Positions 1 to 64,000 of a stretch of DNA of 64,000 nt are shown piece after piece. How positions within the stretch are numbered: the first letter of the stretch is position 1; each line of letters begins with the position of its first letter. The stretch lies in the NCBI GenBank assembly GCA_963727445.1, contig CAVSGI010000015.1, forward strand, positions 402,682-466,681. The letters are read 5' to 3'. This DNA is from an uncultured delta proteobacterium. GTDB taxonomy: Bacteria; Myxococcota_A; Polyangia; Polyangiales; B10-G4. Position numbers and translations under genes: made by a program. The notes beneath the pieces were generated by a model. It was not told the origin of the DNA. It did not search any database and saw only the letters and a program-made list of their open reading frames with translations.

Positions 1-25
1 GGACCCGAGAGGCTGACCCTCGTGC

Positions 26-820
26 TCAGCGGCGGCGTCGGGAGGCCGAGGACGTCGTGTCGACCGGCTGCTGTCGCGGTGGTGGTGTGACCGGGGTCTC
101 GCGCGGCGGCGTGGTGTGGACGGGCTCGGGGGTCTCCTCGAGGGTCCCAGGGCCAGTGGACGTGGTCGTCATGGCGGGCGTGGTCGTCATGGCGGGCGTG
201 GTCGTCGTGGTGGACCTGGTCGTCGTGGTGGACATCGTCGTTCGGCGTCGTCTCGGTCTCGGCGTCTCGGCGGGTGGTGGGCCGGTGGCCGGCGGCCCGG
301 CGTCGGGCGGGCCGGCATCGACGGCGCCCTCGTCCGGCTCCCACTGCTCACCCCGCATACGCGCCTCGTGCTCGGCCTCCGAAATGGGCTGACCGTTCCA
401 CGTGGCCGGCAGCCATGCCCGGGTGGTGTGGCAGTCCCCGCAGGTGAGCGGGAAGGTGAGGTGGTCCGGGAAGGTGTCGTCGTCGTAGGTGTCGCGGTGA
501 CAGTCGACGCACGCGCCCCCCATCCCCTCGAACACCGGCGGGTCGTCATCGTGACAATCGAAGCATTCGACGTGTGCGTGCGCGCCGGTCAGCGGCCACT
601 CGTGCTCGACCACCCGCCGCGGCCTCCACCTCTCGGTGGTGTGGCACACCGCGCATGTCGTCGGCTTCTCCCCCACGTGATGTCGCGCCCCCTGGTACTC
701 CTCGAGATGGCACGACGCGCATCGCGCCGAGCCCGCGTCGGGCGAGGCCTCACCACCGTCCGCGCAGCCGAGGAGCGAAAGGCAGAGGAGCCACGAGCCG
801 ATGGCGCGCGCGGCGCGCAT
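26..820 (-). CDS. Pentaheme c-type cytochrome lipoprotein with Pro/Thr-rich C-terminal tail
   Basis: Signal peptide with lipobox (LLG-C); five CxxCH motifs (CASCH, CAVCH, CFDCH, CVDCH, CGDCH); HEWPLTGAH linker typical of multiheme repeats; ATG overlaps the stop of the upstream gene (TGATG). Confidence 0.85.
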   Translation of the reverse strand: MRAARAIGSWLLCLSLLGCADGGEASPDAGSARCASCHLEEYQGARHHVGEKPTTCAVCHTTERWRPRRVVEHEWPLTGAHAHVECFDCHDDDPPVFEGMGGACVDCHRDTYDDDTFPDHLTFPLTCGDCHTTRAWLPATWNGQPISEAEHEARMRGEQWEPDEGAVDAGPPDAGPPATGPPPAETPRPRRRRTTMSTTTTRSTTTTTPAMTTTPAMTTTSTGPGTLEETPEPVHTTPPRETPVTPPPRQQPVDTTSSASRRRR

Positions 821-2811
821 CAGAACACCTCCTCACGAAACGGCATGCCGAGCGACTCGCATGCACGCCGGACCTTCGCGCCGAGCCCCGGCGGGCCACA
901 GAAGTAGACGGAGACCTTTTCGCCGCGGTGCGCCTTCTTGATCGCGGCGAGCTCCTTCTTCCAGCTCGGCGCGCTCATGCGCGTCTTGGCCCGAAGGCCG
1001 GTCGCGAGGTCCGTCCGGCCGTATGCGTGTGCGAGCTCGCGCGCAGCTTCGAGCCCGAACGCCGTCGCACCCGTGCGCCCGCCGGTCATGTGGAGGTGGA
1101 GCTCGAGCACGTCGCGCGCGTCGCGTCTCTCGACTTCGGCGAGCAGATCCCGGAACCATTCGAAAGAGCGCTGATCCCGGTTGAGCCAGAAGAAGTGCGC
1201 CTTGTCGAGGTTGGGACCGCTTCCATCCTCGCGCGAGACGATGCTCTCGAGCACGCTGGCGAAAGGCGTGACGCCGATGCCCGCGCCGATGAGCACAGCG
1301 ACGCGCGACTGGAAGATGTGGGCGCTCGGTGAGCCGTAAGGCCCGTCGAGAAACACGAAGAGGTCGTCCGGCGCCTCCCCGCTTCGCGCCTCCGCCAGGC
1401 TTCGGAGAGCCTCCGTCCAGTTGCCGAGCGAGCGCACGTGGAGGGTGATGGTGTCGCGCTCGGGCGCGCTGCTGATCGTGAACGGGTGCCACTCGTGCTT
1501 TGCCACGGCGGGGATGCGCACGAAGACGTAGTCCGCGGGCGAGAACGAAAAGCCGAGGGGCCGCTCGATCTCCACCCGCGTGACTCCGGACTTCAGCGGC
1601 TCGATCGCGAGGATGCGTGCGCGCCGACCACGCCGGAGCGCGCGAAAGAGCTGCTCGACGCCGAAACCGAGCAGAGGCAGCCCCAGCCACAAGAGGACGT
1701 GCGGCGCGTGAATGACGAGGAGAACGAGCAGCGGCGCATAGAGCAGGTGCGTGAAGTAGAAGATCTCGAAGCGCCGCGAGCGCCGGAAGAAGCCGAGAGC
1801 GGCGATCCACATCACGACGAAGATCACGACGAGCAACGAGCCCGTGAGCCCCGTCTTCGTCTCGAAGAGCGCATGGGTGATCGGCTCGTCGTGCCCCGCG
1901 GAGTAACTCGCGACGAAAGCGCCCACGTGAGCCAGGCTCCCGAAGAAGAACGTGTGCCCCACGACCTTGTGGAAGGCGACCGCGGAGTCGATCGGGATGA
2001 GGCGCCCGAGAAAGCTGGCGCGCAGCCGCGTGAGAAACCGGCGCGCCACGGGCACGAGCACCACACCCGCGTCGAAGGCGAGCGCTGCCCCGGTGGCGCG
2101 CCCGACGCGCATCATCACGTGCTCCCCCAGGACCATGTTGTACGTCGCGACGAAGAGCCCGACGTTCATCAGCGCGAAGGCGGCGAGCACGATGCCGCCC
2201 CGCACGTGGTTTTCGACGAAGCGCGCGAACGCGTTCGGCTCGGGCTCGCCACCCGTCTCGTCGGTCAGGCGTGCGACCACGTCGCGACCCGGGGCCATCC
2301 ACAGAGCCTCGGCGCGTGCCATCTCGTGAAGGAGCTCCGGGCGCGCACGAACGAGTCGCTCGAGCTCCGCGAAGGAGACGCGCCCGTCGCGGTCGGCGTC
2401 GAGCGCCTGGAGCAACCCGAGCGCGAGCGTCTCGGGCGAGTGCTCCTCGTCCGGCTCGATGTCGTCCTCGGCGAGGCCGATGGCGATCATCCGCTCGAGC
2501 TCCGTCTGCGACAGATATCCGTCGCCGTCGTGGTCATGCAGACGAAACGCGAAGGTGAGGCGGTCGTTGTCGGTGCCGTAGACGAGCTTGCGCACACCTT
2601 CCATGAACTCCGCGCGGCTGACGGATCCGTCCGCGTCGGTGTCCAGCTGCGCGAGCATGCGCTGGGCCAGGTACTCGCTCTTCAGCCCGAGCGCTTCCTT
2701 GAGCGATTCGACGTCGATGTGCGGCGCGTCCCCGGCGATCTGATCGAATCGGTGCTGGAGCAGATCGAGGGTCTGGGCCCCGGGCTTTGCGCGACGCGGC
2801 GAGTCGGTCAT
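820..2811 (-). CDS. EF-hand-containing NADPH oxidase / ferric reductase (NOX5-like), 663 aa
   Basis: Start MTDSPRR (ATG 2811) inside the 946-aa ORF; EF-hands DTDADGSVSRAEF, DHDGDGYLSQTEL, DADRDGRVSFAEL; TM His pairs FHKVVGH..LAH and FTHLLY..VIH; FAD motif HPFTISS; DGPYG; NADPH motif GAGIGVTPF; YFCGP; C-terminal FREEVF. Confidence 0.92.
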   Translation of the reverse strand: MTDSPRRAKPGAQTLDLLQHRFDQIAGDAPHIDVESLKEALGLKSEYLAQRMLAQLDTDADGSVSRAEFMEGVRKLVYGTDNDRLTFAFRLHDHDGDGYLSQTELERMIAIGLAEDDIEPDEEHSPETLALGLLQALDADRDGRVSFAELERLVRARPELLHEMARAEALWMAPGRDVVARLTDETGGEPEPNAFARFVENHVRGGIVLAAFALMNVGLFVATYNMVLGEHVMMRVGRATGAALAFDAGVVLVPVARRFLTRLRASFLGRLIPIDSAVAFHKVVGHTFFFGSLAHVGAFVASYSAGHDEPITHALFETKTGLTGSLLVVIFVVMWIAALGFFRRSRRFEIFYFTHLLYAPLLVLLVIHAPHVLLWLGLPLLGFGVEQLFRALRRGRRARILAIEPLKSGVTRVEIERPLGFSFSPADYVFVRIPAVAKHEWHPFTISSAPERDTITLHVRSLGNWTEALRSLAEARSGEAPDDLFVFLDGPYGSPSAHIFQSRVAVLIGAGIGVTPFASVLESIVSREDGSGPNLDKAHFFWLNRDQRSFEWFRDLLAEVERRDARDVLELHLHMTGGRTGATAFGLEAARELAHAYGRTDLATGLRAKTRMSAPSWKKELAAIKKAHRGEKVSVYFCGPPGLGAKVRRACESLGMPFREEVF

Positions 2812-2906
2812 GGGCTCGTCGGCTTCCTCCTCCGAAGCGACCCTCTGATAGGCGCGCCTCGCTGTAAGGCCACCAGGGACCTGCGGACGGCGCCTGCCTG
2901 CGGATC

Positions 2907-5844
2907 CTACGTGTACTGCCAGAACGCGCAGGCGGCGGTCTCGTCGGCGTTCACGAAGACGTAGACCACACCGAAGAGCCCTGCGTCCGGCCAGTCGTCC
3001 TTCGCGCCTCCGATGCCGTCGAAGTCGAGCTGAAGGAGGAAGCGATAGGGAACCTGGCCCTTGCCGAGGATCTCGCGCGGGTGCTGCACCCAGGTTGGCG
3101 TGCCGCCGATCTTCGAGAACCCGTCCGAGCGCGGCAGGTCGAGGGCTTCGAGGGCCTCGGCGAGCTCGGGATCGCGCTGCGTGAGAGGCGAGGCGCGCGC
3201 CTCGTCGATCTCCCACGTCGGCTCCGAGACCATCAGGGCGCGTGCGTCGAGCACGGGCCCCATCGGATCGCACGCCGCCGCCCTGCCGAAGTCTTCCTTG
3301 GAGATCAGGCGCACGCGATTGTGCAGCAGGCTCTCCGTCGCGATGCCGCTCGTGTCGACCCAGACCGAGACGCCCGCGTGCTTCTTCAGGAGATCGCCGG
3401 TCTCGATCTGGAGCAGGAGACCGAGGGGATGCGAATCGCTCCCGTCGCGGAGCTCGCCCATCACCTCTTCGCGCTGTTCCTCCGGAACCTCGAAGAAGTT
3501 CAGCTCCTCGGGCAGGTGCCAGGTCAGCTGCTGCAGCACCTCCCTTTCGGTGGTGGGCCACGCGTCGAGCCCTCCGTCGGCCGGGAGGCCCCCGAGGTGG
3601 CTTCCCTTCACGGGGTCGCTCGCCGGACCGCCGAGGCTGATGGTGCGCATCGGTACGCATGCGAGGCGCTTCAGCTGCTCTTCGCCGAGCTCCTTGGCCG
3701 ACACGAACCCGTTCTCGCGAGCCCCAGCGACGAGCTCATCGAGCTTCGTGAGGGCGGCCTCCGGAGACTTCGCTTTGGCAGGCTCGGCTTCGATGGCGGT
3801 ACCGACCTCGCCCTCTTCGACCAGCACCTCCTTGCCCGTCGTCTTCGCGAACCACACCATCGCCCCGTCGTCGTCGACCCGGTAGAGAGCCGCGCTCCGC
3901 GACTCCACCACGTCCCCAGCGCCCGTTCGTTCCCCGAGCTTGGCCGCCTCGTCGAAGGCCTCCCCGAGAGCGAGCGTGTAGTGCCCCCATGCGTCGTCGG
4001 GGTTCTGCACGTGGAGCGTTCGCGTCGTGGGATCGAAAGCCCAGTCGTCGCAGATCACGCGGAACGCCATGTCCTCGTTCGTGTGTCCGAGGCGCAAGTC
4101 GTCGGGCAGCGTGAAGGACCCCAACTCGTCGCAACCCCCGAGGTCGAAGCGGAAGATGCTCCCGCTCCGGAAGTTCACGATGAGCGTTTGCCCCGTCTTC
4201 GGATCCGAGGCGACGGCCCGCCACGAGTCGTCGTTGAGCTCTCCCATCTTCGGCGGAAGCACCGGTTTGAAGACGTCGCCTTCGAGCACCGCCGCCTCCT
4301 CCCAGCCGATCCGGACGGCCGCCCCGAGGCCGTGATCCCAGATCAAGTGGTAGCCGACCTCGAAGTCGTCTTTGCCGCGGGCGTAGCCCTTGGGTTGCGG
4401 TGAGCTCTTCTTCGCCTTTTTCCACGACCCCTTGGCCGCATCGAAGAGGAGCACCTGGTTCGAATCTGCGCCCCTTGGTCCGGCCGCCCCACACGACGAT
4501 GCGCTCTTCCCTCGGATCGAAGACGAGCTTCGTCCACATGCGCAGCTTCCAGAGCTTCGCGTCGGGGTCGGCCTTCTGCACCCACCGCCCGTCCTCGAGT
4601 GCGAAGACATGACCTTCGTTCGAGATGGCGAGGAGGCTACCGTCACTGGTCTCGACCATGCCTGCGAGGGCGTGCGTATTGCCGCCGCTCCCGCCACCGT
4701 CCCAGAGGTCCTTCTGATCGCTCTTTCCGACGATCGTCTTCCAGCCGTCGTCCGTCCACTCGATCAGCGTCAGGTAGTAGTTGCCCATCATGCGCCAGCG
4801 CCCACCCACGAAGATGCCGAAGCGCTTTGCATACAGATCGCCGACCGCGCTCTTCTTCTCCGTCACACCGAGCTTCTTCCAGCTCCCGCGCCTCTCGACG
4901 TAGAAGACGTGTTGATCCTCGGGATACTTCTCCTCTGCAGGCTCGTAGCCGCCTGGCCCCGTGACGAACCCGCCCAGGGACGCATCGAAGGTCGCGTGTG
5001 CCTTCCGGGAGGCGGGCCGCGGGTCGCCATCCTCGCCCCACGGCTTCCAGCCCCCATCGTAGATCAGCGTCCCACGCCTCCAACCACAGAGCGCGACGAC
5101 GCCATCCGGGTGGGAGACGAGAATCGGCCCGGTGTTCATCCAGCCGGTGATCAGATCCTCGTGCATGCCGTCGTTCGGCAGCAACTCGAGCGTCTCGCCG
5201 TCCCAGGCGTAGAGCCACAGGCGGTCTTCTTCTTCCGCGTCCTCACACACCCAGTAGAAGAGCGTGCGCTCGGTCTTCGGATCCCAGACCCCGCCGAGGC
5301 ACTCCTCCTTCCAATTCGCGTCGTTCGGCAGATCCGCGTCGTCGCGCTTCTTCGCCCACACACCCTCGGCGTCGAGCTCCCACACGCCGAGACCTGTGAC
5401 GCACACGGTGACGCCCCGCTTTCGGTCGTAGGCGAAGCAGCCACCCGTGTCGTCCGAGTCCTCGAGGCGCTTCGGGTGATCGCCCGAGAGCTCGAGCATC
5501 TCGGGGCCCTCGGCTGTCAGGATCACCGCGTAGGTCATGTCCGAGTAGTCGCGTGCGTTGCAGAAGTTCCACGCGACGACGGCTTCGCGCGACACGTCGT
5601 AGACGCCCTGCCATCGTTGCTTCGGGCTCTCGGTCCGAACGGCGACGTCGCTCACCTGAACGAAGGACGCGCCATCCCACTCCCAGGCATGCCCGAACTG
5701 GTGGAAGTCCGGCGAGTGCATGTAGATCGTCCTCTGCCGCTTCTCGTCGTAGACGAGCACGTAGTCCGCGAGGAACTCGCGCTTCGGCGGCAGCTCGATC
5801 GACGCCTCGCGCAGAGGTCCCGCCTGTGTGAACGCTAGCTCCAT
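2907..5844 (-). CDS. Large beta-propeller-like + WGR-like + DUF1963 (YwqG)-like protein, one frameshift near 4467
   Basis: ORF 3736..5844 reads as protein up to RIVVWGGRTKGR and continues in the frame of ORF 2907..4697 (DSNQVLLFD) if one base is removed; C-terminal SHLGGLP / SKIGGTPTWVQ / FLLQLD / FWQYT motifs resemble DUF1963. Confidence 0.65.
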
Positions 5845-5926
5845 GACGCCTCTCCCGGTGAACCGGCGAGTCTACGCGCCGGCGCCGTGAGCGTCTCGTC
5901 TTCGAGATCGCCCTGCCCGGGCGGTG

Positions 5927-6961
5927 TCAGCCGCCGTGGTCCGACAGCCACGTGCGGAGCTGATCGCGCCGGCGCTCTGCTCTCGTGATCTCTCGCTGGA
6001 TCCGCTGCGCGATGGTCTCGTCTTTGTGCTTCGTCCGGTGCTTGAGTGCCTTGAGTCGTTCCTCGAGGTCTCGTAGCTCCTGACAGAGCACGTCCCGTGC
6101 GGCGGCGCGCTCGGCCTTGTCGAACATGATCTCGTCCGGGATGTCGTCGTGGTCCTCGGCGGTCGGGGACGGCGTCGCCGGGATGAAGCGGTGCTCCGCG
6201 GGCGGCTGCCGGAGGTTGAGGAAGGGCGGCGAGACGATCTCCACCCCGCCATGATGAAGCACGTCGAGCATGTGCTTCTTCAGATCGGAGCGAGCCTCGA
6301 TCAACTCCCGCACGTCACGCAGGAGCCCCGCGACCCGGTAGACGACCGCGTAGTCGCCGAGCTCGCAGATCATGACGAACGCGTCCTCGAGCCCCGCGTC
6401 GGCGGCGCTTTGCACGAGGAGCTCTTCGACCCTCCAATGCGGTACGTCGTAGCCGAGGGATATGTCTGCGTGCACGAAGGTCCCCGAGCCCTGGACGACG
6501 GTGACCGGGCGACCGATGAGGTACTGGTTGGGCAACGTCTCGAGGTTGCGATAGGGCGTCTGGATCTGAACGTGGAGCAGGCCGATCTCCGTGACGCGTC
6601 CGATGTGCGCCTCGACCATGAGGAAATCGCCTGGGCGAAAGCCCTTCACGACCCGCAGCATCAGGCCCGCCATCGCGTTGCCCACGAAGGTGCTCGAGGA
6701 GAACGCGACCGCGGCGCTCCCCAGGATCCCGAGCAGCGCCAGGATGCGGCTCTTCGTCTCGTCGCCCACCGGCAGCGCGAGGACGACCAGCACCGCGAGC
6801 ACGATGTTGAGGAAGAGCAGGAGCGCCTGCCGGTAGAAGCGCTGCTCTCCGATCGGCCCACCCCCGCGGACGAGCAGAAGCCAGCGCAGCAGGAACAGAA
6901 GCCCTACCCCGACCACCGCCGTGACGAGCAGCGGGATCCAATCAGCGATCGCGAGGATCAC
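5927..6961 (-). CDS. MscS-family mechanosensitive channel with C-terminal coiled coil
   Basis: Three N-terminal TM helices; GNAMAGLML..FRPGDFL..GRVTEIGLLHVQI..LPN MscS signature; ISLGYD; charged helical tail. Confidence 0.88.
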   Translation of the reverse strand: MILAIADWIPLLVTAVVGVGLLFLLRWLLLVRGGGPIGEQRFYRQALLLFLNIVLAVLVVLALPVGDETKSRILALLGILGSAAVAFSSSTFVGNAMAGLMLRVVKGFRPGDFLMVEAHIGRVTEIGLLHVQIQTPYRNLETLPNQYLIGRPVTVVQGSGTFVHADISLGYDVPHWRVEELLVQSAADAGLEDAFVMICELGDYAVVYRVAGLLRDVRELIEARSDLKKHMLDVLHHGGVEIVSPPFLNLRQPPAEHRFIPATPSPTAEDHDDIPDEIMFDKAERAAARDVLCQELRDLEERLKALKHRTKHKDETIAQRIQREITRAERRRDQLRTWLSDHGG

Positions 6962-8031
6962 GGAACGCCGTACATCTCGCGCCAGGCCGGATCGAAGAGG
7001 TAGTTGCCGCTGGCGTCGGTGGGGGAGTTGGAGGAGACGGCCGTCGAGCAGTGCGGATAGCCGTTGGGCTCCGAGCTGATGAGCTGGCGGGAGTCGCCGT
7101 AGGGCCGGCTCGCGCCGTCGATGCTGGTGGGCGTTCCGAGGAGGCCGCCCGCGGCCCAGGCGTCGAGGTGGCCCGAGTGCTGGGGGTCGTCGGTGTGTGA
7201 GAAGCCGTAGATGTCGCCGATGTCGGTCGCGGGGGAGTCGCCGATGTTCCAGTAGCCGGCGGAGTGCATCACCGCGCGATGGAACGGCCGCCGCGAGGCG
7301 AAGAGACCGGTGCTGGTGCCGCCGTGGGAGATGCCGGCGATGATCACGTCCTCGTAGCGGAGGGTGTCGTCGTCGTTCAGGTAGTAGCCCCAGTCGCCGC
7401 CGGGGTGCGCGGTCACGAGGTACTGCAGCATGACGATGACGCGCCCCTCGGCGCTGTCGGCGCGGCTGATGTCGATGACGCTCGACACGTCCTCGCCGGT
7501 GAGGGCCTCCCAGCGCACGTCGTCACTGCAGCTGCCGCCCATTCCGGCGCAGGGGTTGGTGCCGGTGCTGCTCCACCGGTTGTTGTAGTGGGGGATCACC
7601 ACGTGGAAGCCGTAACTCGCGAGCTGCCGTCCGTGGTCGCGCCAGTTGCGCGGGATGTTGGTCGCACCCGGCAGGAAGAAGACGAGCTTGCCGAGAGGCT
7701 CGACGCGGGTGTCGAGCTGCGCGTACTGCGTCTCGATCGAGTCGGTCACCGTCGGATCGAGCGCCATCGGGTCGAGCTCGTGCTCGTAGAGCATCGGATC
7801 GCTGCGGTCGACCATCGGGCCTGTCGGTGTGGACCCATCGGCCACGGCGTCCGCTGCGGATCCGTCGGCGATCGTCGAATCGGGCGTCGAGCCATCACCC
7901 GCGCTCGTGTCGGGCGAGCCATCCATGGTCGCCGAGTCGGCGGTGGATCCGTCCGGGGTCGACGTCGTGCTGTCGTCGGAGCAGGCGAGGGCCGCGAGGG
8001 CGAGAACCAGGGCGAGCGAGAGGGTGCGCAT
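6958..8031 (-). CDS. Lipoprotein alpha/beta hydrolase
   Basis: Lipobox ALA-C; Asp/Ser-rich linker; LVFFLPG; nucleophile motif GISHGG; late His (YPHCS); ATGA overlap with the MscS gene. Confidence 0.7.
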   Translation of the reverse strand: MRTLSLALVLALAALACSDDSTTSTPDGSTADSATMDGSPDTSAGDGSTPDSTIADGSAADAVADGSTPTGPMVDRSDPMLYEHELDPMALDPTVTDSIETQYAQLDTRVEPLGKLVFFLPGATNIPRNWRDHGRQLASYGFHVVIPHYNNRWSSTGTNPCAGMGGSCSDDVRWEALTGEDVSSVIDISRADSAEGRVIVMLQYLVTAHPGGDWGYYLNDDDTLRYEDVIIAGISHGGTSTGLFASRRPFHRAVMHSAGYWNIGDSPATDIGDIYGFSHTDDPQHSGHLDAWAAGGLLGTPTSIDGASRPYGDSRQLISSEPNGYPHCSTAVSSNSPTDASGNYLFDPAWREMYGVP

Positions 8032-8118
8032 CCCGCCATCGTACCCGAACTGCAGCTTGCGAGCCGCCCGCGGTTCGGGCGTAGTGCTGCCCTACGCGTT
8101 TCGGCCGTAGCCTCGACG

Positions 8119-9864
8119 TCAGCGCACGAGCGCCAGCACGAGCCCGTCCTCGACCCATCCGCCTGTGACCTGTCCGTCGACCCCGAAGACGGAGTCGATG
8201 CGACCCGTGATGATCGCGTAGTCGCCGACACCCACGCCGTAGGCGAACTCTTCGGTGAGGGTGCCACCCACGATTCGCGACCAGCGGTGGGCACCGGTGG
8301 CGTCGTAGCTCACCCAGAAGATGCGCACTCGACCGCTGAGGCTGTAGGTCGTCTCGGTCTCGAAATCGAAGCCGCCCTGCATGTATCCGACGACGTAGAC
8401 GTTGCCGTCTGCATCGAACGCGACGTCGGTCGCGCGACTGGTCCCGCCCGCGTTGATGTTCTTCACGAAGTCGACGGCACCGTCGTTGTCGTACACCACC
8501 GCGTACGGGTCCCGATCGCTGCCCCCGGTGGAGGCGGTCACCGGTCCGTCGCCGAAGTCCACCATCCCGGTGAACGATCCCGCGATGACGACCTGGCCCG
8601 TGGTCGGCGAGACGGCCAACGAGGTCACCGACACGCTGCCGAGGATCTCCTGAACCCAACGAAGCGTGCCGTCGGATCGATAGCTCGCCACGAAGTTGCC
8701 GGGCCCGGTTCGGGTCATGCCGCCGAAGTCCTCCGTCGCCCCGAAGGTCCCGGCGACGAACACGTTTCCCGACCCGTCACCGCCCACCCCCGACACCGAG
8801 GTGCCCACGATGCGTGACCACTCCACCAGGCCACCGTTGCCGTACCGCGCGACGAAGCCACCGCCCGTGGCCGGGACGGTGACGCGCGTTCCTTCGAGCG
8901 CGATCTCTCCGAAGGCCTGGCCCCCGAGGTACACCTTTCCAGCAGTGTTGGTGGCGATCGCGGTGGCCTGGCCGTTGCCGGGGACACGGATCGACCACCG
9001 GTGCACGTCGTCCCCGGTGTAGCTGGCGAGGATCGGACTGCTGCCGCTGTCGCCCGCGGCGAAGGAGAGGTCGCCGCCTCCCAGGTCGATGGCATCCGAG
9101 GTCGCGTAGCCGGCGACGAATACGTTGCCGGTCCCGTCGACCGCGACGTCGGCCAGGTCGTCTCGGGAGGTGCCACCCGCCGTCCGCGTCCAGCGCGGCG
9201 TCCCGTCCGAAGCGTATGCCTCGAGCTGAACGCCGTGAAAGCCGGAGATGTTCGATGCGATGACGTAGGCATTGCCGACCGCATCGACCGCGCCGTCGTT
9301 CGTCACCTCGTTCGTCATCGTGCTTCCGAGTCGGTCGATCCAGAGCGCGCTGCCCGGTCCACATGCAAACCAGTCGCATGCCGGGAAGTCGGGGTTCCAC
9401 GTTCCGTCGTCACAGGTCCGCGTCTGCGTGGTGCTCGAACAGGCGCCTCCTGCGGGAGCCCGCGGTGCGGCGAAGCACTCGCGAGTCTCGGTGGTGCCGT
9501 GGGGTCGGCCGCTGCACGAGGCGAGCATGCCGGTGTCGGAGCCGCCGTCCGAGCCGCCATCCAGAGCGGCGTCGCCTCCTGCGTCCGACATCACGGCAGC
9601 ATCGGCATCCGCGTCCGCTGCCGCGCCGTCCGGTGCGCCGTCCGCGATGGCGCCATCCGGAGTGGCGTCCATGGACGCGCCATCCACCATCGCCGAGTCC
9701 GGCGCTCCAGTGTCCGAAGTCCCCGTGTCCGCGGCTTCGCAGTATCCGTCCATGCAGCTGCCGAAAGGGCAATCAGCATCGGTGGTGCAGTTGCCGGCGC
9801 TGGCCCCGTCGTCGCCGCAAGCGGCGAGCAGTATCAGCACAGCACAGAGGTGGATCACTCGCAT
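8119..9864 (-). CDS. Cys-rich lipoprotein with C-terminal beta-propeller (SBBP-like repeats)
   Basis: Start MRVIHLCAVLILLAA-C (ATG 9864); repeated DVAVDGTGNVFVAG / DVAFDADGNVYVVG blades. Confidence 0.75.
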   Translation of the reverse strand: MRVIHLCAVLILLAACGDDGASAGNCTTDADCPFGSCMDGYCEAADTGTSDTGAPDSAMVDGASMDATPDGAIADGAPDGAAADADADAAVMSDAGGDAALDGGSDGGSDTGMLASCSGRPHGTTETRECFAAPRAPAGGACSSTTQTRTCDDGTWNPDFPACDWFACGPGSALWIDRLGSTMTNEVTNDGAVDAVGNAYVIASNISGFHGVQLEAYASDGTPRWTRTAGGTSRDDLADVAVDGTGNVFVAGYATSDAIDLGGGDLSFAAGDSGSSPILASYTGDDVHRWSIRVPGNGQATAIATNTAGKVYLGGQAFGEIALEGTRVTVPATGGGFVARYGNGGLVEWSRIVGTSVSGVGGDGSGNVFVAGTFGATEDFGGMTRTGPGNFVASYRSDGTLRWVQEILGSVSVTSLAVSPTTGQVVIAGSFTGMVDFGDGPVTASTGGSDRDPYAVVYDNDGAVDFVKNINAGGTSRATDVAFDADGNVYVVGYMQGGFDFETETTYSLSGRVRIFWVSYDATGAHRWSRIVGGTLTEEFAYGVGVGDYAIITGRIDSVFGVDGQVTGGWVEDGLVLALVR

Positions 9865-9951
9865 GACTGCAGGATACCGCGTCGGGTCACTCGCAGGCGC
9901 TCTCCTCGCTTCCCACGCGGCAGGACCCGGCCGACGCGCTATGATCGAGCG

Positions 9952-11172
9952 TTGGCCAACCTCGGCTACATCCAGGTCGTTCGGCACTGCAATCACTTCT
10001 GCGGGTTCTGCTCGAACCCGACGACGCCGTACACGCACGACTTTTCGTCGATGAAGGTGCTGGTCGACGACTTCGTCGCGCGCGGCTACTTCGGGGTGAT
10101 CCTCACGGGCGGCGAGCCGTCGCTGCACCCCGAGCTGCCGAAGATCTGCGCCTACGCGCGCGAGCAGGGGCTGCACGTTCGCATGATCACCAACGGTCAT
10201 CGCCTCGCCGACCCCGCCTTCGCGAAGGACATGGCCGACGCGGGCCTGTCGCTGGTGCACGTCTCCATCTACTCGGTGCGACCAGAGGTCGAGGAGCGCC
10301 TTCGCGGCACCACAGCCACCCTCGCGCGCGCGTTCGCCGCGATGGACAACGCCCATCGTTTCGGCGTCGAGGTCAACGTCAACTGCGTCATCAACAAGCT
10401 CAACGCCGACCACCTCGACGAGAACATCCGCCACTACCTCGCGCATCACTCCTACGTACGCCACTTCGTGTGGAACAACCTCGACCCCTCGATGGGGCGC
10501 GCCGAGGTGAACCAGGCGCAGTTCACGCCGCGCCTCGCCGACTTCGAGCTCTCGCTCACCCGGGCGATGCGCCTCCTTCATCGCTCCGGCCGGACCTTTC
10601 GCGTCGAGAAGGTGCCGCTCTGCTACATGGGCGAGTTCCCCTGGGCGAGCACCGAGACGCGCAAGATCGTCAAAGGCGAGGAGCGCATCGTACACTTCCT
10701 CGACGCCAAGCAGACGGTGCGCCAGGTCGACTGGGAGCACATCTACGCGGAGGGCTGCGGCGTGTGCTCGCTCCGGCACGTCTGCGGCGGTCTCTTCGAT
10801 CGTGGCGGCGGCTACGACCCGGCAGAGCTCTCGCCGGTCTTCGTCGATCGCGACGCCGTCGTCCGGGCGATCCTCGAGGACCCCACCGACCCCAGCTACC
10901 GCGATCGCTATCCCTCCCTCGCCGCCTGGGAAGCGGACTTCCAGAAGCGCCTCGAGGAGTCCCGCGAACGCGCGGCGCTGCGTGCGGCCGCGGGGCACGA
11001 CGACGACGACATGCCGCCCCCCGAGATGCGCGAGCCCGACGCGCCCAGGGTCGGGCAGGTCACGGACCGCGGCCGGAGGCTCTTCGAATCGAAACGACGC
11101 CGCGAACAGGACAAAGCCGCGGGTCTCGGCGTCGAGATGGAGCGGCTGAAGGCGCAGCTCCCCGATGAGTGA
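9952..11172 (+). CDS. Radical SAM protein with C-terminal Cys cluster
   Basis: Probable TTG start at 9952; CNHFCGFC (CxxxCxxC); TGGEP; ITNG; VPLC and CGVCSLRHVCGG auxiliary-cluster-like motif. Confidence 0.88.
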   Translation: MANLGYIQVVRHCNHFCGFCSNPTTPYTHDFSSMKVLVDDFVARGYFGVILTGGEPSLHPELPKICAYAREQGLHVRMITNGHRLADPAFAKDMADAGLSLVHVSIYSVRPEVEERLRGTTATLARAFAAMDNAHRFGVEVNVNCVINKLNADHLDENIRHYLAHHSYVRHFVWNNLDPSMGRAEVNQAQFTPRLADFELSLTRAMRLLHRSGRTFRVEKVPLCYMGEFPWASTETRKIVKGEERIVHFLDAKQTVRQVDWEHIYAEGCGVCSLRHVCGGLFDRGGGYDPAELSPVFVDRDAVVRAILEDPTDPSYRDRYPSLAAWEADFQKRLEESRERAALRAAAGHDDDDMPPPEMREPDAPRVGQVTDRGRRLFESKRRREQDKAAGLGVEMERLKAQLPDE

Positions 11173-11211
11173 GGGAACAAAGAACCAGCCCTCGGGCGTT
11201 GACCATCGCCG

Positions 11212-11778
11212 ATGACCGGGCCGAAGCCGTGCGAGGAATGCGGAAAGCCGATGAGCGCGGCGGCGGTCGCCTGTCCTCATTGCGGCACGCGTCAGGCCGG
11301 TCGCGATCCCCTCCCTGAACACGAACGACCCGCGCCGGGGCCGATGGCGAAGGCCAAGCTCTCCAGCGAAGAGATGGCCGCGATGCTCGCCATCGACAGC
11401 GTCAAGTCACCCAAGGTCGAGAGCGGACCCGGACTCTTCTCGGTGCTCCTCCTTCCCCATCCGATGACGAGCGGCGTGGCTCGCATTCTCGACGTGCTGC
11501 TCACGATCGTCGCTCATGCCGCTGATGGTCGCCGGCATCGTGCTCCTGATGCTCTTCGGCGGCCGGCGTCGCACCTTCGTCGCCGCCACTCGTCGGCTCA
11601 AAGGCCGGGTCGAGCTCACCGCCGCGGCCTTCGCGGCCATCCTCGGATAGCGTCAGCCTTCCTGTCCCTCGGCGTCCTCTTCCCACTTCCCATCGACGTC
11701 CCGCCCCTGGTGATGGCCGCCACGGGCAGCGCCGCCCTCGTCGCGCGCGCCTTCGTCCGAACCGCGGCCGAGAAATAG
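11212..11778 (+). CDS. Zinc-ribbon membrane protein (probably two compensating frameshifts near 11512 and 11648)
   Basis: CEECG..CPHCG zinc ribbon; between ~11512 and ~11648 the alternative frame gives hydrophobic LMPLMVAGIVLLMLFGG..ELTAAAFAAILG while the ORF frame is Arg-rich. Confidence 0.6.
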   Translation: MTGPKPCEECGKPMSAAAVACPHCGTRQAGRDPLPEHERPAPGPMAKAKLSSEEMAAMLAIDSVKSPKVESGPGLFSVLLLPHPMTSGVARILDVLLTIVAHAADGRRHRAPDALRRPASHLRRRHSSAQRPGRAHRRGLRGHPRIASAFLSLGVLFPLPIDVPPLVMAATGSAALVARAFVRTAAEK

Positions 11779-11848
11779 GGCCTCGGCGTTCACCAGCCGC
11801 CCGCCCGCCTTGACGACACCCAGCGCCCCCAGAGATAACCCGTTCGCC

Positions 11849-13945
11849 ATGCTCCGCTCCGCGTCCATCCTCGCCCTCGTCCTCTTTTCCGCGTGTGGTC
11901 CCTCCAGCCTGAGCACCGGCGGCACGACGGCGGCGACCGTTTCCGTCGGGGGTGGCGATCGCGCCATCGAGACCGTCACCGACCTCGACACCGTTCGCGA
12001 CGTCGCGGTGAGCGGCGAGCGCGTCTTCGTGGCGACCGACTTCGGGCTCCTCCTTCACTGGCCCTCCGGGGACGAGCGCCCGATGCGCCTGCGGACCGCG
12101 CGGGGCATGCCGAGCGATGACGTCCGCGCGGTGGTCGTCGATGGCAACGGTCACGCCATCGCCGCGACCGACCGAGGGGTGGTCGAGGTGGACGCCGAAG
12201 GAAACGTCTCACCCTTCGCCGACGCGCCGCCCGTGAGTCACGTCACGACCATGGCGATGACGGGCGACGGGACGCTCTGGGCCGGGGGCGTCGCCGGTCT
12301 CGCCCGCTTTCAGAATGGCGCCTGGGTGCGCTTCGGCGAGCCGATGGCCGTCACCACCATCACCCAGACGCCGGACGGCCAGCTCTGGGTAGGCGCCACC
12401 AACGGCCTCTACCTCATCGAGGGCGACGTCATCCGCGAGCACGGCATCGGTCGCGGTCTGCCCGAGCCCTACGTGCGCTCGGTGGTCCCGGTTCGCCCCG
12501 GCGAGGTCCTGGCCCTCCTTCAGGGCCCGAACGACGAGAAGATCGGGTACTGGAATGGCGACCGCTGGTTCGCCTACACGGTCAACCTCGACGCGCCGGC
12601 CGTCGATCTCGTGCAGCGAAGCGGTCAGACCCTCCTCATCACCCCCGCCAACGCCTTCGCGATCACCCCGGAGCTCGAGAGCGGCGCGGTGCGCCTCACG
12701 CCCCTGTCCATGTCCGAGCTGCGCAGCGTGCGCAGCTACGGCGCGCGCATCCTGACCCCGGACGAGATCGATGCCCCCGCCGAGGGCCAAGAGCCGCCCG
12801 CCGATGTCGCGCGCGAGCCGCTGCGCCTCGCCCTCGTCCCCGAAAACCAGCCGTCCATGGACGCGCCGCCCTTCGGCATCCGCCCGGTGAACATCGAGAT
12901 GCCGGTGGACACCTACTGGGCGAAGGGGATCGGCGACAGCCTCTATCTCGCGGATCGCAACCGCGGCGTGGAGAAGCTAGACGACAACGGCTTCGCCGTG
13001 AAGCTGCGCAGCCTCGACCTGGTGGCAGAGCGCGACCTCCAGATCGCCATCGACGCCTCCCGCAACACCTGGGTGCTGAGCGCCGACCAGTCCATCGCCC
13101 TCTTCCGCGACGGTCGCCTCGAGCGCGTCCCCGCGCCCGAGGGCGTGCAGATCCAGTCCCTCGCGAACGGCCCCGACGGCGCCTACGTCCTCACTCGCGT
13201 CAGCGATCAGCCCTCGACGGTCCGGCTCTACCGCGTGAGCACCGACGGCTGGACGCAGCAGATGGAGCGCGAGCTCACGGTGGACCCGCCGCTGGTGTCG
13301 ATCCCCTTCTTCGGCATCACCGACCAGCGCGTCGTGTGGGCGGGGCTCCGTGTCGTCAACGAGATGGGTGAGAGCCCGCGCATGCGCGGCGTCGCCGTCT
13401 TCGAAGAGCAGGGCGACATCATCTACGACCACCGCAACGCCAACCGTGAAGAGCACCCGGGATCGCTGGTCATGCCGGACGAGGTGGAGGGGATCGATCT
13501 CGGGATGCCGGACTACGCTTGGTTCCCGAGCCTCCTCGGCGCCATCCGCGTGGGCAACAGCCAGGCGATCGTCTTCGGCGAGGCCCGCGGCGTGCGCGGC
13601 GAGGTGGTGAGCGACGTCGCGGTCGCCGACAACGGTCGCGTGTGGGTCGCCGCAGCAGAGGGCCTCGGCTACTACGAGAACGGCAACTTCGAGTTCCGTC
13701 TCCCGCAAGAGGTGCAGCGTTCGCGGCCGCTGGCGCTCGCCCTCGACTCGCAAGGTCACGTGTGGGCTGCCGGTCCGAACGGTGTCGCCTTCAATGACGG
13801 CCAGACCTGGCATCGCCTCACCGAGGAGACGGGCCTGCCCACCAACGACCTCGTCGACGTCGAGGTCGACGCCGAGGATCGCGTCTGGCTCCTCGCCAAG
13901 GACCGACTGCTGATCTTCTCGCGCGCGCAGGCGCCGACGCCCTAG
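11849..13945 (+). CDS. Lipoprotein with two-component-regulator-type beta-propeller repeats
   Basis: Start MLRSASILALVLFSA-C; repeats such as GMPSDDVRAV, DGTLWAG, DGQLWVGATNGL, GLPTNDLVDVEVDAEDRVW. Confidence 0.8.
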   Translation: MLRSASILALVLFSACGPSSLSTGGTTAATVSVGGGDRAIETVTDLDTVRDVAVSGERVFVATDFGLLLHWPSGDERPMRLRTARGMPSDDVRAVVVDGNGHAIAATDRGVVEVDAEGNVSPFADAPPVSHVTTMAMTGDGTLWAGGVAGLARFQNGAWVRFGEPMAVTTITQTPDGQLWVGATNGLYLIEGDVIREHGIGRGLPEPYVRSVVPVRPGEVLALLQGPNDEKIGYWNGDRWFAYTVNLDAPAVDLVQRSGQTLLITPANAFAITPELESGAVRLTPLSMSELRSVRSYGARILTPDEIDAPAEGQEPPADVAREPLRLALVPENQPSMDAPPFGIRPVNIEMPVDTYWAKGIGDSLYLADRNRGVEKLDDNGFAVKLRSLDLVAERDLQIAIDASRNTWVLSADQSIALFRDGRLERVPAPEGVQIQSLANGPDGAYVLTRVSDQPSTVRLYRVSTDGWTQQMERELTVDPPLVSIPFFGITDQRVVWAGLRVVNEMGESPRMRGVAVFEEQGDIIYDHRNANREEHPGSLVMPDEVEGIDLGMPDYAWFPSLLGAIRVGNSQAIVFGEARGVRGEVVSDVAVADNGRVWVAAAEGLGYYENGNFEFRLPQEVQRSRPLALALDSQGHVWAAGPNGVAFNDGQTWHRLTEETGLPTNDLVDVEVDAEDRVWLLAKDRLLIFSRAQAPTP

Positions 13946-13947
13946 CT

Positions 13948-14910
13948 TCAGGCGCGCTGCTGAGTCCCGTTCAGCGACGCGTGTGGACCCAGCCACCGCC
14001 TGGCGCGCTTCACCGCTTCGCCGAGCACCGCTTCGTCCGTCGGCGGATCGTATTGTCGCAAGAGGGCAGAGAGGTCGATGACCATCTCGCGCGCCGTGCC
14101 ATACCGCTGATCCGGATGGATCGCGAGGGCCTGAGCGATGATATCGGCGAGCTCCTCCGGCAGATCCTCGCGATGCTCGGTGACCAGGGGTGCGACCTGG
14201 CTGGCCATGCCGTAGAGGGTCACGGGATCCTTCGAGTCGCGCAGGCGCCGGCCGACCAGCGTCTCCCAGAGGATGGCGCCCACCGACCAGAGATCGGTCT
14301 GCGCCGTCGCCACGCCGCCCCCGACGTACTCCGGCGCCATGTAGGGCATCTTGCCCTTGAGCACACCGGGCTGAGTGATGGTCGCGCGGTCCATCGCTCG
14401 CGACATGCCGAAGTCGGTGAGCTTCACGCACCCGCCCACCGAGATCATCACGTTCGCCGGGGTCACGTCGCGATGGAAGACCGGCGCCGGCTCTCCGTCG
14501 GCGTCGACCCGCCGGTGGGCGGCGCCCAGCCCTCTGAGGAGCTCGATGCCGATCGCCACCACCAGCCGCCAGTCGAGCGATTGTTTGGCGCGGTCGTGGG
14601 CGCGGGCGAAGCGGGCCAGGTCGAGCCCATCCACCCACTCCATGATGATCAGGTAGCGCCCGTCCGGGTCGCGGACGAAGTCGTAGACTTGCACGATGTT
14701 GGGATGGCTGAGCTCCGAGGTGACCCGCGCCTCTTCGGCGAACATCTCCACCGCGGGCTCGTCCTCGGCGATCGCCGGCAACAGCCGCTTGACCGCGACG
14801 CTACGGGTGAAGGAGCCGGCGCCGTGCATGCGCGCGTACCAGACGGTCGCCATGCCACCGGCGCCCGCCGGTGAAACCAGCTCGTAGTTGCCGATCCGAC
14901 GACTCCCCAC
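13948..14910 (-). CDS. Cytoplasmic Hanks-type Ser/Thr protein kinase
   Basis: GAGGMATV, VAVK, HRDVTPANV, DFG, YMAPE, DLWSVG; no TM segment. Confidence 0.92.
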   Translation of the reverse strand: MGSRRIGNYELVSPAGAGGMATVWYARMHGAGSFTRSVAVKRLLPAIAEDEPAVEMFAEEARVTSELSHPNIVQVYDFVRDPDGRYLIIMEWVDGLDLARFARAHDRAKQSLDWRLVVAIGIELLRGLGAAHRRVDADGEPAPVFHRDVTPANVMISVGGCVKLTDFGMSRAMDRATITQPGVLKGKMPYMAPEYVGGGVATAQTDLWSVGAILWETLVGRRLRDSKDPVTLYGMASQVAPLVTEHREDLPEELADIIAQALAIHPDQRYGTAREMVIDLSALLRQYDPPTDEAVLGEAVKRARRWLGPHASLNGTQQRA

Positions 14911-14917
14911 CCCGTAG

Positions 14918-17716
14918 CTACCTTACGACACTGATGGTCTCAGCGTCGCGCGTTCTGTAGTTGTCGTCGATGTAGTCCATGAGCTCGAGGAGGAAGGTCT
15001 CCATCTGCGCTCCATTCGGGGTGCCGGGGGGCGCGTTCGTATAGAAGGTGCCCTTGACGCACTCGTCTCCACGGCAGCGGCCGTCGGGGAAGACGAAGAT
15101 CATCTTCTGCATCCGCTGCGCCTCGGGGATGGTCGAGGCGATCATGAAGTTCCAGATCAGCACTGCGGTGTCCACCAGCTGGGTGGGCTCCATCCCGTAG
15201 CCGTGGAGGAAGTACACGACGGGATAGGTCGTGTCCGCGTACTCGGGCTCGTAGTAGCCCGGCGGCAGGATGATGCTCACCGGTCCCGTGCGCCCGGTGC
15301 TGGGCGCGGTGAAGTCGGTGATGATCTTGTTCGGGTTGTCGCAGCCGGTTGCCGAGGCATCGCAGAGCCGATCGTCGACGCGACGCCGATCGCCGTTCGG
15401 CCAGCGCTGGCTCATCCACACCATCGGCGCGAGGATCCGGTTCACCGCTTGCGCGATGGTGCCCACGTGCGCGCCGTCGCCCGCTTCGAGGCGCGCGGGG
15501 GTGGTGTCCACCGCGCCGTAGCGCACCAGCACGTTCTGCCCGGTGGAGAGCCAGTCGATCTCGGTGAAGACGAAGTTCTCCGGCTCGTTGTCCCGGCCGT
15601 CGAGGTGGAAGGGCGGATAGCCGTTGTGGTAGCGCAGCGGCCGACCGCGCCCCGGGAACGAGGAGAAGGTGTGATTCGCGGCGGGCGCGGCCATGAAGAG
15701 GTCGCGGATGCCGCCGTCGCCGAAGACGTCGAGGTTGTCGAGGTCGGCGTCGGGGGCGCCGGCCAGCAGGTCCTTCGGCCCGCGGTCGAGCATGCGCTGC
15801 ATGCCGTGCGTCACGGTCCAGCAGCCGTCGCCTTCGCCGTTGTCGAAGCCGCCCTCGTCGAGCTGGGCGGTACCGAGGAGGTTGTCGAGGCCGAAGTCGA
15901 TGAAGGCCTCGCCTCCCATCGCGTCGCAGGGGTCGCCGTCGCGGAGGAAGTTCCCCTCCGTGCCGGTGGGATTGTACTGGTAGTGGTAGTCGTCGCCCGC
16001 GGGGTCGGGGTTGGTCACGGGGTCGTAGCCGGCTTCGTCGGGATCGCAGAGGCGGTCGAGCCCGCAGTCGTCGAACTCCTCGTGGAAGTTGCGGATCACC
16101 GGCTCGCCCGGATCGCGGATGCCGTTGGCGTTGATGTCGACCGCGACCACCACGCCCATCGGGTAGTTGTTGTCACCGTCCGGATCCCAGACTCCGAGAT
16201 TGCGCGACCCATCCGGGTAATTCACCTCGGCGCCGTCACAGAAGGAGATCACCTGATAGGTGCCATCCGGGTTGTACTCGTCGTCGAAGAAGCCGGTGCC
16301 GGCGCTTCCGTCGTAGGGCGGGATGATCACCGGGTCGGCGCAACGATCGGCATTGCTCCGCATGCGCTCGCTGTCCGGCACGCCCGGCGGAAGCACGTTC
16401 GCCGGCGATCCATCCGACGTGGCGTCAGTGATGGGGTTGCCGTACATCATCGACAGGTCGGTGAAGATGTTGGTGTACGACTCCCGGTCGAAGGCGGCGC
16501 CGTGCCCGGAGCCGCGGATCCTCTCGTCGTACCACCAGTGCTCGAAGTCCTGGCTCACCTCGTGGATCCACCTCGGATCCGGCGTGCGGCTTGTCGACGC
16601 GACGTCGCAGCCACTCGGATCGGCGCTGCGCTCGTCCTCGGTGCAGAACCCACCCAGGTGCTGCGTCCGGATGTAGTTCACCAGGTAGTTCCAGTCCCAG
16701 GCCGCGCCGAGTGGCGCCGCGAAGTCGAAGCGCTCGGGGTTGCGGAAGGCGACGACCCCGGTCCCGATGCCGCCCATCGACGCGCCGAGCAGGCCGCGGA
16801 AGACGAAGTCGCGATCCCGGGCGCGCCCGGCGTCCGAGCGCACCACCACCTGATAGGTGCCGAGGCGCGGGACCTCGAAGCGCATCATCCCGTCGGCCGA
16901 GCTGGGGATGGCCACCACCGCCACCGGAACTATCCGCGGCTCGTCGACGCCCGGCCCGGTGTAGCTCACCTCGACGTGGCCGCGGTTGGCGCCCGGCGGC
17001 AGGAGCGCCGGACGGATCGGGATGGTGAGCTCGAGCTCGCGCTCGAAGCGCATGTACGTGGGCCCGAACTCCACCGCAGGTCCGAGCGCCGAGTAGCCTT
17101 CGGGGAGCTGGTCGTCGGCGCAGCCGACGCTCAGGGTGAAGGGGTCGACGTGATAGTCGTCGTCGCGGCTCGCTCCGTCGGGAATGATCATGCCGGAGCC
17201 GGTGAGGGAGCCGCTCGTCACCCGCAGCTCCGAGCCTGGCCCGATGTCGCCGCTCGCCGACCCGTCACAGGCCGGAATGCTCGCGTCCACCACCTCGACC
17301 TCGAGGGTCGCCGTCTTCGTCATGTCCCGGATCGTCACCTCGGCGGTGATGGTCGTCGTCCCGACGCTCACCGGCGTCACCGTGAGCTGCTCGCGGCTGT
17401 CCTCAGCGACGAAGTCGAGCGAGGACGGCACGGTCGCCACCGACTCGTCGGACGAGGTGAGGGTGACCGTGAGGTCGAGACAGTAATCGAGGGTCAGCTC
17501 CAAATAGGTCTGGCGCTCGACGCCCACGGTGGTGCCCAGGTCGCTCAGACCGAACTGCAGGTCCGGTATGCGGCAGATGACCTCGCCGTCCCCCGCGTCC
17601 CCCGCGTCGGGCGTCGCATCGGTCATCGCATCGCCGGGCGCGTTGTCGTCGCCGCAGGCGCTCAGAAGAAGAAAGAACGGGAGAGAGAAGCCAAGGGGGA
17701 GCAGAGAAGACCGCAT
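14918..17716 (-). CDS. Large lipoprotein esterase (alpha/beta hydrolase), apparently circularly permuted
   Basis: Start MRSSLLPLG..LSA-C (ATG 17716); Ig-like and ZU5-like N-terminal regions; GASMGG nucleophile elbow; C-terminal ILPPGY..YPVVYFLHGYG..FVFPDG..YIDDNYRT block. Confidence 0.75.
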   Translation of the reverse strand: MRSSLLPLGFSLPFFLLLSACGDDNAPGDAMTDATPDAGDAGDGEVICRIPDLQFGLSDLGTTVGVERQTYLELTLDYCLDLTVTLTSSDESVATVPSSLDFVAEDSREQLTVTPVSVGTTTITAEVTIRDMTKTATLEVEVVDASIPACDGSASGDIGPGSELRVTSGSLTGSGMIIPDGASRDDDYHVDPFTLSVGCADDQLPEGYSALGPAVEFGPTYMRFERELELTIPIRPALLPPGANRGHVEVSYTGPGVDEPRIVPVAVVAIPSSADGMMRFEVPRLGTYQVVVRSDAGRARDRDFVFRGLLGASMGGIGTGVVAFRNPERFDFAAPLGAAWDWNYLVNYIRTQHLGGFCTEDERSADPSGCDVASTSRTPDPRWIHEVSQDFEHWWYDERIRGSGHGAAFDRESYTNIFTDLSMMYGNPITDATSDGSPANVLPPGVPDSERMRSNADRCADPVIIPPYDGSAGTGFFDDEYNPDGTYQVISFCDGAEVNYPDGSRNLGVWDPDGDNNYPMGVVVAVDINANGIRDPGEPVIRNFHEEFDDCGLDRLCDPDEAGYDPVTNPDPAGDDYHYQYNPTGTEGNFLRDGDPCDAMGGEAFIDFGLDNLLGTAQLDEGGFDNGEGDGCWTVTHGMQRMLDRGPKDLLAGAPDADLDNLDVFGDGGIRDLFMAAPAANHTFSSFPGRGRPLRYHNGYPPFHLDGRDNEPENFVFTEIDWLSTGQNVLVRYGAVDTTPARLEAGDGAHVGTIAQAVNRILAPMVWMSQRWPNGDRRRVDDRLCDASATGCDNPNKIITDFTAPSTGRTGPVSIILPPGYYEPEYADTTYPVVYFLHGYGMEPTQLVDTAVLIWNFMIASTIPEAQRMQKMIFVFPDGRCRGDECVKGTFYTNAPPGTPNGAQMETFLLELMDYIDDNYRTRDAETISVVR

Positions 17717-17736
17717 GGGGCGGCAGTATGGGCGCC

Positions 17737-18309
17737 TCAACCCGCCTCGTCGAGCAGGGCCCTCACCTCCCGATTCAGCTCGTCGAGGAGCGGGTGGGAC
17801 CACTCGTGACCGAGGCTCACCACGACGCTCTCGTAGTACCAGAGGGTCTGCTCGCGGCTCGCGCTGAAGCGATCGAAGACAGCCATCCCCAGGTTCGATA
17901 AATCCCGTCGGATCGAACGTGCGTTGTGCAGCTTGTCCGCGGCGCTGATCAACTTCACCTCGGGCGGTTCGGTGCGCAGCTCTTCGAGATACGCGAGCTT
18001 GCGCTCCTTCCAGGGCGGCTTCGGGTGCGTGGTGGCGTCGGAGAGCGCTTCGACGAAGCGGCGCACGCGCGGCCCGAAGCGCTTCTCCACCTCCTGGCCG
18101 GTCGCCGACTCGATGTCTTCGAGATAGTCGTGGAGCACCGCGGCGATCATCTGATCCTCGTCGCCGCCGTGCTCGGCGACGAAGACCATCACCTGCACCA
18201 GATGGGTGATGTAGGGGATCCCGCTGCCCTTGCGCACCTTGTAGCGGAAGGCGTCGGTGGCGAGAGCGATGGCCGCGTCGAGTCGCTCGGAGTAACAGGG
18301 CTCGGCCAT
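17737..18309 (-). CDS. HD-domain protein, small alarmone hydrolase (Mesh1/SpoT-HD-like)
   Basis: RKGSGIPYITHL, AAVLHDYLED, ADKLHN; ATG overlaps the upstream stop (TGATG at 18307-18311). Confidence 0.85.
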   Translation of the reverse strand: MAEPCYSERLDAAIALATDAFRYKVRKGSGIPYITHLVQVMVFVAEHGGDEDQMIAAVLHDYLEDIESATGQEVEKRFGPRVRRFVEALSDATTHPKPPWKERKLAYLEELRTEPPEVKLISAADKLHNARSIRRDLSNLGMAVFDRFSASREQTLWYYESVVVSLGHEWSHPLLDELNREVRALLDEAG

Positions 18310-20291
18310 CACTCCCCCACGTCGATCTTCGACAGCACTTCGCGCGCGCTCGCGCGCAGCGCCGCGGCCTCGGCGTTCAGTCGCTTCTGCTCGGCGTAGA
18401 GCTCCTTCTGTCGGTCCACCACCTGAGACAGCTCGTGGACCCAGCGCATCCTCAGAGCGCCTTCCTCACCGTCGGGGCGAAGCACGCCGAGCTGCTCCTT
18501 GAACGCTTCGGCCTGCGCGGCGAGCGCGGCCATCTCGGCGTCGAGCTGGCGTGCGTGGGCTTCGAGATCGGAGGCCTGCTGCCAGACATCCATGGTGTTT
18601 CGGAGCGTCTCCGAGGTCTCGTCGTCGAGCTTGTCTCCGGTGAGCCATGTCTTGAGGCGGTGCATGTCGAGGCGTTCGAGCTCGAGGCGATAGTCGTGGA
18701 GCCAGCGCTCGACGAAGACCGCATCGGTGGTGCTTCGGGGCGCGGCTTCCACGGCGAAGCGCCAGTGGGTCGTCGTCTCTTCCACCGGCTTGATGCCCTC
18801 CACCACCCGGTGATCGGGGCGCTTCGGCACCTCGAAGATGACGGTGATCGGCTCGTCGTGATCGCTCTCTACCACCAGCTTGTGGGTGTCGCGCCGTTCG
18901 TGCGTCTCCCAGGCGACGAGGCCCTTGATGCGGATCCCGTCGAGGCGCACCGAGTTCAGCGCGCTCCGGCTGCAGCGGACGGCGAGATCGCGCGCGAAGG
19001 GCAGGCGCACCTCGGCGCCGCGCGCGCTGTAGGGCACCATCGCCTCCCCGCCGTAGCTACCGCCGTCGTAGATCACCGCCGGGCCCTCTTCGAGCACCGC
19101 GTTGGTGGTGTTGTCGAAGCGCAGCACGATGTCCGGCGCCGGCCCCTGACCGTCGCGCCAGATGCGCTCGCGCTTCGTCGTCACCTTCGACGAGAGGATC
19201 GGCACCATCGCCGAGCCGCCGCGCCGGAGCGTCACCGGCTGCCCGATGCGGTACTCGAAGTGTTCGGCGCGATCGCCGCTCTCGACGTCTTCGGCGAAGC
19301 GACTCTCGGCGCCCATGGTCGCCTCCTCCGCCGCCATGTCGTAGCTTCGCACGGCCGTCTGGCTGTAGGCGCCGCCGCCACCGATGCCCTGGGGTGCCGA
19401 GGGCGCCGGCGCCGCCCTGGGCGCGGGCGGGGGCGGCGGGCCGCCCGGCGCGCCCCGCGTCCTCTGCGCCGGCGCGATCTTTCGCGGCGCCGCCACCGCC
19501 CGGCTCGACTCCTCGAGGCGCGCCCGCGCCACGGTGCGTGCCTCGTAGAGCTCGGTGACGAAGGAGACCGGCTGGCCCGTGGTGAGGGTGAGGCGGATGT
19601 CCTCGAGGTCTTCGTCGGCCGGGTTGTGGACGATGGCCCACGCCATGAGCGTGACTTCTTCGTCGTTGGCGACGACCCGATAGGAGACGCGCCAGATCGG
19701 CGCCGGGATCGTGTAGGCGACGCGCAGGTCCTTCACCGTGCCGTCGAGGTCGACGCGCACCCGCCGATGTTCGCGGTCGTTGGCAGCGCGGCTCTTGTCG
19801 ACGAGCCATGCGAGATCGGCGCGGCTGGTCTCCTCGTCGAGCGCCATGCGCTGGATCACGTGCGCGTCCACCAGGGTGATCTGGCCGTCGTCGTCGCGGA
19901 TCAGGAGCCGCTCGCGAACGCGACCGTCGCCGTCCTGATCGCGGTCGACCCCGAGCACCTCGCCCGCTCGGCTCTTGCCGCCCACGTCCACCGACACTCG
20001 GCGGCCGCGCAAAGCTTGCAACAGGCCGCGAAAGGCCATCCCAGGCTCGAGCAAGAGCCCCCGTTCCGCGAGCTCTTCAGCGGGATCGTCGGGCGCCTCG
20101 AAGGTCGCCGCGCCCACCGTCCCCTCGCCGTCTGCCACCCAGACAGCGAAGGATTTCAGCACGTCGTTCATCTCGTCGCGCCGGAACGACAGCTCGAAAG
20201 GACCGGAGGCCGGTCCGCCTCTCTCCAGGTAGGCCACGCCATGTTTGAACACCACGAGGCGTCGCACGCGGGGTGATTCCGGGGATGTCAT
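18309..20291 (-). CDS. DUF4139-like protein
   Basis: VVFKHGVAYLER N-terminus, MNDVLKS, YTIPAPIWRVSYR, HFEYRI..VTLRRGGSAMVPI; C-terminal coiled coil; family recalled from motif pattern. Confidence 0.7.
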   Translation of the reverse strand: MTSPESPRVRRLVVFKHGVAYLERGGPASGPFELSFRRDEMNDVLKSFAVWVADGEGTVGAATFEAPDDPAEELAERGLLLEPGMAFRGLLQALRGRRVSVDVGGKSRAGEVLGVDRDQDGDGRVRERLLIRDDDGQITLVDAHVIQRMALDEETSRADLAWLVDKSRAANDREHRRVRVDLDGTVKDLRVAYTIPAPIWRVSYRVVANDEEVTLMAWAIVHNPADEDLEDIRLTLTTGQPVSFVTELYEARTVARARLEESSRAVAAPRKIAPAQRTRGAPGGPPPPPAPRAAPAPSAPQGIGGGGAYSQTAVRSYDMAAEEATMGAESRFAEDVESGDRAEHFEYRIGQPVTLRRGGSAMVPILSSKVTTKRERIWRDGQGPAPDIVLRFDNTTNAVLEEGPAVIYDGGSYGGEAMVPYSARGAEVRLPFARDLAVRCSRSALNSVRLDGIRIKGLVAWETHERRDTHKLVVESDHDEPITVIFEVPKRPDHRVVEGIKPVEETTTHWRFAVEAAPRSTTDAVFVERWLHDYRLELERLDMHRLKTWLTGDKLDDETSETLRNTMDVWQQASDLEAHARQLDAEMAALAAQAEAFKEQLGVLRPDGEEGALRMRWVHELSQVVDRQKELYAEQKRLNAEAAALRASAREVLSKIDVGE

Positions 20292-20356
20292 GGAGGGGAG
20301 TAGACCACGACATAGATCACCGTGCGAGGACCGCCGAATGGTCCTAGTATCCCCCC

Positions 20357-21371
20357 GTGCTTCGATGTCTTTTGTCAGCGCTGGTGGCGCTGATCATCCT
20401 CCCCGCCTGCTCCCCCAACCTCGGTACGTGTGACGAGCCCACCGCGCGGAAGGTCGTCTACACCGCCGACATGAACGGCTACCCGGCGTACCAGGGCCAG
20501 GCGCTGATCCACGCCTCCTGCGGAGCCGGCACGTTCTGTCACTCGCAGGCGGCGACCCTGGCGCTGCGCAACGGCGTGCCTTTCGGGCTCGACTTCGACA
20601 TGGGCCTCGCCAGCGACGCGCTGAGCACGGAGCGGCTGCGCCAGGGCCAGCTCAACGTCTTCGACAACAGCGGCGACATCCTCGGGACAATCGAGGGTGG
20701 CACCATGCCGCCGGGCGAGATCGGCCGGAACATCGCCAACGCCGGTCCGCCATACGACGGCCTTCCCGGGCTCGACACCCCCGAGGGGGTGGACATCGTC
20801 CGCAACTGGCTCGCTTGCGGGGCGCCGGTGGTGGAGCGCGTGCGCGACGACCGCCCCTCGGGCGTCCAGCCCGTCGGTGCGATCGAGCCCGCCATGCCGG
20901 CGGTGCCCGCATGCGACTTCACGATGTGCGACAGCACCTGCGTCGACACCATGACGAATCGGAACAACTGCGGCGGCTGCGGCATGGCGTGCGCCGGCGA
21001 TCAGAATCTGCGACGGAGGGGCGTGCGTGTCGTGTGCGGGCTTCGCCACCTTCAGCGGCGACGTCGAGCCCATCATCCAGAGCTACGGGTGTGACGCCAT
21101 CGGCTGTCACGGGGCCCGGGGCCCCTCCAACGGCCTCGTGCTCGACCCGAGCTCGGCCTACGGCGCGCTCGTCGATGCGCCTTCGACGTGCCTCGACGGC
21201 CGAAAGCTCGTCGTTCCGGGGGACGTCTCGATGAGCTACCTGATCAACAAGCTCACGGGCGTCGACATGTGCAGCGGTGACCGGATGCCTCTAGGGACGC
21301 GAACGGGCATCATGCCGTCGGAGATGCAGGCGATCGAGGCGTGGATCTGCGCTGGCGCGATGAACGACTGA
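20357..21371 (+). CDS. Lipoprotein with two cytochrome-c-like domains and a Cys-rich linker; frameshift near 21005
   Basis: Lipobox LPA-C; CGAGTFCH..MPP; Cys-rich CVDTMTNRNNCGGCG; removing one A at ~21005 gives GDQICDGGACVSC and joins ORF 21027..21371 (CDAIGCH..RMP..IEAWICAGA). Confidence 0.65.
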
Positions 21372-21389
21372 GAGACAGGGAGGACCGAC

Positions 21390-22237
21390 ATGGCCGAGGG
21401 GGCGACGAGGGGGCCGAGCAGCCCCTCACAATTCATGGGGGTGAACGCGTTGGTGACCGGCGGCGCCAGTGGGCTGGGCCGCGCTTTCTGTGAGGAGCTC
21501 GGGCGGCGCGGCGCGCGGGTGCTCCTTACCGATCTCGACATCGACGGCGCGCTCGAGACGGCGCGCCGGGTGGAGAGCGCCGGCGGACAGGCCCGGGCTG
21601 TCGAGGCGGACGTCGCCTCCTTCGAGCGGATGCAGGAGGTGGCCGAGGAGGCCACCGAGTATCTGGGAGGCGTCGACCTGCTGATCAACAACGCGGGCAT
21701 CGGCGCGGGCGGTCCCTTCGAAGAGCTGACGATCGACGTCTGGCGCCAGTGCATCGACGTCAACCTCTGGGGCGTCATCTACGGCTGTCATCTCTTCGCG
21801 CCGAAGATGGCGGAGCGCGGCCGCGGCTTCATCATCAACGTCGCCTCGGCGGCGGGCCTGCTCGCTGCGCCCGAGATGGCTCCCTACAACGTGACCAAGG
21901 CCGGCGTGGTCTCCCTCTCCGAGACCCTCCACGCCGAGCTCGGGCCCAAGGGCGTTCACGTCACAGCCCTCTGCCCGACCTTCTTCCGTACACGCATCAT
22001 GGACAACGCCCGCGGCGTCGCGGACGACGAGATGAAGAAGCTCATCGGCCGCATGATGGACCGCTCGAAGGTGCAGGCGCCCGACGTCGCGCGGATCGCG
22101 CTCGAGGCGGTGTACGAAGGGCAGCTCTACGCTGTTCCCATGCGCGACGGCCGCATGTACTGGCGGCTCAAGCGCGCCGTGCCGCAGCGATACGCCAAGC
22201 TCGTCTCGCAGCTCACGCGAAGCCGCCTCGAGAAGCT

Positions 22238-22253
<16 letters not shown>
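21390..22253 (+). CDS. Short-chain dehydrogenase/reductase
   Basis: TGGASGLG, NNAG, NVAS, YNVTK catalytic motif; GGAGG RBS upstream. Confidence 0.93.
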
Positions 22254-23986
<1,733 letters not shown>

Positions 23987-24024
23987 CGCGGGTGGGACTC
24001 TATCAGGTTTCCCGGCCTTGGTTT

Positions 24025-25737
24025 CTAGCGGCGGTTGACGGGCTGGAGCTCGAAGGAAAAGTGGACGCGCCCCCCTTCACCTGTGCGTGACGGCCCCAGG
24101 TTGACGCCGTCGAGGTGTGACTGAATGCAGAGGCGCACGTCGGTGTACGAGTCGCCTCCGTGCGGGCCGTAGCTCCCGGGGACCAGATCGCCCTCGGCAG
24201 TCGTGTCCGCCTCCAGCATCACCGTCCAGTTGTGTTCTGGCATCGGGCGATGCCGCGGCCAACACGAGCTCCAGTCGAAGTGGGTGGTGAGGTTGCCCTG
24301 TCGCCACTCCCGGTGCCCACCGTATTGGAAGAGCCGTGGAACGAGACGGACCAGTCGCCGCCGGGGACGCTGCGGTGCTGCGGGAGTTGGCGCGGGGTCT
24401 TCCTCGGGCTTGGGCTCCTCGTCCAGCTCTTCCTCTTCGCCCACCGCTCCCTCTTCGCCCACCGCTCCCACTTCGTTCTCTGGCACCATCGCGCTCCCCG
24501 TATCGACAGCTCCCATCCCGTTCGTCGCGGCCGGAATCACAGCGACAGAAGCGGCGGTGGGGGGACGCTCTGCTCTCTGCATGAAGACGTAGGTCCCCCC
24601 CACCCCGGCGACGAGCGCCCCGAGAACGATCGCCGGCATCAGCCAGCCGAAGCTCCGCGTCTCTGCAGGCGCGGCCGCGGACGGCGCGGTCGGCGCGTGC
24701 GCGGGCTCGGACGGCGCGGTCGACGCTTGTGCGGGCTCGGGCATCGGCGCAGGCCGAGTCGGCGTCAGCGGCTCGATCGCGACCGGCGTCACGACCGTCG
24801 CGGGCACGACGGGCTCGGGCGTCGCCACGGTGCTCGCGACGCCCAACGCTTCGCGCGGCATCGGGGTCTCCGTCTTCGGCTCGAAGCCGGCGAGCGCCTC
24901 GCTCATCTCCTCCGCGCTCGCGAAGCGCTCGCTCCGGTCCTTCGCGAGGGCGCGCGTCACGACGGCGACCAGCTCGGGGCTCAGGTCGGGCCGCAGCTCG
25001 AGGATCGGACGCGGCGTGCCGGTGAGGATGGCGACCAATAGGGCGTTGTAGTTGCTGGCCACGAGCGGTGGCTGGCCGGTGAGCGCCTCGTACATGACGG
25101 CGCCGAGGGAGTAGAGATCGGCGCGCGCGTCGATGGCCTGATCGCCGCGGGCTTGCTCCGGCGACATGTAGAGCGGCGTACCGACGATCAGCCCCGTCGC
25201 CGTCAGCTTCGCCGCGGTGTCACCGTCGAGGAGCTTCGCGATGCCGAAGTCGAGGATCTTCACGACGTCGCCGACGCCCGCGGTCTTCTTCAAGAAGATG
25301 TTGTCCGGCTTCAGGTCGCGATGGACGAGCGGGACCGCGTGGGCCGAGGCGAGGCCGGCGAGAGCACCCCGGGCGACGGCCGCCACCTCTGCTTCCGAGA
25401 GCGGGCCCCTCTCCATGCGCCTCGACAGCGGCTCCCCCTCGAGGAGCTCCATCGCGAGCCAGACCGATCCGTCGTCCTCGTGACCGAAATCGAGGACCTC
25501 CACGATGTTCGGGTGACTCAGGCGCGCGGCCTGTTCGGCCTCGCTCTTGAAGCGCGCGACCAACGCCGGGTCGGTGGAGAGCGCAGGCAGCAGGATCTTG
25601 ATCGCGACCTCCCGCCCGAGGCTGGTCTGCACGGCGGTGTACACCGTGCCCATCCCGCCCCGGCCGAGCTCGTCGTTCAGACGATAGCGGCCTCCGAGGA
25701 GCCTGCCATCGTGATCGTCGTCATCGGCCATGGGCAC
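24025..25737 (-). CDS. Membrane Ser/Thr protein kinase, tandem paralog of 22238..23986
   Basis: GRGGMGTV, HRDLKPDN, KILDFGIAKLLDGD, GTPLYMSPE; TM segment; C-terminal WSSCWPR domain; start may be 25731. Confidence 0.92.
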   Translation of the reverse strand: MPMADDDDHDGRLLGGRYRLNDELGRGGMGTVYTAVQTSLGREVAIKILLPALSTDPALVARFKSEAEQAARLSHPNIVEVLDFGHEDDGSVWLAMELLEGEPLSRRMERGPLSEAEVAAVARGALAGLASAHAVPLVHRDLKPDNIFLKKTAGVGDVVKILDFGIAKLLDGDTAAKLTATGLIVGTPLYMSPEQARGDQAIDARADLYSLGAVMYEALTGQPPLVASNYNALLVAILTGTPRPILELRPDLSPELVAVVTRALAKDRSERFASAEEMSEALAGFEPKTETPMPREALGVASTVATPEPVVPATVVTPVAIEPLTPTRPAPMPEPAQASTAPSEPAHAPTAPSAAAPAETRSFGWLMPAIVLGALVAGVGGTYVFMQRAERPPTAASVAVIPAATNGMGAVDTGSAMVPENEVGAVGEEGAVGEEEELDEEPKPEEDPAPTPAAPQRPRRRLVRLVPRLFQYGGHREWRQGNLTTHFDWSSCWPRHRPMPEHNWTVMLEADTTAEGDLVPGSYGPHGGDSYTDVRLCIQSHLDGVNLGPSRTGEGGRVHFSFELQPVNRR

Positions 25738-25756
25738 CAGTCACCGTAACCTACGC

Positions 25757-26686
25757 CTACCTGGGCGGGACACCGAGCTCGGCCCGTACCTCTTCGAGAG
25801 GGCGCGCGAAGTGCGGCCAGGGATCCCACGCGGAGAGGTCCGTGTTCGACGCGGCGCCCCGCTCGAGCGCGCCCAGGACGGGGGCGGCGTCGAAGAGCCC
25901 GGTGTCGGAGGGCGAGTAAGGGGAGACGCGGATGCCGAGGTGGAACTGGAGCGCGATGGTGAAGAGCCAGAAGAAGGGGTCGACCTTCTTGTAGCCGGCG
26001 ATGAACGCCACCAAGAGGACCTCTTCCCGCGGTGAGGTGTCGTAGCCGGCCAGGACGTGGGTGACGTCGTGCCACAGACCGCTCTCCGGGACGGCGCGCG
26101 CTTCGCCGGGAAAACCGAGATCGTTTTCGAGGATGAAGTCGAAGTACGCGCGACCGAAAGTGCCTGGCGAATGCTCGCCGAGGGCGATGTACTTCCGCGC
26201 GAGCGCGTAGTCGCGCGCCATCCCCACCATCGGCCCGACGATCTGCCACAAACCGATGAAGCCATCCTCCTTCAGGCGCTCGACGAAGACGTCTCGGGCG
26301 AAGGAGCGGCGTGCGAGGTCGCACCACATGAGCTTCACGTGGCCGTGGGCCAGCTGGGTCAGGTTCCTGACGCGCGGCTCGTCCACACCGAGGGCCTGAG
26401 CCCATGCGCGTATCGTGTCGAGCTCGGCCTCGCGAACGTCGCCGTCCATGAGCGCCATGAGGATCATCGCCTGGACGATGCGTTCGCGTGCCGCGGGTTT
26501 TGGCACCGCATCGGCGACCTCCTCGGGGGTGGCCACGAGCCTTCGGTCATCGACGCGGTAGATCTTCGCGGCCGCCGACAAGAGCGCGGCTTCGTCCGCG
26601 GCGAAGTCGGCATCGGCGCGCGCCACCGCCGCCATCGCCGCCAGCCCCATCTTCGCCTCGACCTCGTCGACCCCCAGTAGACGCAT
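25757..26686 (-). CDS. TerB-like + Coq4-like fusion protein
   Basis: N-terminal TerB-like helices (VARADADFAADE; MALMDGDVREAE); C-terminal PGTFGRAYFDF and HDVTHVLAGYDTSPREE (HDxxH..E metal motif). Confidence 0.7.
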   Translation of the reverse strand: MRLLGVDEVEAKMGLAAMAAVARADADFAADEAALLSAAAKIYRVDDRRLVATPEEVADAVPKPAARERIVQAMILMALMDGDVREAELDTIRAWAQALGVDEPRVRNLTQLAHGHVKLMWCDLARRSFARDVFVERLKEDGFIGLWQIVGPMVGMARDYALARKYIALGEHSPGTFGRAYFDFILENDLGFPGEARAVPESGLWHDVTHVLAGYDTSPREEVLLVAFIAGYKKVDPFFWLFTIALQFHLGIRVSPYSPSDTGLFDAAPVLGALERGAASNTDLSAWDPWPHFARPLEEVRAELGVPPR

Positions 26687-26710
26687 GGCTGGACTCTATA
26701 CTCGTTCCCC

Positions 26711-27634
26711 GTGAGGGCCGAGCGCATCCTGAGGTGGTCCGCCGTGGGCGGCGCATTCGTGTGGATCGCGCTTCGCGTGATGACCGAGCTTTCGCCGACG
26801 GCGCGCGTCCTCGCGGTCGCTCCGCTGGTCGTGGTGCCCCTCGCGCTCTCGCTCCTGCCCCTCGGGACGCGCCGCGGGGCGCTGGTGATCGCGCTGTCGC
26901 AGCCGCTCGGCGCGGCCTGCGCGACCGTCTCGCTCCTCACGGACGTCGGCGCACGGGCCGCGGCGCTCGCGGCGGTTTGGCTCACGTTCGTCGCCGGCAC
27001 CTGCACCTACGCGGCGCTGCGTCTGCTCGCGGACGACGCACCCGACCGTACGCGCGTCAGCTATCTCGCGGCGCTGCTCTTTTGGCCGGTGGGCGGTGCA
27101 TGGATGGTCGCGGCGCGCGCCGGGTGGACGGTCCTCGGCTTCGACGGCTTCTGGGCCGAGCTCACGGCGATCCACTTCCACTACATGGGCCTCGCCGCCC
27201 CGATCCTCGTCGGCCGCATGCTCGCGACGAAGGGGCCCGGCCTCGGCACCACGCTCTCGCTCGTGGGGATCACCCTCGGGCCGGTCCTGGTCGCCGCCGG
27301 GATCACGGTCTCACCAGTCGCCGCGCTCCTCGGAGCACTCTCGATGGCCGCGGGCCTCGGCGTGCACGGTGTGCGATCGCTCTGGCCGCCCGGTCGGCCC
27401 CGGCGCCTGGCCGTCGTCTGCTTCTGGATATCGGCGATCTCGGTTCTCTTCTCGATGCCCCTCGCCGTCATCTGGGCATGGGGAACGGCCGCGGGGACGA
27501 TGCCCTTCGGCCTCGACCTCGGCTGGATGATCCGCCTTCACGGCATGGCGAATGCGCACGGCTTCTGCCTGGTGGGTTTGATCGGTTGGGTGCTCCTCGA
27601 GGGGGAGGTGGCTTCACCCGCCGGCGATCCGTGA
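26711..27634 (+). CDS. YndJ-like multi-pass membrane protein
   Basis: About nine hydrophobic segments; LTAIHFHY and MIRLHGMANAHGF motifs. Confidence 0.75.
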   Translation: MRAERILRWSAVGGAFVWIALRVMTELSPTARVLAVAPLVVVPLALSLLPLGTRRGALVIALSQPLGAACATVSLLTDVGARAAALAAVWLTFVAGTCTYAALRLLADDAPDRTRVSYLAALLFWPVGGAWMVAARAGWTVLGFDGFWAELTAIHFHYMGLAAPILVGRMLATKGPGLGTTLSLVGITLGPVLVAAGITVSPVAALLGALSMAAGLGVHGVRSLWPPGRPRRLAVVCFWISAISVLFSMPLAVIWAWGTAAGTMPFGLDLGWMIRLHGMANAHGFCLVGLIGWVLLEGEVASPAGDP

Positions 27635-27647
27635 CAGACTCCCCGCC

Positions 27648-29399
27648 GTGAATCGCTTCCTGCTCCTCGGACTCTTCCCCTTCATCGCACTGGCCTTCGC
27701 CTGCGGCGACGACGGGGCCGTCACGCCCGACGGCTCGCTCGACGCGTGCGCGGATTGTGACGCGGCGATGGACGCGCCAGCGGATACGACAGCGCCTCCC
27801 GAGCCGTGTGCGATGGAAGGCGAGGTCGCGTGCTCGGCCGACGCATCCGCCGTCCGCACCTGCACCGGCGGCTTCTGGGTCGACGACCCCTGCGCGCCCG
27901 CGACCGAGATCTGCGACGCTGGCGGCTGCGTCACGCGCTGGACCTACGGCGCGCCGTCCTACGATCAGTGCGAGGATGCCGAGAACGCGACCCCCGAGAC
28001 GCTCGCGGACAAGGCCGCCTACTTCGACGAGCTCGCGGTCCGCCTGAGCCTCTCGCCCTCGCTCGGTGCGGTGACGGAGGTCGTCCTGACGGGGGGCGCC
28101 GACGAACACACCGCCACGACCGCCGACATCGCCGCGCGCGGCATCACCGAGAACAATGGGCTCTGGAATGCGCTGTACATGGCGTCTCAGGCGTATCGCC
28201 ATGCGGCCACCGGCTCCGCCGACGCTCTCGAGACGCTCCGGATCCTCGTCAGGGGCGAGGAGGATCGCATGGCGATCACCGGGGTCCCCGGCAATTTCAC
28301 GCGCCGCTTCATCCTGGCGGATACGGTCGGCGCCGCGTGTCCGACCGACCCCGCCGAGTACACCGTCGACGTCGAGAAGGACGACAACCGCTGGGTGCAG
28401 ATCCGCGACGACGGCTGCGCATGGGCCGTCGACAACGAGACCGGCGAGTGGTTCGACTCGGGGCACTGCGTGGACCCGCGCTTCGCCGGGGGCTGCTTCT
28501 TCGACAACGTCTCGCAGGACGAGGTGGTCGGACACGTGCTCGGGCTCGCGGCGGTGGCGACGCTGGTGGACGATGCCGACGTTTCGTCCCGCGCCGCGGC
28601 GCTCCTCGAAGCCGTCGGGCTCCACCTCGTCGAAAACCAGATGCAGTTCGTCGACTGGGACGGGCGCGTGACCGAGCACGGCATGATCCTGTCGCCCATC
28701 CTGGGCCTCGCCTTCGTGCGCGTCGCCGGCCTGGTGAGCGGGAACGAAGAGATCCTCCGCTTCTACGACGAGTGTCTCCTGCAGAACGCATCTCCGCCCG
28801 ACAACACCTGCGTGCCGTGGCTGGCCAGCTTCCTGCCCCTCGATCGCTACCTGTCGATCACGCTGCTCTACCCGGACGAGACCGCCTGCCGCGCGAACTG
28901 GAACAACATGAGCATGGCGCTCGCTTCGTTGAACGCCTGGCTCAGCGTCGAAACCGACCCGGAGATGGCCCGGGTGGTGCGCCAGGTTCTCGACGAAGAC
29001 GTGATGCGCTACGACAACACGCGCGCGATGATCGTTCAGCACAACCCGTGGTGGAACTTCATCTGGGCGCGCGACAAGGCTCTCGGTCCCGAGAGTGACG
29101 GCCCGGCCCTGGAGCCCGTTCGTGAGGGCATCTGCGCGCTGCGCCAGGTACCGGCGACGCGCGGACAGGTCGCGCGCGATCCCTCGGCCGACCACCCCAC
29201 CGTTTGCATGGGGCGGCTGGACGAATCGCTGACGGACGTGCCGCTCCGACCCGACGAGCGCTGCCCGAAGTCCTTCCTCTTCTGGTTCAACCCCTACGAC
29301 CTCGCCACTTGTAGCGACCAGCCGGAGCGTCTCCAGCAGCCCGGCGACTATCTGCTGCCGTACTGGATGGGGCGCTACTACGGGTTCATCGACGGCTGA
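27648..29399 (+). CDS. Uncharacterised secreted lipoprotein
   Basis: Lipobox AFA-C; Cys-rich N-terminal repeat; helical domain with NVSQDE and DYLLPYWMGRYYG; coding-like codon usage. Confidence 0.7.
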   Translation: MNRFLLLGLFPFIALAFACGDDGAVTPDGSLDACADCDAAMDAPADTTAPPEPCAMEGEVACSADASAVRTCTGGFWVDDPCAPATEICDAGGCVTRWTYGAPSYDQCEDAENATPETLADKAAYFDELAVRLSLSPSLGAVTEVVLTGGADEHTATTADIAARGITENNGLWNALYMASQAYRHAATGSADALETLRILVRGEEDRMAITGVPGNFTRRFILADTVGAACPTDPAEYTVDVEKDDNRWVQIRDDGCAWAVDNETGEWFDSGHCVDPRFAGGCFFDNVSQDEVVGHVLGLAAVATLVDDADVSSRAAALLEAVGLHLVENQMQFVDWDGRVTEHGMILSPILGLAFVRVAGLVSGNEEILRFYDECLLQNASPPDNTCVPWLASFLPLDRYLSITLLYPDETACRANWNNMSMALASLNAWLSVETDPEMARVVRQVLDEDVMRYDNTRAMIVQHNPWWNFIWARDKALGPESDGPALEPVREGICALRQVPATRGQVARDPSADHPTVCMGRLDESLTDVPLRPDERCPKSFLFWFNPYDLATCSDQPERLQQPGDYLLPYWMGRYYGFIDG

Positions 29400-29433
29400 C
29401 CAGCGATCGCGCCGAGCCGAGCCGGGGAGCCGA

Positions 29434-30393
29434 TCAGCCGGGGAGCCCGACCGCTTCGAGAGGCACGTCGACCGCAAAGATGCGGCCGCTGAGGGTGGCG
29501 ATCTTCATCCACTCCAGGATCGGACGGGGGGCGGGCGCACCTTCGAAGACGGCGAGGGACGCCTCGGCGAAACCGTTCACGACGACGCGCGCGAAGACGG
29601 AGCCGCTCTCTGGGTTGGCGAGATGTGGGCGTCCGGTGTAGCCGGGGAAGGGACGAAGCGCGTACCACGCGAGGCCGCGGGCGAGGACGTCGAGCTCCAC
29701 ACCGAGGCGTTCGAGACCCGCCGCTCGGGCGAAGCGCGCGAGGGCCTGGGGAGTCCGCTGAGGGACGATCGGGGGACAGGGGGGCAGCTCGCGGTGATCG
29801 CGAACCGTCTCGGGGGCGTAGTGGAGCGAGAAGGAGGTCTCGACGAAGCCGGCGTGGAAGTCGATGGCGACGTCGGCTCTCAGAGCGGCGCGGAGGGCCT
29901 CGTCCTCTACCGGCATCCATGCCTCCTCGACGCCCTCGTAGTGTCCGCGCGCCTGCTGCACGAGCGCGAGGTTGAGGGGTGCGATGGCGCGCACGCCCCG
30001 CGCCGCGAGCGCGTCCACGCCGGCTTGCAGGGCGTGGCTGTGGAGCGGGCTGCCGTGGAAGGTCATCAGCACGACCCGCTGCGCTCCGAGGTCCGCGAGG
30101 CGATGAACGGTCTCGAGCACCTGCCGCCGCACGTCGACGAAGGGAGTGGGTCGCGAGCCCGGGCCGGCGCAGGGATCGACGCCCACGTCGAGCTCGGGCG
30201 CGAGGAGAAAGGGATGATCGCCCAGGGCCTCGCGGAAGCGTTCGTGCAGATCCTTCGCGATGCCGACGCTCACCAGGTTGTCGTTCCGCAGCGACAGATG
30301 CGGGCCGTGGTACTCGATCGGGTTGACCGGTACGAAGATCGGGGCGCCGGCTTCGAGGTGGCGCTTCAGCTCCGCTTCCGGTGGGAGGCTCAC
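29434..30393 (-). CDS. Creatininase/amidohydrolase-family protein
   Basis: PIEYHGPHL, TFHGS and DFHAGFVETS motifs. Confidence 0.8.
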   Translation of the reverse strand: MSLPPEAELKRHLEAGAPIFVPVNPIEYHGPHLSLRNDNLVSVGIAKDLHERFREALGDHPFLLAPELDVGVDPCAGPGSRPTPFVDVRRQVLETVHRLADLGAQRVVLMTFHGSPLHSHALQAGVDALAARGVRAIAPLNLALVQQARGHYEGVEEAWMPVEDEALRAALRADVAIDFHAGFVETSFSLHYAPETVRDHRELPPCPPIVPQRTPQALARFARAAGLERLGVELDVLARGLAWYALRPFPGYTGRPHLANPESGSVFARVVVNGFAEASLAVFEGAPAPRPILEWMKIATLSGRIFAVDVPLEAVGLPG

Positions 30394-30435
30394 GCTCCAG
30401 GCATAGCACGCCCCCGAGGCGCGCGCGCCGTCGGC

Positions 30436-32319
30436 TCAACCCGCGACGCTGGCGATCACTTTCTGGATCGCGATGCCGACGCCCATGAGCGATTCGCCGG
30501 CGATCAGCCCTGAAGCGAGGACGATCAGGAAGCGCTCGGCCCAGGTCTCGGCGTACTTGGTCACCAGCAGCGCCACCACCGCACCGAAGAACATGCTCAT
30601 CGAGTTCCACGCCGGGATGACGAAGGCGAGGCCGAGCGCAGCCGGGCTGGGCGTCCATTGGGCGAGACGCTTCGGGAGCAGCTTTTCGAGGACCGCGAGG
30701 AGGATGCCGATGCCGCCCGCGATGGCGAGCGCGCCGAGGGCGCCGGTGGGCATGGCCTCGATGCCGACCATGAACACCTCCGCTACGGCCTTCCAGGCGA
30801 TCACCGCCGGTGCCGGCCACTCCGGCGTTCCGATCATGCTCGCCGGGTCCGGCATGATGAGCAGATATGCCCAGCTACCGACGAGAGCGCCGGAGAGGGC
30901 GCCGAAGATCTGCGCGAAGCTCTGGAGCCGAGGCGAGGCTCCGATCATCAGGCCGGTCTTCATGTCGTGGAGGAGATCGGCGCACTGGCTCGCCGCGCCG
31001 CCCGTGACGTTCGCCGCCATGAGGTTGCCGGTCGGGTCACCGGGAGAGACGACACCGAAGGTCAGCTGGGTGACCTTGCCCATCGCGCCGACGGGCGTGA
31101 CCCCGGTTTCCCCGGAGACGCGCGCGGCCACGACCGCGAGGAGGAAGGTCAGAAGCACGCCGAAGGCGGCGGTCCACCACGAGATGCCGAAGAAGGCGAT
31201 CTGCGTGATCGTCGCCGCCACCAGGACGACGCCGAGCCCGCCGATGAAATACTTGCGGGGAACCTCGTCCGCGTCCTCGACGCTGGTGATGTCGGCCGCT
31301 TCGCCGTCGCCCTCGTCGCCACCGCGCTTGCCGCGGATGGCGTCGACGATGGAGCGCCAAGAGAAGGCGAAGCTCGTCAGCGAGGAGGTGACCATCATCG
31401 CGACGCCGGGCCAGAGGAGCCACTTCACGGTGTTCTTGAACCACGGGCTGTCCGCGGCGATGGCGCCTTCGGGCGTGAAGGTCATGTGGGCCCAACCCAT
31501 CTCGAGGACCCAGGGTCCGACGATCCCCCACGCGACGATGGCGCCGAGCATCATCGAAGCCGCCGCGCGCATCCCGATGATCGCGCCGACCGCCGCGAGG
31601 AGCAGCGACGGATCGAAGGCGAAGGTCATGTTCTTGAGAGAGATGGTCTGCGCGCCCGCGTTGGCGGCGGCGCCCGTGGCCTTGAAGAAGCCGGGGACGC
31701 GTCCGTGCGGGATCGGGATCAAGTCGGCGGCGAGCTTGAGCGCGGCCGCGAAGACGCCGCCGCCCACCAGCATCAGGACCTGCTTCATCGCGTCGCTTCC
31801 GCGCGCGTACATCTTCTTCACAGTCTCGGCGGTGGCGATGCCGCTCGGGAAGGGGAGCGCGTCGACGAGGAGCATCTGACGCCTGAGGCCGATGGCGACC
31901 ACGATGCCGCAGAGGGTGATCACGAATGTCCACACCACCAGAACGCCCCAGGTGAACTGGTAGCCGGTGAGCATGGTGAGGGCGGGGATGGGCGCGACCA
32001 GCCCGGCGGACGAGATCGAGGCCGCGGACGACGCCGCTGTCTGGTTGATGTTGTTCTCGAGGAGCCCCCACTCCTTCGAGTGGATCACCGCGCGCAGCGT
32101 CTGCCAGAAGCCGAAGCCCAACAGCGCCGCGGTGATCGACATGTTGAAGCCCCAGCCGATGAGCAGCCCGCTGTACACGTTGCAGAGCGAGAGCACGCCG
32201 CCGAGGATCATCCCGGTCACCACCGCGCGGATCGTGAGCTGCGCCGCTTCGCGATTGACCGGTGGATACTCGCCGGTGCGAAGCGCGGAGAGGTCCATCT
32301 CCTCTTCGTCCATCCCCAT
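30436..32319 (-). CDS. OPT/YSL-family oligopeptide transporter
   Basis: QLTIRAVVTG, ENNINQTAAS, LPFPSGIATAE, DMKTG, ASGLIAGES; start moved to ATG 32319 because the upstream extension is repeat DNA. Confidence 0.92.
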   Translation of the reverse strand: MGMDEEEMDLSALRTGEYPPVNREAAQLTIRAVVTGMILGGVLSLCNVYSGLLIGWGFNMSITAALLGFGFWQTLRAVIHSKEWGLLENNINQTAASSAASISSAGLVAPIPALTMLTGYQFTWGVLVVWTFVITLCGIVVAIGLRRQMLLVDALPFPSGIATAETVKKMYARGSDAMKQVLMLVGGGVFAAALKLAADLIPIPHGRVPGFFKATGAAANAGAQTISLKNMTFAFDPSLLLAAVGAIIGMRAAASMMLGAIVAWGIVGPWVLEMGWAHMTFTPEGAIAADSPWFKNTVKWLLWPGVAMMVTSSLTSFAFSWRSIVDAIRGKRGGDEGDGEAADITSVEDADEVPRKYFIGGLGVVLVAATITQIAFFGISWWTAAFGVLLTFLLAVVAARVSGETGVTPVGAMGKVTQLTFGVVSPGDPTGNLMAANVTGGAASQCADLLHDMKTGLMIGASPRLQSFAQIFGALSGALVGSWAYLLIMPDPASMIGTPEWPAPAVIAWKAVAEVFMVGIEAMPTGALGALAIAGGIGILLAVLEKLLPKRLAQWTPSPAALGLAFVIPAWNSMSMFFGAVVALLVTKYAETWAERFLIVLASGLIAGESLMGVGIAIQKVIASVAG

Positions 32320-32338
32320 GGCCGCCGTGCCTAGCACC

Positions 32339-32659
32339 GGGGACGCTAGATTGAAATTGACTTCTCGGCGCCGCAGCACACGGGACGCTAATTGACAATT
32401 GACTTCTCAGCGCCGCAGCACGCGCGCGTGGAGGAGAAGTCAATTGTCAATCTAGCGTCCCCTCAGACTTCTCGCTCAGCGCCGCAGCACACGGGGACGC
32501 TAGATTGACAAATTGACTTCTCAGCGCCGCAGCACGCGCGCGTGGAGGAGAAGTCAATTGTCAATCTAGCGTCCCCTCAGATCTCGCTCAGCGCCGCAGC
32601 ACGCGCGCGTGGAGGAGAAGTCAATTGTCAATCTAGCGTCCCCTCAGACGTCCCCTCAG
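32339..32659. repeat. REP/REPIN/BIME-like cluster of a 29-bp unit in both orientations
   Basis: Unit GGGGACGCTAGATTGACAATTGACTTCTC: forward copies at ~32339, 32382, 32493 (each with small indels); exact reverse copies at 32434-32462, 32548-32576, 32615-32643; shared linker GCGCCGCAGCAC. Confidence 0.9.
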
Positions 32660-34036
32660 ATGACGACGGCGTTTCGTCCGCTGCGCTTGGCGGCGAGGAG
32701 GTTGTCGCTGGCGCGCTCGACGAGCGCGGCGACGGCTTCCTCGGTGTCGCGTTCGGCGGCGCCGATGCTGACGGTGACGTTCACTCGTTGGCCTTGGGTG
32801 CCTTCGATCTGGTGGCTCTCCACCGCGGCTCGAATGCGCTCGAGGACGGGCGCTGCCTCGTCGAGGGCGGTGTTGGTGAGGACGACGCAGATCTCCTCGC
32901 CGCCGTATCGCGCCACCCAGTCGCTGCCGCGGATGGTGCTGCGCACCACCTCCGCCAGCTCGCTCAGCACACGGTCGCCGGTGGGCCAGCCGTGCGTCTT
33001 GTTCACGTCGCCGAAGTGGTCGATGTCCAGCAGCGCGACGGTGAGCGGCACCGAGCCGGCCTCGGCCTGCTCCGCCTCGAAGGGGAGCCGCCGGTCGAGA
33101 TAACGGCGCGAATAGAGCTGGGTGAGCGCATCCATGTCCGCCTGCTCCTTCAGCTCGTGAAAGAGGCGCCGGCCACGCCGCGTGATCACCTCGGCGACGC
33201 GCTCCGCGATCACTCGCGTGAAGTCCTCGAAGCCGGCGAGGTCGTCGTCCTTGCCCGCCTGGGCGTTCTTTCGGGCGAGCGCCGTCGCGTGAACGACGCG
33301 ATTCCTCCCGCCCGCCTTCGCGGCGTAGAGCGCCTGGTTCGCGTCGCGCACCAGCTCTGCGCTCGCCATCGGCGTCTCGGTGCTCGCCGCGCCCACCGAG
33401 ACAGTGATGGCGATCCCCGCGAGCGGCTCGGCCTCCACCATCGTCCGCACCCGCTCGGCGATCTCGGTCGCCCGCTCCTCGCCTCCCGACACGAGGATCG
33501 CCATCTCTTCCCCACCCACGCGCGCGATCAGCGGCTCGGTACCGCACTGAGAGAGGAGCCGCTCGCCCAGCGCGCTGAGCACCGAGTCACCCGCCGAGTG
33601 GCCGTGCTGGTCGTTGACCGCTTTGAAGTGGTCGATGTCGATCGCGACGATGGAGACGGGCCGCTCCACGCTCGCCGAAGAAAGAGCGCGCTCGAGCTCG
33701 CGCCCCCACGGGTGCCGCGTCGCGAGACCGGTGAGCATGTCGCGCGGGCCGGCGAGGGTCGAGCAGGCGGTGGGCGACGAGGGCTACCGGCTCGTCGTAG
33801 ACGCAGATGTCGTCCCCGGGGTCGAGGCGCGCGAGCGCGTCGCTCACCAGCTCCGGGTCGACACGCAGGAGCGCCGGGCCATCCAGGCTCTCGCGCTGGG
33901 CGAAGAGCGCGTCGAGATCGTCGAACCCTCTGAGGTCCAACAGCGAGACGTCCGCCTCGGCGCTCGTCACCAGCGTCAGGAGCGGGGAGACGAGGCCGCC
34001 GGGCGGGCCGAAGACGCGGGCTCGGATGCGACGCAC
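32656..34036 (-). CDS. Diguanylate cyclase with two tandem GGDEF domains; frameshift near 33760
   Basis: DIDHFKAVND..RVGGEEM and DIDHFGDVNK..RYGGEEI; N-terminal part in ORF 33587..34132 (probable GTG 34036) joins DMLTGL after a one-base correction. Confidence 0.8.
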
Positions 34037-34046
34037 GACGAAGAGT

Positions 34047-35012
34047 CTATCCCCAGAGGGTGGGGGGATGAAGGAGGCCGTTCGCGAGCTCGGCGCCGCC
34101 TTCACGATCCCGCGCGAGCAGGAGCGGCCCATCCAGATCGAAGATCGTCGCCTCGTTCGTCAGGAGGAAGGCCGGCGCGATCGCCAGCGAGGTGCACACC
34201 ATGCAGCCCACCATCACCGAAAGGCCCATCGACCGCGCCTCGCGCGCCAGCGCCAGAGCCTCGGTGAGGCCGCCGGTCTTGTCGAGCTTCACGTTGATGG
34301 CGTCATATCGCCCGGCGACGCGTGGCAGCTCCGCGCGGGTGTGAATGGCTTCGTCGGCGCAGATCGACAGCCCCGCGATCTTCACGTCGCGGAGCCCCTC
34401 GTCGTCGTCCGCGGGCACCGGCTGCTCGATCATCGTCACGCCGAGCTCCACCAGACGCGGGCCGAGCGCCTCGACGTCCTGGGCCGTCCAGGACTCGTTG
34501 GGATCGGCGACCAGCACCGCGCGCGGCGCCGCCTTCCGCACCGCCAGCACGCGAGCCACGTCGTCCCCGTCGCCCGCCAGCTTGAGCTTCAGATGACGCG
34601 CGCCCAGCGCGGCCGCCGCCTCGCCCATGCGCGCGGGCGTGTCGATGCTGATCGTGCGCAGGGTCGGCACCGCGCGCGGCGGCGCCACACCGGCGAGCTC
34701 CCACACCCGTTTGCCCGCGCGCCGCGCCTCGAGCTCCCAGAGCGCGCAATCGACAGCCGCGCGCGCGGCGCCGGGACCGAGCGCTTCGCCCAGCTCCTCA
34801 CGCGTCGCGGTCGCCGGGTCGAGGCCCTCGATCGCCGCGACCGTGCCCTCCACGGACTCGCCGTAGCGGGCGTAGGGGACGGACTCGCCGCGGCCGACGT
34901 GCTCACCGTCGCGGACCTCGGCGACCACCACCGTCGCCTCGCGCTTCTCACCCCGCGCGATGCGAAAGGCGCCCTCAATCGGCCACACCTCCGGGCGCGC
35001 GCGGAAACGCAT
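34047..35012 (-). CDS. ycjG: L-Ala-D/L-Glu epimerase (enolase superfamily)
   Basis: FRIARG, GESVPYARYGES, KLKL, DPNESW, EQP, ADE, NVKLDKTGG, GCM, DLDGP. Confidence 0.88.
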   Translation of the reverse strand: MRFRARPEVWPIEGAFRIARGEKREATVVVAEVRDGEHVGRGESVPYARYGESVEGTVAAIEGLDPATATREELGEALGPGAARAAVDCALWELEARRAGKRVWELAGVAPPRAVPTLRTISIDTPARMGEAAAALGARHLKLKLAGDGDDVARVLAVRKAAPRAVLVADPNESWTAQDVEALGPRLVELGVTMIEQPVPADDDEGLRDVKIAGLSICADEAIHTRAELPRVAGRYDAINVKLDKTGGLTEALALAREARSMGLSVMVGCMVCTSLAIAPAFLLTNEATIFDLDGPLLLARDREGGAELANGLLHPPTLWG

Positions 35013-35017
35013 CTAGA

Positions 35018-35281
35018 CTAGCCAGCCTTCCGGCGGCGGCTCAGGCAGAGGACGAGCGCCGCCACACACAGGCCCAGGGCGGCTCCCGCAATGGGCACGC
35101 TGGTCTCGCTCAGAGCACCCGTGAGCCGGAGGCCGATGGTCCCGAGGCCGAAGAAGGAGAGCGCGAAACCCCAGAACGCGAGGCTTCGCACGCGCATCTT
35201 TCCGCGACCACCGACCAGGAGCGAGGCGGCGAGGAGCACCCCACCGAAGACCAGCGCCCCGAGGTATGCGTGGACCAGCAC
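35018..35281 (-). CDS. Small membrane protein (about three TM segments)
   Basis: Hydrophobic part of ORF 35018..35524 from probable GTG 35281; ends 5 bp before the epimerase start. Confidence 0.55.
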   Translation of the reverse strand: MLVHAYLGALVFGGVLLAASLLVGGRGKMRVRSLAFWGFALSFFGLGTIGLRLTGALSETSVPIAGAALGLCVAALVLCLSRRRKAG

Positions 35282-35330
35282 CCGCAGACGATAACGCTGG
35301 CGGACGGGCGGCAGACACCCCAAAACACCC

Positions 35331-35837
35331 ATGATGGACGACGATCGCCGCATGATGTCCGTGGTGGAGCGCGCTCTCGCGGAGGCCCGAGGCCTCGTCG
35401 CGGGAAACCCCACCGTCGACGCCGCGCGTGAGAGGCTCGGCGATCGGATCGCCACCGAGCCGGACGTCGGCCAGCCGGTCCGCGTTCGGAGCGGGCTCGG
35501 CGTCGAGCATCTCGGCGTCGTCATCTTCCGCCGGGCGCGCGCGGTGGACGTATGGCTCGGTGCCGGCCGCGTGCGACGGCTCGACGATTGTGCGAAGGCC
35601 GCGCCGGCGAAGCGACGTGAGCTCTCGCATTCGCTCGCGGACGTGGCTGCGAGCGCAGTCGTCTTCGCGTCCCTGTACGAGGGACAGCGCGTTCGTTTTC
35701 CTCGCCCCGACGGGACCCTCGCCTCGGGCCTCTTGGTGGAAAAGTGCCGGTATGGTGCTCTCGTGCTCGACGAGAGCGAGCGCGTGATGGCCGTCGGCTT
35801 TCAACAGCTGACCCCGGCCCCCCAGGAGCGCAGCTGA
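35331..35837 (+). CDS. Hypothetical protein
   Basis: ORF with normal composition filling the gap directly before the hybrid kinase. Confidence 0.6.
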   Translation: MMDDDRRMMSVVERALAEARGLVAGNPTVDAARERLGDRIATEPDVGQPVRVRSGLGVEHLGVVIFRRARAVDVWLGAGRVRRLDDCAKAAPAKRRELSHSLADVAASAVVFASLYEGQRVRFPRPDGTLASGLLVEKCRYGALVLDESERVMAVGFQQLTPAPQERS

Positions 35838-35853
35838 GCTATCATCACGGCCC

Positions 35854-37401
<1,548 letters not shown>

Positions 37402-37441
37402 GGTCGTGGCGGCATACGGCCGCACACAGTAAGGTGAACGG

Positions 37442-38452
37442 ATGCTCGGCCGCTGGCTCGCCCTCTTCGCCCTCTCCTCGAGCCTGCTGGCTTGCGCCAA
37501 CGGCGGTCGACGGCCCGCGACGGACGGCGGCGTCACCACCGACAGCAGCATCACCGTCGACAGCAATGTCCCCGCCGACGGCAGTGTCCCCGATGGGGCC
37601 CCGCGGGACACGGGCACGCCCGACAGTGGGGTGACCGACAGCGGCCGCCCCGACACCATCGTCCCCAGTGACGGCGGGGATTGCTCGGGTGGGCTGACCC
37701 TCTGCGCCGGCGCCTGTGTGAACCTCGACTCCGACGACGTGAACTGCGGCGCTTGCGAACGCGCGTGCGCCACGGGTGAAGCCTGTATGACCGGGGTCTG
37801 CACGAGCGTTTGCCCCATGGGGGCCATCGACTGCAGTGGCACCTGCGTCGATCCACTGACGGACGACATGAACTGCGGCGGCTGCGGAGCTGCTTGCGGC
37901 ACGGGGGAAGCCTGCACCGCAGGCGCGTGCACACCGATCTGCGCGATGGGCGAGACGGCGTGCTCCGGCGTCTGTGTGGACACCAGCGCGGACGACATGA
38001 ACTGCGGCGCGTGCGGCGTCGTCTGCGGCACGGGCACGTCATGCACCTCCGGAACCTGCGTGATGGTGCCGACCACGACCACCGTCACCTTTCCTTCGAG
38101 CAGCGACACTCGTGTGGCTTCGGCGGGGCTCTACTTCTGGCGGATGGGCGACTACGTGGAGGGAACGCGAACCACGACTCTGCCGAGCCTCACCAGCGTC
38201 AGCTTCGCGCTCACCCTCGACTCGAACGGATTGACCTGTGACACCCAGGACGTGTCGCTCTCCATCAACGGCGTCACGGTGGGCTCGTTCTCGATCGCCA
38301 GCGGAACCATGAGCGTGATGCAGTCGTTCACTTTCGCGGCGATCACCGGTCCCTCCTACACGATCCGCCTCGAGACGACGCGTACCGTGGCGAGCGGATG
38401 TGGCTCCGCCGGTTACGCCAACGACGTGACGATCTTCACCCTCGGCGGCTGA
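37442..38452 (+). CDS. Cys-rich repeat lipoprotein (myxobacterial type)
   Basis: Lipobox LLA-C; three CV(D/N)...NCGxC repeats; C-terminal beta-rich domain. Confidence 0.8.
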   Translation: MLGRWLALFALSSSLLACANGGRRPATDGGVTTDSSITVDSNVPADGSVPDGAPRDTGTPDSGVTDSGRPDTIVPSDGGDCSGGLTLCAGACVNLDSDDVNCGACERACATGEACMTGVCTSVCPMGAIDCSGTCVDPLTDDMNCGGCGAACGTGEACTAGACTPICAMGETACSGVCVDTSADDMNCGACGVVCGTGTSCTSGTCVMVPTTTTVTFPSSSDTRVASAGLYFWRMGDYVEGTRTTTLPSLTSVSFALTLDSNGLTCDTQDVSLSINGVTVGSFSIASGTMSVMQSFTFAAITGPSYTIRLETTRTVASGCGSAGYANDVTIFTLGG

Positions 38453-39967
38453 TCAGTCGGCCCACGGGTCGAGGTCCTCCATGTGGCGTGCAGGCGGTTC
38501 CTCGACGGCCATGGCGCGGGTTTGCATCGGCGACGCGCTCGAGCGCCTGCGTGCGTGCTCGCTCAGCTCGAGGTGCACCTCGTCCTGGGGATAGTCGGGG
38601 CCGATCTCGGTGGAGAGCGTCTCGAATCCAGCGAGGCGCGCGGTGACTCGATAGGTCCGATCGGCAGGCGCCGGCACATCGATCGGCGTGTTGCCCACCA
38701 TCGCGCCGTCGATCTCCACCATCGCGCCCGGTGGGTCGGAGAAGACGGTGAGGACGGGTGCTTCCGCCTCCGCAGCGGCCTCCGCCTCCGTCTCTGTCTC
38801 CGCTCCGGTCTCCCCTTCCGCTTCCGACTCCGCGACATCCTCCACCGACGAGCTGGTCGGTGGGCCGGAGGTCGTGTCAACGTCGTCGGTCAGGCCCCCG
38901 GCCCCGGACAGCACTCCGACACCGCCGACGGTGACGAAACCCAACATCACGCCGCCGATCACGAGCGCTCTCTGCCGTCGGCGCATGGCGCGCACCGCGG
39001 GCGGCGCTTCGCTCATCACGGTCGCCGTGGGTCCCTCGTCCAGGATCCGCGTCTCCGGTTCCGCTCTGGCGCGCGCCTTCGGCGTCGCGGCGTTGGTGGC
39101 GGGCAGGGGGACGAAGCCGGTGCGGGGGCGGTTCGGGTTCAGCGGCGCTCCAGTCACGGCGGCCTCGAAGGCCTCGGCGAAGGCCCCCGCGGTCGCGAAG
39201 CGCGCGTCGGCCTCGCGCGCCGTGGCTTTGTGGACCACCGCGCATATCTCGGGCCCGAGCTCTGGCGCCGACAGCTCCAGTGGTGGGAGCCCCGCGATCA
39301 CCTCGCGCACCGCGTCCATTCCCTTGCCGGTGAAGGGCGGCCCCCCGGCGAGCGCTGACCACGCGATGACACCGAGCGAGTACCCATCGGCCCGCGAATC
39401 GACGGAGTTCCCCATCACCTGCTCGGGCGCCATGTAACGCACCGTGCCGACGATCTGACCGGTGATGGTCAAGCGGGTCACGTTCGCTGCTTTGGCGATG
39501 CCGAAGTCGACGAGCTTCACTCCGCTGGGCGTGAGGAAGACGTTGCCGGGCTTGAGGTCGCGGTGAACGACGCCGACCGAGTGCACCGCGTCGAGCGCGG
39601 TCGCGATGCCGCGGACCAGCTCGGCCACCGCGGGCGCCGCGACCGGGGCTTCACGATGCAGGTAGTGGAGCAGGGTCTCGCCTTCGAGGAGCTCCATCAC
39701 CAGGAAGAGCGAGCCATCATCGGTCCGCCCCGCGTCGAAGAACCTCACGACCTGCGGATGCTCGAGCTTGTCGAGGAGCTGGGCCTCGCGCCGAAAGCGG
39801 TCCATCGCGGTCTGTGCGCTGCACCGGTCCTTGCGAATGACCTTGAGCGCGAGCGGGGCGCCGTCGTCGAGGCGCGTCACTCGGTACACGGCGCCCATGC
39901 CCCCGGTGGCGATCTCGCCCTCCACACGGTAGCGCTGACCGACGACCCGTCCCGCCTCGAGCGCCAT
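38453..39967 (-). CDS. Membrane Ser/Thr protein kinase with PEGA-like domain
   Basis: ATGGMGAVY, HRDLKPGN, DFG, YMAPE; TM segment; VFSDPPGAMVEIDG..GNTP PEGA pattern; start MALEAG at 39967. Confidence 0.9.
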   Translation of the reverse strand: MALEAGRVVGQRYRVEGEIATGGMGAVYRVTRLDDGAPLALKVIRKDRCSAQTAMDRFRREAQLLDKLEHPQVVRFFDAGRTDDGSLFLVMELLEGETLLHYLHREAPVAAPAVAELVRGIATALDAVHSVGVVHRDLKPGNVFLTPSGVKLVDFGIAKAANVTRLTITGQIVGTVRYMAPEQVMGNSVDSRADGYSLGVIAWSALAGGPPFTGKGMDAVREVIAGLPPLELSAPELGPEICAVVHKATAREADARFATAGAFAEAFEAAVTGAPLNPNRPRTGFVPLPATNAATPKARARAEPETRILDEGPTATVMSEAPPAVRAMRRRQRALVIGGVMLGFVTVGGVGVLSGAGGLTDDVDTTSGPPTSSSVEDVAESEAEGETGAETETEAEAAAEAEAPVLTVFSDPPGAMVEIDGAMVGNTPIDVPAPADRTYRVTARLAGFETLSTEIGPDYPQDEVHLELSEHARRRSSASPMQTRAMAVEEPPARHMEDLDPWAD

Positions 39968-40033
39968 CGCTCTGAGGCTAATCGAACCACCACGATCTTG
40001 GAACGGAGGATCGTGAGGTGCGACTGTCGCCAA

Positions 40034-41334
<1,301 letters not shown>

Positions 41335-41338
<4 letters not shown>

Positions 41339-42312
41339 GACTCTTCGCGCCGGGCTTCCACTCCCCGCGCCCCGAGAGAGAGTGAGAGTAGGTCGAAACC
41401 GGCCTCGGCGCATGCCGACGCGAATTGGCGCGCCGCGTCCTCGTCGGCGAAGAAAGCCAGCGCCACGTCGCCTCCACCGGCGCCCGACGGTTTCGCCGCG
41501 CCGCCGACCTCGCTCGCGAGGCTCATCACCGACAGGAGCCGCTCCTCGACGATCGGCGCCTCGGCGCGCGCGCCGAGCCCAGCCATGGCGGCGCCGTGCG
41601 CCTCCACGGCTTCGATCCACCCAGCGGCGTCACCCGATTCGGCCGCCGCGATCATCGCCTCGGCCGCTTCCGCGATGGCCGCGATGGCCGCGTCGTGACC
41701 CGAGGCGTCTCGCGCGCGAAGCGCGCCCACGGCGCGCACGAGCTCGCTCGTCCGCGCTTCCTTTCCGGTCCAGACGACGCGCGTGACCAGCCCCGACGGC
41801 AGCGTGGCGTTCGCCGCCTCGAAGCGCTCGCCCCATCGCCGGTAGAGGGTCACGCCGCCGAGGGTCGCGGCGGCGACGTCGGCGCCGCTCCCTTCGGGCG
41901 CGACGCGATGGTGTCCCTGCATGGCGTCGTCGAGGATCTGCAGCCGGGTCTCGTCCGCCGCGACGTCGCGCCCGTGCGCCGCGTGCACCGCGGCTGCCGC
42001 GGCGACCGCGGCCGCTGACGACGATCCGAGCCCGAGCTTTTGCGCGCCGCTCTCGCTTCTCAGGTGTCGTGCGTCGAGGCTCATCACTCCGGGGGTGGGG
42101 CCGAGGCGAGCCTCGGCCACCTCTCGGGCTACCTCGGCTTCGGGCGGAAGTCGCGGCCGATCTCCCGAAGCGTCGCTCGCGGCCGACGAGCCGTCATCAG
42201 CGAGGGTCAGAAGGACGCGCCGATCCACCGCGGCCACCAAAGAGCGATGCCCGTGGAGCACCGCGTACTCCCCGGCCACCATCATCTTCCCGGGCGCGCT
42301 GACGCGGATCAC
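41335..42312 (-). CDS. mvaK2: Phosphomevalonate kinase (GHMP family)
   Basis: APGKMMVAGEYAVL, KLGLGSS, GSGAD, KPSGAGGGD; operon position. Confidence 0.85.
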
Positions 42313-43286
42313 CCCTCGACCTCGAGGTCACCGCCGGCCTTGCAGACGAGAGTGCCTCCGATCTGCTCGCACGCCTTCATCGCGCTCTGCACGCGCTCCA
42401 CGTCGTCGGCGAGACAGAGCGCCTTCACGTGGGGGCCGGCGTCCATCGTGGCGTACACCGCCACGCCTTCGTCGCGCAGATTCCGAATCGACTCGAGCAC
42501 CGACAGCGTGGTCGGGCGGAAATACATGATCGGCGGGTTCGAGGTCATGGCGCAGGCGTGGAAGGCCATGGTGCTCTGCTCCATCGCCGGGCCGAGGACC
42601 GACAGGTCGCGGGCGAGGAGGCCTTCCTTGATCGTCTTCGCGAGGAGCGGCGCTTTTTCGATCCACGCATCGTAGAGCGGCGAGGTCTCGCGGGAGCGCT
42701 CCATGCCCATGGTGGAGCCGACCTTCTTCGCGCCCTTCGCTGTGAGCCCGACGACCAGACGCACGTCCCACGCGTCGGCGCTCATCACTGGCTCGGCGGC
42801 GAGTGAGTCGTCGCCCGGCGTGCCGGCGGCCAGCTCGACGTAGCCGCCCCAGACCGAGCGCGCGGCCGACGCGCTCGAACGGCGCGCGAGGCGGCTCACG
42901 AGCTTCGGGTCGTACTCCATGCCCGCGGCCACCGTCGATGCGGCGGCGAGGGCGGCGAAGCCCGAGGCGCTCGAGGCGAGCCCGGCTGCGGTCGGGAAAT
43001 GATTCACCGACGCCACGTGAGCGAAGAGGCCCTGGCGATCGCTCATCGCCCGGACGCGATCGAGGAGCTCCACGATCCGGGTGCGCTCGCTCATGCTCGC
43101 GGGCCTCTCGTCGAGGGAGACCTGGTCCTCACCGAGCGCGGGATCGAAGTGCACGTCCGTCTCAGTCACCAGGCGGTCGAGGGTCATCGACACGCTGGGC
43201 ACCGCCGGAAGGTTCAGCGCGAGGTCGGCTTTGCCCCAGTACTTCGCGAAGGCGATGTTCGCCCGCGCCACCGCCCGCGCCTTCAC
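42309..43286 (-). CDS. mvaD: Diphosphomevalonate decarboxylase
   Basis: NIAFAKYWGK, AGLASSASG, TMDAGPHV. Confidence 0.95.
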   Translation of the reverse strand: MKARAVARANIAFAKYWGKADLALNLPAVPSVSMTLDRLVTETDVHFDPALGEDQVSLDERPASMSERTRIVELLDRVRAMSDRQGLFAHVASVNHFPTAAGLASSASGFAALAAASTVAAGMEYDPKLVSRLARRSSASAARSVWGGYVELAAGTPGDDSLAAEPVMSADAWDVRLVVGLTAKGAKKVGSTMGMERSRETSPLYDAWIEKAPLLAKTIKEGLLARDLSVLGPAMEQSTMAFHACAMTSNPPIMYFRPTTLSVLESIRNLRDEGVAVYATMDAGPHVKALCLADDVERVQSAMKACEQIGGTLVCKAGGDLEVEG

Positions 43287-44188
43287 GCCACCTCCGCCAC
43301 GAAGGCTTCAGTCGCGATCTCCGCGACCGAGGCCCGCGCTCGCTCTGCCGTCTCCATGTCCGGGGCGAGGGCGATCATGCAGCCGCCGCCGCCGGCGCCC
43401 GTGAGCTTGGCCCCCTCGGCGCCTGCGTCGCGCGCGCGCTCGCACAGCGCCTCGAGCTTGGTCGTCGACAAGAGCAGCGAGCTCAAGAGGCCGTGGTTCA
43501 GATCCATGAGCTGCCCGAGGGCGTGGACGTCACCGGCGGCGATGGCCAGCTCGCCGTTGCGCACCAGCGCGGCGATGCCGTCGAAGACCTCCTCCACCCG
43601 CTTCTGGCTTCGCTCGTGTTGTCGCCGGACGGAGTCGACCATCACCTTGGTGCTCGAGGACTCGCCGCTGTCGGCGATCACCAGGATCAGGGGGCGCCGC
43701 GGGATGACACGCTGCAGGGGCTCGCCCCGGCGGAAGACGGCGACGCCGCCCGCGCTCGCCATGGCGGGGTCGACGCCCGAGGGGTTGCCGTGAAAGACGC
43801 GCTCCCACGCGAGCGAGACCTCGGCGCGCGCCTCCGCGTCGCGGACCACGCCGAGCGCATCGTCCATCGCCGCGAGGACCGCCACGCCGAGCGCCGCCGA
43901 GCAACCGAGGCCGGCACCCGCCGGCAGCTCGACCTCGGCCGTGACTTCGAAGGTCGGCCGCTCGGGGTAGACGTTCAGCAGCGCATCGAAGGCGCGCGCG
44001 AGGGGCTCCTCGGCGTCGGGGCGAAGCGCCAGATCCCACGTCGGCACGATCAGCTGCGACGCGTCGGCCGATCGCGCTTCGGCGCGCACGCCACGCTCGA
44101 TGCCGCAAGCGAGCGCCGGTCGCCCGTACACCACGGCGTGCTCGCCGAGGAGGATCGCTTTGCCGCGTCCGAAGCCTTTGCCGTGCAT
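43283..44188 (-). CDS. mvk: Mevalonate kinase
   Basis: GKAILLGEHAVVYG, PAGAGLGCSAA, HGNPSGVD, KLTGAGGGG. Confidence 0.93.
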   Translation of the reverse strand: MHGKGFGRGKAILLGEHAVVYGRPALACGIERGVRAEARSADASQLIVPTWDLALRPDAEEPLARAFDALLNVYPERPTFEVTAEVELPAGAGLGCSAALGVAVLAAMDDALGVVRDAEARAEVSLAWERVFHGNPSGVDPAMASAGGVAVFRRGEPLQRVIPRRPLILVIADSGESSSTKVMVDSVRRQHERSQKRVEEVFDGIAALVRNGELAIAAGDVHALGQLMDLNHGLLSSLLLSTTKLEALCERARDAGAEGAKLTGAGGGGCMIALAPDMETAERARASVAEIATEAFVAEVA

Positions 44189-45205
44189 TCAGTGATCCCG
44201 GTCGACCAGGAGCCCGGTGATGAGCTCGAGGTCCTCGGTCGCGAAGGGGGCGCTCGCGAGGGCTTCGCGGGAGCGTGCGGCGAGGAGGGCGAGGCGCTCT
44301 TCGACGTGCTTCCGGGCGCCGGAGCGCACGAGGAGCTCGGTGGCCGCAGCGATCCGATCGTCGGTCGCGGACTCGTTGCCGAGGGCGTCTTCGAGCGCGG
44401 CGCGCTCGGTCTCGGGCACCACGGCGCGCGCCTGCTTGACCAGCGTGGTGTGCTTGCCCTGCCGGATGTCGCCGCCCGCGGGCTTCCCGGTGGCGCCGGG
44501 ATCCCCAAAGGTGCCGAGGAGCTCGTCACGGAGCTGGAACGCGACGCCCAGCGGATTGGCCCAGCGCCGGAGCGCGTCCATCGCGGCAGCGTCGGCGTCG
44601 GCCAGGATCGCGCCGAGGAGCATCGGCCCGCGCACCGTGTAGCTCCCGGTCTTGAGGTCGTACATGCGCTCGACCTCGGGCGCGGCGAGGATGTCGAGCT
44701 GCTGCCCGAAGAAGACCTCGCGCTGAAGGCGCCAGAACGCATCGAGGCCTTCCTTGCGACGCGCCGCGGGGAACGGTGCGCCGGCGATCATCTCCGAGGC
44801 GAAGACCGCGCCGAGGTCGCCGGCGAGGACCGCCAGGGAGGCGCCGAGGTGCGCGTCGCCGTGGCGGTCGCGCAGCGCCGCGAAGACGCTCGGCCCGCCG
44901 CGCCGCTCCTCGTCCTGATCCATCCAATCGTCGTGGATCAGGAGATAGGTCTGGAGCAGCTCCATCGCCGCCCCCGCGTCCACCGTCTGCGAAAGCGGCG
45001 CCTGGGGCCGAACCGCCCGATACGCCGCCGTCAGCACGACGGGCCGCAGTCGCTTGCCGCCGCGCATCGTCAGCGACGTCACCTGATCGACCAGCTCCAC
45101 CGACTCCGGAGAGATCTCCTCCGCCTCGCGACGCTTGTCCGCGAGAAACGCCTCCAGCCGCTCCGCGAGCAGCCCCCTCAGCTCGTCCATCCAGGCGGGA
45201 TTCAT
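44189..45205 (-). CDS. Short-chain polyprenyl diphosphate synthase (FPP/GGPP type)
   Basis: GGKRLR, first Asp-rich motif YLLIHDDWMD..RRG, GQQLD, KTGSY, FQLRDE. Confidence 0.92.
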   Translation of the reverse strand: MNPAWMDELRGLLAERLEAFLADKRREAEEISPESVELVDQVTSLTMRGGKRLRPVVLTAAYRAVRPQAPLSQTVDAGAAMELLQTYLLIHDDWMDQDEERRGGPSVFAALRDRHGDAHLGASLAVLAGDLGAVFASEMIAGAPFPAARRKEGLDAFWRLQREVFFGQQLDILAAPEVERMYDLKTGSYTVRGPMLLGAILADADAAAMDALRRWANPLGVAFQLRDELLGTFGDPGATGKPAGGDIRQGKHTTLVKQARAVVPETERAALEDALGNESATDDRIAAATELLVRSGARKHVEERLALLAARSREALASAPFATEDLELITGLLVDRDH

Positions 45206-45461
45206 GGCCGCCGCAACTTGCTAGGGAGGGGGGGCGGCGTCAACCCGGGCTTTTTGGAGGCTTGCGGGGTCGGTGGCGGGATGAGCGCTCACTCAGGGCG
45301 ATGTGGGGGGGTGTGGCGTGCGCGCGTTTCGCTGCGCTCACGCGCTTGCGGGGTCGCTGGGCGGAGGGCCGGAGCGGTTTCGTCGTAGTCGGGCCTCCGC
45401 CCCAACACGGGACCAGCCCCCCTGTCGCCTCGCGCTTCGCGCTCGGCTCTCACGTCTGCCC

Positions 45462-45657
45462 AAGATAGCGAACGGGGACGGTCTACACTTTTCAACTTTC
45501 GCCACGCACGCCGAGGTTCCATCCGCATGCGCGCGGCGCAGCCGAAAGATAGCGAACGGGGACGGTCTACACTTTTCAACTTTCGCCACGCACGCCGAGG
45601 TTCCATCCGCATGCGCGCGGCGCAGCCGAAAGTTGAAAAGTGTAGACCGTCCCCGTT
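45462..45657. repeat. 84-bp tandem repeat plus inverted 31-bp unit (REP/REPIN-like)
   Basis: AACGGGGACGGTCTACACTTTTCAACTTTCG at 45471-45501 and 45555-45585; exact reverse complement at 45627-45657; identical linker. Confidence 0.9.
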
Positions 45658-45680
45658 GGGGCGAGCGATGCGAAGCGCGT

Positions 45681-46484
45681 TCACGCATCCACGGCCGCGG
45701 CGACGATCGGGATTACCCGCGTGCGGATTTCCGTCACGACCTCTTGCATGTCCTTCGGGACGTCGTCCCTCGACTCGACGTACTTTCGCCACTTCTCGCG
45801 GCTCCCGCTGCTCGTCCCCCAGGGCCCGCCGAGGAAGCGGTCCATGATGGCGAAGCTGTCGCCGTGCGAGTCGAAGGTCGCGCGCAGCGCCTCCGGCAGC
45901 TTGCTCTCATCGAGGTCCTCCCGCTGGCTCAGGATCCACAGGTCGAAGAGGTCCTTCGGGCGCCACTGGCCGTGCCCCCGCTCGAAGAGCCCGTGCACCT
46001 TCCACGCGTAGATCGTCTCCACGGCCGCCGCCTGGATGGGCGTCGTCTGCCCCTCGAGCTTGATCGCGCGATCCGGAACCACCCGCGGATCGCCGAAGCT
46101 CAGGTCGATCTGCACCGGCACCTCCTGGCCGTCGATGTGCGCGAGCGCCCGCGCCCGCACGCCGGGCGTCTCGCTCTCCTCCCAGATCGTCTCCGTTTCG
46201 ACGCCGTCGTAGCGGATCCCGTCATCGATCTGCGCGCCGACGATCTCCACCAGCGCCCCCGGCCCCGCTTCGACGTCGAGGGGCGGAAGGCCGAGAAAGT
46301 CCACGTCCTCCACCGTCCGATGGAGCGGCCCTTCCGCCGGTCGCATCGCCAGCCCGCCCCTCAGCACCAGGCTCTTTGCGTAGGGCGAACGCGCCGCCCG
46401 CTCCACCACGCCGATCAACGCGCGCATCGTCTGCTCTTCGATGACAGCCACTCCCTCGTCCGTCCCGCGCCTCGTATCGTACAC
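45681..46484 (-). CDS. AbiEii/AbiGii-family nucleotidyltransferase
   Basis: LVLRGGLAM, RTVEDVDF, QIDLSFGDP, KVHGL, RPKDLFDL; start uncertain (46484 or 46451). Confidence 0.8.
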   Translation of the reverse strand: MYDTRRGTDEGVAVIEEQTMRALIGVVERAARSPYAKSLVLRGGLAMRPAEGPLHRTVEDVDFLGLPPLDVEAGPGALVEIVGAQIDDGIRYDGVETETIWEESETPGVRARALAHIDGQEVPVQIDLSFGDPRVVPDRAIKLEGQTTPIQAAAVETIYAWKVHGLFERGHGQWRPKDLFDLWILSQREDLDESKLPEALRATFDSHGDSFAIMDRFLGGPWGTSSGSREKWRKYVESRDDVPKDMQEVVTEIRTRVIPIVAAAVDA

Positions 46485-46521
46485 CGAGCATCCGCGGACC
46501 GGGACGCCGAAGCACGTCCGC

Positions 46522-47820
46522 TCATGGAAGCCGGATGCGCACGCCCTCGGCCATCAGGTTCGTGCCATCCGAACCCCCCCAAACCAGGAGCTCTCCATGG
46601 CCCAGCACCAACGGACACCCGAACACTTCCGGCGCGCCGCGCAGCGTCCACGCGTCGGCGTGCGGATCGTAGAGCCCGAGCGCTGGACCGGGGTACATGT
46701 TCGTCTCGTCCATGTTCGTCTCACCGAACACAGCCATCTTCGTGCCCGTCCACACGCCGTGCGCGCCGTCGCGCGTGAACGCGCCGTCCATGGAGGTGGG
46801 GCGCCAGCGGTCGGCGGCGGGATCGTACACACCGCCGGTGGCGAGGAGGGTTCGGTCGTGGGTGTCCCAGCTCCCGGTGTACCCACCCCACGCGATCATC
46901 TCGCTCCCGCTCCACCCAACGGCAGGCGCGCGTCGCGCGGAAGGGGCGCCCTCGGCGCTCATGCTGCGCCAGGTGTCGGTGCTCGGGTCGTAGCGCGCAC
47001 CGTCGGCGAGCTCGTCGCTCGCGCCCCGTCCACCCCAGACGATCATCTCGTTGCCGGTCCACACCGCGCCATGATCGCCGCGCGCCGCCGGCGCGCCGCT
47101 GGCGCTCACGCTTCGCCAGGTGTTGGCCGCCGGGTCGTAGCGCGCCCCGCTCGCGAGCGGACTTCCGTCTGCCGCGAAGCCGCCCCACACGATCGCTTCG
47201 CTGCCCGTCCAGATCAGCGTGTGCCCGTACCGCCCCGCAGGCGCGCCCGCCGAGGCGATCGGGCGCCAGCGATCGCGCGCCGGATCGTAGCGTCCGCCCG
47301 TCGCCACCGGTGCATCTTCGCCGGTGCGCCCGCCCCAAACGATCATCTCGCTCCCGGTGTAGACCGCCTCCGCGTCATAGCGCGCCGCGGGCGCACCGCG
47401 GGTGCGCGTTGGCGCCCAGCGCTCGGTGGCGAGCGTGTAGCGTCCGCCGGTCGCCAGCGGATGCGGCGTGACCTCCGCGTAGCCGTCGGCCTCGCTGGGC
47501 CACGCATCGTCGCCGCCCCAGACGACCAGCTGATCACCTGTGTAGACGGCGACGTGCGCCATGCGCGCGGACGGCGCGTCCACGTATCCGATGTCCACCA
47601 GCTCGGCCATCGGGATCTCGGTCACGGACCCCGGCTCGTCCGACTCGTCGGTCCCTTCGGCCTCTGCTTCGGTTTCTGCTTCACCGACCGGCGCCTCGGC
47701 CGCACCTGTGGTCGACTCCCCGACCCGTCCCGGATCGAAACGCGGTGAGGTCTCCTCGCACGCTCCACACCCCGCCCCCCAAGCGAGAGCGAAGAAAGCC
47801 GCCGCACGGATCCACCTCAC
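46522..47820 (-). CDS. Secreted Kelch-repeat protein
   Basis: Signal peptide ending GAGCGAC; repeated GAPxAR..H.AVWTG.EMIVWGG..GARYDP Kelch blades. Confidence 0.85.
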   Translation of the reverse strand: MRWIRAAAFFALAWGAGCGACEETSPRFDPGRVGESTTGAAEAPVGEAETEAEAEGTDESDEPGSVTEIPMAELVDIGYVDAPSARMAHVAVYTGDQLVVWGGDDAWPSEADGYAEVTPHPLATGGRYTLATERWAPTRTRGAPAARYDAEAVYTGSEMIVWGGRTGEDAPVATGGRYDPARDRWRPIASAGAPAGRYGHTLIWTGSEAIVWGGFAADGSPLASGARYDPAANTWRSVSASGAPAARGDHGAVWTGNEMIVWGGRGASDELADGARYDPSTDTWRSMSAEGAPSARRAPAVGWSGSEMIAWGGYTGSWDTHDRTLLATGGVYDPAADRWRPTSMDGAFTRDGAHGVWTGTKMAVFGETNMDETNMYPGPALGLYDPHADAWTLRGAPEVFGCPLVLGHGELLVWGGSDGTNLMAEGVRIRLP

Positions 47821-47982
47821 ACGACGGACTCTACCGTCGCGCGCGCGGTTTTCCTAAGCGCCCTCGCGGATCGACGCGAGGAAACGCGCCCCTCAGAACC
47901 CAATAATGCGCCGACAAACGCGGCTGTCGCTCCGTCGCGGTTGACTGCCCGATCAACCAGGGCTAACCCCTCCTGCCCCTCG

Positions 47983-49026
47983 ATGGCCAAGAGCGAGATC
48001 CAGAAGCGCAAAGTCGACCACCTCGACCTCTGCGCCACCGACGAGGTCGCCTTTCGCGAGCGGACCAACCTCCTCGAGAAGGTGCGCCTGGTCCATCAGT
48101 CGCTCCCCGATCTCTCGATGGAGGAGCTCGACACCTCCGTCACGCTCCTCGGAAAGAAGCTCTCGGCGCCGATCGTGATCGCGGGGATGACCGGCGGCAC
48201 CGATCGCGCGGGCGAGGTGAACCACCAGCTCGCGCGCATCGCCGAAAAGCGCGGCTACGGTTTCGGCCTGGGCAGCCAGCGCGCGATGCAGCGCGAGCCC
48301 GAGACGGCCTGGACCTATCAGGTGCGCGAGCACGCGCCGAACGTCCTGCTCCTCGGCAACGTCGGCGTCGTTCAAGCACGCGACTACGACACCGAGACCA
48401 TCGCCAAGCTCGTCACCGAGATCGGCGCCGACGGCCTCTGCGTTCACATGAACCCGGCGATGGAGCTGATCCAGCCCGAAGGCGATCGCGACTTCCGCGG
48501 CGGCGTCCAGACCTTCGCGCGCCTCGTAAAGGAGCTACCGGTGCCGGTGATCGCCAAGGAGACCGGCAACGGCATCAGCGGCGAGACGGCGGCCAAGCTC
48601 CACGCCGTCGGCGTGCGGACCGTCGACGTCTCGGGTGCGGGCGGCACCAGCTGGGTCGGCGTCGAGACGCTCCGCGCCGAAGGCGCGCAGCGCGCGCTCG
48701 GCGAGCTGCTCTGGGATTGGGGCATCCCCACCGCGGCCTCCGTCGGCCTCTGCGTGCGCGAAGGCATGACGGTGATCGCCACCGGCGGCATCCGCACCGG
48801 CGTCGACATCGCCCGCGCCATCGCCCTCGGCGCCACCGCTGGCGGCATCGCCCGCAACGTCTACAAGGCGCTCCACGACCACGGCCCCGAAGGCGCCGAG
48901 GAGTATCTCGAGGCCGTCGAGCAGCAGCTCCGCGCCATCATGCTCCTCACCGGCAGCCGCACCGTCGCCGACCTGCAGAAGGCGCCGAAGACGTTCACCG
49001 GCGAGCTCGCCGAGTGGCTGGGCTGA
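47983..49026 (+). CDS. fni: Type 2 isopentenyl-diphosphate isomerase (FMN-dependent)
   Basis: RKVDHL, MTGG, GSQR, HMNPAME..QPEGD, KETGNG, GAGGTSW, WGIPT; start MAKSEIQ at 47983. Confidence 0.95.
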   Translation: MAKSEIQKRKVDHLDLCATDEVAFRERTNLLEKVRLVHQSLPDLSMEELDTSVTLLGKKLSAPIVIAGMTGGTDRAGEVNHQLARIAEKRGYGFGLGSQRAMQREPETAWTYQVREHAPNVLLLGNVGVVQARDYDTETIAKLVTEIGADGLCVHMNPAMELIQPEGDRDFRGGVQTFARLVKELPVPVIAKETGNGISGETAAKLHAVGVRTVDVSGAGGTSWVGVETLRAEGAQRALGELLWDWGIPTAASVGLCVREGMTVIATGGIRTGVDIARAIALGATAGGIARNVYKALHDHGPEGAEEYLEAVEQQLRAIMLLTGSRTVADLQKAPKTFTGELAEWLG

Positions 49027-49038
49027 GGTACCCGCGCG

Positions 49039-50118
49039 TCACTCGCAGGGCGCAGCCCGAACGAGCGTCGCCACCCCCGCCACGTTCACTCGCGCTGCGC
49101 GCGTGAACGGGATGGCTACGCTCACCGCGTCGCAGACGATCTCCGCGCTGCCCCCGGTGCCTGGCGTCGCGCGGAGGTCGGGAGCGATCTCCACCAGCGC
49201 TTCGAAGAAGCCGTAGCCGGTGGTGCCGGGGCAGACGTCCGCACCGGAGGACAGCCCGCGCTCGAGAAGGTCGACGGCCGGCCAGCGCCCGACCAGGACG
49301 GCGGTGCCGGGGACGCCGCTGCTCACGTCCACCACCAGCCGCGCGTCGGTCAAGAGGAGCGTGGTGGTCAGCTCCTCGCTCCCGAAGATCATGGGGAGGC
49401 GATCCGGCAGGCGGATCACCAGCTGACCCCCGGTGACGTAGGCAGCGTCGTCCCAGGCGAGGGGTCGATCCGCGGCGCTGTCCCAAGACGCACTGTCGGC
49501 GAAGAAGTCGTCGCCTCCATCCAAACCGGGCGGCGACACCGAGGCCCCGTCGACCACCGGGAGCCCCATGACGATCTCGACCGAGGTCGCGCTCGTTCCG
49601 GTTGCGCTCGTTCCGTGGGTCGCGAACGCGAGCCCGGCTTCGACGCTCGGATCGTCGCGCTCTCCGCTCCAGCCGCTCACCACCAGGATCGGGGCGCCGA
49701 GACCGGCCCGAAGGGTGTCGTCCATCACCTGCTCGAAGGTACGGCCGACGAGCTGCTCGAAGGTGCTGAAGAGCGCGTTGCCGCTCACGTTGTCGCGACA
49801 GCCCATCCCGTCCTCGACGATCTGACGGTTCGGTGAGGGCGGAAGGCACGGCACGTCCTCGTCGGGCCACACGCTGCAATGACCGTCGAGGTCGTAGCCG
49901 ATGGTCGCCCACGCCTCGCCCATCTGCTGATCGAGGAAGGGATCGACCAACACGAAGGTGAGCGTGTCTCCGTCGGGCCCGTTGGCGGTCGTCGGCCAAT
50001 CGGGGAACGTCACCGGCATCGCAGCGTCGCCGCCGCCGCCTCCATCGGCGTCTGTCGAGTCCCCGCAGCCGCACGCGAAGAGCACCAGGGCCAGGGCGAT
50101 GGAGCCCCGCGGGCTCAT
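49039..50118 (-). CDS. Uncharacterised lipoprotein
   Basis: Start MSPRGSIALALVLFA-C with ATGA overlap to the protease stop; GYDLDG..C motif. Confidence 0.7.
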   Translation of the reverse strand: MSPRGSIALALVLFACGCGDSTDADGGGGGDAAMPVTFPDWPTTANGPDGDTLTFVLVDPFLDQQMGEAWATIGYDLDGHCSVWPDEDVPCLPPSPNRQIVEDGMGCRDNVSGNALFSTFEQLVGRTFEQVMDDTLRAGLGAPILVVSGWSGERDDPSVEAGLAFATHGTSATGTSATSVEIVMGLPVVDGASVSPPGLDGGDDFFADSASWDSAADRPLAWDDAAYVTGGQLVIRLPDRLPMIFGSEELTTTLLLTDARLVVDVSSGVPGTAVLVGRWPAVDLLERGLSSGADVCPGTTGYGFFEALVEIAPDLRATPGTGGSAEIVCDAVSVAIPFTRAARVNVAGVATLVRAAPCE

Positions 50119-52001
50119 CGCGACCTTCGCCGGCACGCGAGGCCGAGCGCCAGAGCCGCCCACAGCGCGACGGCCCCCACCGGCGAGCCCCCTCCCGCCG
50201 CGCAGCCGCCTCCACCCCCGAGCCGGAGCGACTCCGGCGGCCTCACGCTCGGCGGCACGCAGCGGAGCGCGTCTTCGACCCGCCGGCACTCGAGCCCTGC
50301 CTGGCAGGGGCCGTTCGCTCCGCACGGCGTCGTGCAGCGCGTTCCGTCGCCGACCTCGAGGCACTCGCCGATCGCGCACGAACCCTCTTCACAGCGATCG
50401 CCGAGGACGCCGCGGCCGTCGTCGACGGTGCACTGCCCCCCGCCACAATAGAAGCCCTCGGGACACGATCCGTCCACCGAGCACAGCCGCGTGCAGTAGC
50501 TTCCGTGGCACGAGTCGCCGAGGAGGCAGTCCCCGTCGTCCATGCATGGCTCGCCGGACATGCTTCGCCGGCCCGGCGCGCAGAGCGAGTCGCGGCAGTG
50601 GAAAGCGTCGCCGCAGTCCTCGTCTCGCTCACAGGCACGCGAGCAATACGTGAGCTCTCCGTCCTCACGACACGTCCCCGAGGCGCAGTCCGCATCCACG
50701 GCGCAGCGCTCACCCAGGCCGCGCGGTGAGCCCACCAGCTCCGGTGCGACGCACGCGCCGCAGGAATCGGCGCTGGCGGCGCAGACTTCGCTCACCGGGC
50801 ACGATCCCGCGTCGCCGACGCACGGGGTGAGGCATCGGCGCCTTCCGTCGCCCGGGTCGACGCACCGAAGCGACGCGCAGTCGGTGTCGTCGGCGCACTC
50901 CGCGTCGACCATCCCCTCGCCCGCCTCACCGGGGACGCAGAGGCCGCCACAGCCCTCCTCTTTGGCGCAGTACACGCCCGGCGTCGCCATCACCTCCTCG
51001 GTGAAGGGAAGCGTCAGGTCGGTGCAGCTGGTCGCGGGGGCCGTCGGGTTGCAGCGCCGCGTGCAGATCCGTCCCGCCGCCGTGTCTCCGCAGAAGGCCG
51101 GGTCGTCGAGCGGGTCGAAGCGCTCCGGGAGCTGCGCGAAGGCGCAGTCGGTGTCGTCGGCGCAGGCCTCGCCGAGACCCAGGCATTCTTCATCGACCAT
51201 CCCGTCGCAGTCGTCGTCGACGCTGTTGCAGCTCTCCTCCGCCTCGAAGGGACAGTCCCCGGCGGCGATGAGCGATGCGTCGATCAGCCCGAGGAATGGC
51301 TCGACGAGGTTGTAGCCATCGTGCGAGCTCGGACAGTTGCCCTCCTCACCGAAAGAGGCGACGCCCACCACCACCCGTGGCGGACCTTCGAGGATCGCCG
51401 GCCCGCCCGAGTCGCCACGACAGATGGTCTCCGAGGTCGCGAGCACGTCGCCGCTGATCGATTCGATGGTGGAGGTCGTCTCGTACTTCAGGCCGGCTTC
51501 CATCCCATCGGGGCGCTCGCCGAAGCCGACCGCCGTGAACGCCATGCCCACCGTCGGTCGTTCGCGGCCGACGGGGATGGGCGTCACATCGGTGATCGGA
51601 TCGAGCAGGGTGATGGTGGCGACGTCCACCCCGACCAACGCGCCTCCGAGGCCGACCCCCGGCTCCGAGGTGTAGAGCCCAGGCGTGGTGCTGAGGTCGA
51701 CCACGCGAAGCTCCATCACCTCCGCGCTCACGCTGCCGACGCCGACGCTCATCACCGAGGGTGGATAAGGGCGATCCGCGCCTGGCGCCTGGACGCAGTG
51801 CTTCGCCGTGAGCACCACGTGCGGGCTGATCAGCGTGCCGGTGCACAGCCCGATGCCGCTGAAGGTGTGCACCGCGACCACCGCCGGCTCACCTTCTTGA
51901 TAGGTGCCGCCCACGATCGCTTCCTCCGCGCGGCCCGGGGAGCCCGCGTCGGGAAGACAGCCGGCGCCGAGGAGCAGCAAAGCGAGGATGAAGGGGCGCA
52001 T
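50115..52001 (-). CDS. Trypsin-like (S1) serine protease with Cys-rich repeats and MYXO-CTERM-like tail
   Basis: LTAKHC, DVA, CRGDSGGP triad motifs; many CxxDxDC repeats; C-terminal GGGGGC..hydrophobic..RRRSR; start MRPFIL at 52001. Confidence 0.9.
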   Translation of the reverse strand: MRPFILALLLLGAGCLPDAGSPGRAEEAIVGGTYQEGEPAVVAVHTFSGIGLCTGTLISPHVVLTAKHCVQAPGADRPYPPSVMSVGVGSVSAEVMELRVVDLSTTPGLYTSEPGVGLGGALVGVDVATITLLDPITDVTPIPVGRERPTVGMAFTAVGFGERPDGMEAGLKYETTSTIESISGDVLATSETICRGDSGGPAILEGPPRVVVGVASFGEEGNCPSSHDGYNLVEPFLGLIDASLIAAGDCPFEAEESCNSVDDDCDGMVDEECLGLGEACADDTDCAFAQLPERFDPLDDPAFCGDTAAGRICTRRCNPTAPATSCTDLTLPFTEEVMATPGVYCAKEEGCGGLCVPGEAGEGMVDAECADDTDCASLRCVDPGDGRRRCLTPCVGDAGSCPVSEVCAASADSCGACVAPELVGSPRGLGERCAVDADCASGTCREDGELTYCSRACERDEDCGDAFHCRDSLCAPGRRSMSGEPCMDDGDCLLGDSCHGSYCTRLCSVDGSCPEGFYCGGGQCTVDDGRGVLGDRCEEGSCAIGECLEVGDGTRCTTPCGANGPCQAGLECRRVEDALRCVPPSVRPPESLRLGGGGGCAAGGGSPVGAVALWAALALGLACRRRSR

Positions 52002-52069
52002 GCGAGGAGAAGACTTCGGGTGCGCAGGACAACCCGTGCGGAATAGACTCCTCGCCGGGGCGGGTTCGG

Positions 52070-53104
52070 TCAACCGAAGGGCGCACGCGCGGGAGCCGTA
52101 CTCAGGAGCGGCTCCATCGGCGCGGAGCTCAGCGTCGACAAAAAGAGGAGCGGCCCCCGGTATTTCTCGTCTCGGGCGGCGTCGAGGAGCGCAGCCATGG
52201 TCTTGGCGGTGTAGGTGGGCTCGAGCACGAGATCGTCGAGGGCGGCGAGGGTGGTCGCCCGCTCGCCCGCGCCCGTGGCCGCCCCGTACCCCTCGCCGAG
52301 GTGCGCCCCGTCGATGTTCAACGCGTCCATCGCCTGGTCGGTCACGTCGGGAAAGCGGGCATCCGCGGCGCGGAGCAGCGCCACCGCGCCGGCGACGAGG
52401 CGGCGGATCCGTCCCGGGCTGATCACCAGCTTCGAGGTCACGCGGACGCCGATCACCGGCACCGCGATCCCCGCCGCCGAGAGCCCCACCAGGATCCCCG
52501 CGAGCGTGCCCCCGCTCCCCGCCGGCACGAAGATCGCCGCAGGCTCCGGCATCTCGCCCGCGTCGATCTGTCCCGCGAGCTCGAAGCCCGCCGCGACGTA
52601 GCCGAGGGCGCCGCGCGGCGACGATCCCCCCGGCCCGATCACGAAGGGCTTGTCGCCCCGGAGGCGAAGCGGCGCCACCGCGCGCGCCATCCCCACCGGC
52701 AGCAGCTTCGGGCTCGACACCCGACTGAGCTTCGCGCCCGCGCCGACCATCGCGCGCAGCACCTCGTCGGCGTGCGCGCTCATCGGCTGCGGGAAGAGCA
52801 CGACGTGGACGTTCAGACCCGCCCGCGCTCCGTAGATGGCCGTCGCGAGGCAGTGATGCGAGCCGTAGCCACCCATCGTCACCACGCTCCGCGCGCCGAT
52901 CGCGCGCGCCTCGCCGAGGAGCCACTCCAGCTTGCGCACCTTGTTGCCGCCGTAGGGCAGCGCGGTCCGATCGTCGCGCTTGACCCAGATCTCCGCGCCG
53001 CCCCGACGCGACGTCTCCTCGAGGCGCATCACCGGCGTCGGCCCCCTCACCAGGGTCATTCGCGGGAGGGCGCCGAGCCCCGGGAATCGATCGAGGACGA
53101 GCAC
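52070..53104 (-). CDS. PLP-dependent ACC deaminase / D-cysteine desulfhydrase-family enzyme
   Basis: VKRDD, GGNKVRKLE, GSHH, GSGGT, LEPTYTAK. Confidence 0.9.
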   Translation of the reverse strand: MLVLDRFPGLGALPRMTLVRGPTPVMRLEETSRRGGAEIWVKRDDRTALPYGGNKVRKLEWLLGEARAIGARSVVTMGGYGSHHCLATAIYGARAGLNVHVVLFPQPMSAHADEVLRAMVGAGAKLSRVSSPKLLPVGMARAVAPLRLRGDKPFVIGPGGSSPRGALGYVAAGFELAGQIDAGEMPEPAAIFVPAGSGGTLAGILVGLSAAGIAVPVIGVRVTSKLVISPGRIRRLVAGAVALLRAADARFPDVTDQAMDALNIDGAHLGEGYGAATGAGERATTLAALDDLVLEPTYTAKTMAALLDAARDEKYRGPLLFLSTLSSAPMEPLLSTAPARAPFG

Positions 53105-53107
53105 GGC

Positions 53108-53860
53108 TCAGCTCTCCGCGAGGACGTCTTCCGCCCGTTCGAGAAGGTCACCCTCGAAGCGCGAGGCGAAGCGCATCTCGAGGAGCTGCGCGCGAACGTG
53201 CCAGAGCTGCGGGTCCTCGCCGTTCTGCCGCGCGCTGGGCTTCTCGTCGGAGCGCACCCAGGGCGATGTGATCGCCGCCTCCACCAGCGCGCGGCGGATC
53301 TCGCGCGTCGGCCGCCGCGACGCGACGCGCACGATCACCTCGTGCACCGGCCCCTCGACCTCCTGCATCGCGACCTCGGCGTCGAGGAGACGCCGGTTCG
53401 GGATGGCGACGCGGTTGCCGTGCGCGTCCCGGACCCAGACCGCGCGCAAGCCGCGCCGCTCCACCAGACCCGACAGCTCGCCAATCGCTATCCAGGTCCC
53501 AGGTCCCAGGCGCCGCTCGAAGGTGATCACCACCGCCGCCACCAGGTCGGGCAGCACGTCGCGGCTCGACCAGCCGATCGCCACCGCCACCGCGACGATG
53601 GTCCAGGGGATGGCCGGCTCGAGGGAGGGCGGCAGCAGGCGCCCGAAGATCCCGGCCGCCGTCAGCAGAGCGAAGACCTGAAGGACGACGTGAAGGGTCG
53701 CCACCGTCGCCGGCACGATGCCCCGCGTCGGCAGCCGATCTCGGAGGCGCCGAAGCGAGCCCACCGAGAGGAGCACCAGCAGGAACACCACCAACATCCC
53801 CAGCATCGGCCAGTCGCGGCCCGGTAGACCCGGCATGAGCTCCCCGAAATCCTCACCCAT
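53108..53860 (-). CDS. MscS-family small mechanosensitive channel protein
   Basis: Three TM helices; GWSSRDVLPDLVA..PGTWIAIG..GLVERRGLR..IPN; ATG at 53860 overlaps the upstream stop (TGATG). Confidence 0.8.
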   Translation of the reverse strand: MGEDFGELMPGLPGRDWPMLGMLVVFLLVLLSVGSLRRLRDRLPTRGIVPATVATLHVVLQVFALLTAAGIFGRLLPPSLEPAIPWTIVAVAVAIGWSSRDVLPDLVAAVVITFERRLGPGTWIAIGELSGLVERRGLRAVWVRDAHGNRVAIPNRRLLDAEVAMQEVEGPVHEVIVRVASRRPTREIRRALVEAAITSPWVRSDEKPSARQNGEDPQLWHVRAQLLEMRFASRFEGDLLERAEDVLAES

Positions 53861-56800
53861 CAGCGCACCCATCCCCGCGCGCGCAGCACGCGACCGACCG
53901 GCCCCCGAAGATGCACCGGGATGGCGTAAGCGCCACCGCTTTCGCGCTCGAGCAGGCCCATGTTCGTCAGCCGCGCGAGCTGCGCCTCGGCCGCCACGTG
54001 CTCCACGCGATAGACGTGCGCCTGCACGTCGGCATCCATCCAGCCCTGTCGCGCGACCTGCAAGAGATTCAGGAGCACCTCTTCCGGCAGCGCGTCCAGA
54101 GACGGCTCCACGGAGGTCGGGAGGTTGCCCACGTGAACATAGTCGGCGCGGTCGTTCACCTCGTCGATGCTCGAGAGCCAGAGCGCGAGCGCGTCGCGCA
54201 CCAGCCCGCCCGAGGCGTCGTGGAGCGCGCGGAAATACGTCTCGTAGGGGCGGCGGATCTTGGCGGCGGCGCGCACGACCAGGTCGTCGAGGCCCGCGCC
54301 CTCGGCGCGATGCTCGAAGCTCAGACCGTAACCGGAGAGCCCGTGGCGGGCGAGGACGGCGGCCTCGAGGTCGCGCAGCCCGAGCGCGGGTACCTCGATC
54401 ACGTCGGGGAAGGCTTCGGCGACCGGCGCCGCCTGGGTGGCCACGCTCCAGACGAGCTCGTCGACGTGGATCAGCCAGGCGTTGCGCCCCCGATCAGCCA
54501 CCACACCTTCGATGAAGCGCATGAGCGGCGCGAAACCTCCAGCGCGCATCGCCAAGAGGTAGCGGAAGTTCGCGACCACGAAGAGCTGACCCGTCGTGCC
54601 CTCGCTGAACCACGCGTCGACGTCCTCGACCGTCGCCGGCTTGTCGAGGCTCAGGTGTCGGACGTGCTTGAAGGCACGCGTGCGCACCACGGCGCGCGCG
54701 AGCGCACCCTTGCCGACACCGTCCGGCCCCACCAGCGCCACCGATCGCATCTGCCCCGGCGTCTTGCCGCGGAGGATCCTGCGCGCGGACTCGATCGTCT
54801 GCTCCCGGCCCGTGAGCACGTCGGCGGACTCGACGGTGCGCGCCGCGAAGAGGCGCCGGTAGACCAGCGGGATCTCGGTCTGCGGCTCCGGTCGTATGAA
54901 GGCCGCCGGGCTCGTGTCGCGCGCCGAGCGCGGCAGCCCCAGGGTGCGCCGCCAGGCCTCGAGGCGGGCGGTGCCGAGCACGCCACGAATGGTGCGCTTG
55001 GCGACGGCCTCGGCCAGCGCGAGCATCGACGGGATCGCTTCGGCCTTCTGGCTGAGGCGCTGCCCGGCGGCGCGTCTGCGGAGCGCGACGATGCGCTCGT
55101 TCGACAGATCTTCGCGGGTGAGCTGGTTTTCGAGCTCGCGCAGGCCGCCGAGCACCGCCTGCCGCAGCTCGCCACCGAAGAGCGGCGCCCAATCGCCGGA
55201 CTCGGCGCGGCGCGCCTCGACGATCTCCTGGGCGCGCTCCATCGCGCCGAAGAGGATCTGCGACAAGAGCTCGCGGGTCTCCGGCGAGACCGACTCGCCC
55301 ACCATGTCGAGCTCGGTGCCCGCGACCTCGACGTTGAACGCGAGGAGCCGCTCGACTTCGGCCAGGCTGCTGACCAGCGGCTCCACGGTCGCCGCCATGG
55401 CGCGCGCCGCACCGAAGAGCGCGGGCGCCACCTCGGCCTCGACCTGCGCCGAGACCAGCTCGCGGAAGGGCACCACGACCACGCCAACACCGGTCGGCAG
55501 CTCCATGCGGGGTGGCCCGAGCGCACCGGTGGGCGCGGTGTAGCTCTCGCCGATGCCCAGCGCGGCCCGCCTCAGCCCCTCGAGGAGCGGCGTGATCGAG
55601 GTCTCCTCGCGGAGCTGATCGCGCAGCGCCTGGGCCTTGGCGCCAGCCGCCGCCGACACCTTTTCGAGGGGCTCGATGGTGTCGCGAATCCTCTCCGAGA
55701 GCTCGGCGCTCACGTCCGTGCTCTCGAGCGCCTGCTCGAGCTTCTCCCGCGCCTCCGAGAGCGCGGCCGCGAGGCGCTCGGTCTGGGTGTGGGTGCGTCC
55801 GCGGACGTCCCCCTCGAGCGAGCGCACCTCTTGATCGAGCATCTCCTTCATCAGTGACTCGAGGCCGATCAGCTCGAGGCGCAGGCCCAGGCGCGAGTAG
55901 GTCGCCGCCACCACCGCGAGCACGCGATCGACGCGCGTGACCAGCGCCTTCTCCGCCGCCATCCGTTGTTCGAAGGCCTCGGCGGCGCGGCGGTGTGACG
56001 CGGGCAGGTCGGGGGTGCCGTAGACCTTCAGGTCCTCCACGAAGGCAGCGAAGGCGTCTCCGGCGATGTCGTCGAGCCGCGTCGCGGCGTCGGTCGTGAT
56101 GCGCTCGGCTTCTTCGATGCTCAGCGTGAGCTCGTCGTCGATCGCCGCCTTGAGGGCGCGGAGGCGCTCTTCGATCGGGTGACCGTCGTCCACGTTGAGG
56201 GCGGCGTAGCCGCGGTGGATGTGATCGAAGAGGCTCATCGAGCGCGCGGCCAGGTGCGCGTCGCCGTGCACCAGCAGGGTGACCACGCTCTCCAGGCGCG
56301 CCGAGAGCGCGGCGAAGTGGTAGCGCGTCAGCGCGCGCACCTCGACCTCGCGCTCGGGCGTGCCGCCGCCGAGCGCCCGCCTGGTCTTGAGGAGCGTGCG
56401 CGAGAGCTTGCGCGTCGCGCCTTCGTCGTCCCTCTTCGCGAAGCTCGCTTCTTCGTAGGGCGCGCGCACGCGCGGGGGTGCGCGGTCGGAGATCTCGTCG
56501 AGCGCAGCGACCACCTTCGACAGGTCGAGAAAGCGGCTCCGCACCTCGGCCGCCCGCTCGAGCACCAGCGCGCGCCACCGCTCGGCGAGCTCGGCCTCCT
56601 GCCGATGGAAGCTCGGGATCACGCTCTCGTCGCTGCGCACCTCCACCGTCAGCCGCCGGTGGTGACGGAGGAACTCGCGGCGCAGGTCCCGCATGTACGT
56701 CTCCATCTGCCGCTGCTGATTCGCGAGGGGCCCGCGCACCGCGCCCTGGACCACCTTCTTCAAGCTCTCGCGGATGGTCTCGGCCACCTTCTGAAGCTCA

Positions 56801-58329
56801 CCCTCGGCGATCTCGGCGTGAGGCCACGCGCCGCCGATGCGGGCCGCTTCACGCGTCGGCCATTCCGAGAGGTGGTCCTTCTCGGTGTCCTCTTCGTCGT
56901 CGGGCGCCGCTTCCTCGTCGTCTCTGGCGCCGTCGTCTTCGAGTGGCCGCTCCTCGGCGCCGCCCTTCGGGATCTCCTTCGACATCCCGAGCCCGACCTT
57001 GAGGAGGATCGGTCCGATGAGCTCGTTGATCGCGACGCCGGTGATGATGACCGTCTCGAGGTAGTGGCCCACCTCGCCGAAGTCCTTGCCGACCTTGGCG
57101 GCGAGGGTGATGGCCACGCCCGCCTGTGACGCGAAGCCGAGCCAGCCGAAGCGGCGCGTCCCCTCGTCCGCCTTCGACAGGCGCGCGCCCAGCCCCACGC
57201 CCAGGTAGAGGGCGCCCAGGCGGGCCAGCACGATCAGCGCGGCGACCGGGCCGACCACCGCGATGGCTTCGAGGTGCAGCCCCGCGCCGGCCAGGGTGAA
57301 GAAGATCACGTAGACCGGCATCGAGAGGCGCTCGACGTTGTGGATGAGGGCGTCGCCCGCGCGGCTGAAGTTGCTGGCGGTGAAGCCCGCCGCCATGAAG
57401 AGGAGCACCGGGTCGAGGTGCAGAGCCGTCGCGAGGAGCGTCGCCCCATAGACCACGCCGACGATCACCAGGAGCGTCTCGCGGCCGACGAAGCGCAGGT
57501 AGAGCGAGAGCAGAAAGCCCACCGCCACGCCGACGACGATCGAGCCCCCGATGTGCACCGCCAGGAACGATCCGAGGTCCTGACCTTCGCTGCTGATGCC
57601 GATCATCGCGGCGGCGAGCGCGCTCGCGATCGAGAAGGCGACCACCACGATGACGTCCTTGAGCACGACGGTGGAGAGCACCGCGCGGGTCATCGGGCCC
57701 TTGGCGCCGGTTGAGTTGATCACCGCGATGGTGGCGGCGGGGGAGGTCGCGACCGAGATCGAGGCGACGACCAGACCGAGGCCGAGGGCGCCCGCCGAGC
57801 CGACCGCCGCGAGCTCGGGGACGACGAAAAAGGGCAGCGGTCCGCTCAACAGCCAGATCACGCCGCCCACCAGTACGAAGAGCAGCGCGAGCTGACCGCT
57901 GAGGATGCCGAGGATCACGCGGAAGCCCTTCTTGAGCCCGGCGATCTTCAGCTCACCGCCCGCGGTCAGCGCGATGAGCGCCACCGCGAGGGTGTCGAAG
58001 ACCCGCAGCGAGTCGATGACGTCGTGACTGAGGATCCCGTGCTCGAAGGGCGGGAAGGGGAGCACCTGACCCAGGTAGGTCGCGACCGAGGGGCCGAAGA
58101 GGAGGCCCGCGGCGAGGTAGCCGGTGATGTGCGGAACCCGGATCGCGCCGACCAGCTCGCCGATGGTGTAGCTGGCGAGGATCAGGAAGCCGAGGGCGAG
58201 CATCGCCGTCGGGTCGACGTGGGTGGGGACGGCGAAGCGGTGGAGGAGGATCACGCCACCGGTCAGGAGCAGGACGATGAAGACCTGTCTGCCGTAGCCG
58301 GTGTCGTGATGCGGCGTGGCGTCGCTCAT
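53860..58329 (-). CDS. Cation:proton antiporter (CPA2-like) fused to a long helical region, P-loop AAA-like domain and winged helix, 1489 aa
   Basis: Start MSDATPHH at 58329 with ATGA overlap; many TM helices with PHITGYL, ATSPAAT, VLKD, FFTLAGA, QAGVA, NELIGP; then helical region, LTGRE, GPDGVGKG and wHTH-like LARLTNMGLL. Confidence 0.85.
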   Translation of the reverse strand: MSDATPHHDTGYGRQVFIVLLLTGGVILLHRFAVPTHVDPTAMLALGFLILASYTIGELVGAIRVPHITGYLAAGLLFGPSVATYLGQVLPFPPFEHGILSHDVIDSLRVFDTLAVALIALTAGGELKIAGLKKGFRVILGILSGQLALLFVLVGGVIWLLSGPLPFFVVPELAAVGSAGALGLGLVVASISVATSPAATIAVINSTGAKGPMTRAVLSTVVLKDVIVVVAFSIASALAAAMIGISSEGQDLGSFLAVHIGGSIVVGVAVGFLLSLYLRFVGRETLLVIVGVVYGATLLATALHLDPVLLFMAAGFTASNFSRAGDALIHNVERLSMPVYVIFFTLAGAGLHLEAIAVVGPVAALIVLARLGALYLGVGLGARLSKADEGTRRFGWLGFASQAGVAITLAAKVGKDFGEVGHYLETVIITGVAINELIGPILLKVGLGMSKEIPKGGAEERPLEDDGARDDEEAAPDDEEDTEKDHLSEWPTREAARIGGAWPHAEIAEGELQKVAETIRESLKKVVQGAVRGPLANQQRQMETYMRDLRREFLRHHRRLTVEVRSDESVIPSFHRQEAELAERWRALVLERAAEVRSRFLDLSKVVAALDEISDRAPPRVRAPYEEASFAKRDDEGATRKLSRTLLKTRRALGGGTPEREVEVRALTRYHFAALSARLESVVTLLVHGDAHLAARSMSLFDHIHRGYAALNVDDGHPIEERLRALKAAIDDELTLSIEEAERITTDAATRLDDIAGDAFAAFVEDLKVYGTPDLPASHRRAAEAFEQRMAAEKALVTRVDRVLAVVAATYSRLGLRLELIGLESLMKEMLDQEVRSLEGDVRGRTHTQTERLAAALSEAREKLEQALESTDVSAELSERIRDTIEPLEKVSAAAGAKAQALRDQLREETSITPLLEGLRRAALGIGESYTAPTGALGPPRMELPTGVGVVVVPFRELVSAQVEAEVAPALFGAARAMAATVEPLVSSLAEVERLLAFNVEVAGTELDMVGESVSPETRELLSQILFGAMERAQEIVEARRAESGDWAPLFGGELRQAVLGGLRELENQLTREDLSNERIVALRRRAAGQRLSQKAEAIPSMLALAEAVAKRTIRGVLGTARLEAWRRTLGLPRSARDTSPAAFIRPEPQTEIPLVYRRLFAARTVESADVLTGREQTIESARRILRGKTPGQMRSVALVGPDGVGKGALARAVVRTRAFKHVRHLSLDKPATVEDVDAWFSEGTTGQLFVVANFRYLLAMRAGGFAPLMRFIEGVVADRGRNAWLIHVDELVWSVATQAAPVAEAFPDVIEVPALGLRDLEAAVLARHGLSGYGLSFEHRAEGAGLDDLVVRAAAKIRRPYETYFRALHDASGGLVRDALALWLSSIDEVNDRADYVHVGNLPTSVEPSLDALPEEVLLNLLQVARQGWMDADVQAHVYRVEHVAAEAQLARLTNMGLLERESGGAYAIPVHLRGPVGRVLRARGWVR

Positions 58330-59729
58330 CGCGCGCTCAGCTCTCCCTTGAGCTCGCCAGCGTCCACCAACAGGGCGCGAAGGATCCGGGGCGCGATCAG
58401 GTCGTGGATGATCACCGACAGGAGGATGGTGGTGAAGGCGACGTCGATGGCGAGGCCGGTCTCCGAGTAGATGACGCGCAGGGAGACCGCCATCGCCACC
58501 GTCGCGTCGCCGTGGCCGAGGAGGCCGCGGTACAGATCGGGCCGGAGCGGGTTGCCCCAGGCGCCGATGGTGCTGCCGAGGCGCTTGCCGAGGTAGCGGA
58601 CGGCGATGAAGGCGGCGAGGGGAAGGAGGATCCACCAAGCGATGGCGATCAGCGCCACCTGCGCCTCGGCCCAGCCTTCGAAGAGGTGATGATAGGTGCG
58701 GCGCACCGGCTCCGGCGGCTGCCAGAGGGCTCCGGCGAAGAGGAGGAGCACCAGCGACATCGGTCGCTCGGTCCGGTTCAGCGTCTGGCGGATCTCGCCG
58801 CTGGCGGGCGCGAGGTTCGCGAGGATGAAGCCGAGCACGAGGTTGATGAAGAGCGCCGAGAGGTTCAGGAACCAGGCGGCGCCGGAGGCGAAGGTGATCA
58901 CGCCGACCAACGTCAGGAAGCGCCCGTTCTGCGAGGCGCCGGCACCCAAAAAGAATCGGAAGAGGACGCCGAGGACGAGCCCGATGCCGACCGACACGCC
59001 GCTCCACTCGAACCACGACAGATCGATCGACGCGTGCTCGTCTCCCTGGTGGAAGACGCAGATCAGGATGCCGAAGGTGACGAGGGCGGCGGCGTCGCCG
59101 AGGCGCGCCGAGCGTCGCAGGGTCGGCAGCAGCTCGCCCTCGACGCGGTAGCGCTTGCCGATCACGTCCATCGGATCGGTGGAGCCGGTGGCGGCGCAGC
59201 AGCCGAGGAAGCCAGCGGCGAGCCAGGCGTCGGTGGGGGCGACGTCGCCGAGCGTACCGCTCGTGAGGAAGAAGTAGGCGGCCGCCGCGACGGAGAGGCC
59301 CGCCACGATGTCGTCCCCGAGCGCGAGACGGAGGGTGCCGACCGAGGTCATGCGGAGCTGGCGGAGGCGCAGCTCCATCCCGCGCACCAGTCCCACCCAG
59401 CCGGCGGCGAGGGCGACCAGCGGCAGCAGGTCGTCCAGGTTCTCGAGCGCGCGGAGTTGGGGGACGGCGGGGCCGAGGAGGATGCCGAGGACGATGTACT
59501 CGAGCCCGGCGACCACGAGCAGCCGCTGCTGGAGGCGGTCGACCACGAAGTGGGCCAGGAGATACGCGGCGCCTACCAGCACCAGGAGCAACACCACGAG
59601 CGCCGTGTCGCTCGCGCTCTCGGCGGCGGGGTCCGAGGCGAAGGCGACGCTCGGCCAGAGCACGGCGACGGCCGCGGCGAGCAAAGCCACCTTCGTCGCG
59701 CACCTCGGGCGTTGGACGGACGGGTCCAT
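58326..59729 (-). CDS. Cation:proton antiporter-like membrane protein (divergent CPA2-like)
   Basis: About 12-13 hydrophobic segments; YIVLGILLGP, GLVRGMEL, LLFAGA, HDLIAP parallel the downstream CPA domain; start MDPSVQ at 59729 is approximate. Confidence 0.75.
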   Translation of the reverse strand: MDPSVQRPRCATKVALLAAAVAVLWPSVAFASDPAAESASDTALVVLLLVLVGAAYLLAHFVVDRLQQRLLVVAGLEYIVLGILLGPAVPQLRALENLDDLLPLVALAAGWVGLVRGMELRLRQLRMTSVGTLRLALGDDIVAGLSVAAAAYFFLTSGTLGDVAPTDAWLAAGFLGCCAATGSTDPMDVIGKRYRVEGELLPTLRRSARLGDAAALVTFGILICVFHQGDEHASIDLSWFEWSGVSVGIGLVLGVLFRFFLGAGASQNGRFLTLVGVITFASGAAWFLNLSALFINLVLGFILANLAPASGEIRQTLNRTERPMSLVLLLFAGALWQPPEPVRRTYHHLFEGWAEAQVALIAIAWWILLPLAAFIAVRYLGKRLGSTIGAWGNPLRPDLYRGLLGHGDATVAMAVSLRVIYSETGLAIDVAFTTILLSVIIHDLIAPRILRALLVDAGELKGELSAR

Positions 59730-59924
59730 CGAAGCAAATTCTGTCAGAGGGCGACGGAGGATCGGCAGTTCTCGGCAGTGGGCCCGGTGCGCATGGCGTG
59801 TACGGCTGGTGCTCATGGATTGATCAGTGCTCACCTCGGGAATCGCGGAATCACGTGCGATCTCCGCTGGCCCAGGCGTTGCTGCTGGTGGGGCAGCTGG
59901 CTGGAGCAACGGAGAAAGAGACAG

Positions 59925-60527
59925 ATGAGCACACGAACCCATGGCGCCACCTTCGACCGGGTCCTGTCGGGCGACTTCAGCGAGGCCGGCGACGAGGAGA
60001 GGAACGCCGCCGTCTACGAGGTGCTTCAGGTGTCGGCGATCGCGGCGAGCGCCGTCAGCATCCAGCCGATCCCCTTCGTCGACATGGTGTTGATCGCGCC
60101 GATCCAGATCGGGATGGTGCAGTGCATCGGTCGCATCCACGGCCATCGCCTCGACAAGAAGGCCGTCCTCGAGATCCTCAGCACCTTCGGCGCCGGTCTC
60201 CTCACCCAGGGCGCGCTCATGTCGGCCGCCAAGCTCCTCCCCTTCGTGGGCTGGCTGGTGACGGTGCCCATGGCCTACGCCATGACCTGGGCCGTCGGCG
60301 AGGTCGCCCACTACTACTTCCGCATGGGCCGCGGCGTTCCGCCCGCCGAGCTCTCCCGCATGTACGAGCGCATCTACCGGAGCAAGCGCGAGGAGCGAAA
60401 GGCCGCGCAAGAGGCGAGCGACAGCGTGAGCGACAAGCTTCGCGATCTCGTCCGCGCGCGCGAAGAAGGGCTGCTCAGCGACGAGGAGTTCGAGGCCGCC
60501 AAGACGAAGGTCCTGAGTGAGCTATGA
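59925..60527 (+). CDS. DUF697/YcjF-like membrane protein with C-terminal SHOCT domain
   Basis: PIPFVD..PIQIGMV..IGRIHG; KLLPFVG; EEGLLSDEEFEAAKTKVL SHOCT pattern; start MSTRTHG at 59925. Confidence 0.8.
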   Translation: MSTRTHGATFDRVLSGDFSEAGDEERNAAVYEVLQVSAIAASAVSIQPIPFVDMVLIAPIQIGMVQCIGRIHGHRLDKKAVLEILSTFGAGLLTQGALMSAAKLLPFVGWLVTVPMAYAMTWAVGEVAHYYFRMGRGVPPAELSRMYERIYRSKREERKAAQEASDSVSDKLRDLVRAREEGLLSDEEFEAAKTKVLSEL

Positions 60528-60546
60528 AGCCTGATACGATGTCGGT

Positions 60547-61419
60547 GTGCGTGTGGTCGTTGTCGCGGTGGGCGGCGTCCTCCTCCTGCTCGGAGGGGGA
60601 TGTTCCTTGGAGGGGAGCGCGATCGCGCCGGCCATGGACGGGGGCGTGCTCGATGGGGCGGCGGACGCTTTCGACGCGGCGCGCATCGACGCCACGAACA
60701 TCGACGCGTCGCCGGGGGACGGCTCGCCGCCGGACACCGCGCTTCTGGACGGAGCGCCCACCGACGGGTCGGCCCTCGACGCGCCCTCACCCGACACGGG
60801 CGTGATGGATTCGGGGGCTCTGCTCCCCGACTTCTGCGACGGCGCCGATCCAGCGCTCCGATTCTGTGTTCGCTTCGAGGACGCGCTCGTCGACGACGCC
60901 CCGGCGATGCACTCGCTCCGCGGGTCGGGGCACGAGTTCACCGCAGGCCACGTGGGTCGCGCTCTGGCGCACGATTCGGGCGACTCGGTGTGGCTCGGTG
61001 ACACCTCGGATCTCGAAACGCTGCCTTTCACTTTCGAGACATGGATCCGCCCCACGGAGATTCCCACCAGTGGCCGTATGGGTGTCGTGGACTTCGAAGG
61101 ATCCTTCGGCATCTTCCTCTACCCCGGCGGCGAAGTCGCCTGTAAGAGCGCGGAAGAGGCGCGGACCAGCGGAGGCGTGACGGCGGGACGATGGACCCAC
61201 GTGGCGTGTGTCTTCGAGACCGATCGCGTGCGCATCTACGTCGACGGGTCCCAAGCGGCGTCTTCCTCCTCCTCCTACGCCGGAGGCTCGGGCGGTGGAG
61301 ACTTCCGCTTCGGAGGAAACGCCCCCTCCGGCGACGACTACGACGGACTCCTCGACGAGGCCCGTTACTTTTCGGACGTCCGGACTCCGAGCGAGCTCGC
61401 GGCCTCGGCGGCGCGATGA
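60547..61419 (+). CDS. LamG/concanavalin-like lipoprotein
   Basis: Lipobox GGG-C; FTFETWIRP, WTHVACV, IYVDG, GLLDEARY. Confidence 0.82.
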   Translation: MRVVVVAVGGVLLLLGGGCSLEGSAIAPAMDGGVLDGAADAFDAARIDATNIDASPGDGSPPDTALLDGAPTDGSALDAPSPDTGVMDSGALLPDFCDGADPALRFCVRFEDALVDDAPAMHSLRGSGHEFTAGHVGRALAHDSGDSVWLGDTSDLETLPFTFETWIRPTEIPTSGRMGVVDFEGSFGIFLYPGGEVACKSAEEARTSGGVTAGRWTHVACVFETDRVRIYVDGSQAASSSSSYAGGSGGGDFRFGGNAPSGDDYDGLLDEARYFSDVRTPSELAASAAR

Positions 61420-61439
61420 GGGGTCGATGAGCAGGCGGG

Positions 61440-62318
61440 TTACTCGGCCACCACGGTGAGCCGCCGCCCCCGGGCCACTGCGCTCGACGCCACCGGCTCG
61501 GCGGCGGCGTGCTTCGTGCGCGGCTTCGGCTCGGGGTCGGGTCGGACGTCGGCGGGGCGCGCCTTCCACGCGGCGAGGACGTCTCGGTCGTGAAGGTGCG
61601 TGGGGCGGACGTTCTCGAGGGCGGCGGCCATGATGGCGCGCACGTTGGGGTTGTCGCGCTCGAGCTCGTCCATCAGTGCCGTCATGCGATCGCGCTGCAG
61701 GCCATCCTGCGAGCCGCAGAGATTGCAGGGGATGATCGGGAAGGCGAGCTCCTCGGCGAGCAGGGCGATGTCCTTCTCGGCGCACTGCGAAAGCGGGCGG
61801 ATCACCTCGAAGCGCCCATCGTCGGTGGTGTACTTCGGCGGCATCGACTGCATACGACCGCTGAAGAAGAGGTTCATCAAGAACGTCTCGAGGGCGTCAT
61901 CGCGATGGTGCCCCAGCGCGATCTTGTTGCAGCCGAGGCGCTCCGCCGCGGTGTAGAGGATGCCGCGCCTCAGGCGTGAGCACATGCTGCAGTAGGTCGA
62001 CGCTTCGTCGAGGTGCGAGGTGACCACCGAGTAGGTGTCTTCGGCGAGGATCTCGAAGGCGACGCCGCTCCTTTCGAGGAAGCGCACCAGCTCCGTCCCG
62101 TCGTAGCCGGGCTGCTTCTGATCGAGGTGCACGGCGATGAGCTCCACCTCGAAGGGCAGGCGCGCGGCGAGCCTCTGCATCAGGTGCAGCATCACGTGGC
62201 TGTCCTTGCCGCCGCTGATCGCGCAGAGGATCTTGTCGCCCTCGGTGAGGAGCGCGTGCTCCTCGCAGGTGCGCTTCATGTCGCGGTAGAGCCGCTTCTC
62301 GATCCGGAGCTGCGTCAC
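61440..62318 (-). CDS. ttcA: tRNA 2-thiocytidine(32) synthetase
   Basis: PP-loop SGGKDS, CSMCSRLRRG, GHHRDD, CNLCGSQ. Confidence 0.95.
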   Translation of the reverse strand: MTQLRIEKRLYRDMKRTCEEHALLTEGDKILCAISGGKDSHVMLHLMQRLAARLPFEVELIAVHLDQKQPGYDGTELVRFLERSGVAFEILAEDTYSVVTSHLDEASTYCSMCSRLRRGILYTAAERLGCNKIALGHHRDDALETFLMNLFFSGRMQSMPPKYTTDDGRFEVIRPLSQCAEKDIALLAEELAFPIIPCNLCGSQDGLQRDRMTALMDELERDNPNVRAIMAAALENVRPTHLHDRDVLAAWKARPADVRPDPEPKPRTKHAAAEPVASSAVARGRRLTVVAE

Positions 62319-62346
62319 GGGGGCGCCAGCATGGCAGAGATTGGGC

Positions 62347-63161
62347 TCAGCGCACGCAGAGAGCGCCGATGGTGCGAGCAGCCGGAGGCGTACCGTCCCA
62401 CCAGTCGGGGTGACCGCAGTCGTAGTCCTGCGCCCGGCCGAAGCGTACGTGGTACACGCCCGGCGTGGTGGGCGCGGTCAGGGAGTCGCTGTCCGTTCCG
62501 CTCCGCCCACTGCATCCCGGCACGGCGCTGAAGGCGCAGTACTGAAAGGTGGGGCCCGGCACGAGCCCGATCTCGATCTGCTCGACGCAGCCGGTGCAGT
62601 CGCAGTCGCGGATCGCGTAGTCGAGGCCGACGCTGACGCTCGACCCCGCGGCGACCGTGGCGATGTTGCCGCCGCCGTTCAGCGAGACGCTGTCGATGGT
62701 GATCCCGGTATTCGTGACCGTCGTCGGGATCGGGGTCGCGCTCGGGCCGTCGATCGGGCAGTCGTCGCAGGCGTCCGGTACGCCGTCGCCGTCGCCGTCC
62801 ATCCCATCGTCCCCACCGGGGCACACGTCGTCCGTGTCGCAGATACCGTCACCGTCCATGTCGGCGCATCCGGTGTCGACGCTCGTGTCCATGACCATCA
62901 TCGAGTCGGGCGGTCCGCCATCACTCGGCGACGAATCGGGGGGCCGCCGTCCATCGAAACCGTCGAGTCCAAAGGCGCCGAGTCACCCGAGCCCGAATCG
63001 GTGGTCGTGCTGTCGCGGCGCGCGGAATCGGTCGGCACGAAGCCATCACCGACCGCTGAATCCACCGCGCTCGCATCGGAGCCGCCCGGATCGATCGCGT
63101 GGCTCTGCACCGAGCACCCCGCGACCAGCAGAACGCAGCCGACCGAGTGAAGCCCCCGCAC
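62347..63161 (-). CDS. Lipoprotein with thrombospondin type-3-like Ca-binding repeats; frameshift at the G6 run 62938-62943
   Basis: ORF 62898..63161 (lipobox VAG-C) joins ORF 62347..62901 (DMDGDGICD, DGDGDGVPDACDDCP) if one base is added at the homopolymer. Confidence 0.65.
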
Positions 63162-63206
63162 CCCGAAAGTGTATGGGCTGCCGCCTCACGCCGCCAATCG
63201 ACGACG

Positions 63207-63905
63207 TCAGGAAGGCCCGATCCCGAGGTCTCTTCGCACGTCGTCGAGGGGCCGCTCCCAGTGGTCTTCCCACACGACCGCCGGCAGGAACGCGCTCTTC
63301 TTCCCACGTCGCGCCCCGCGGATCACGTCGCGGAAGACGCCGCGGTAGCCGTTGTCGAGCATGTACCGGAGCGCACCACCGAAGGCGATCATCCCCGAGC
63401 CCGGCATCCCGGTGACGCGCCAGGTGAAGGCCTGGAGCGCGAGCTCGCCGCGGACGTCGGTGCCGTAGCCCGTCACGACGTGCCACAGGTCGTGGCTTTG
63501 TCGCACGCGCTTCGAGATGTACGCCGGCATCGAGGGCAGGCCGGGCGGCGCTTGGAAGATGTCCGGGTCGAGGCCGTGATCGTCGAGGAAGCGAACGTAG
63601 GCGCCGCCGAGGGTGTCGGGCGGCAGCGCCCGCAGCGCGTCGAAGTCGACGTGGGCCGAGTCGATGGTCGGCTGCTCGCGAAGGAGCCGAGCGCCTCCCT
63701 CGTCGGACGCGATGCGGGCGAGGAAACGCGGGAAGCGCGGGGCGTTGGCCGCGAGACCGATGAGGAAGGCCTGCTCCGTGTCGTCGGGATCGCGCAGGAG
63801 CTTTCGGAGGGCGCGGGCGGCGATGCGCACCCGTGCCTTCACATTGCCCTCGAGGGCGGCCCGCGCCGCATCTGCCTGGGTGGGATCCGTAGTGATTTCG
63901 TTCAT
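63207..63905 (-). CDS. Coq4-like protein
   Basis: LRALPPDTLGGAY and SHDLWHVVTGYGTDVRGE (HDxxH..E); ATG 63905 with GAGGAGG RBS. Confidence 0.85.
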   Translation of the reverse strand: MNEITTDPTQADAARAALEGNVKARVRIAARALRKLLRDPDDTEQAFLIGLAANAPRFPRFLARIASDEGGARLLREQPTIDSAHVDFDALRALPPDTLGGAYVRFLDDHGLDPDIFQAPPGLPSMPAYISKRVRQSHDLWHVVTGYGTDVRGELALQAFTWRVTGMPGSGMIAFGGALRYMLDNGYRGVFRDVIRGARRGKKSAFLPAVVWEDHWERPLDDVRRDLGIGPS

Positions 63906-63924
63906 CTCGATGCCCTCCTCGCTA

Positions 63925-63974
63925 TTGTCAGTCTTGAAAATAGGAGCCGGCAATCTCATTGTCAACGTTGCCAA
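63925..63974. promoter_or_regulatory. Two related palindromic operator-like sites upstream of the Coq4-like gene
   Basis: TTGTCA-GTCT-TGAAAA (63925-63940) and TTGTCA-ACGT-TGCCAA (63959-63974) in an AT-rich patch. Confidence 0.55.
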
Positions 63975-64000
63975 CAAAACTTCATAATCGGGGGTGGCCA

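Follow-up and report, generated by a model that had tools for sequence, protein, structure and literature searches.

A NOX5-type flavocytochrome gene overlapping a pentaheme cytochrome c gene in Polyangiales: a candidate route for electrons from NAD(P)H to a multiheme acceptor

The gene pair and its two products

The window (the whole stretch of DNA analysed here, 64,000 nucleotides) contains a NOX5-type flavocytochrome gene and a gene for a pentaheme cytochrome c lipoprotein, and base 820 is common to both, with the TGA of the oxidase gene overlapping the ATG of the cytochrome gene. The features of the pair are listed in Table 1. A sequence-only reading of this DNA had described a NOX stop codon overlapping the start of a lipoprotein with five CxxCH motifs, which is borne out by the shared base, the lipobox and the five motifs. 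The nearest named relatives are records of Sandaracinaceae, Polyangiales and Polyangiaceae, which suggest Polyangiales as the order of the host.

Table 1. Features of the oxidase-cytochrome pair, in window coordinates
Feature	Position	Strand	Details and evidence
NOX5-type flavocytochrome gene	820..2811	-	663 aa (P0001); Pfam, PDB match, AlphaFold model
EF-hand domain	2365..2736	-	Non-canonical EF1 (about residues 26-36); canonical loops 57-68, 93-104 and 138-149
Six-helix ferric-reductase membrane domain	1636..2232	-	Heme His 281/295/355/368; Arg238; Thr323-Gly324
Altered O2 pocket	1906..1917	-	Phe299 at csNOX5 His317, Ser302 at the following Asn; direct csNOX5 alignment
Gly306-His307	1891..1896	-	Outer end of TM3; candidate ligand of a partner heme
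FAD- and NAD(P)H-binding dehydrogenase domain	823..1617	-	Asp601 (csNOX5 D631), Gly581 (csNOX5 D611), terminal Phe663
Shine-Dalgarno-like GAGGAGG of the cytochrome gene	828..834	-	Within the final oxidase codons, 7 nt before the cytochrome ATG
Pentaheme cytochrome c lipoprotein gene	26..820	-	264 aa (P0002); sequence, Pfam, GC3
Signal peptide and lipobox LLGC19	764..820	-	Cys19; sequence
Five CxxCH motifs and four conserved distal His	428..721	-	Distal His 48, 73, 81 and 120; sequence, homolog alignment
Pro/Thr-rich tail	41..343	-	Ends D-T-T-S-S-A-S (61..41), [S/T]GA[S/T]-like; SSAS in this copy

A long open frame extends upstream of the oxidase ATG with non-coding GC3, and the start at 2811 is therefore considered right. 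The cytochrome gene has a GC3 of 0.7-0.93 in frame over its whole length, tail included; an alternative His-rich frame in the tail was rejected by GC3 and by the homolog alignment. The GAGGAGG motif is not independent evidence, because the same bases encode the terminal Glu-Glu of the oxidase. A cytochrome belonging to a separate operon continuing to the left had been named as an outcome that would refute the pairing. No such operon was found: the neighbouring ORF on that side, alpha/beta-hydrolase-like, runs convergently, and the unit therefore comprises two genes. The genes flanking the pair in the window are unrelated to it, and promoter and terminator scans of the stretch gave chance-level matches only. 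Cytochrome c maturation genes are present in the host genome (G000), as judged by three PF01578 matches.

The oxidase has Pfam matches above cut-off to EF-hand, Ferric_reduct, FAD_binding_8 and NAD_binding_6, and human NOX5 is the PDB entry that matches its sequence best (E 1.6e-106). Its AlphaFold model (pLDDT 87) has six TM helices, with NOX5 8u87 as the best fold match (TM-score 0.77). The motifs HPFTISS, GAGIGVTPF and CGP and a terminal E-V-F are present. Among aligned oxidases with a downstream cytochrome gene (hereafter linked oxidases), the four heme ligands H281, H295, H355 and H368 are kept in 64 out of 64 and the terminal Phe in 62, the other two being frameshifted rows. The complete NOX architecture claimed earlier, with three clear EF-hands and one possibly degenerate, is thus confirmed by Pfam, the canonical loops, the heme His and the motifs; EF1 is described as non-canonical in human NOX5 too (PMC7317449).

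The cytochrome matches Cytochrome_C7 with 29.6 bits (cut-off 24.8). Its predicted model (pLDDT 72, pTM 0.44) had no fold match, and none of its solved relatives is close (best E 1e-7). Of 68 linked cytochromes, 58 have a lipobox-like Cys ahead of their first heme motif. No conserved Met could be observed in the linked cytochromes, and only four non-motif His are conserved; with five CxxCH motifs and four distal His, one heme is therefore expected to have no sixth ligand from within the protein. The tail is more variable. A long tail is missing in 7 of 47 pentahemes, and in octaheme relatives a three-heme module stands in its place. The tail-end motifs form a family, D-x-x-[S/T]-x-x-S, with the canonical [S/T]GA[S/T] in 13 of 47 complete pentahemes; the relaxed motif was found in 37 of 47 versus 0.6 in shuffles, a post hoc pattern derived from the same data. 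It resembles the ApbE flavinylation motif (PMC8238504, PMC11334425). An apbE gene occurs in the host genome, unlinked to the pair, and the presence of apbE did not separate the tail-motif types, since 10 of 10 genomes had it irrespective of their motif.

Conservation of the pair and changes around the outer heme

Oxidase loci were collected from genomes and metagenomes (the best 80 of 567 metagenome matches). From 169 loci, 17 duplicates or near-duplicates were removed before counting; 12 loci with less than 600 nt downstream were left out of cytochrome scoring, and nine (the window's own and eight partial ones) were left out of the tree. The sequence-only reading had proposed to check whether the adjacency is conserved in relatives. 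This is the case: a multiheme gene lies directly 3' of the oxidase in 69 de-duplicated loci (the metagenome part again being the best 80 of 567 matches), 47 of them in GTDB genomes (7 families and 28 genera of Polyangiales) and 22 on other contigs. Automatic scoring of 68 of these loci gave 51 pentahemes, 12 octahemes and 5 shorter cytochromes, four of the latter at a contig end. The spacing between the two genes was -1 or -4 nt in 46 of the 68 linked loci; other spacings are softer, because start codons close to the stop were preferred by the rule used to choose them. The neighbours of the pair differ between loci, and no third conserved gene could be identified in the 68 scored loci. Linked oxidases are about 50% identical across the 7 families, in unrelated gene contexts. 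Two candidate natural fusions (L145 and P0375) were rejected on account of frameshifts, either at the oxidase end or along the whole length, and apparent read-through of this kind was seen in 1 of 16 longer matches.

Of 401 genomes of the order, 68 gave NOX5-like genes of any type; the figure was 22 of 401 for the class and, with the membrane-domain profile, 5 of 301 for the phylum. Their distribution is patchy; a genome of the same genus (86% complete) yielded only a His-type paralog. The cytochrome family matches 92 of 401 genomes and occurs also without the oxidase. Paralogous cytochromes often cluster with an Fe-S flavoprotein, a membrane protein, large multihemes and a probable outer-membrane barrel, and one such cluster lies in the host genome. 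The linked Polyangiales oxidases formed one clade, with an SH-aLRT of 89 in a tree of 75 rows from which the trait columns had been excluded and a support of 0.31 in a 258-row FastTree run. The counts of linked loci are therefore not independent and describe one origin. An independent-pairs test offered three pairs only, which put significance out of reach. Oxidase and cytochrome distances were correlated (r 0.48; shuffle maximum 0.21), which shows co-inheritance only.

The O2 pocket is formed by R256/H313/H317 in csNOX5 (PMC10510401) and by R54/H115/H119 in NOX2 (PMC9568551), and NOX1 is reported to need an Asn three residues past the pocket His as well (PMC11031084). The Arg is kept in the window oxidase (Arg238, equivalent to csNOX5 Arg256 and NOX2 Arg54), and Arg is found in 54 of 64 linked oxidases. 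Position 299 is non-His in all 64 aligned cytochrome-linked oxidases; of the 54 comparison loci with His at this position, each with at least 600 nt downstream, none has a downstream cytochrome. The Asn at +7 is absent from all 64 linked oxidases and present in 49 of the 54 His-retaining loci. In addition, an outer-loop Gly-His, 11-12 residues past the outer-heme His, occurs in 64 of 64 linked versus 0 of 63 unlinked oxidases compared. Further clade-specific changes, at positions 237, 239, 245, 366 and 369, adjoin Arg238 and His368 of the outer-heme site. The Thr-Gly dipeptide of TM4 (NOX2 Thr178-Gly179) corresponds to T323-G324, with Thr in 56, Ser in 8 and Gly in all 64 linked oxidases. This dipeptide belongs to a four-residue signature defining ROS-generating NOX (PMC3591440), and the window oxidase has three of the signature positions and lacks the pocket His. 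The second NOX5 of the host genome keeps both His and Asn and has no cytochrome within 14 kb. In one of the 54 His-retaining loci, multiheme genes lie on the opposite strand, 2.4 kb upstream.

A downstream cytochrome is missing from 14 His-less loci, namely those of nine sister oxidases, the loci L116, L117 and L119, which gave no match to an EF-hand region, and the loci L090 and L085. Loss of the His thus does not require a partner, because the His-less sister oxidases have no cytochrome. His loss is wider than the pairing; the Gly-His matches the pairing exactly. It should be noted that Dictyostelium NOXC, which lacks His-119, has nevertheless been tied to ROS on preliminary data (PMC3591440).

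The locus L085 belongs with proteins named Marinimicrobia. Its oxidase groups with cyanobacterial NOX5 (SH-aLRT 99), far from the Polyangiales clade, in a tree whose low-GC rows were composition-flagged. Tyr replaces its pocket His, and its gene overlaps that of a decaheme cytochrome on the upstream side, which is preceded by a tetraheme gene and a gene for a 453-aa protein that tentatively resembles those of porin clusters. Its relative L090 has neither EF-hands nor cytochromes. Judged by these sequence features, L085 is an independent pairing of a His-less NOX5 with a multiheme cytochrome, represented by a single locus.

Probable calcium control and the proposed electron route

The NOX5 of Cylindrospermum stagnale (csNOX5) is activated by Ca2+ and, as described in PMC7317449, needs both D611 and D631. 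The three canonical EF loops are conserved in linked oxidases, and D631 is kept as D601 in the window oxidase. The equivalent of D611 is Gly581, with Gly in 59 of 64 linked oxidases; Asp is found here in just 27 of 54 His-retaining bacterial relatives, and the nearby Glu588 is kept in 61 of 64 linked oxidases. The earlier description of the system as calcium-gated appears likely, but weaker than claimed, because the D611 equivalent is Gly. We consider it reasonably probable that cytoplasmic Ca2+ on the EF-hands switches the oxidase on, and its gating may differ from that of NOX5.

We regard it as probable, on the residues and gene order described above, that the pair is an NAD(P)H-to-cytochrome transmembrane reductase whose electrons pass to the pentaheme protein rather than to O2. 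The oxidase likely feeds the cytochrome instead of forming superoxide, because the O2-pocket residues are lost and the adjacent five-heme gene is conserved. That the acceptor might be a dedicated cytochrome had already been proposed, and this idea gains support from the loss of the pocket His and Asn together with the invariant outer-loop His in every linked copy. There are precedents for a protein acceptor: SpNOX, which has no O2 pocket, directly reduces cytochrome c, with O2 also accepting its electrons (PMC11564096), and MsrQ hands electrons to a protein partner (PMC11031084).

By established NOX chemistry, electrons would move from cytoplasmic NAD(P)H to FAD, then to the inner and the outer heme b, with Ca2+ on the cytoplasmic EF-hands as the presumed trigger. 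The lipid-anchored cytochrome would dock on the exposed outer heme, where His307 of the oxidase, at the outer end of TM3, could serve as ligand of the fifth heme, possibly as the sixth ligand of the cytochrome heme that has no distal His of its own. From there, electrons would pass along the five hemes and onward, with the flexible tail perhaps as the link, to acceptors in the periplasm, for example the separate porin-multiheme cluster of the host genome. Prediction of a complex between the membrane domain and the heme domain (0.00, 0.39 and 0.00 in three runs) speaks neither for nor against such docking. The sequence-only reading had gone further and envisaged a trans-envelope conduit. Only the inner-membrane crossing is supported, because neither a porin gene nor any third gene recurs next to the pair; the outer-membrane part of that proposal was not upheld. 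A fuller scheme may be put forward tentatively, and we hold it to be doubtful as a whole: a calcium-triggered NAD(P)H-to-multiheme exporter in which His307 completes the heme of the partner, the tail acts as a flavin or three-heme swinging arm, and a second, porin-linked switch from O2 to multiheme took place in Marinimicrobia.

Three other explanations were weighed against the proposed reductase. First, outer-sphere transfer from the exposed heme might still yield superoxide or H2O2, to be used in predation, signalling or defence, with the cytochrome as an accessory subunit or oxidant sink. Retention of Arg238 and Thr323-Gly324, which leaves three of the four published signature residues in place, is consistent with this, as are the use of O2 by SpNOX without a pocket (PMC11564096) and the persistence of a His-less sister group without cytochrome. 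However, pocket His and Asn are gone from all 64 linked copies while the new outer His is invariant, no His-retaining oxidase (0 of 54) has the cytochrome, and the host genome possesses a second NOX5 with an intact pocket, all of which make ROS production by the linked enzyme unlikely.

Second, the pair could be a self-contained reductase, in which the open heme or a tail flavin reduces a periplasmic small molecule or metal chelate (for example, in Fe(III) uptake) and His307 binds substrate or metal, not heme. The four distal His for five hemes would fit an open heme, and the [S/T]GA[S/T]-like tail motif (canonical in 13 of 47) and the ApbE of the host genome would fit a flavin; moreover, MsrQ-like proteins with NAD-binding domains have been tied to flavinylated partners and iron uptake (PMC8238504). 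Against it, the pair has no conserved neighbour that encodes a transporter, ApbE or a reductase, most tails are non-canonical, including that of the window copy, and 7 of 47 pentahemes are without a long tail. We judge this explanation to be quite improbable. Finally, linkage by descent and co-regulation, with no electron exchange between the two proteins, would suit the origin of nearly all pairs from one clade and the existence of the cytochrome family without the oxidase, but is very improbable given overlapping or near-abutting frames that persist in 7 families, in unrelated surroundings and with oxidases only about 50% identical, the exact coincidence of Gly-His with the partner, and the independent pairing suggested by L085.

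Relation to known systems

In the open-access literature, to which our search was directed, no description of a NOX5-multiheme pairing was found. The accessible parts of two papers mention only cyanobacterial NOX5-like genes among bacteria (PMC5676040, PMC9421330), and one of them gives the number of cyanobacterial NOX5 copies as very few (PMC9421330). Contrary to this published view, NOX5-like genes are common in Polyangiales (68 of 401 genomes). Two structure papers of 2024 point out that it is not known what bacterial NOX enzymes reduce physiologically, and that a protein may be the acceptor (PMC11564096, PMC11031084). The cassette described here offers a candidate acceptor for a bacterial NOX through gene pairing. 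If the proposed reductase is real, the NOX5 scaffold would be able to change from making ROS to exporting electrons, under regulation, from one protein to another, and calcium signalling would be tied to periplasmic redox in myxobacteria.

The oxidase resembles NOX5 of human and of C. stagnale (PDB 5o0t/5o0x) in its four EF-hands, six-TM bis-heme core and FAD and NADPH domains, and keeps the pocket Arg, the D631 equivalent and the terminal Phe. Unlike csNOX5, it has Phe for His317, Ser for the next Asn, Gly for D611, an extra Gly-His in loop C and an attached cytochrome gene. With SpNOX of Streptococcus pneumoniae it shares a bacterial NOX core that lacks the O2 pocket of the eukaryotic enzymes; SpNOX reduces cytochrome c directly in vitro, and a protein acceptor has been proposed for it. 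The two are only about 15% identical, however, and SpNOX has no EF-hands and, in the published text available, no identified partner.

MsrQ-MsrP and the ApbE-associated MsrQ-like systems also have a ferric-reductase membrane domain that serves a co-encoded extracytoplasmic protein. MsrQ, however, takes quinol and its partner is a molybdoenzyme, whereas here a NOX5-type EF-hand donor faces a multiheme partner; the MsrQ-like clusters, for their part, have FMN-binding proteins and an adjacent apbE, unlike the pair. For the cytochrome half, we take the Mtr-type porin-multiheme conduits to be the comparison system. The likeness lies in the multiheme lipoprotein and in the cytochrome paralogs found in such clusters, one of them in the host genome; the difference is that the cassette has no porin gene. 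Taken together, the oxidase descends from NOX5, probably operates as MsrQ or SpNOX do, by giving its electrons to a protein, and departs from ROS-generating NOX in the defining pocket His.

Cytochrome tail and upstream gene

Short, imperfect tandem repeats code for the Thr-rich linker in the tail of the pentaheme cytochrome. At L007 and L008, which represent two genomes, the pentaheme cytochrome lacks the tail and its gene is followed by that of another cytochrome with two CxxCH motifs. The gene upstream of the oxidase appears to be split over two frames, its two ORFs overlapping, and this split is possibly a frameshift.

Features and their locations (G000, host genome; C2, C9 and C10, its contigs; L numbers, loci collected from genomes and metagenomes)
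Feature	Location
Tandem repeats, cytochrome tail	window 165-235
Upstream gene	window 2907-5844
ORFs of upstream gene	window 3736-5844; 2907-4697
Tail-less pentaheme	L007, 469-1500 region
Second NOX5-like gene	G000:C9:351152-353098 (L189)
Marinimicrobia cluster	L085:1026-6965
11-heme paralog cluster	G000:C10:1379650-1388282 (= L179:5651-14277)
Large multiheme ORFs	G000:C2:64867-79759

Other NOX5-like oxidases

The second NOX5-like protein of the host genome (39% identical) keeps both the His and the Asn of the O2 pocket, and no cytochrome gene was found near its gene. The sister group of oxidases (L013, L049, L050, L120, L161, L163, L164, L168 and L169) is missing both the O2-pocket His and the Gly-His loop, and is without a cytochrome.

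Multiheme clusters

The Marinimicrobia cluster comprises a porin-like gene, a tetraheme gene, and a decaheme gene overlapping that of a NOX5 with a His-to-Tyr replacement; its relative L090 retains the downstream genes, with EF-hands and cytochromes both absent. Elsewhere in the host genome, an 11-heme paralog of the pentaheme cytochrome is clustered with 23-heme and 10-heme cytochromes. The cluster also encodes a membrane protein, an Fe-S flavoprotein that is anchored in the membrane at its N terminus, and what is probably an outer-membrane barrel; similar clusters are present in L173, L174, L176 and L180. The host genome also contains a series of large multiheme ORFs, in which the number of CxxCH motifs ranges from 6 to 29.
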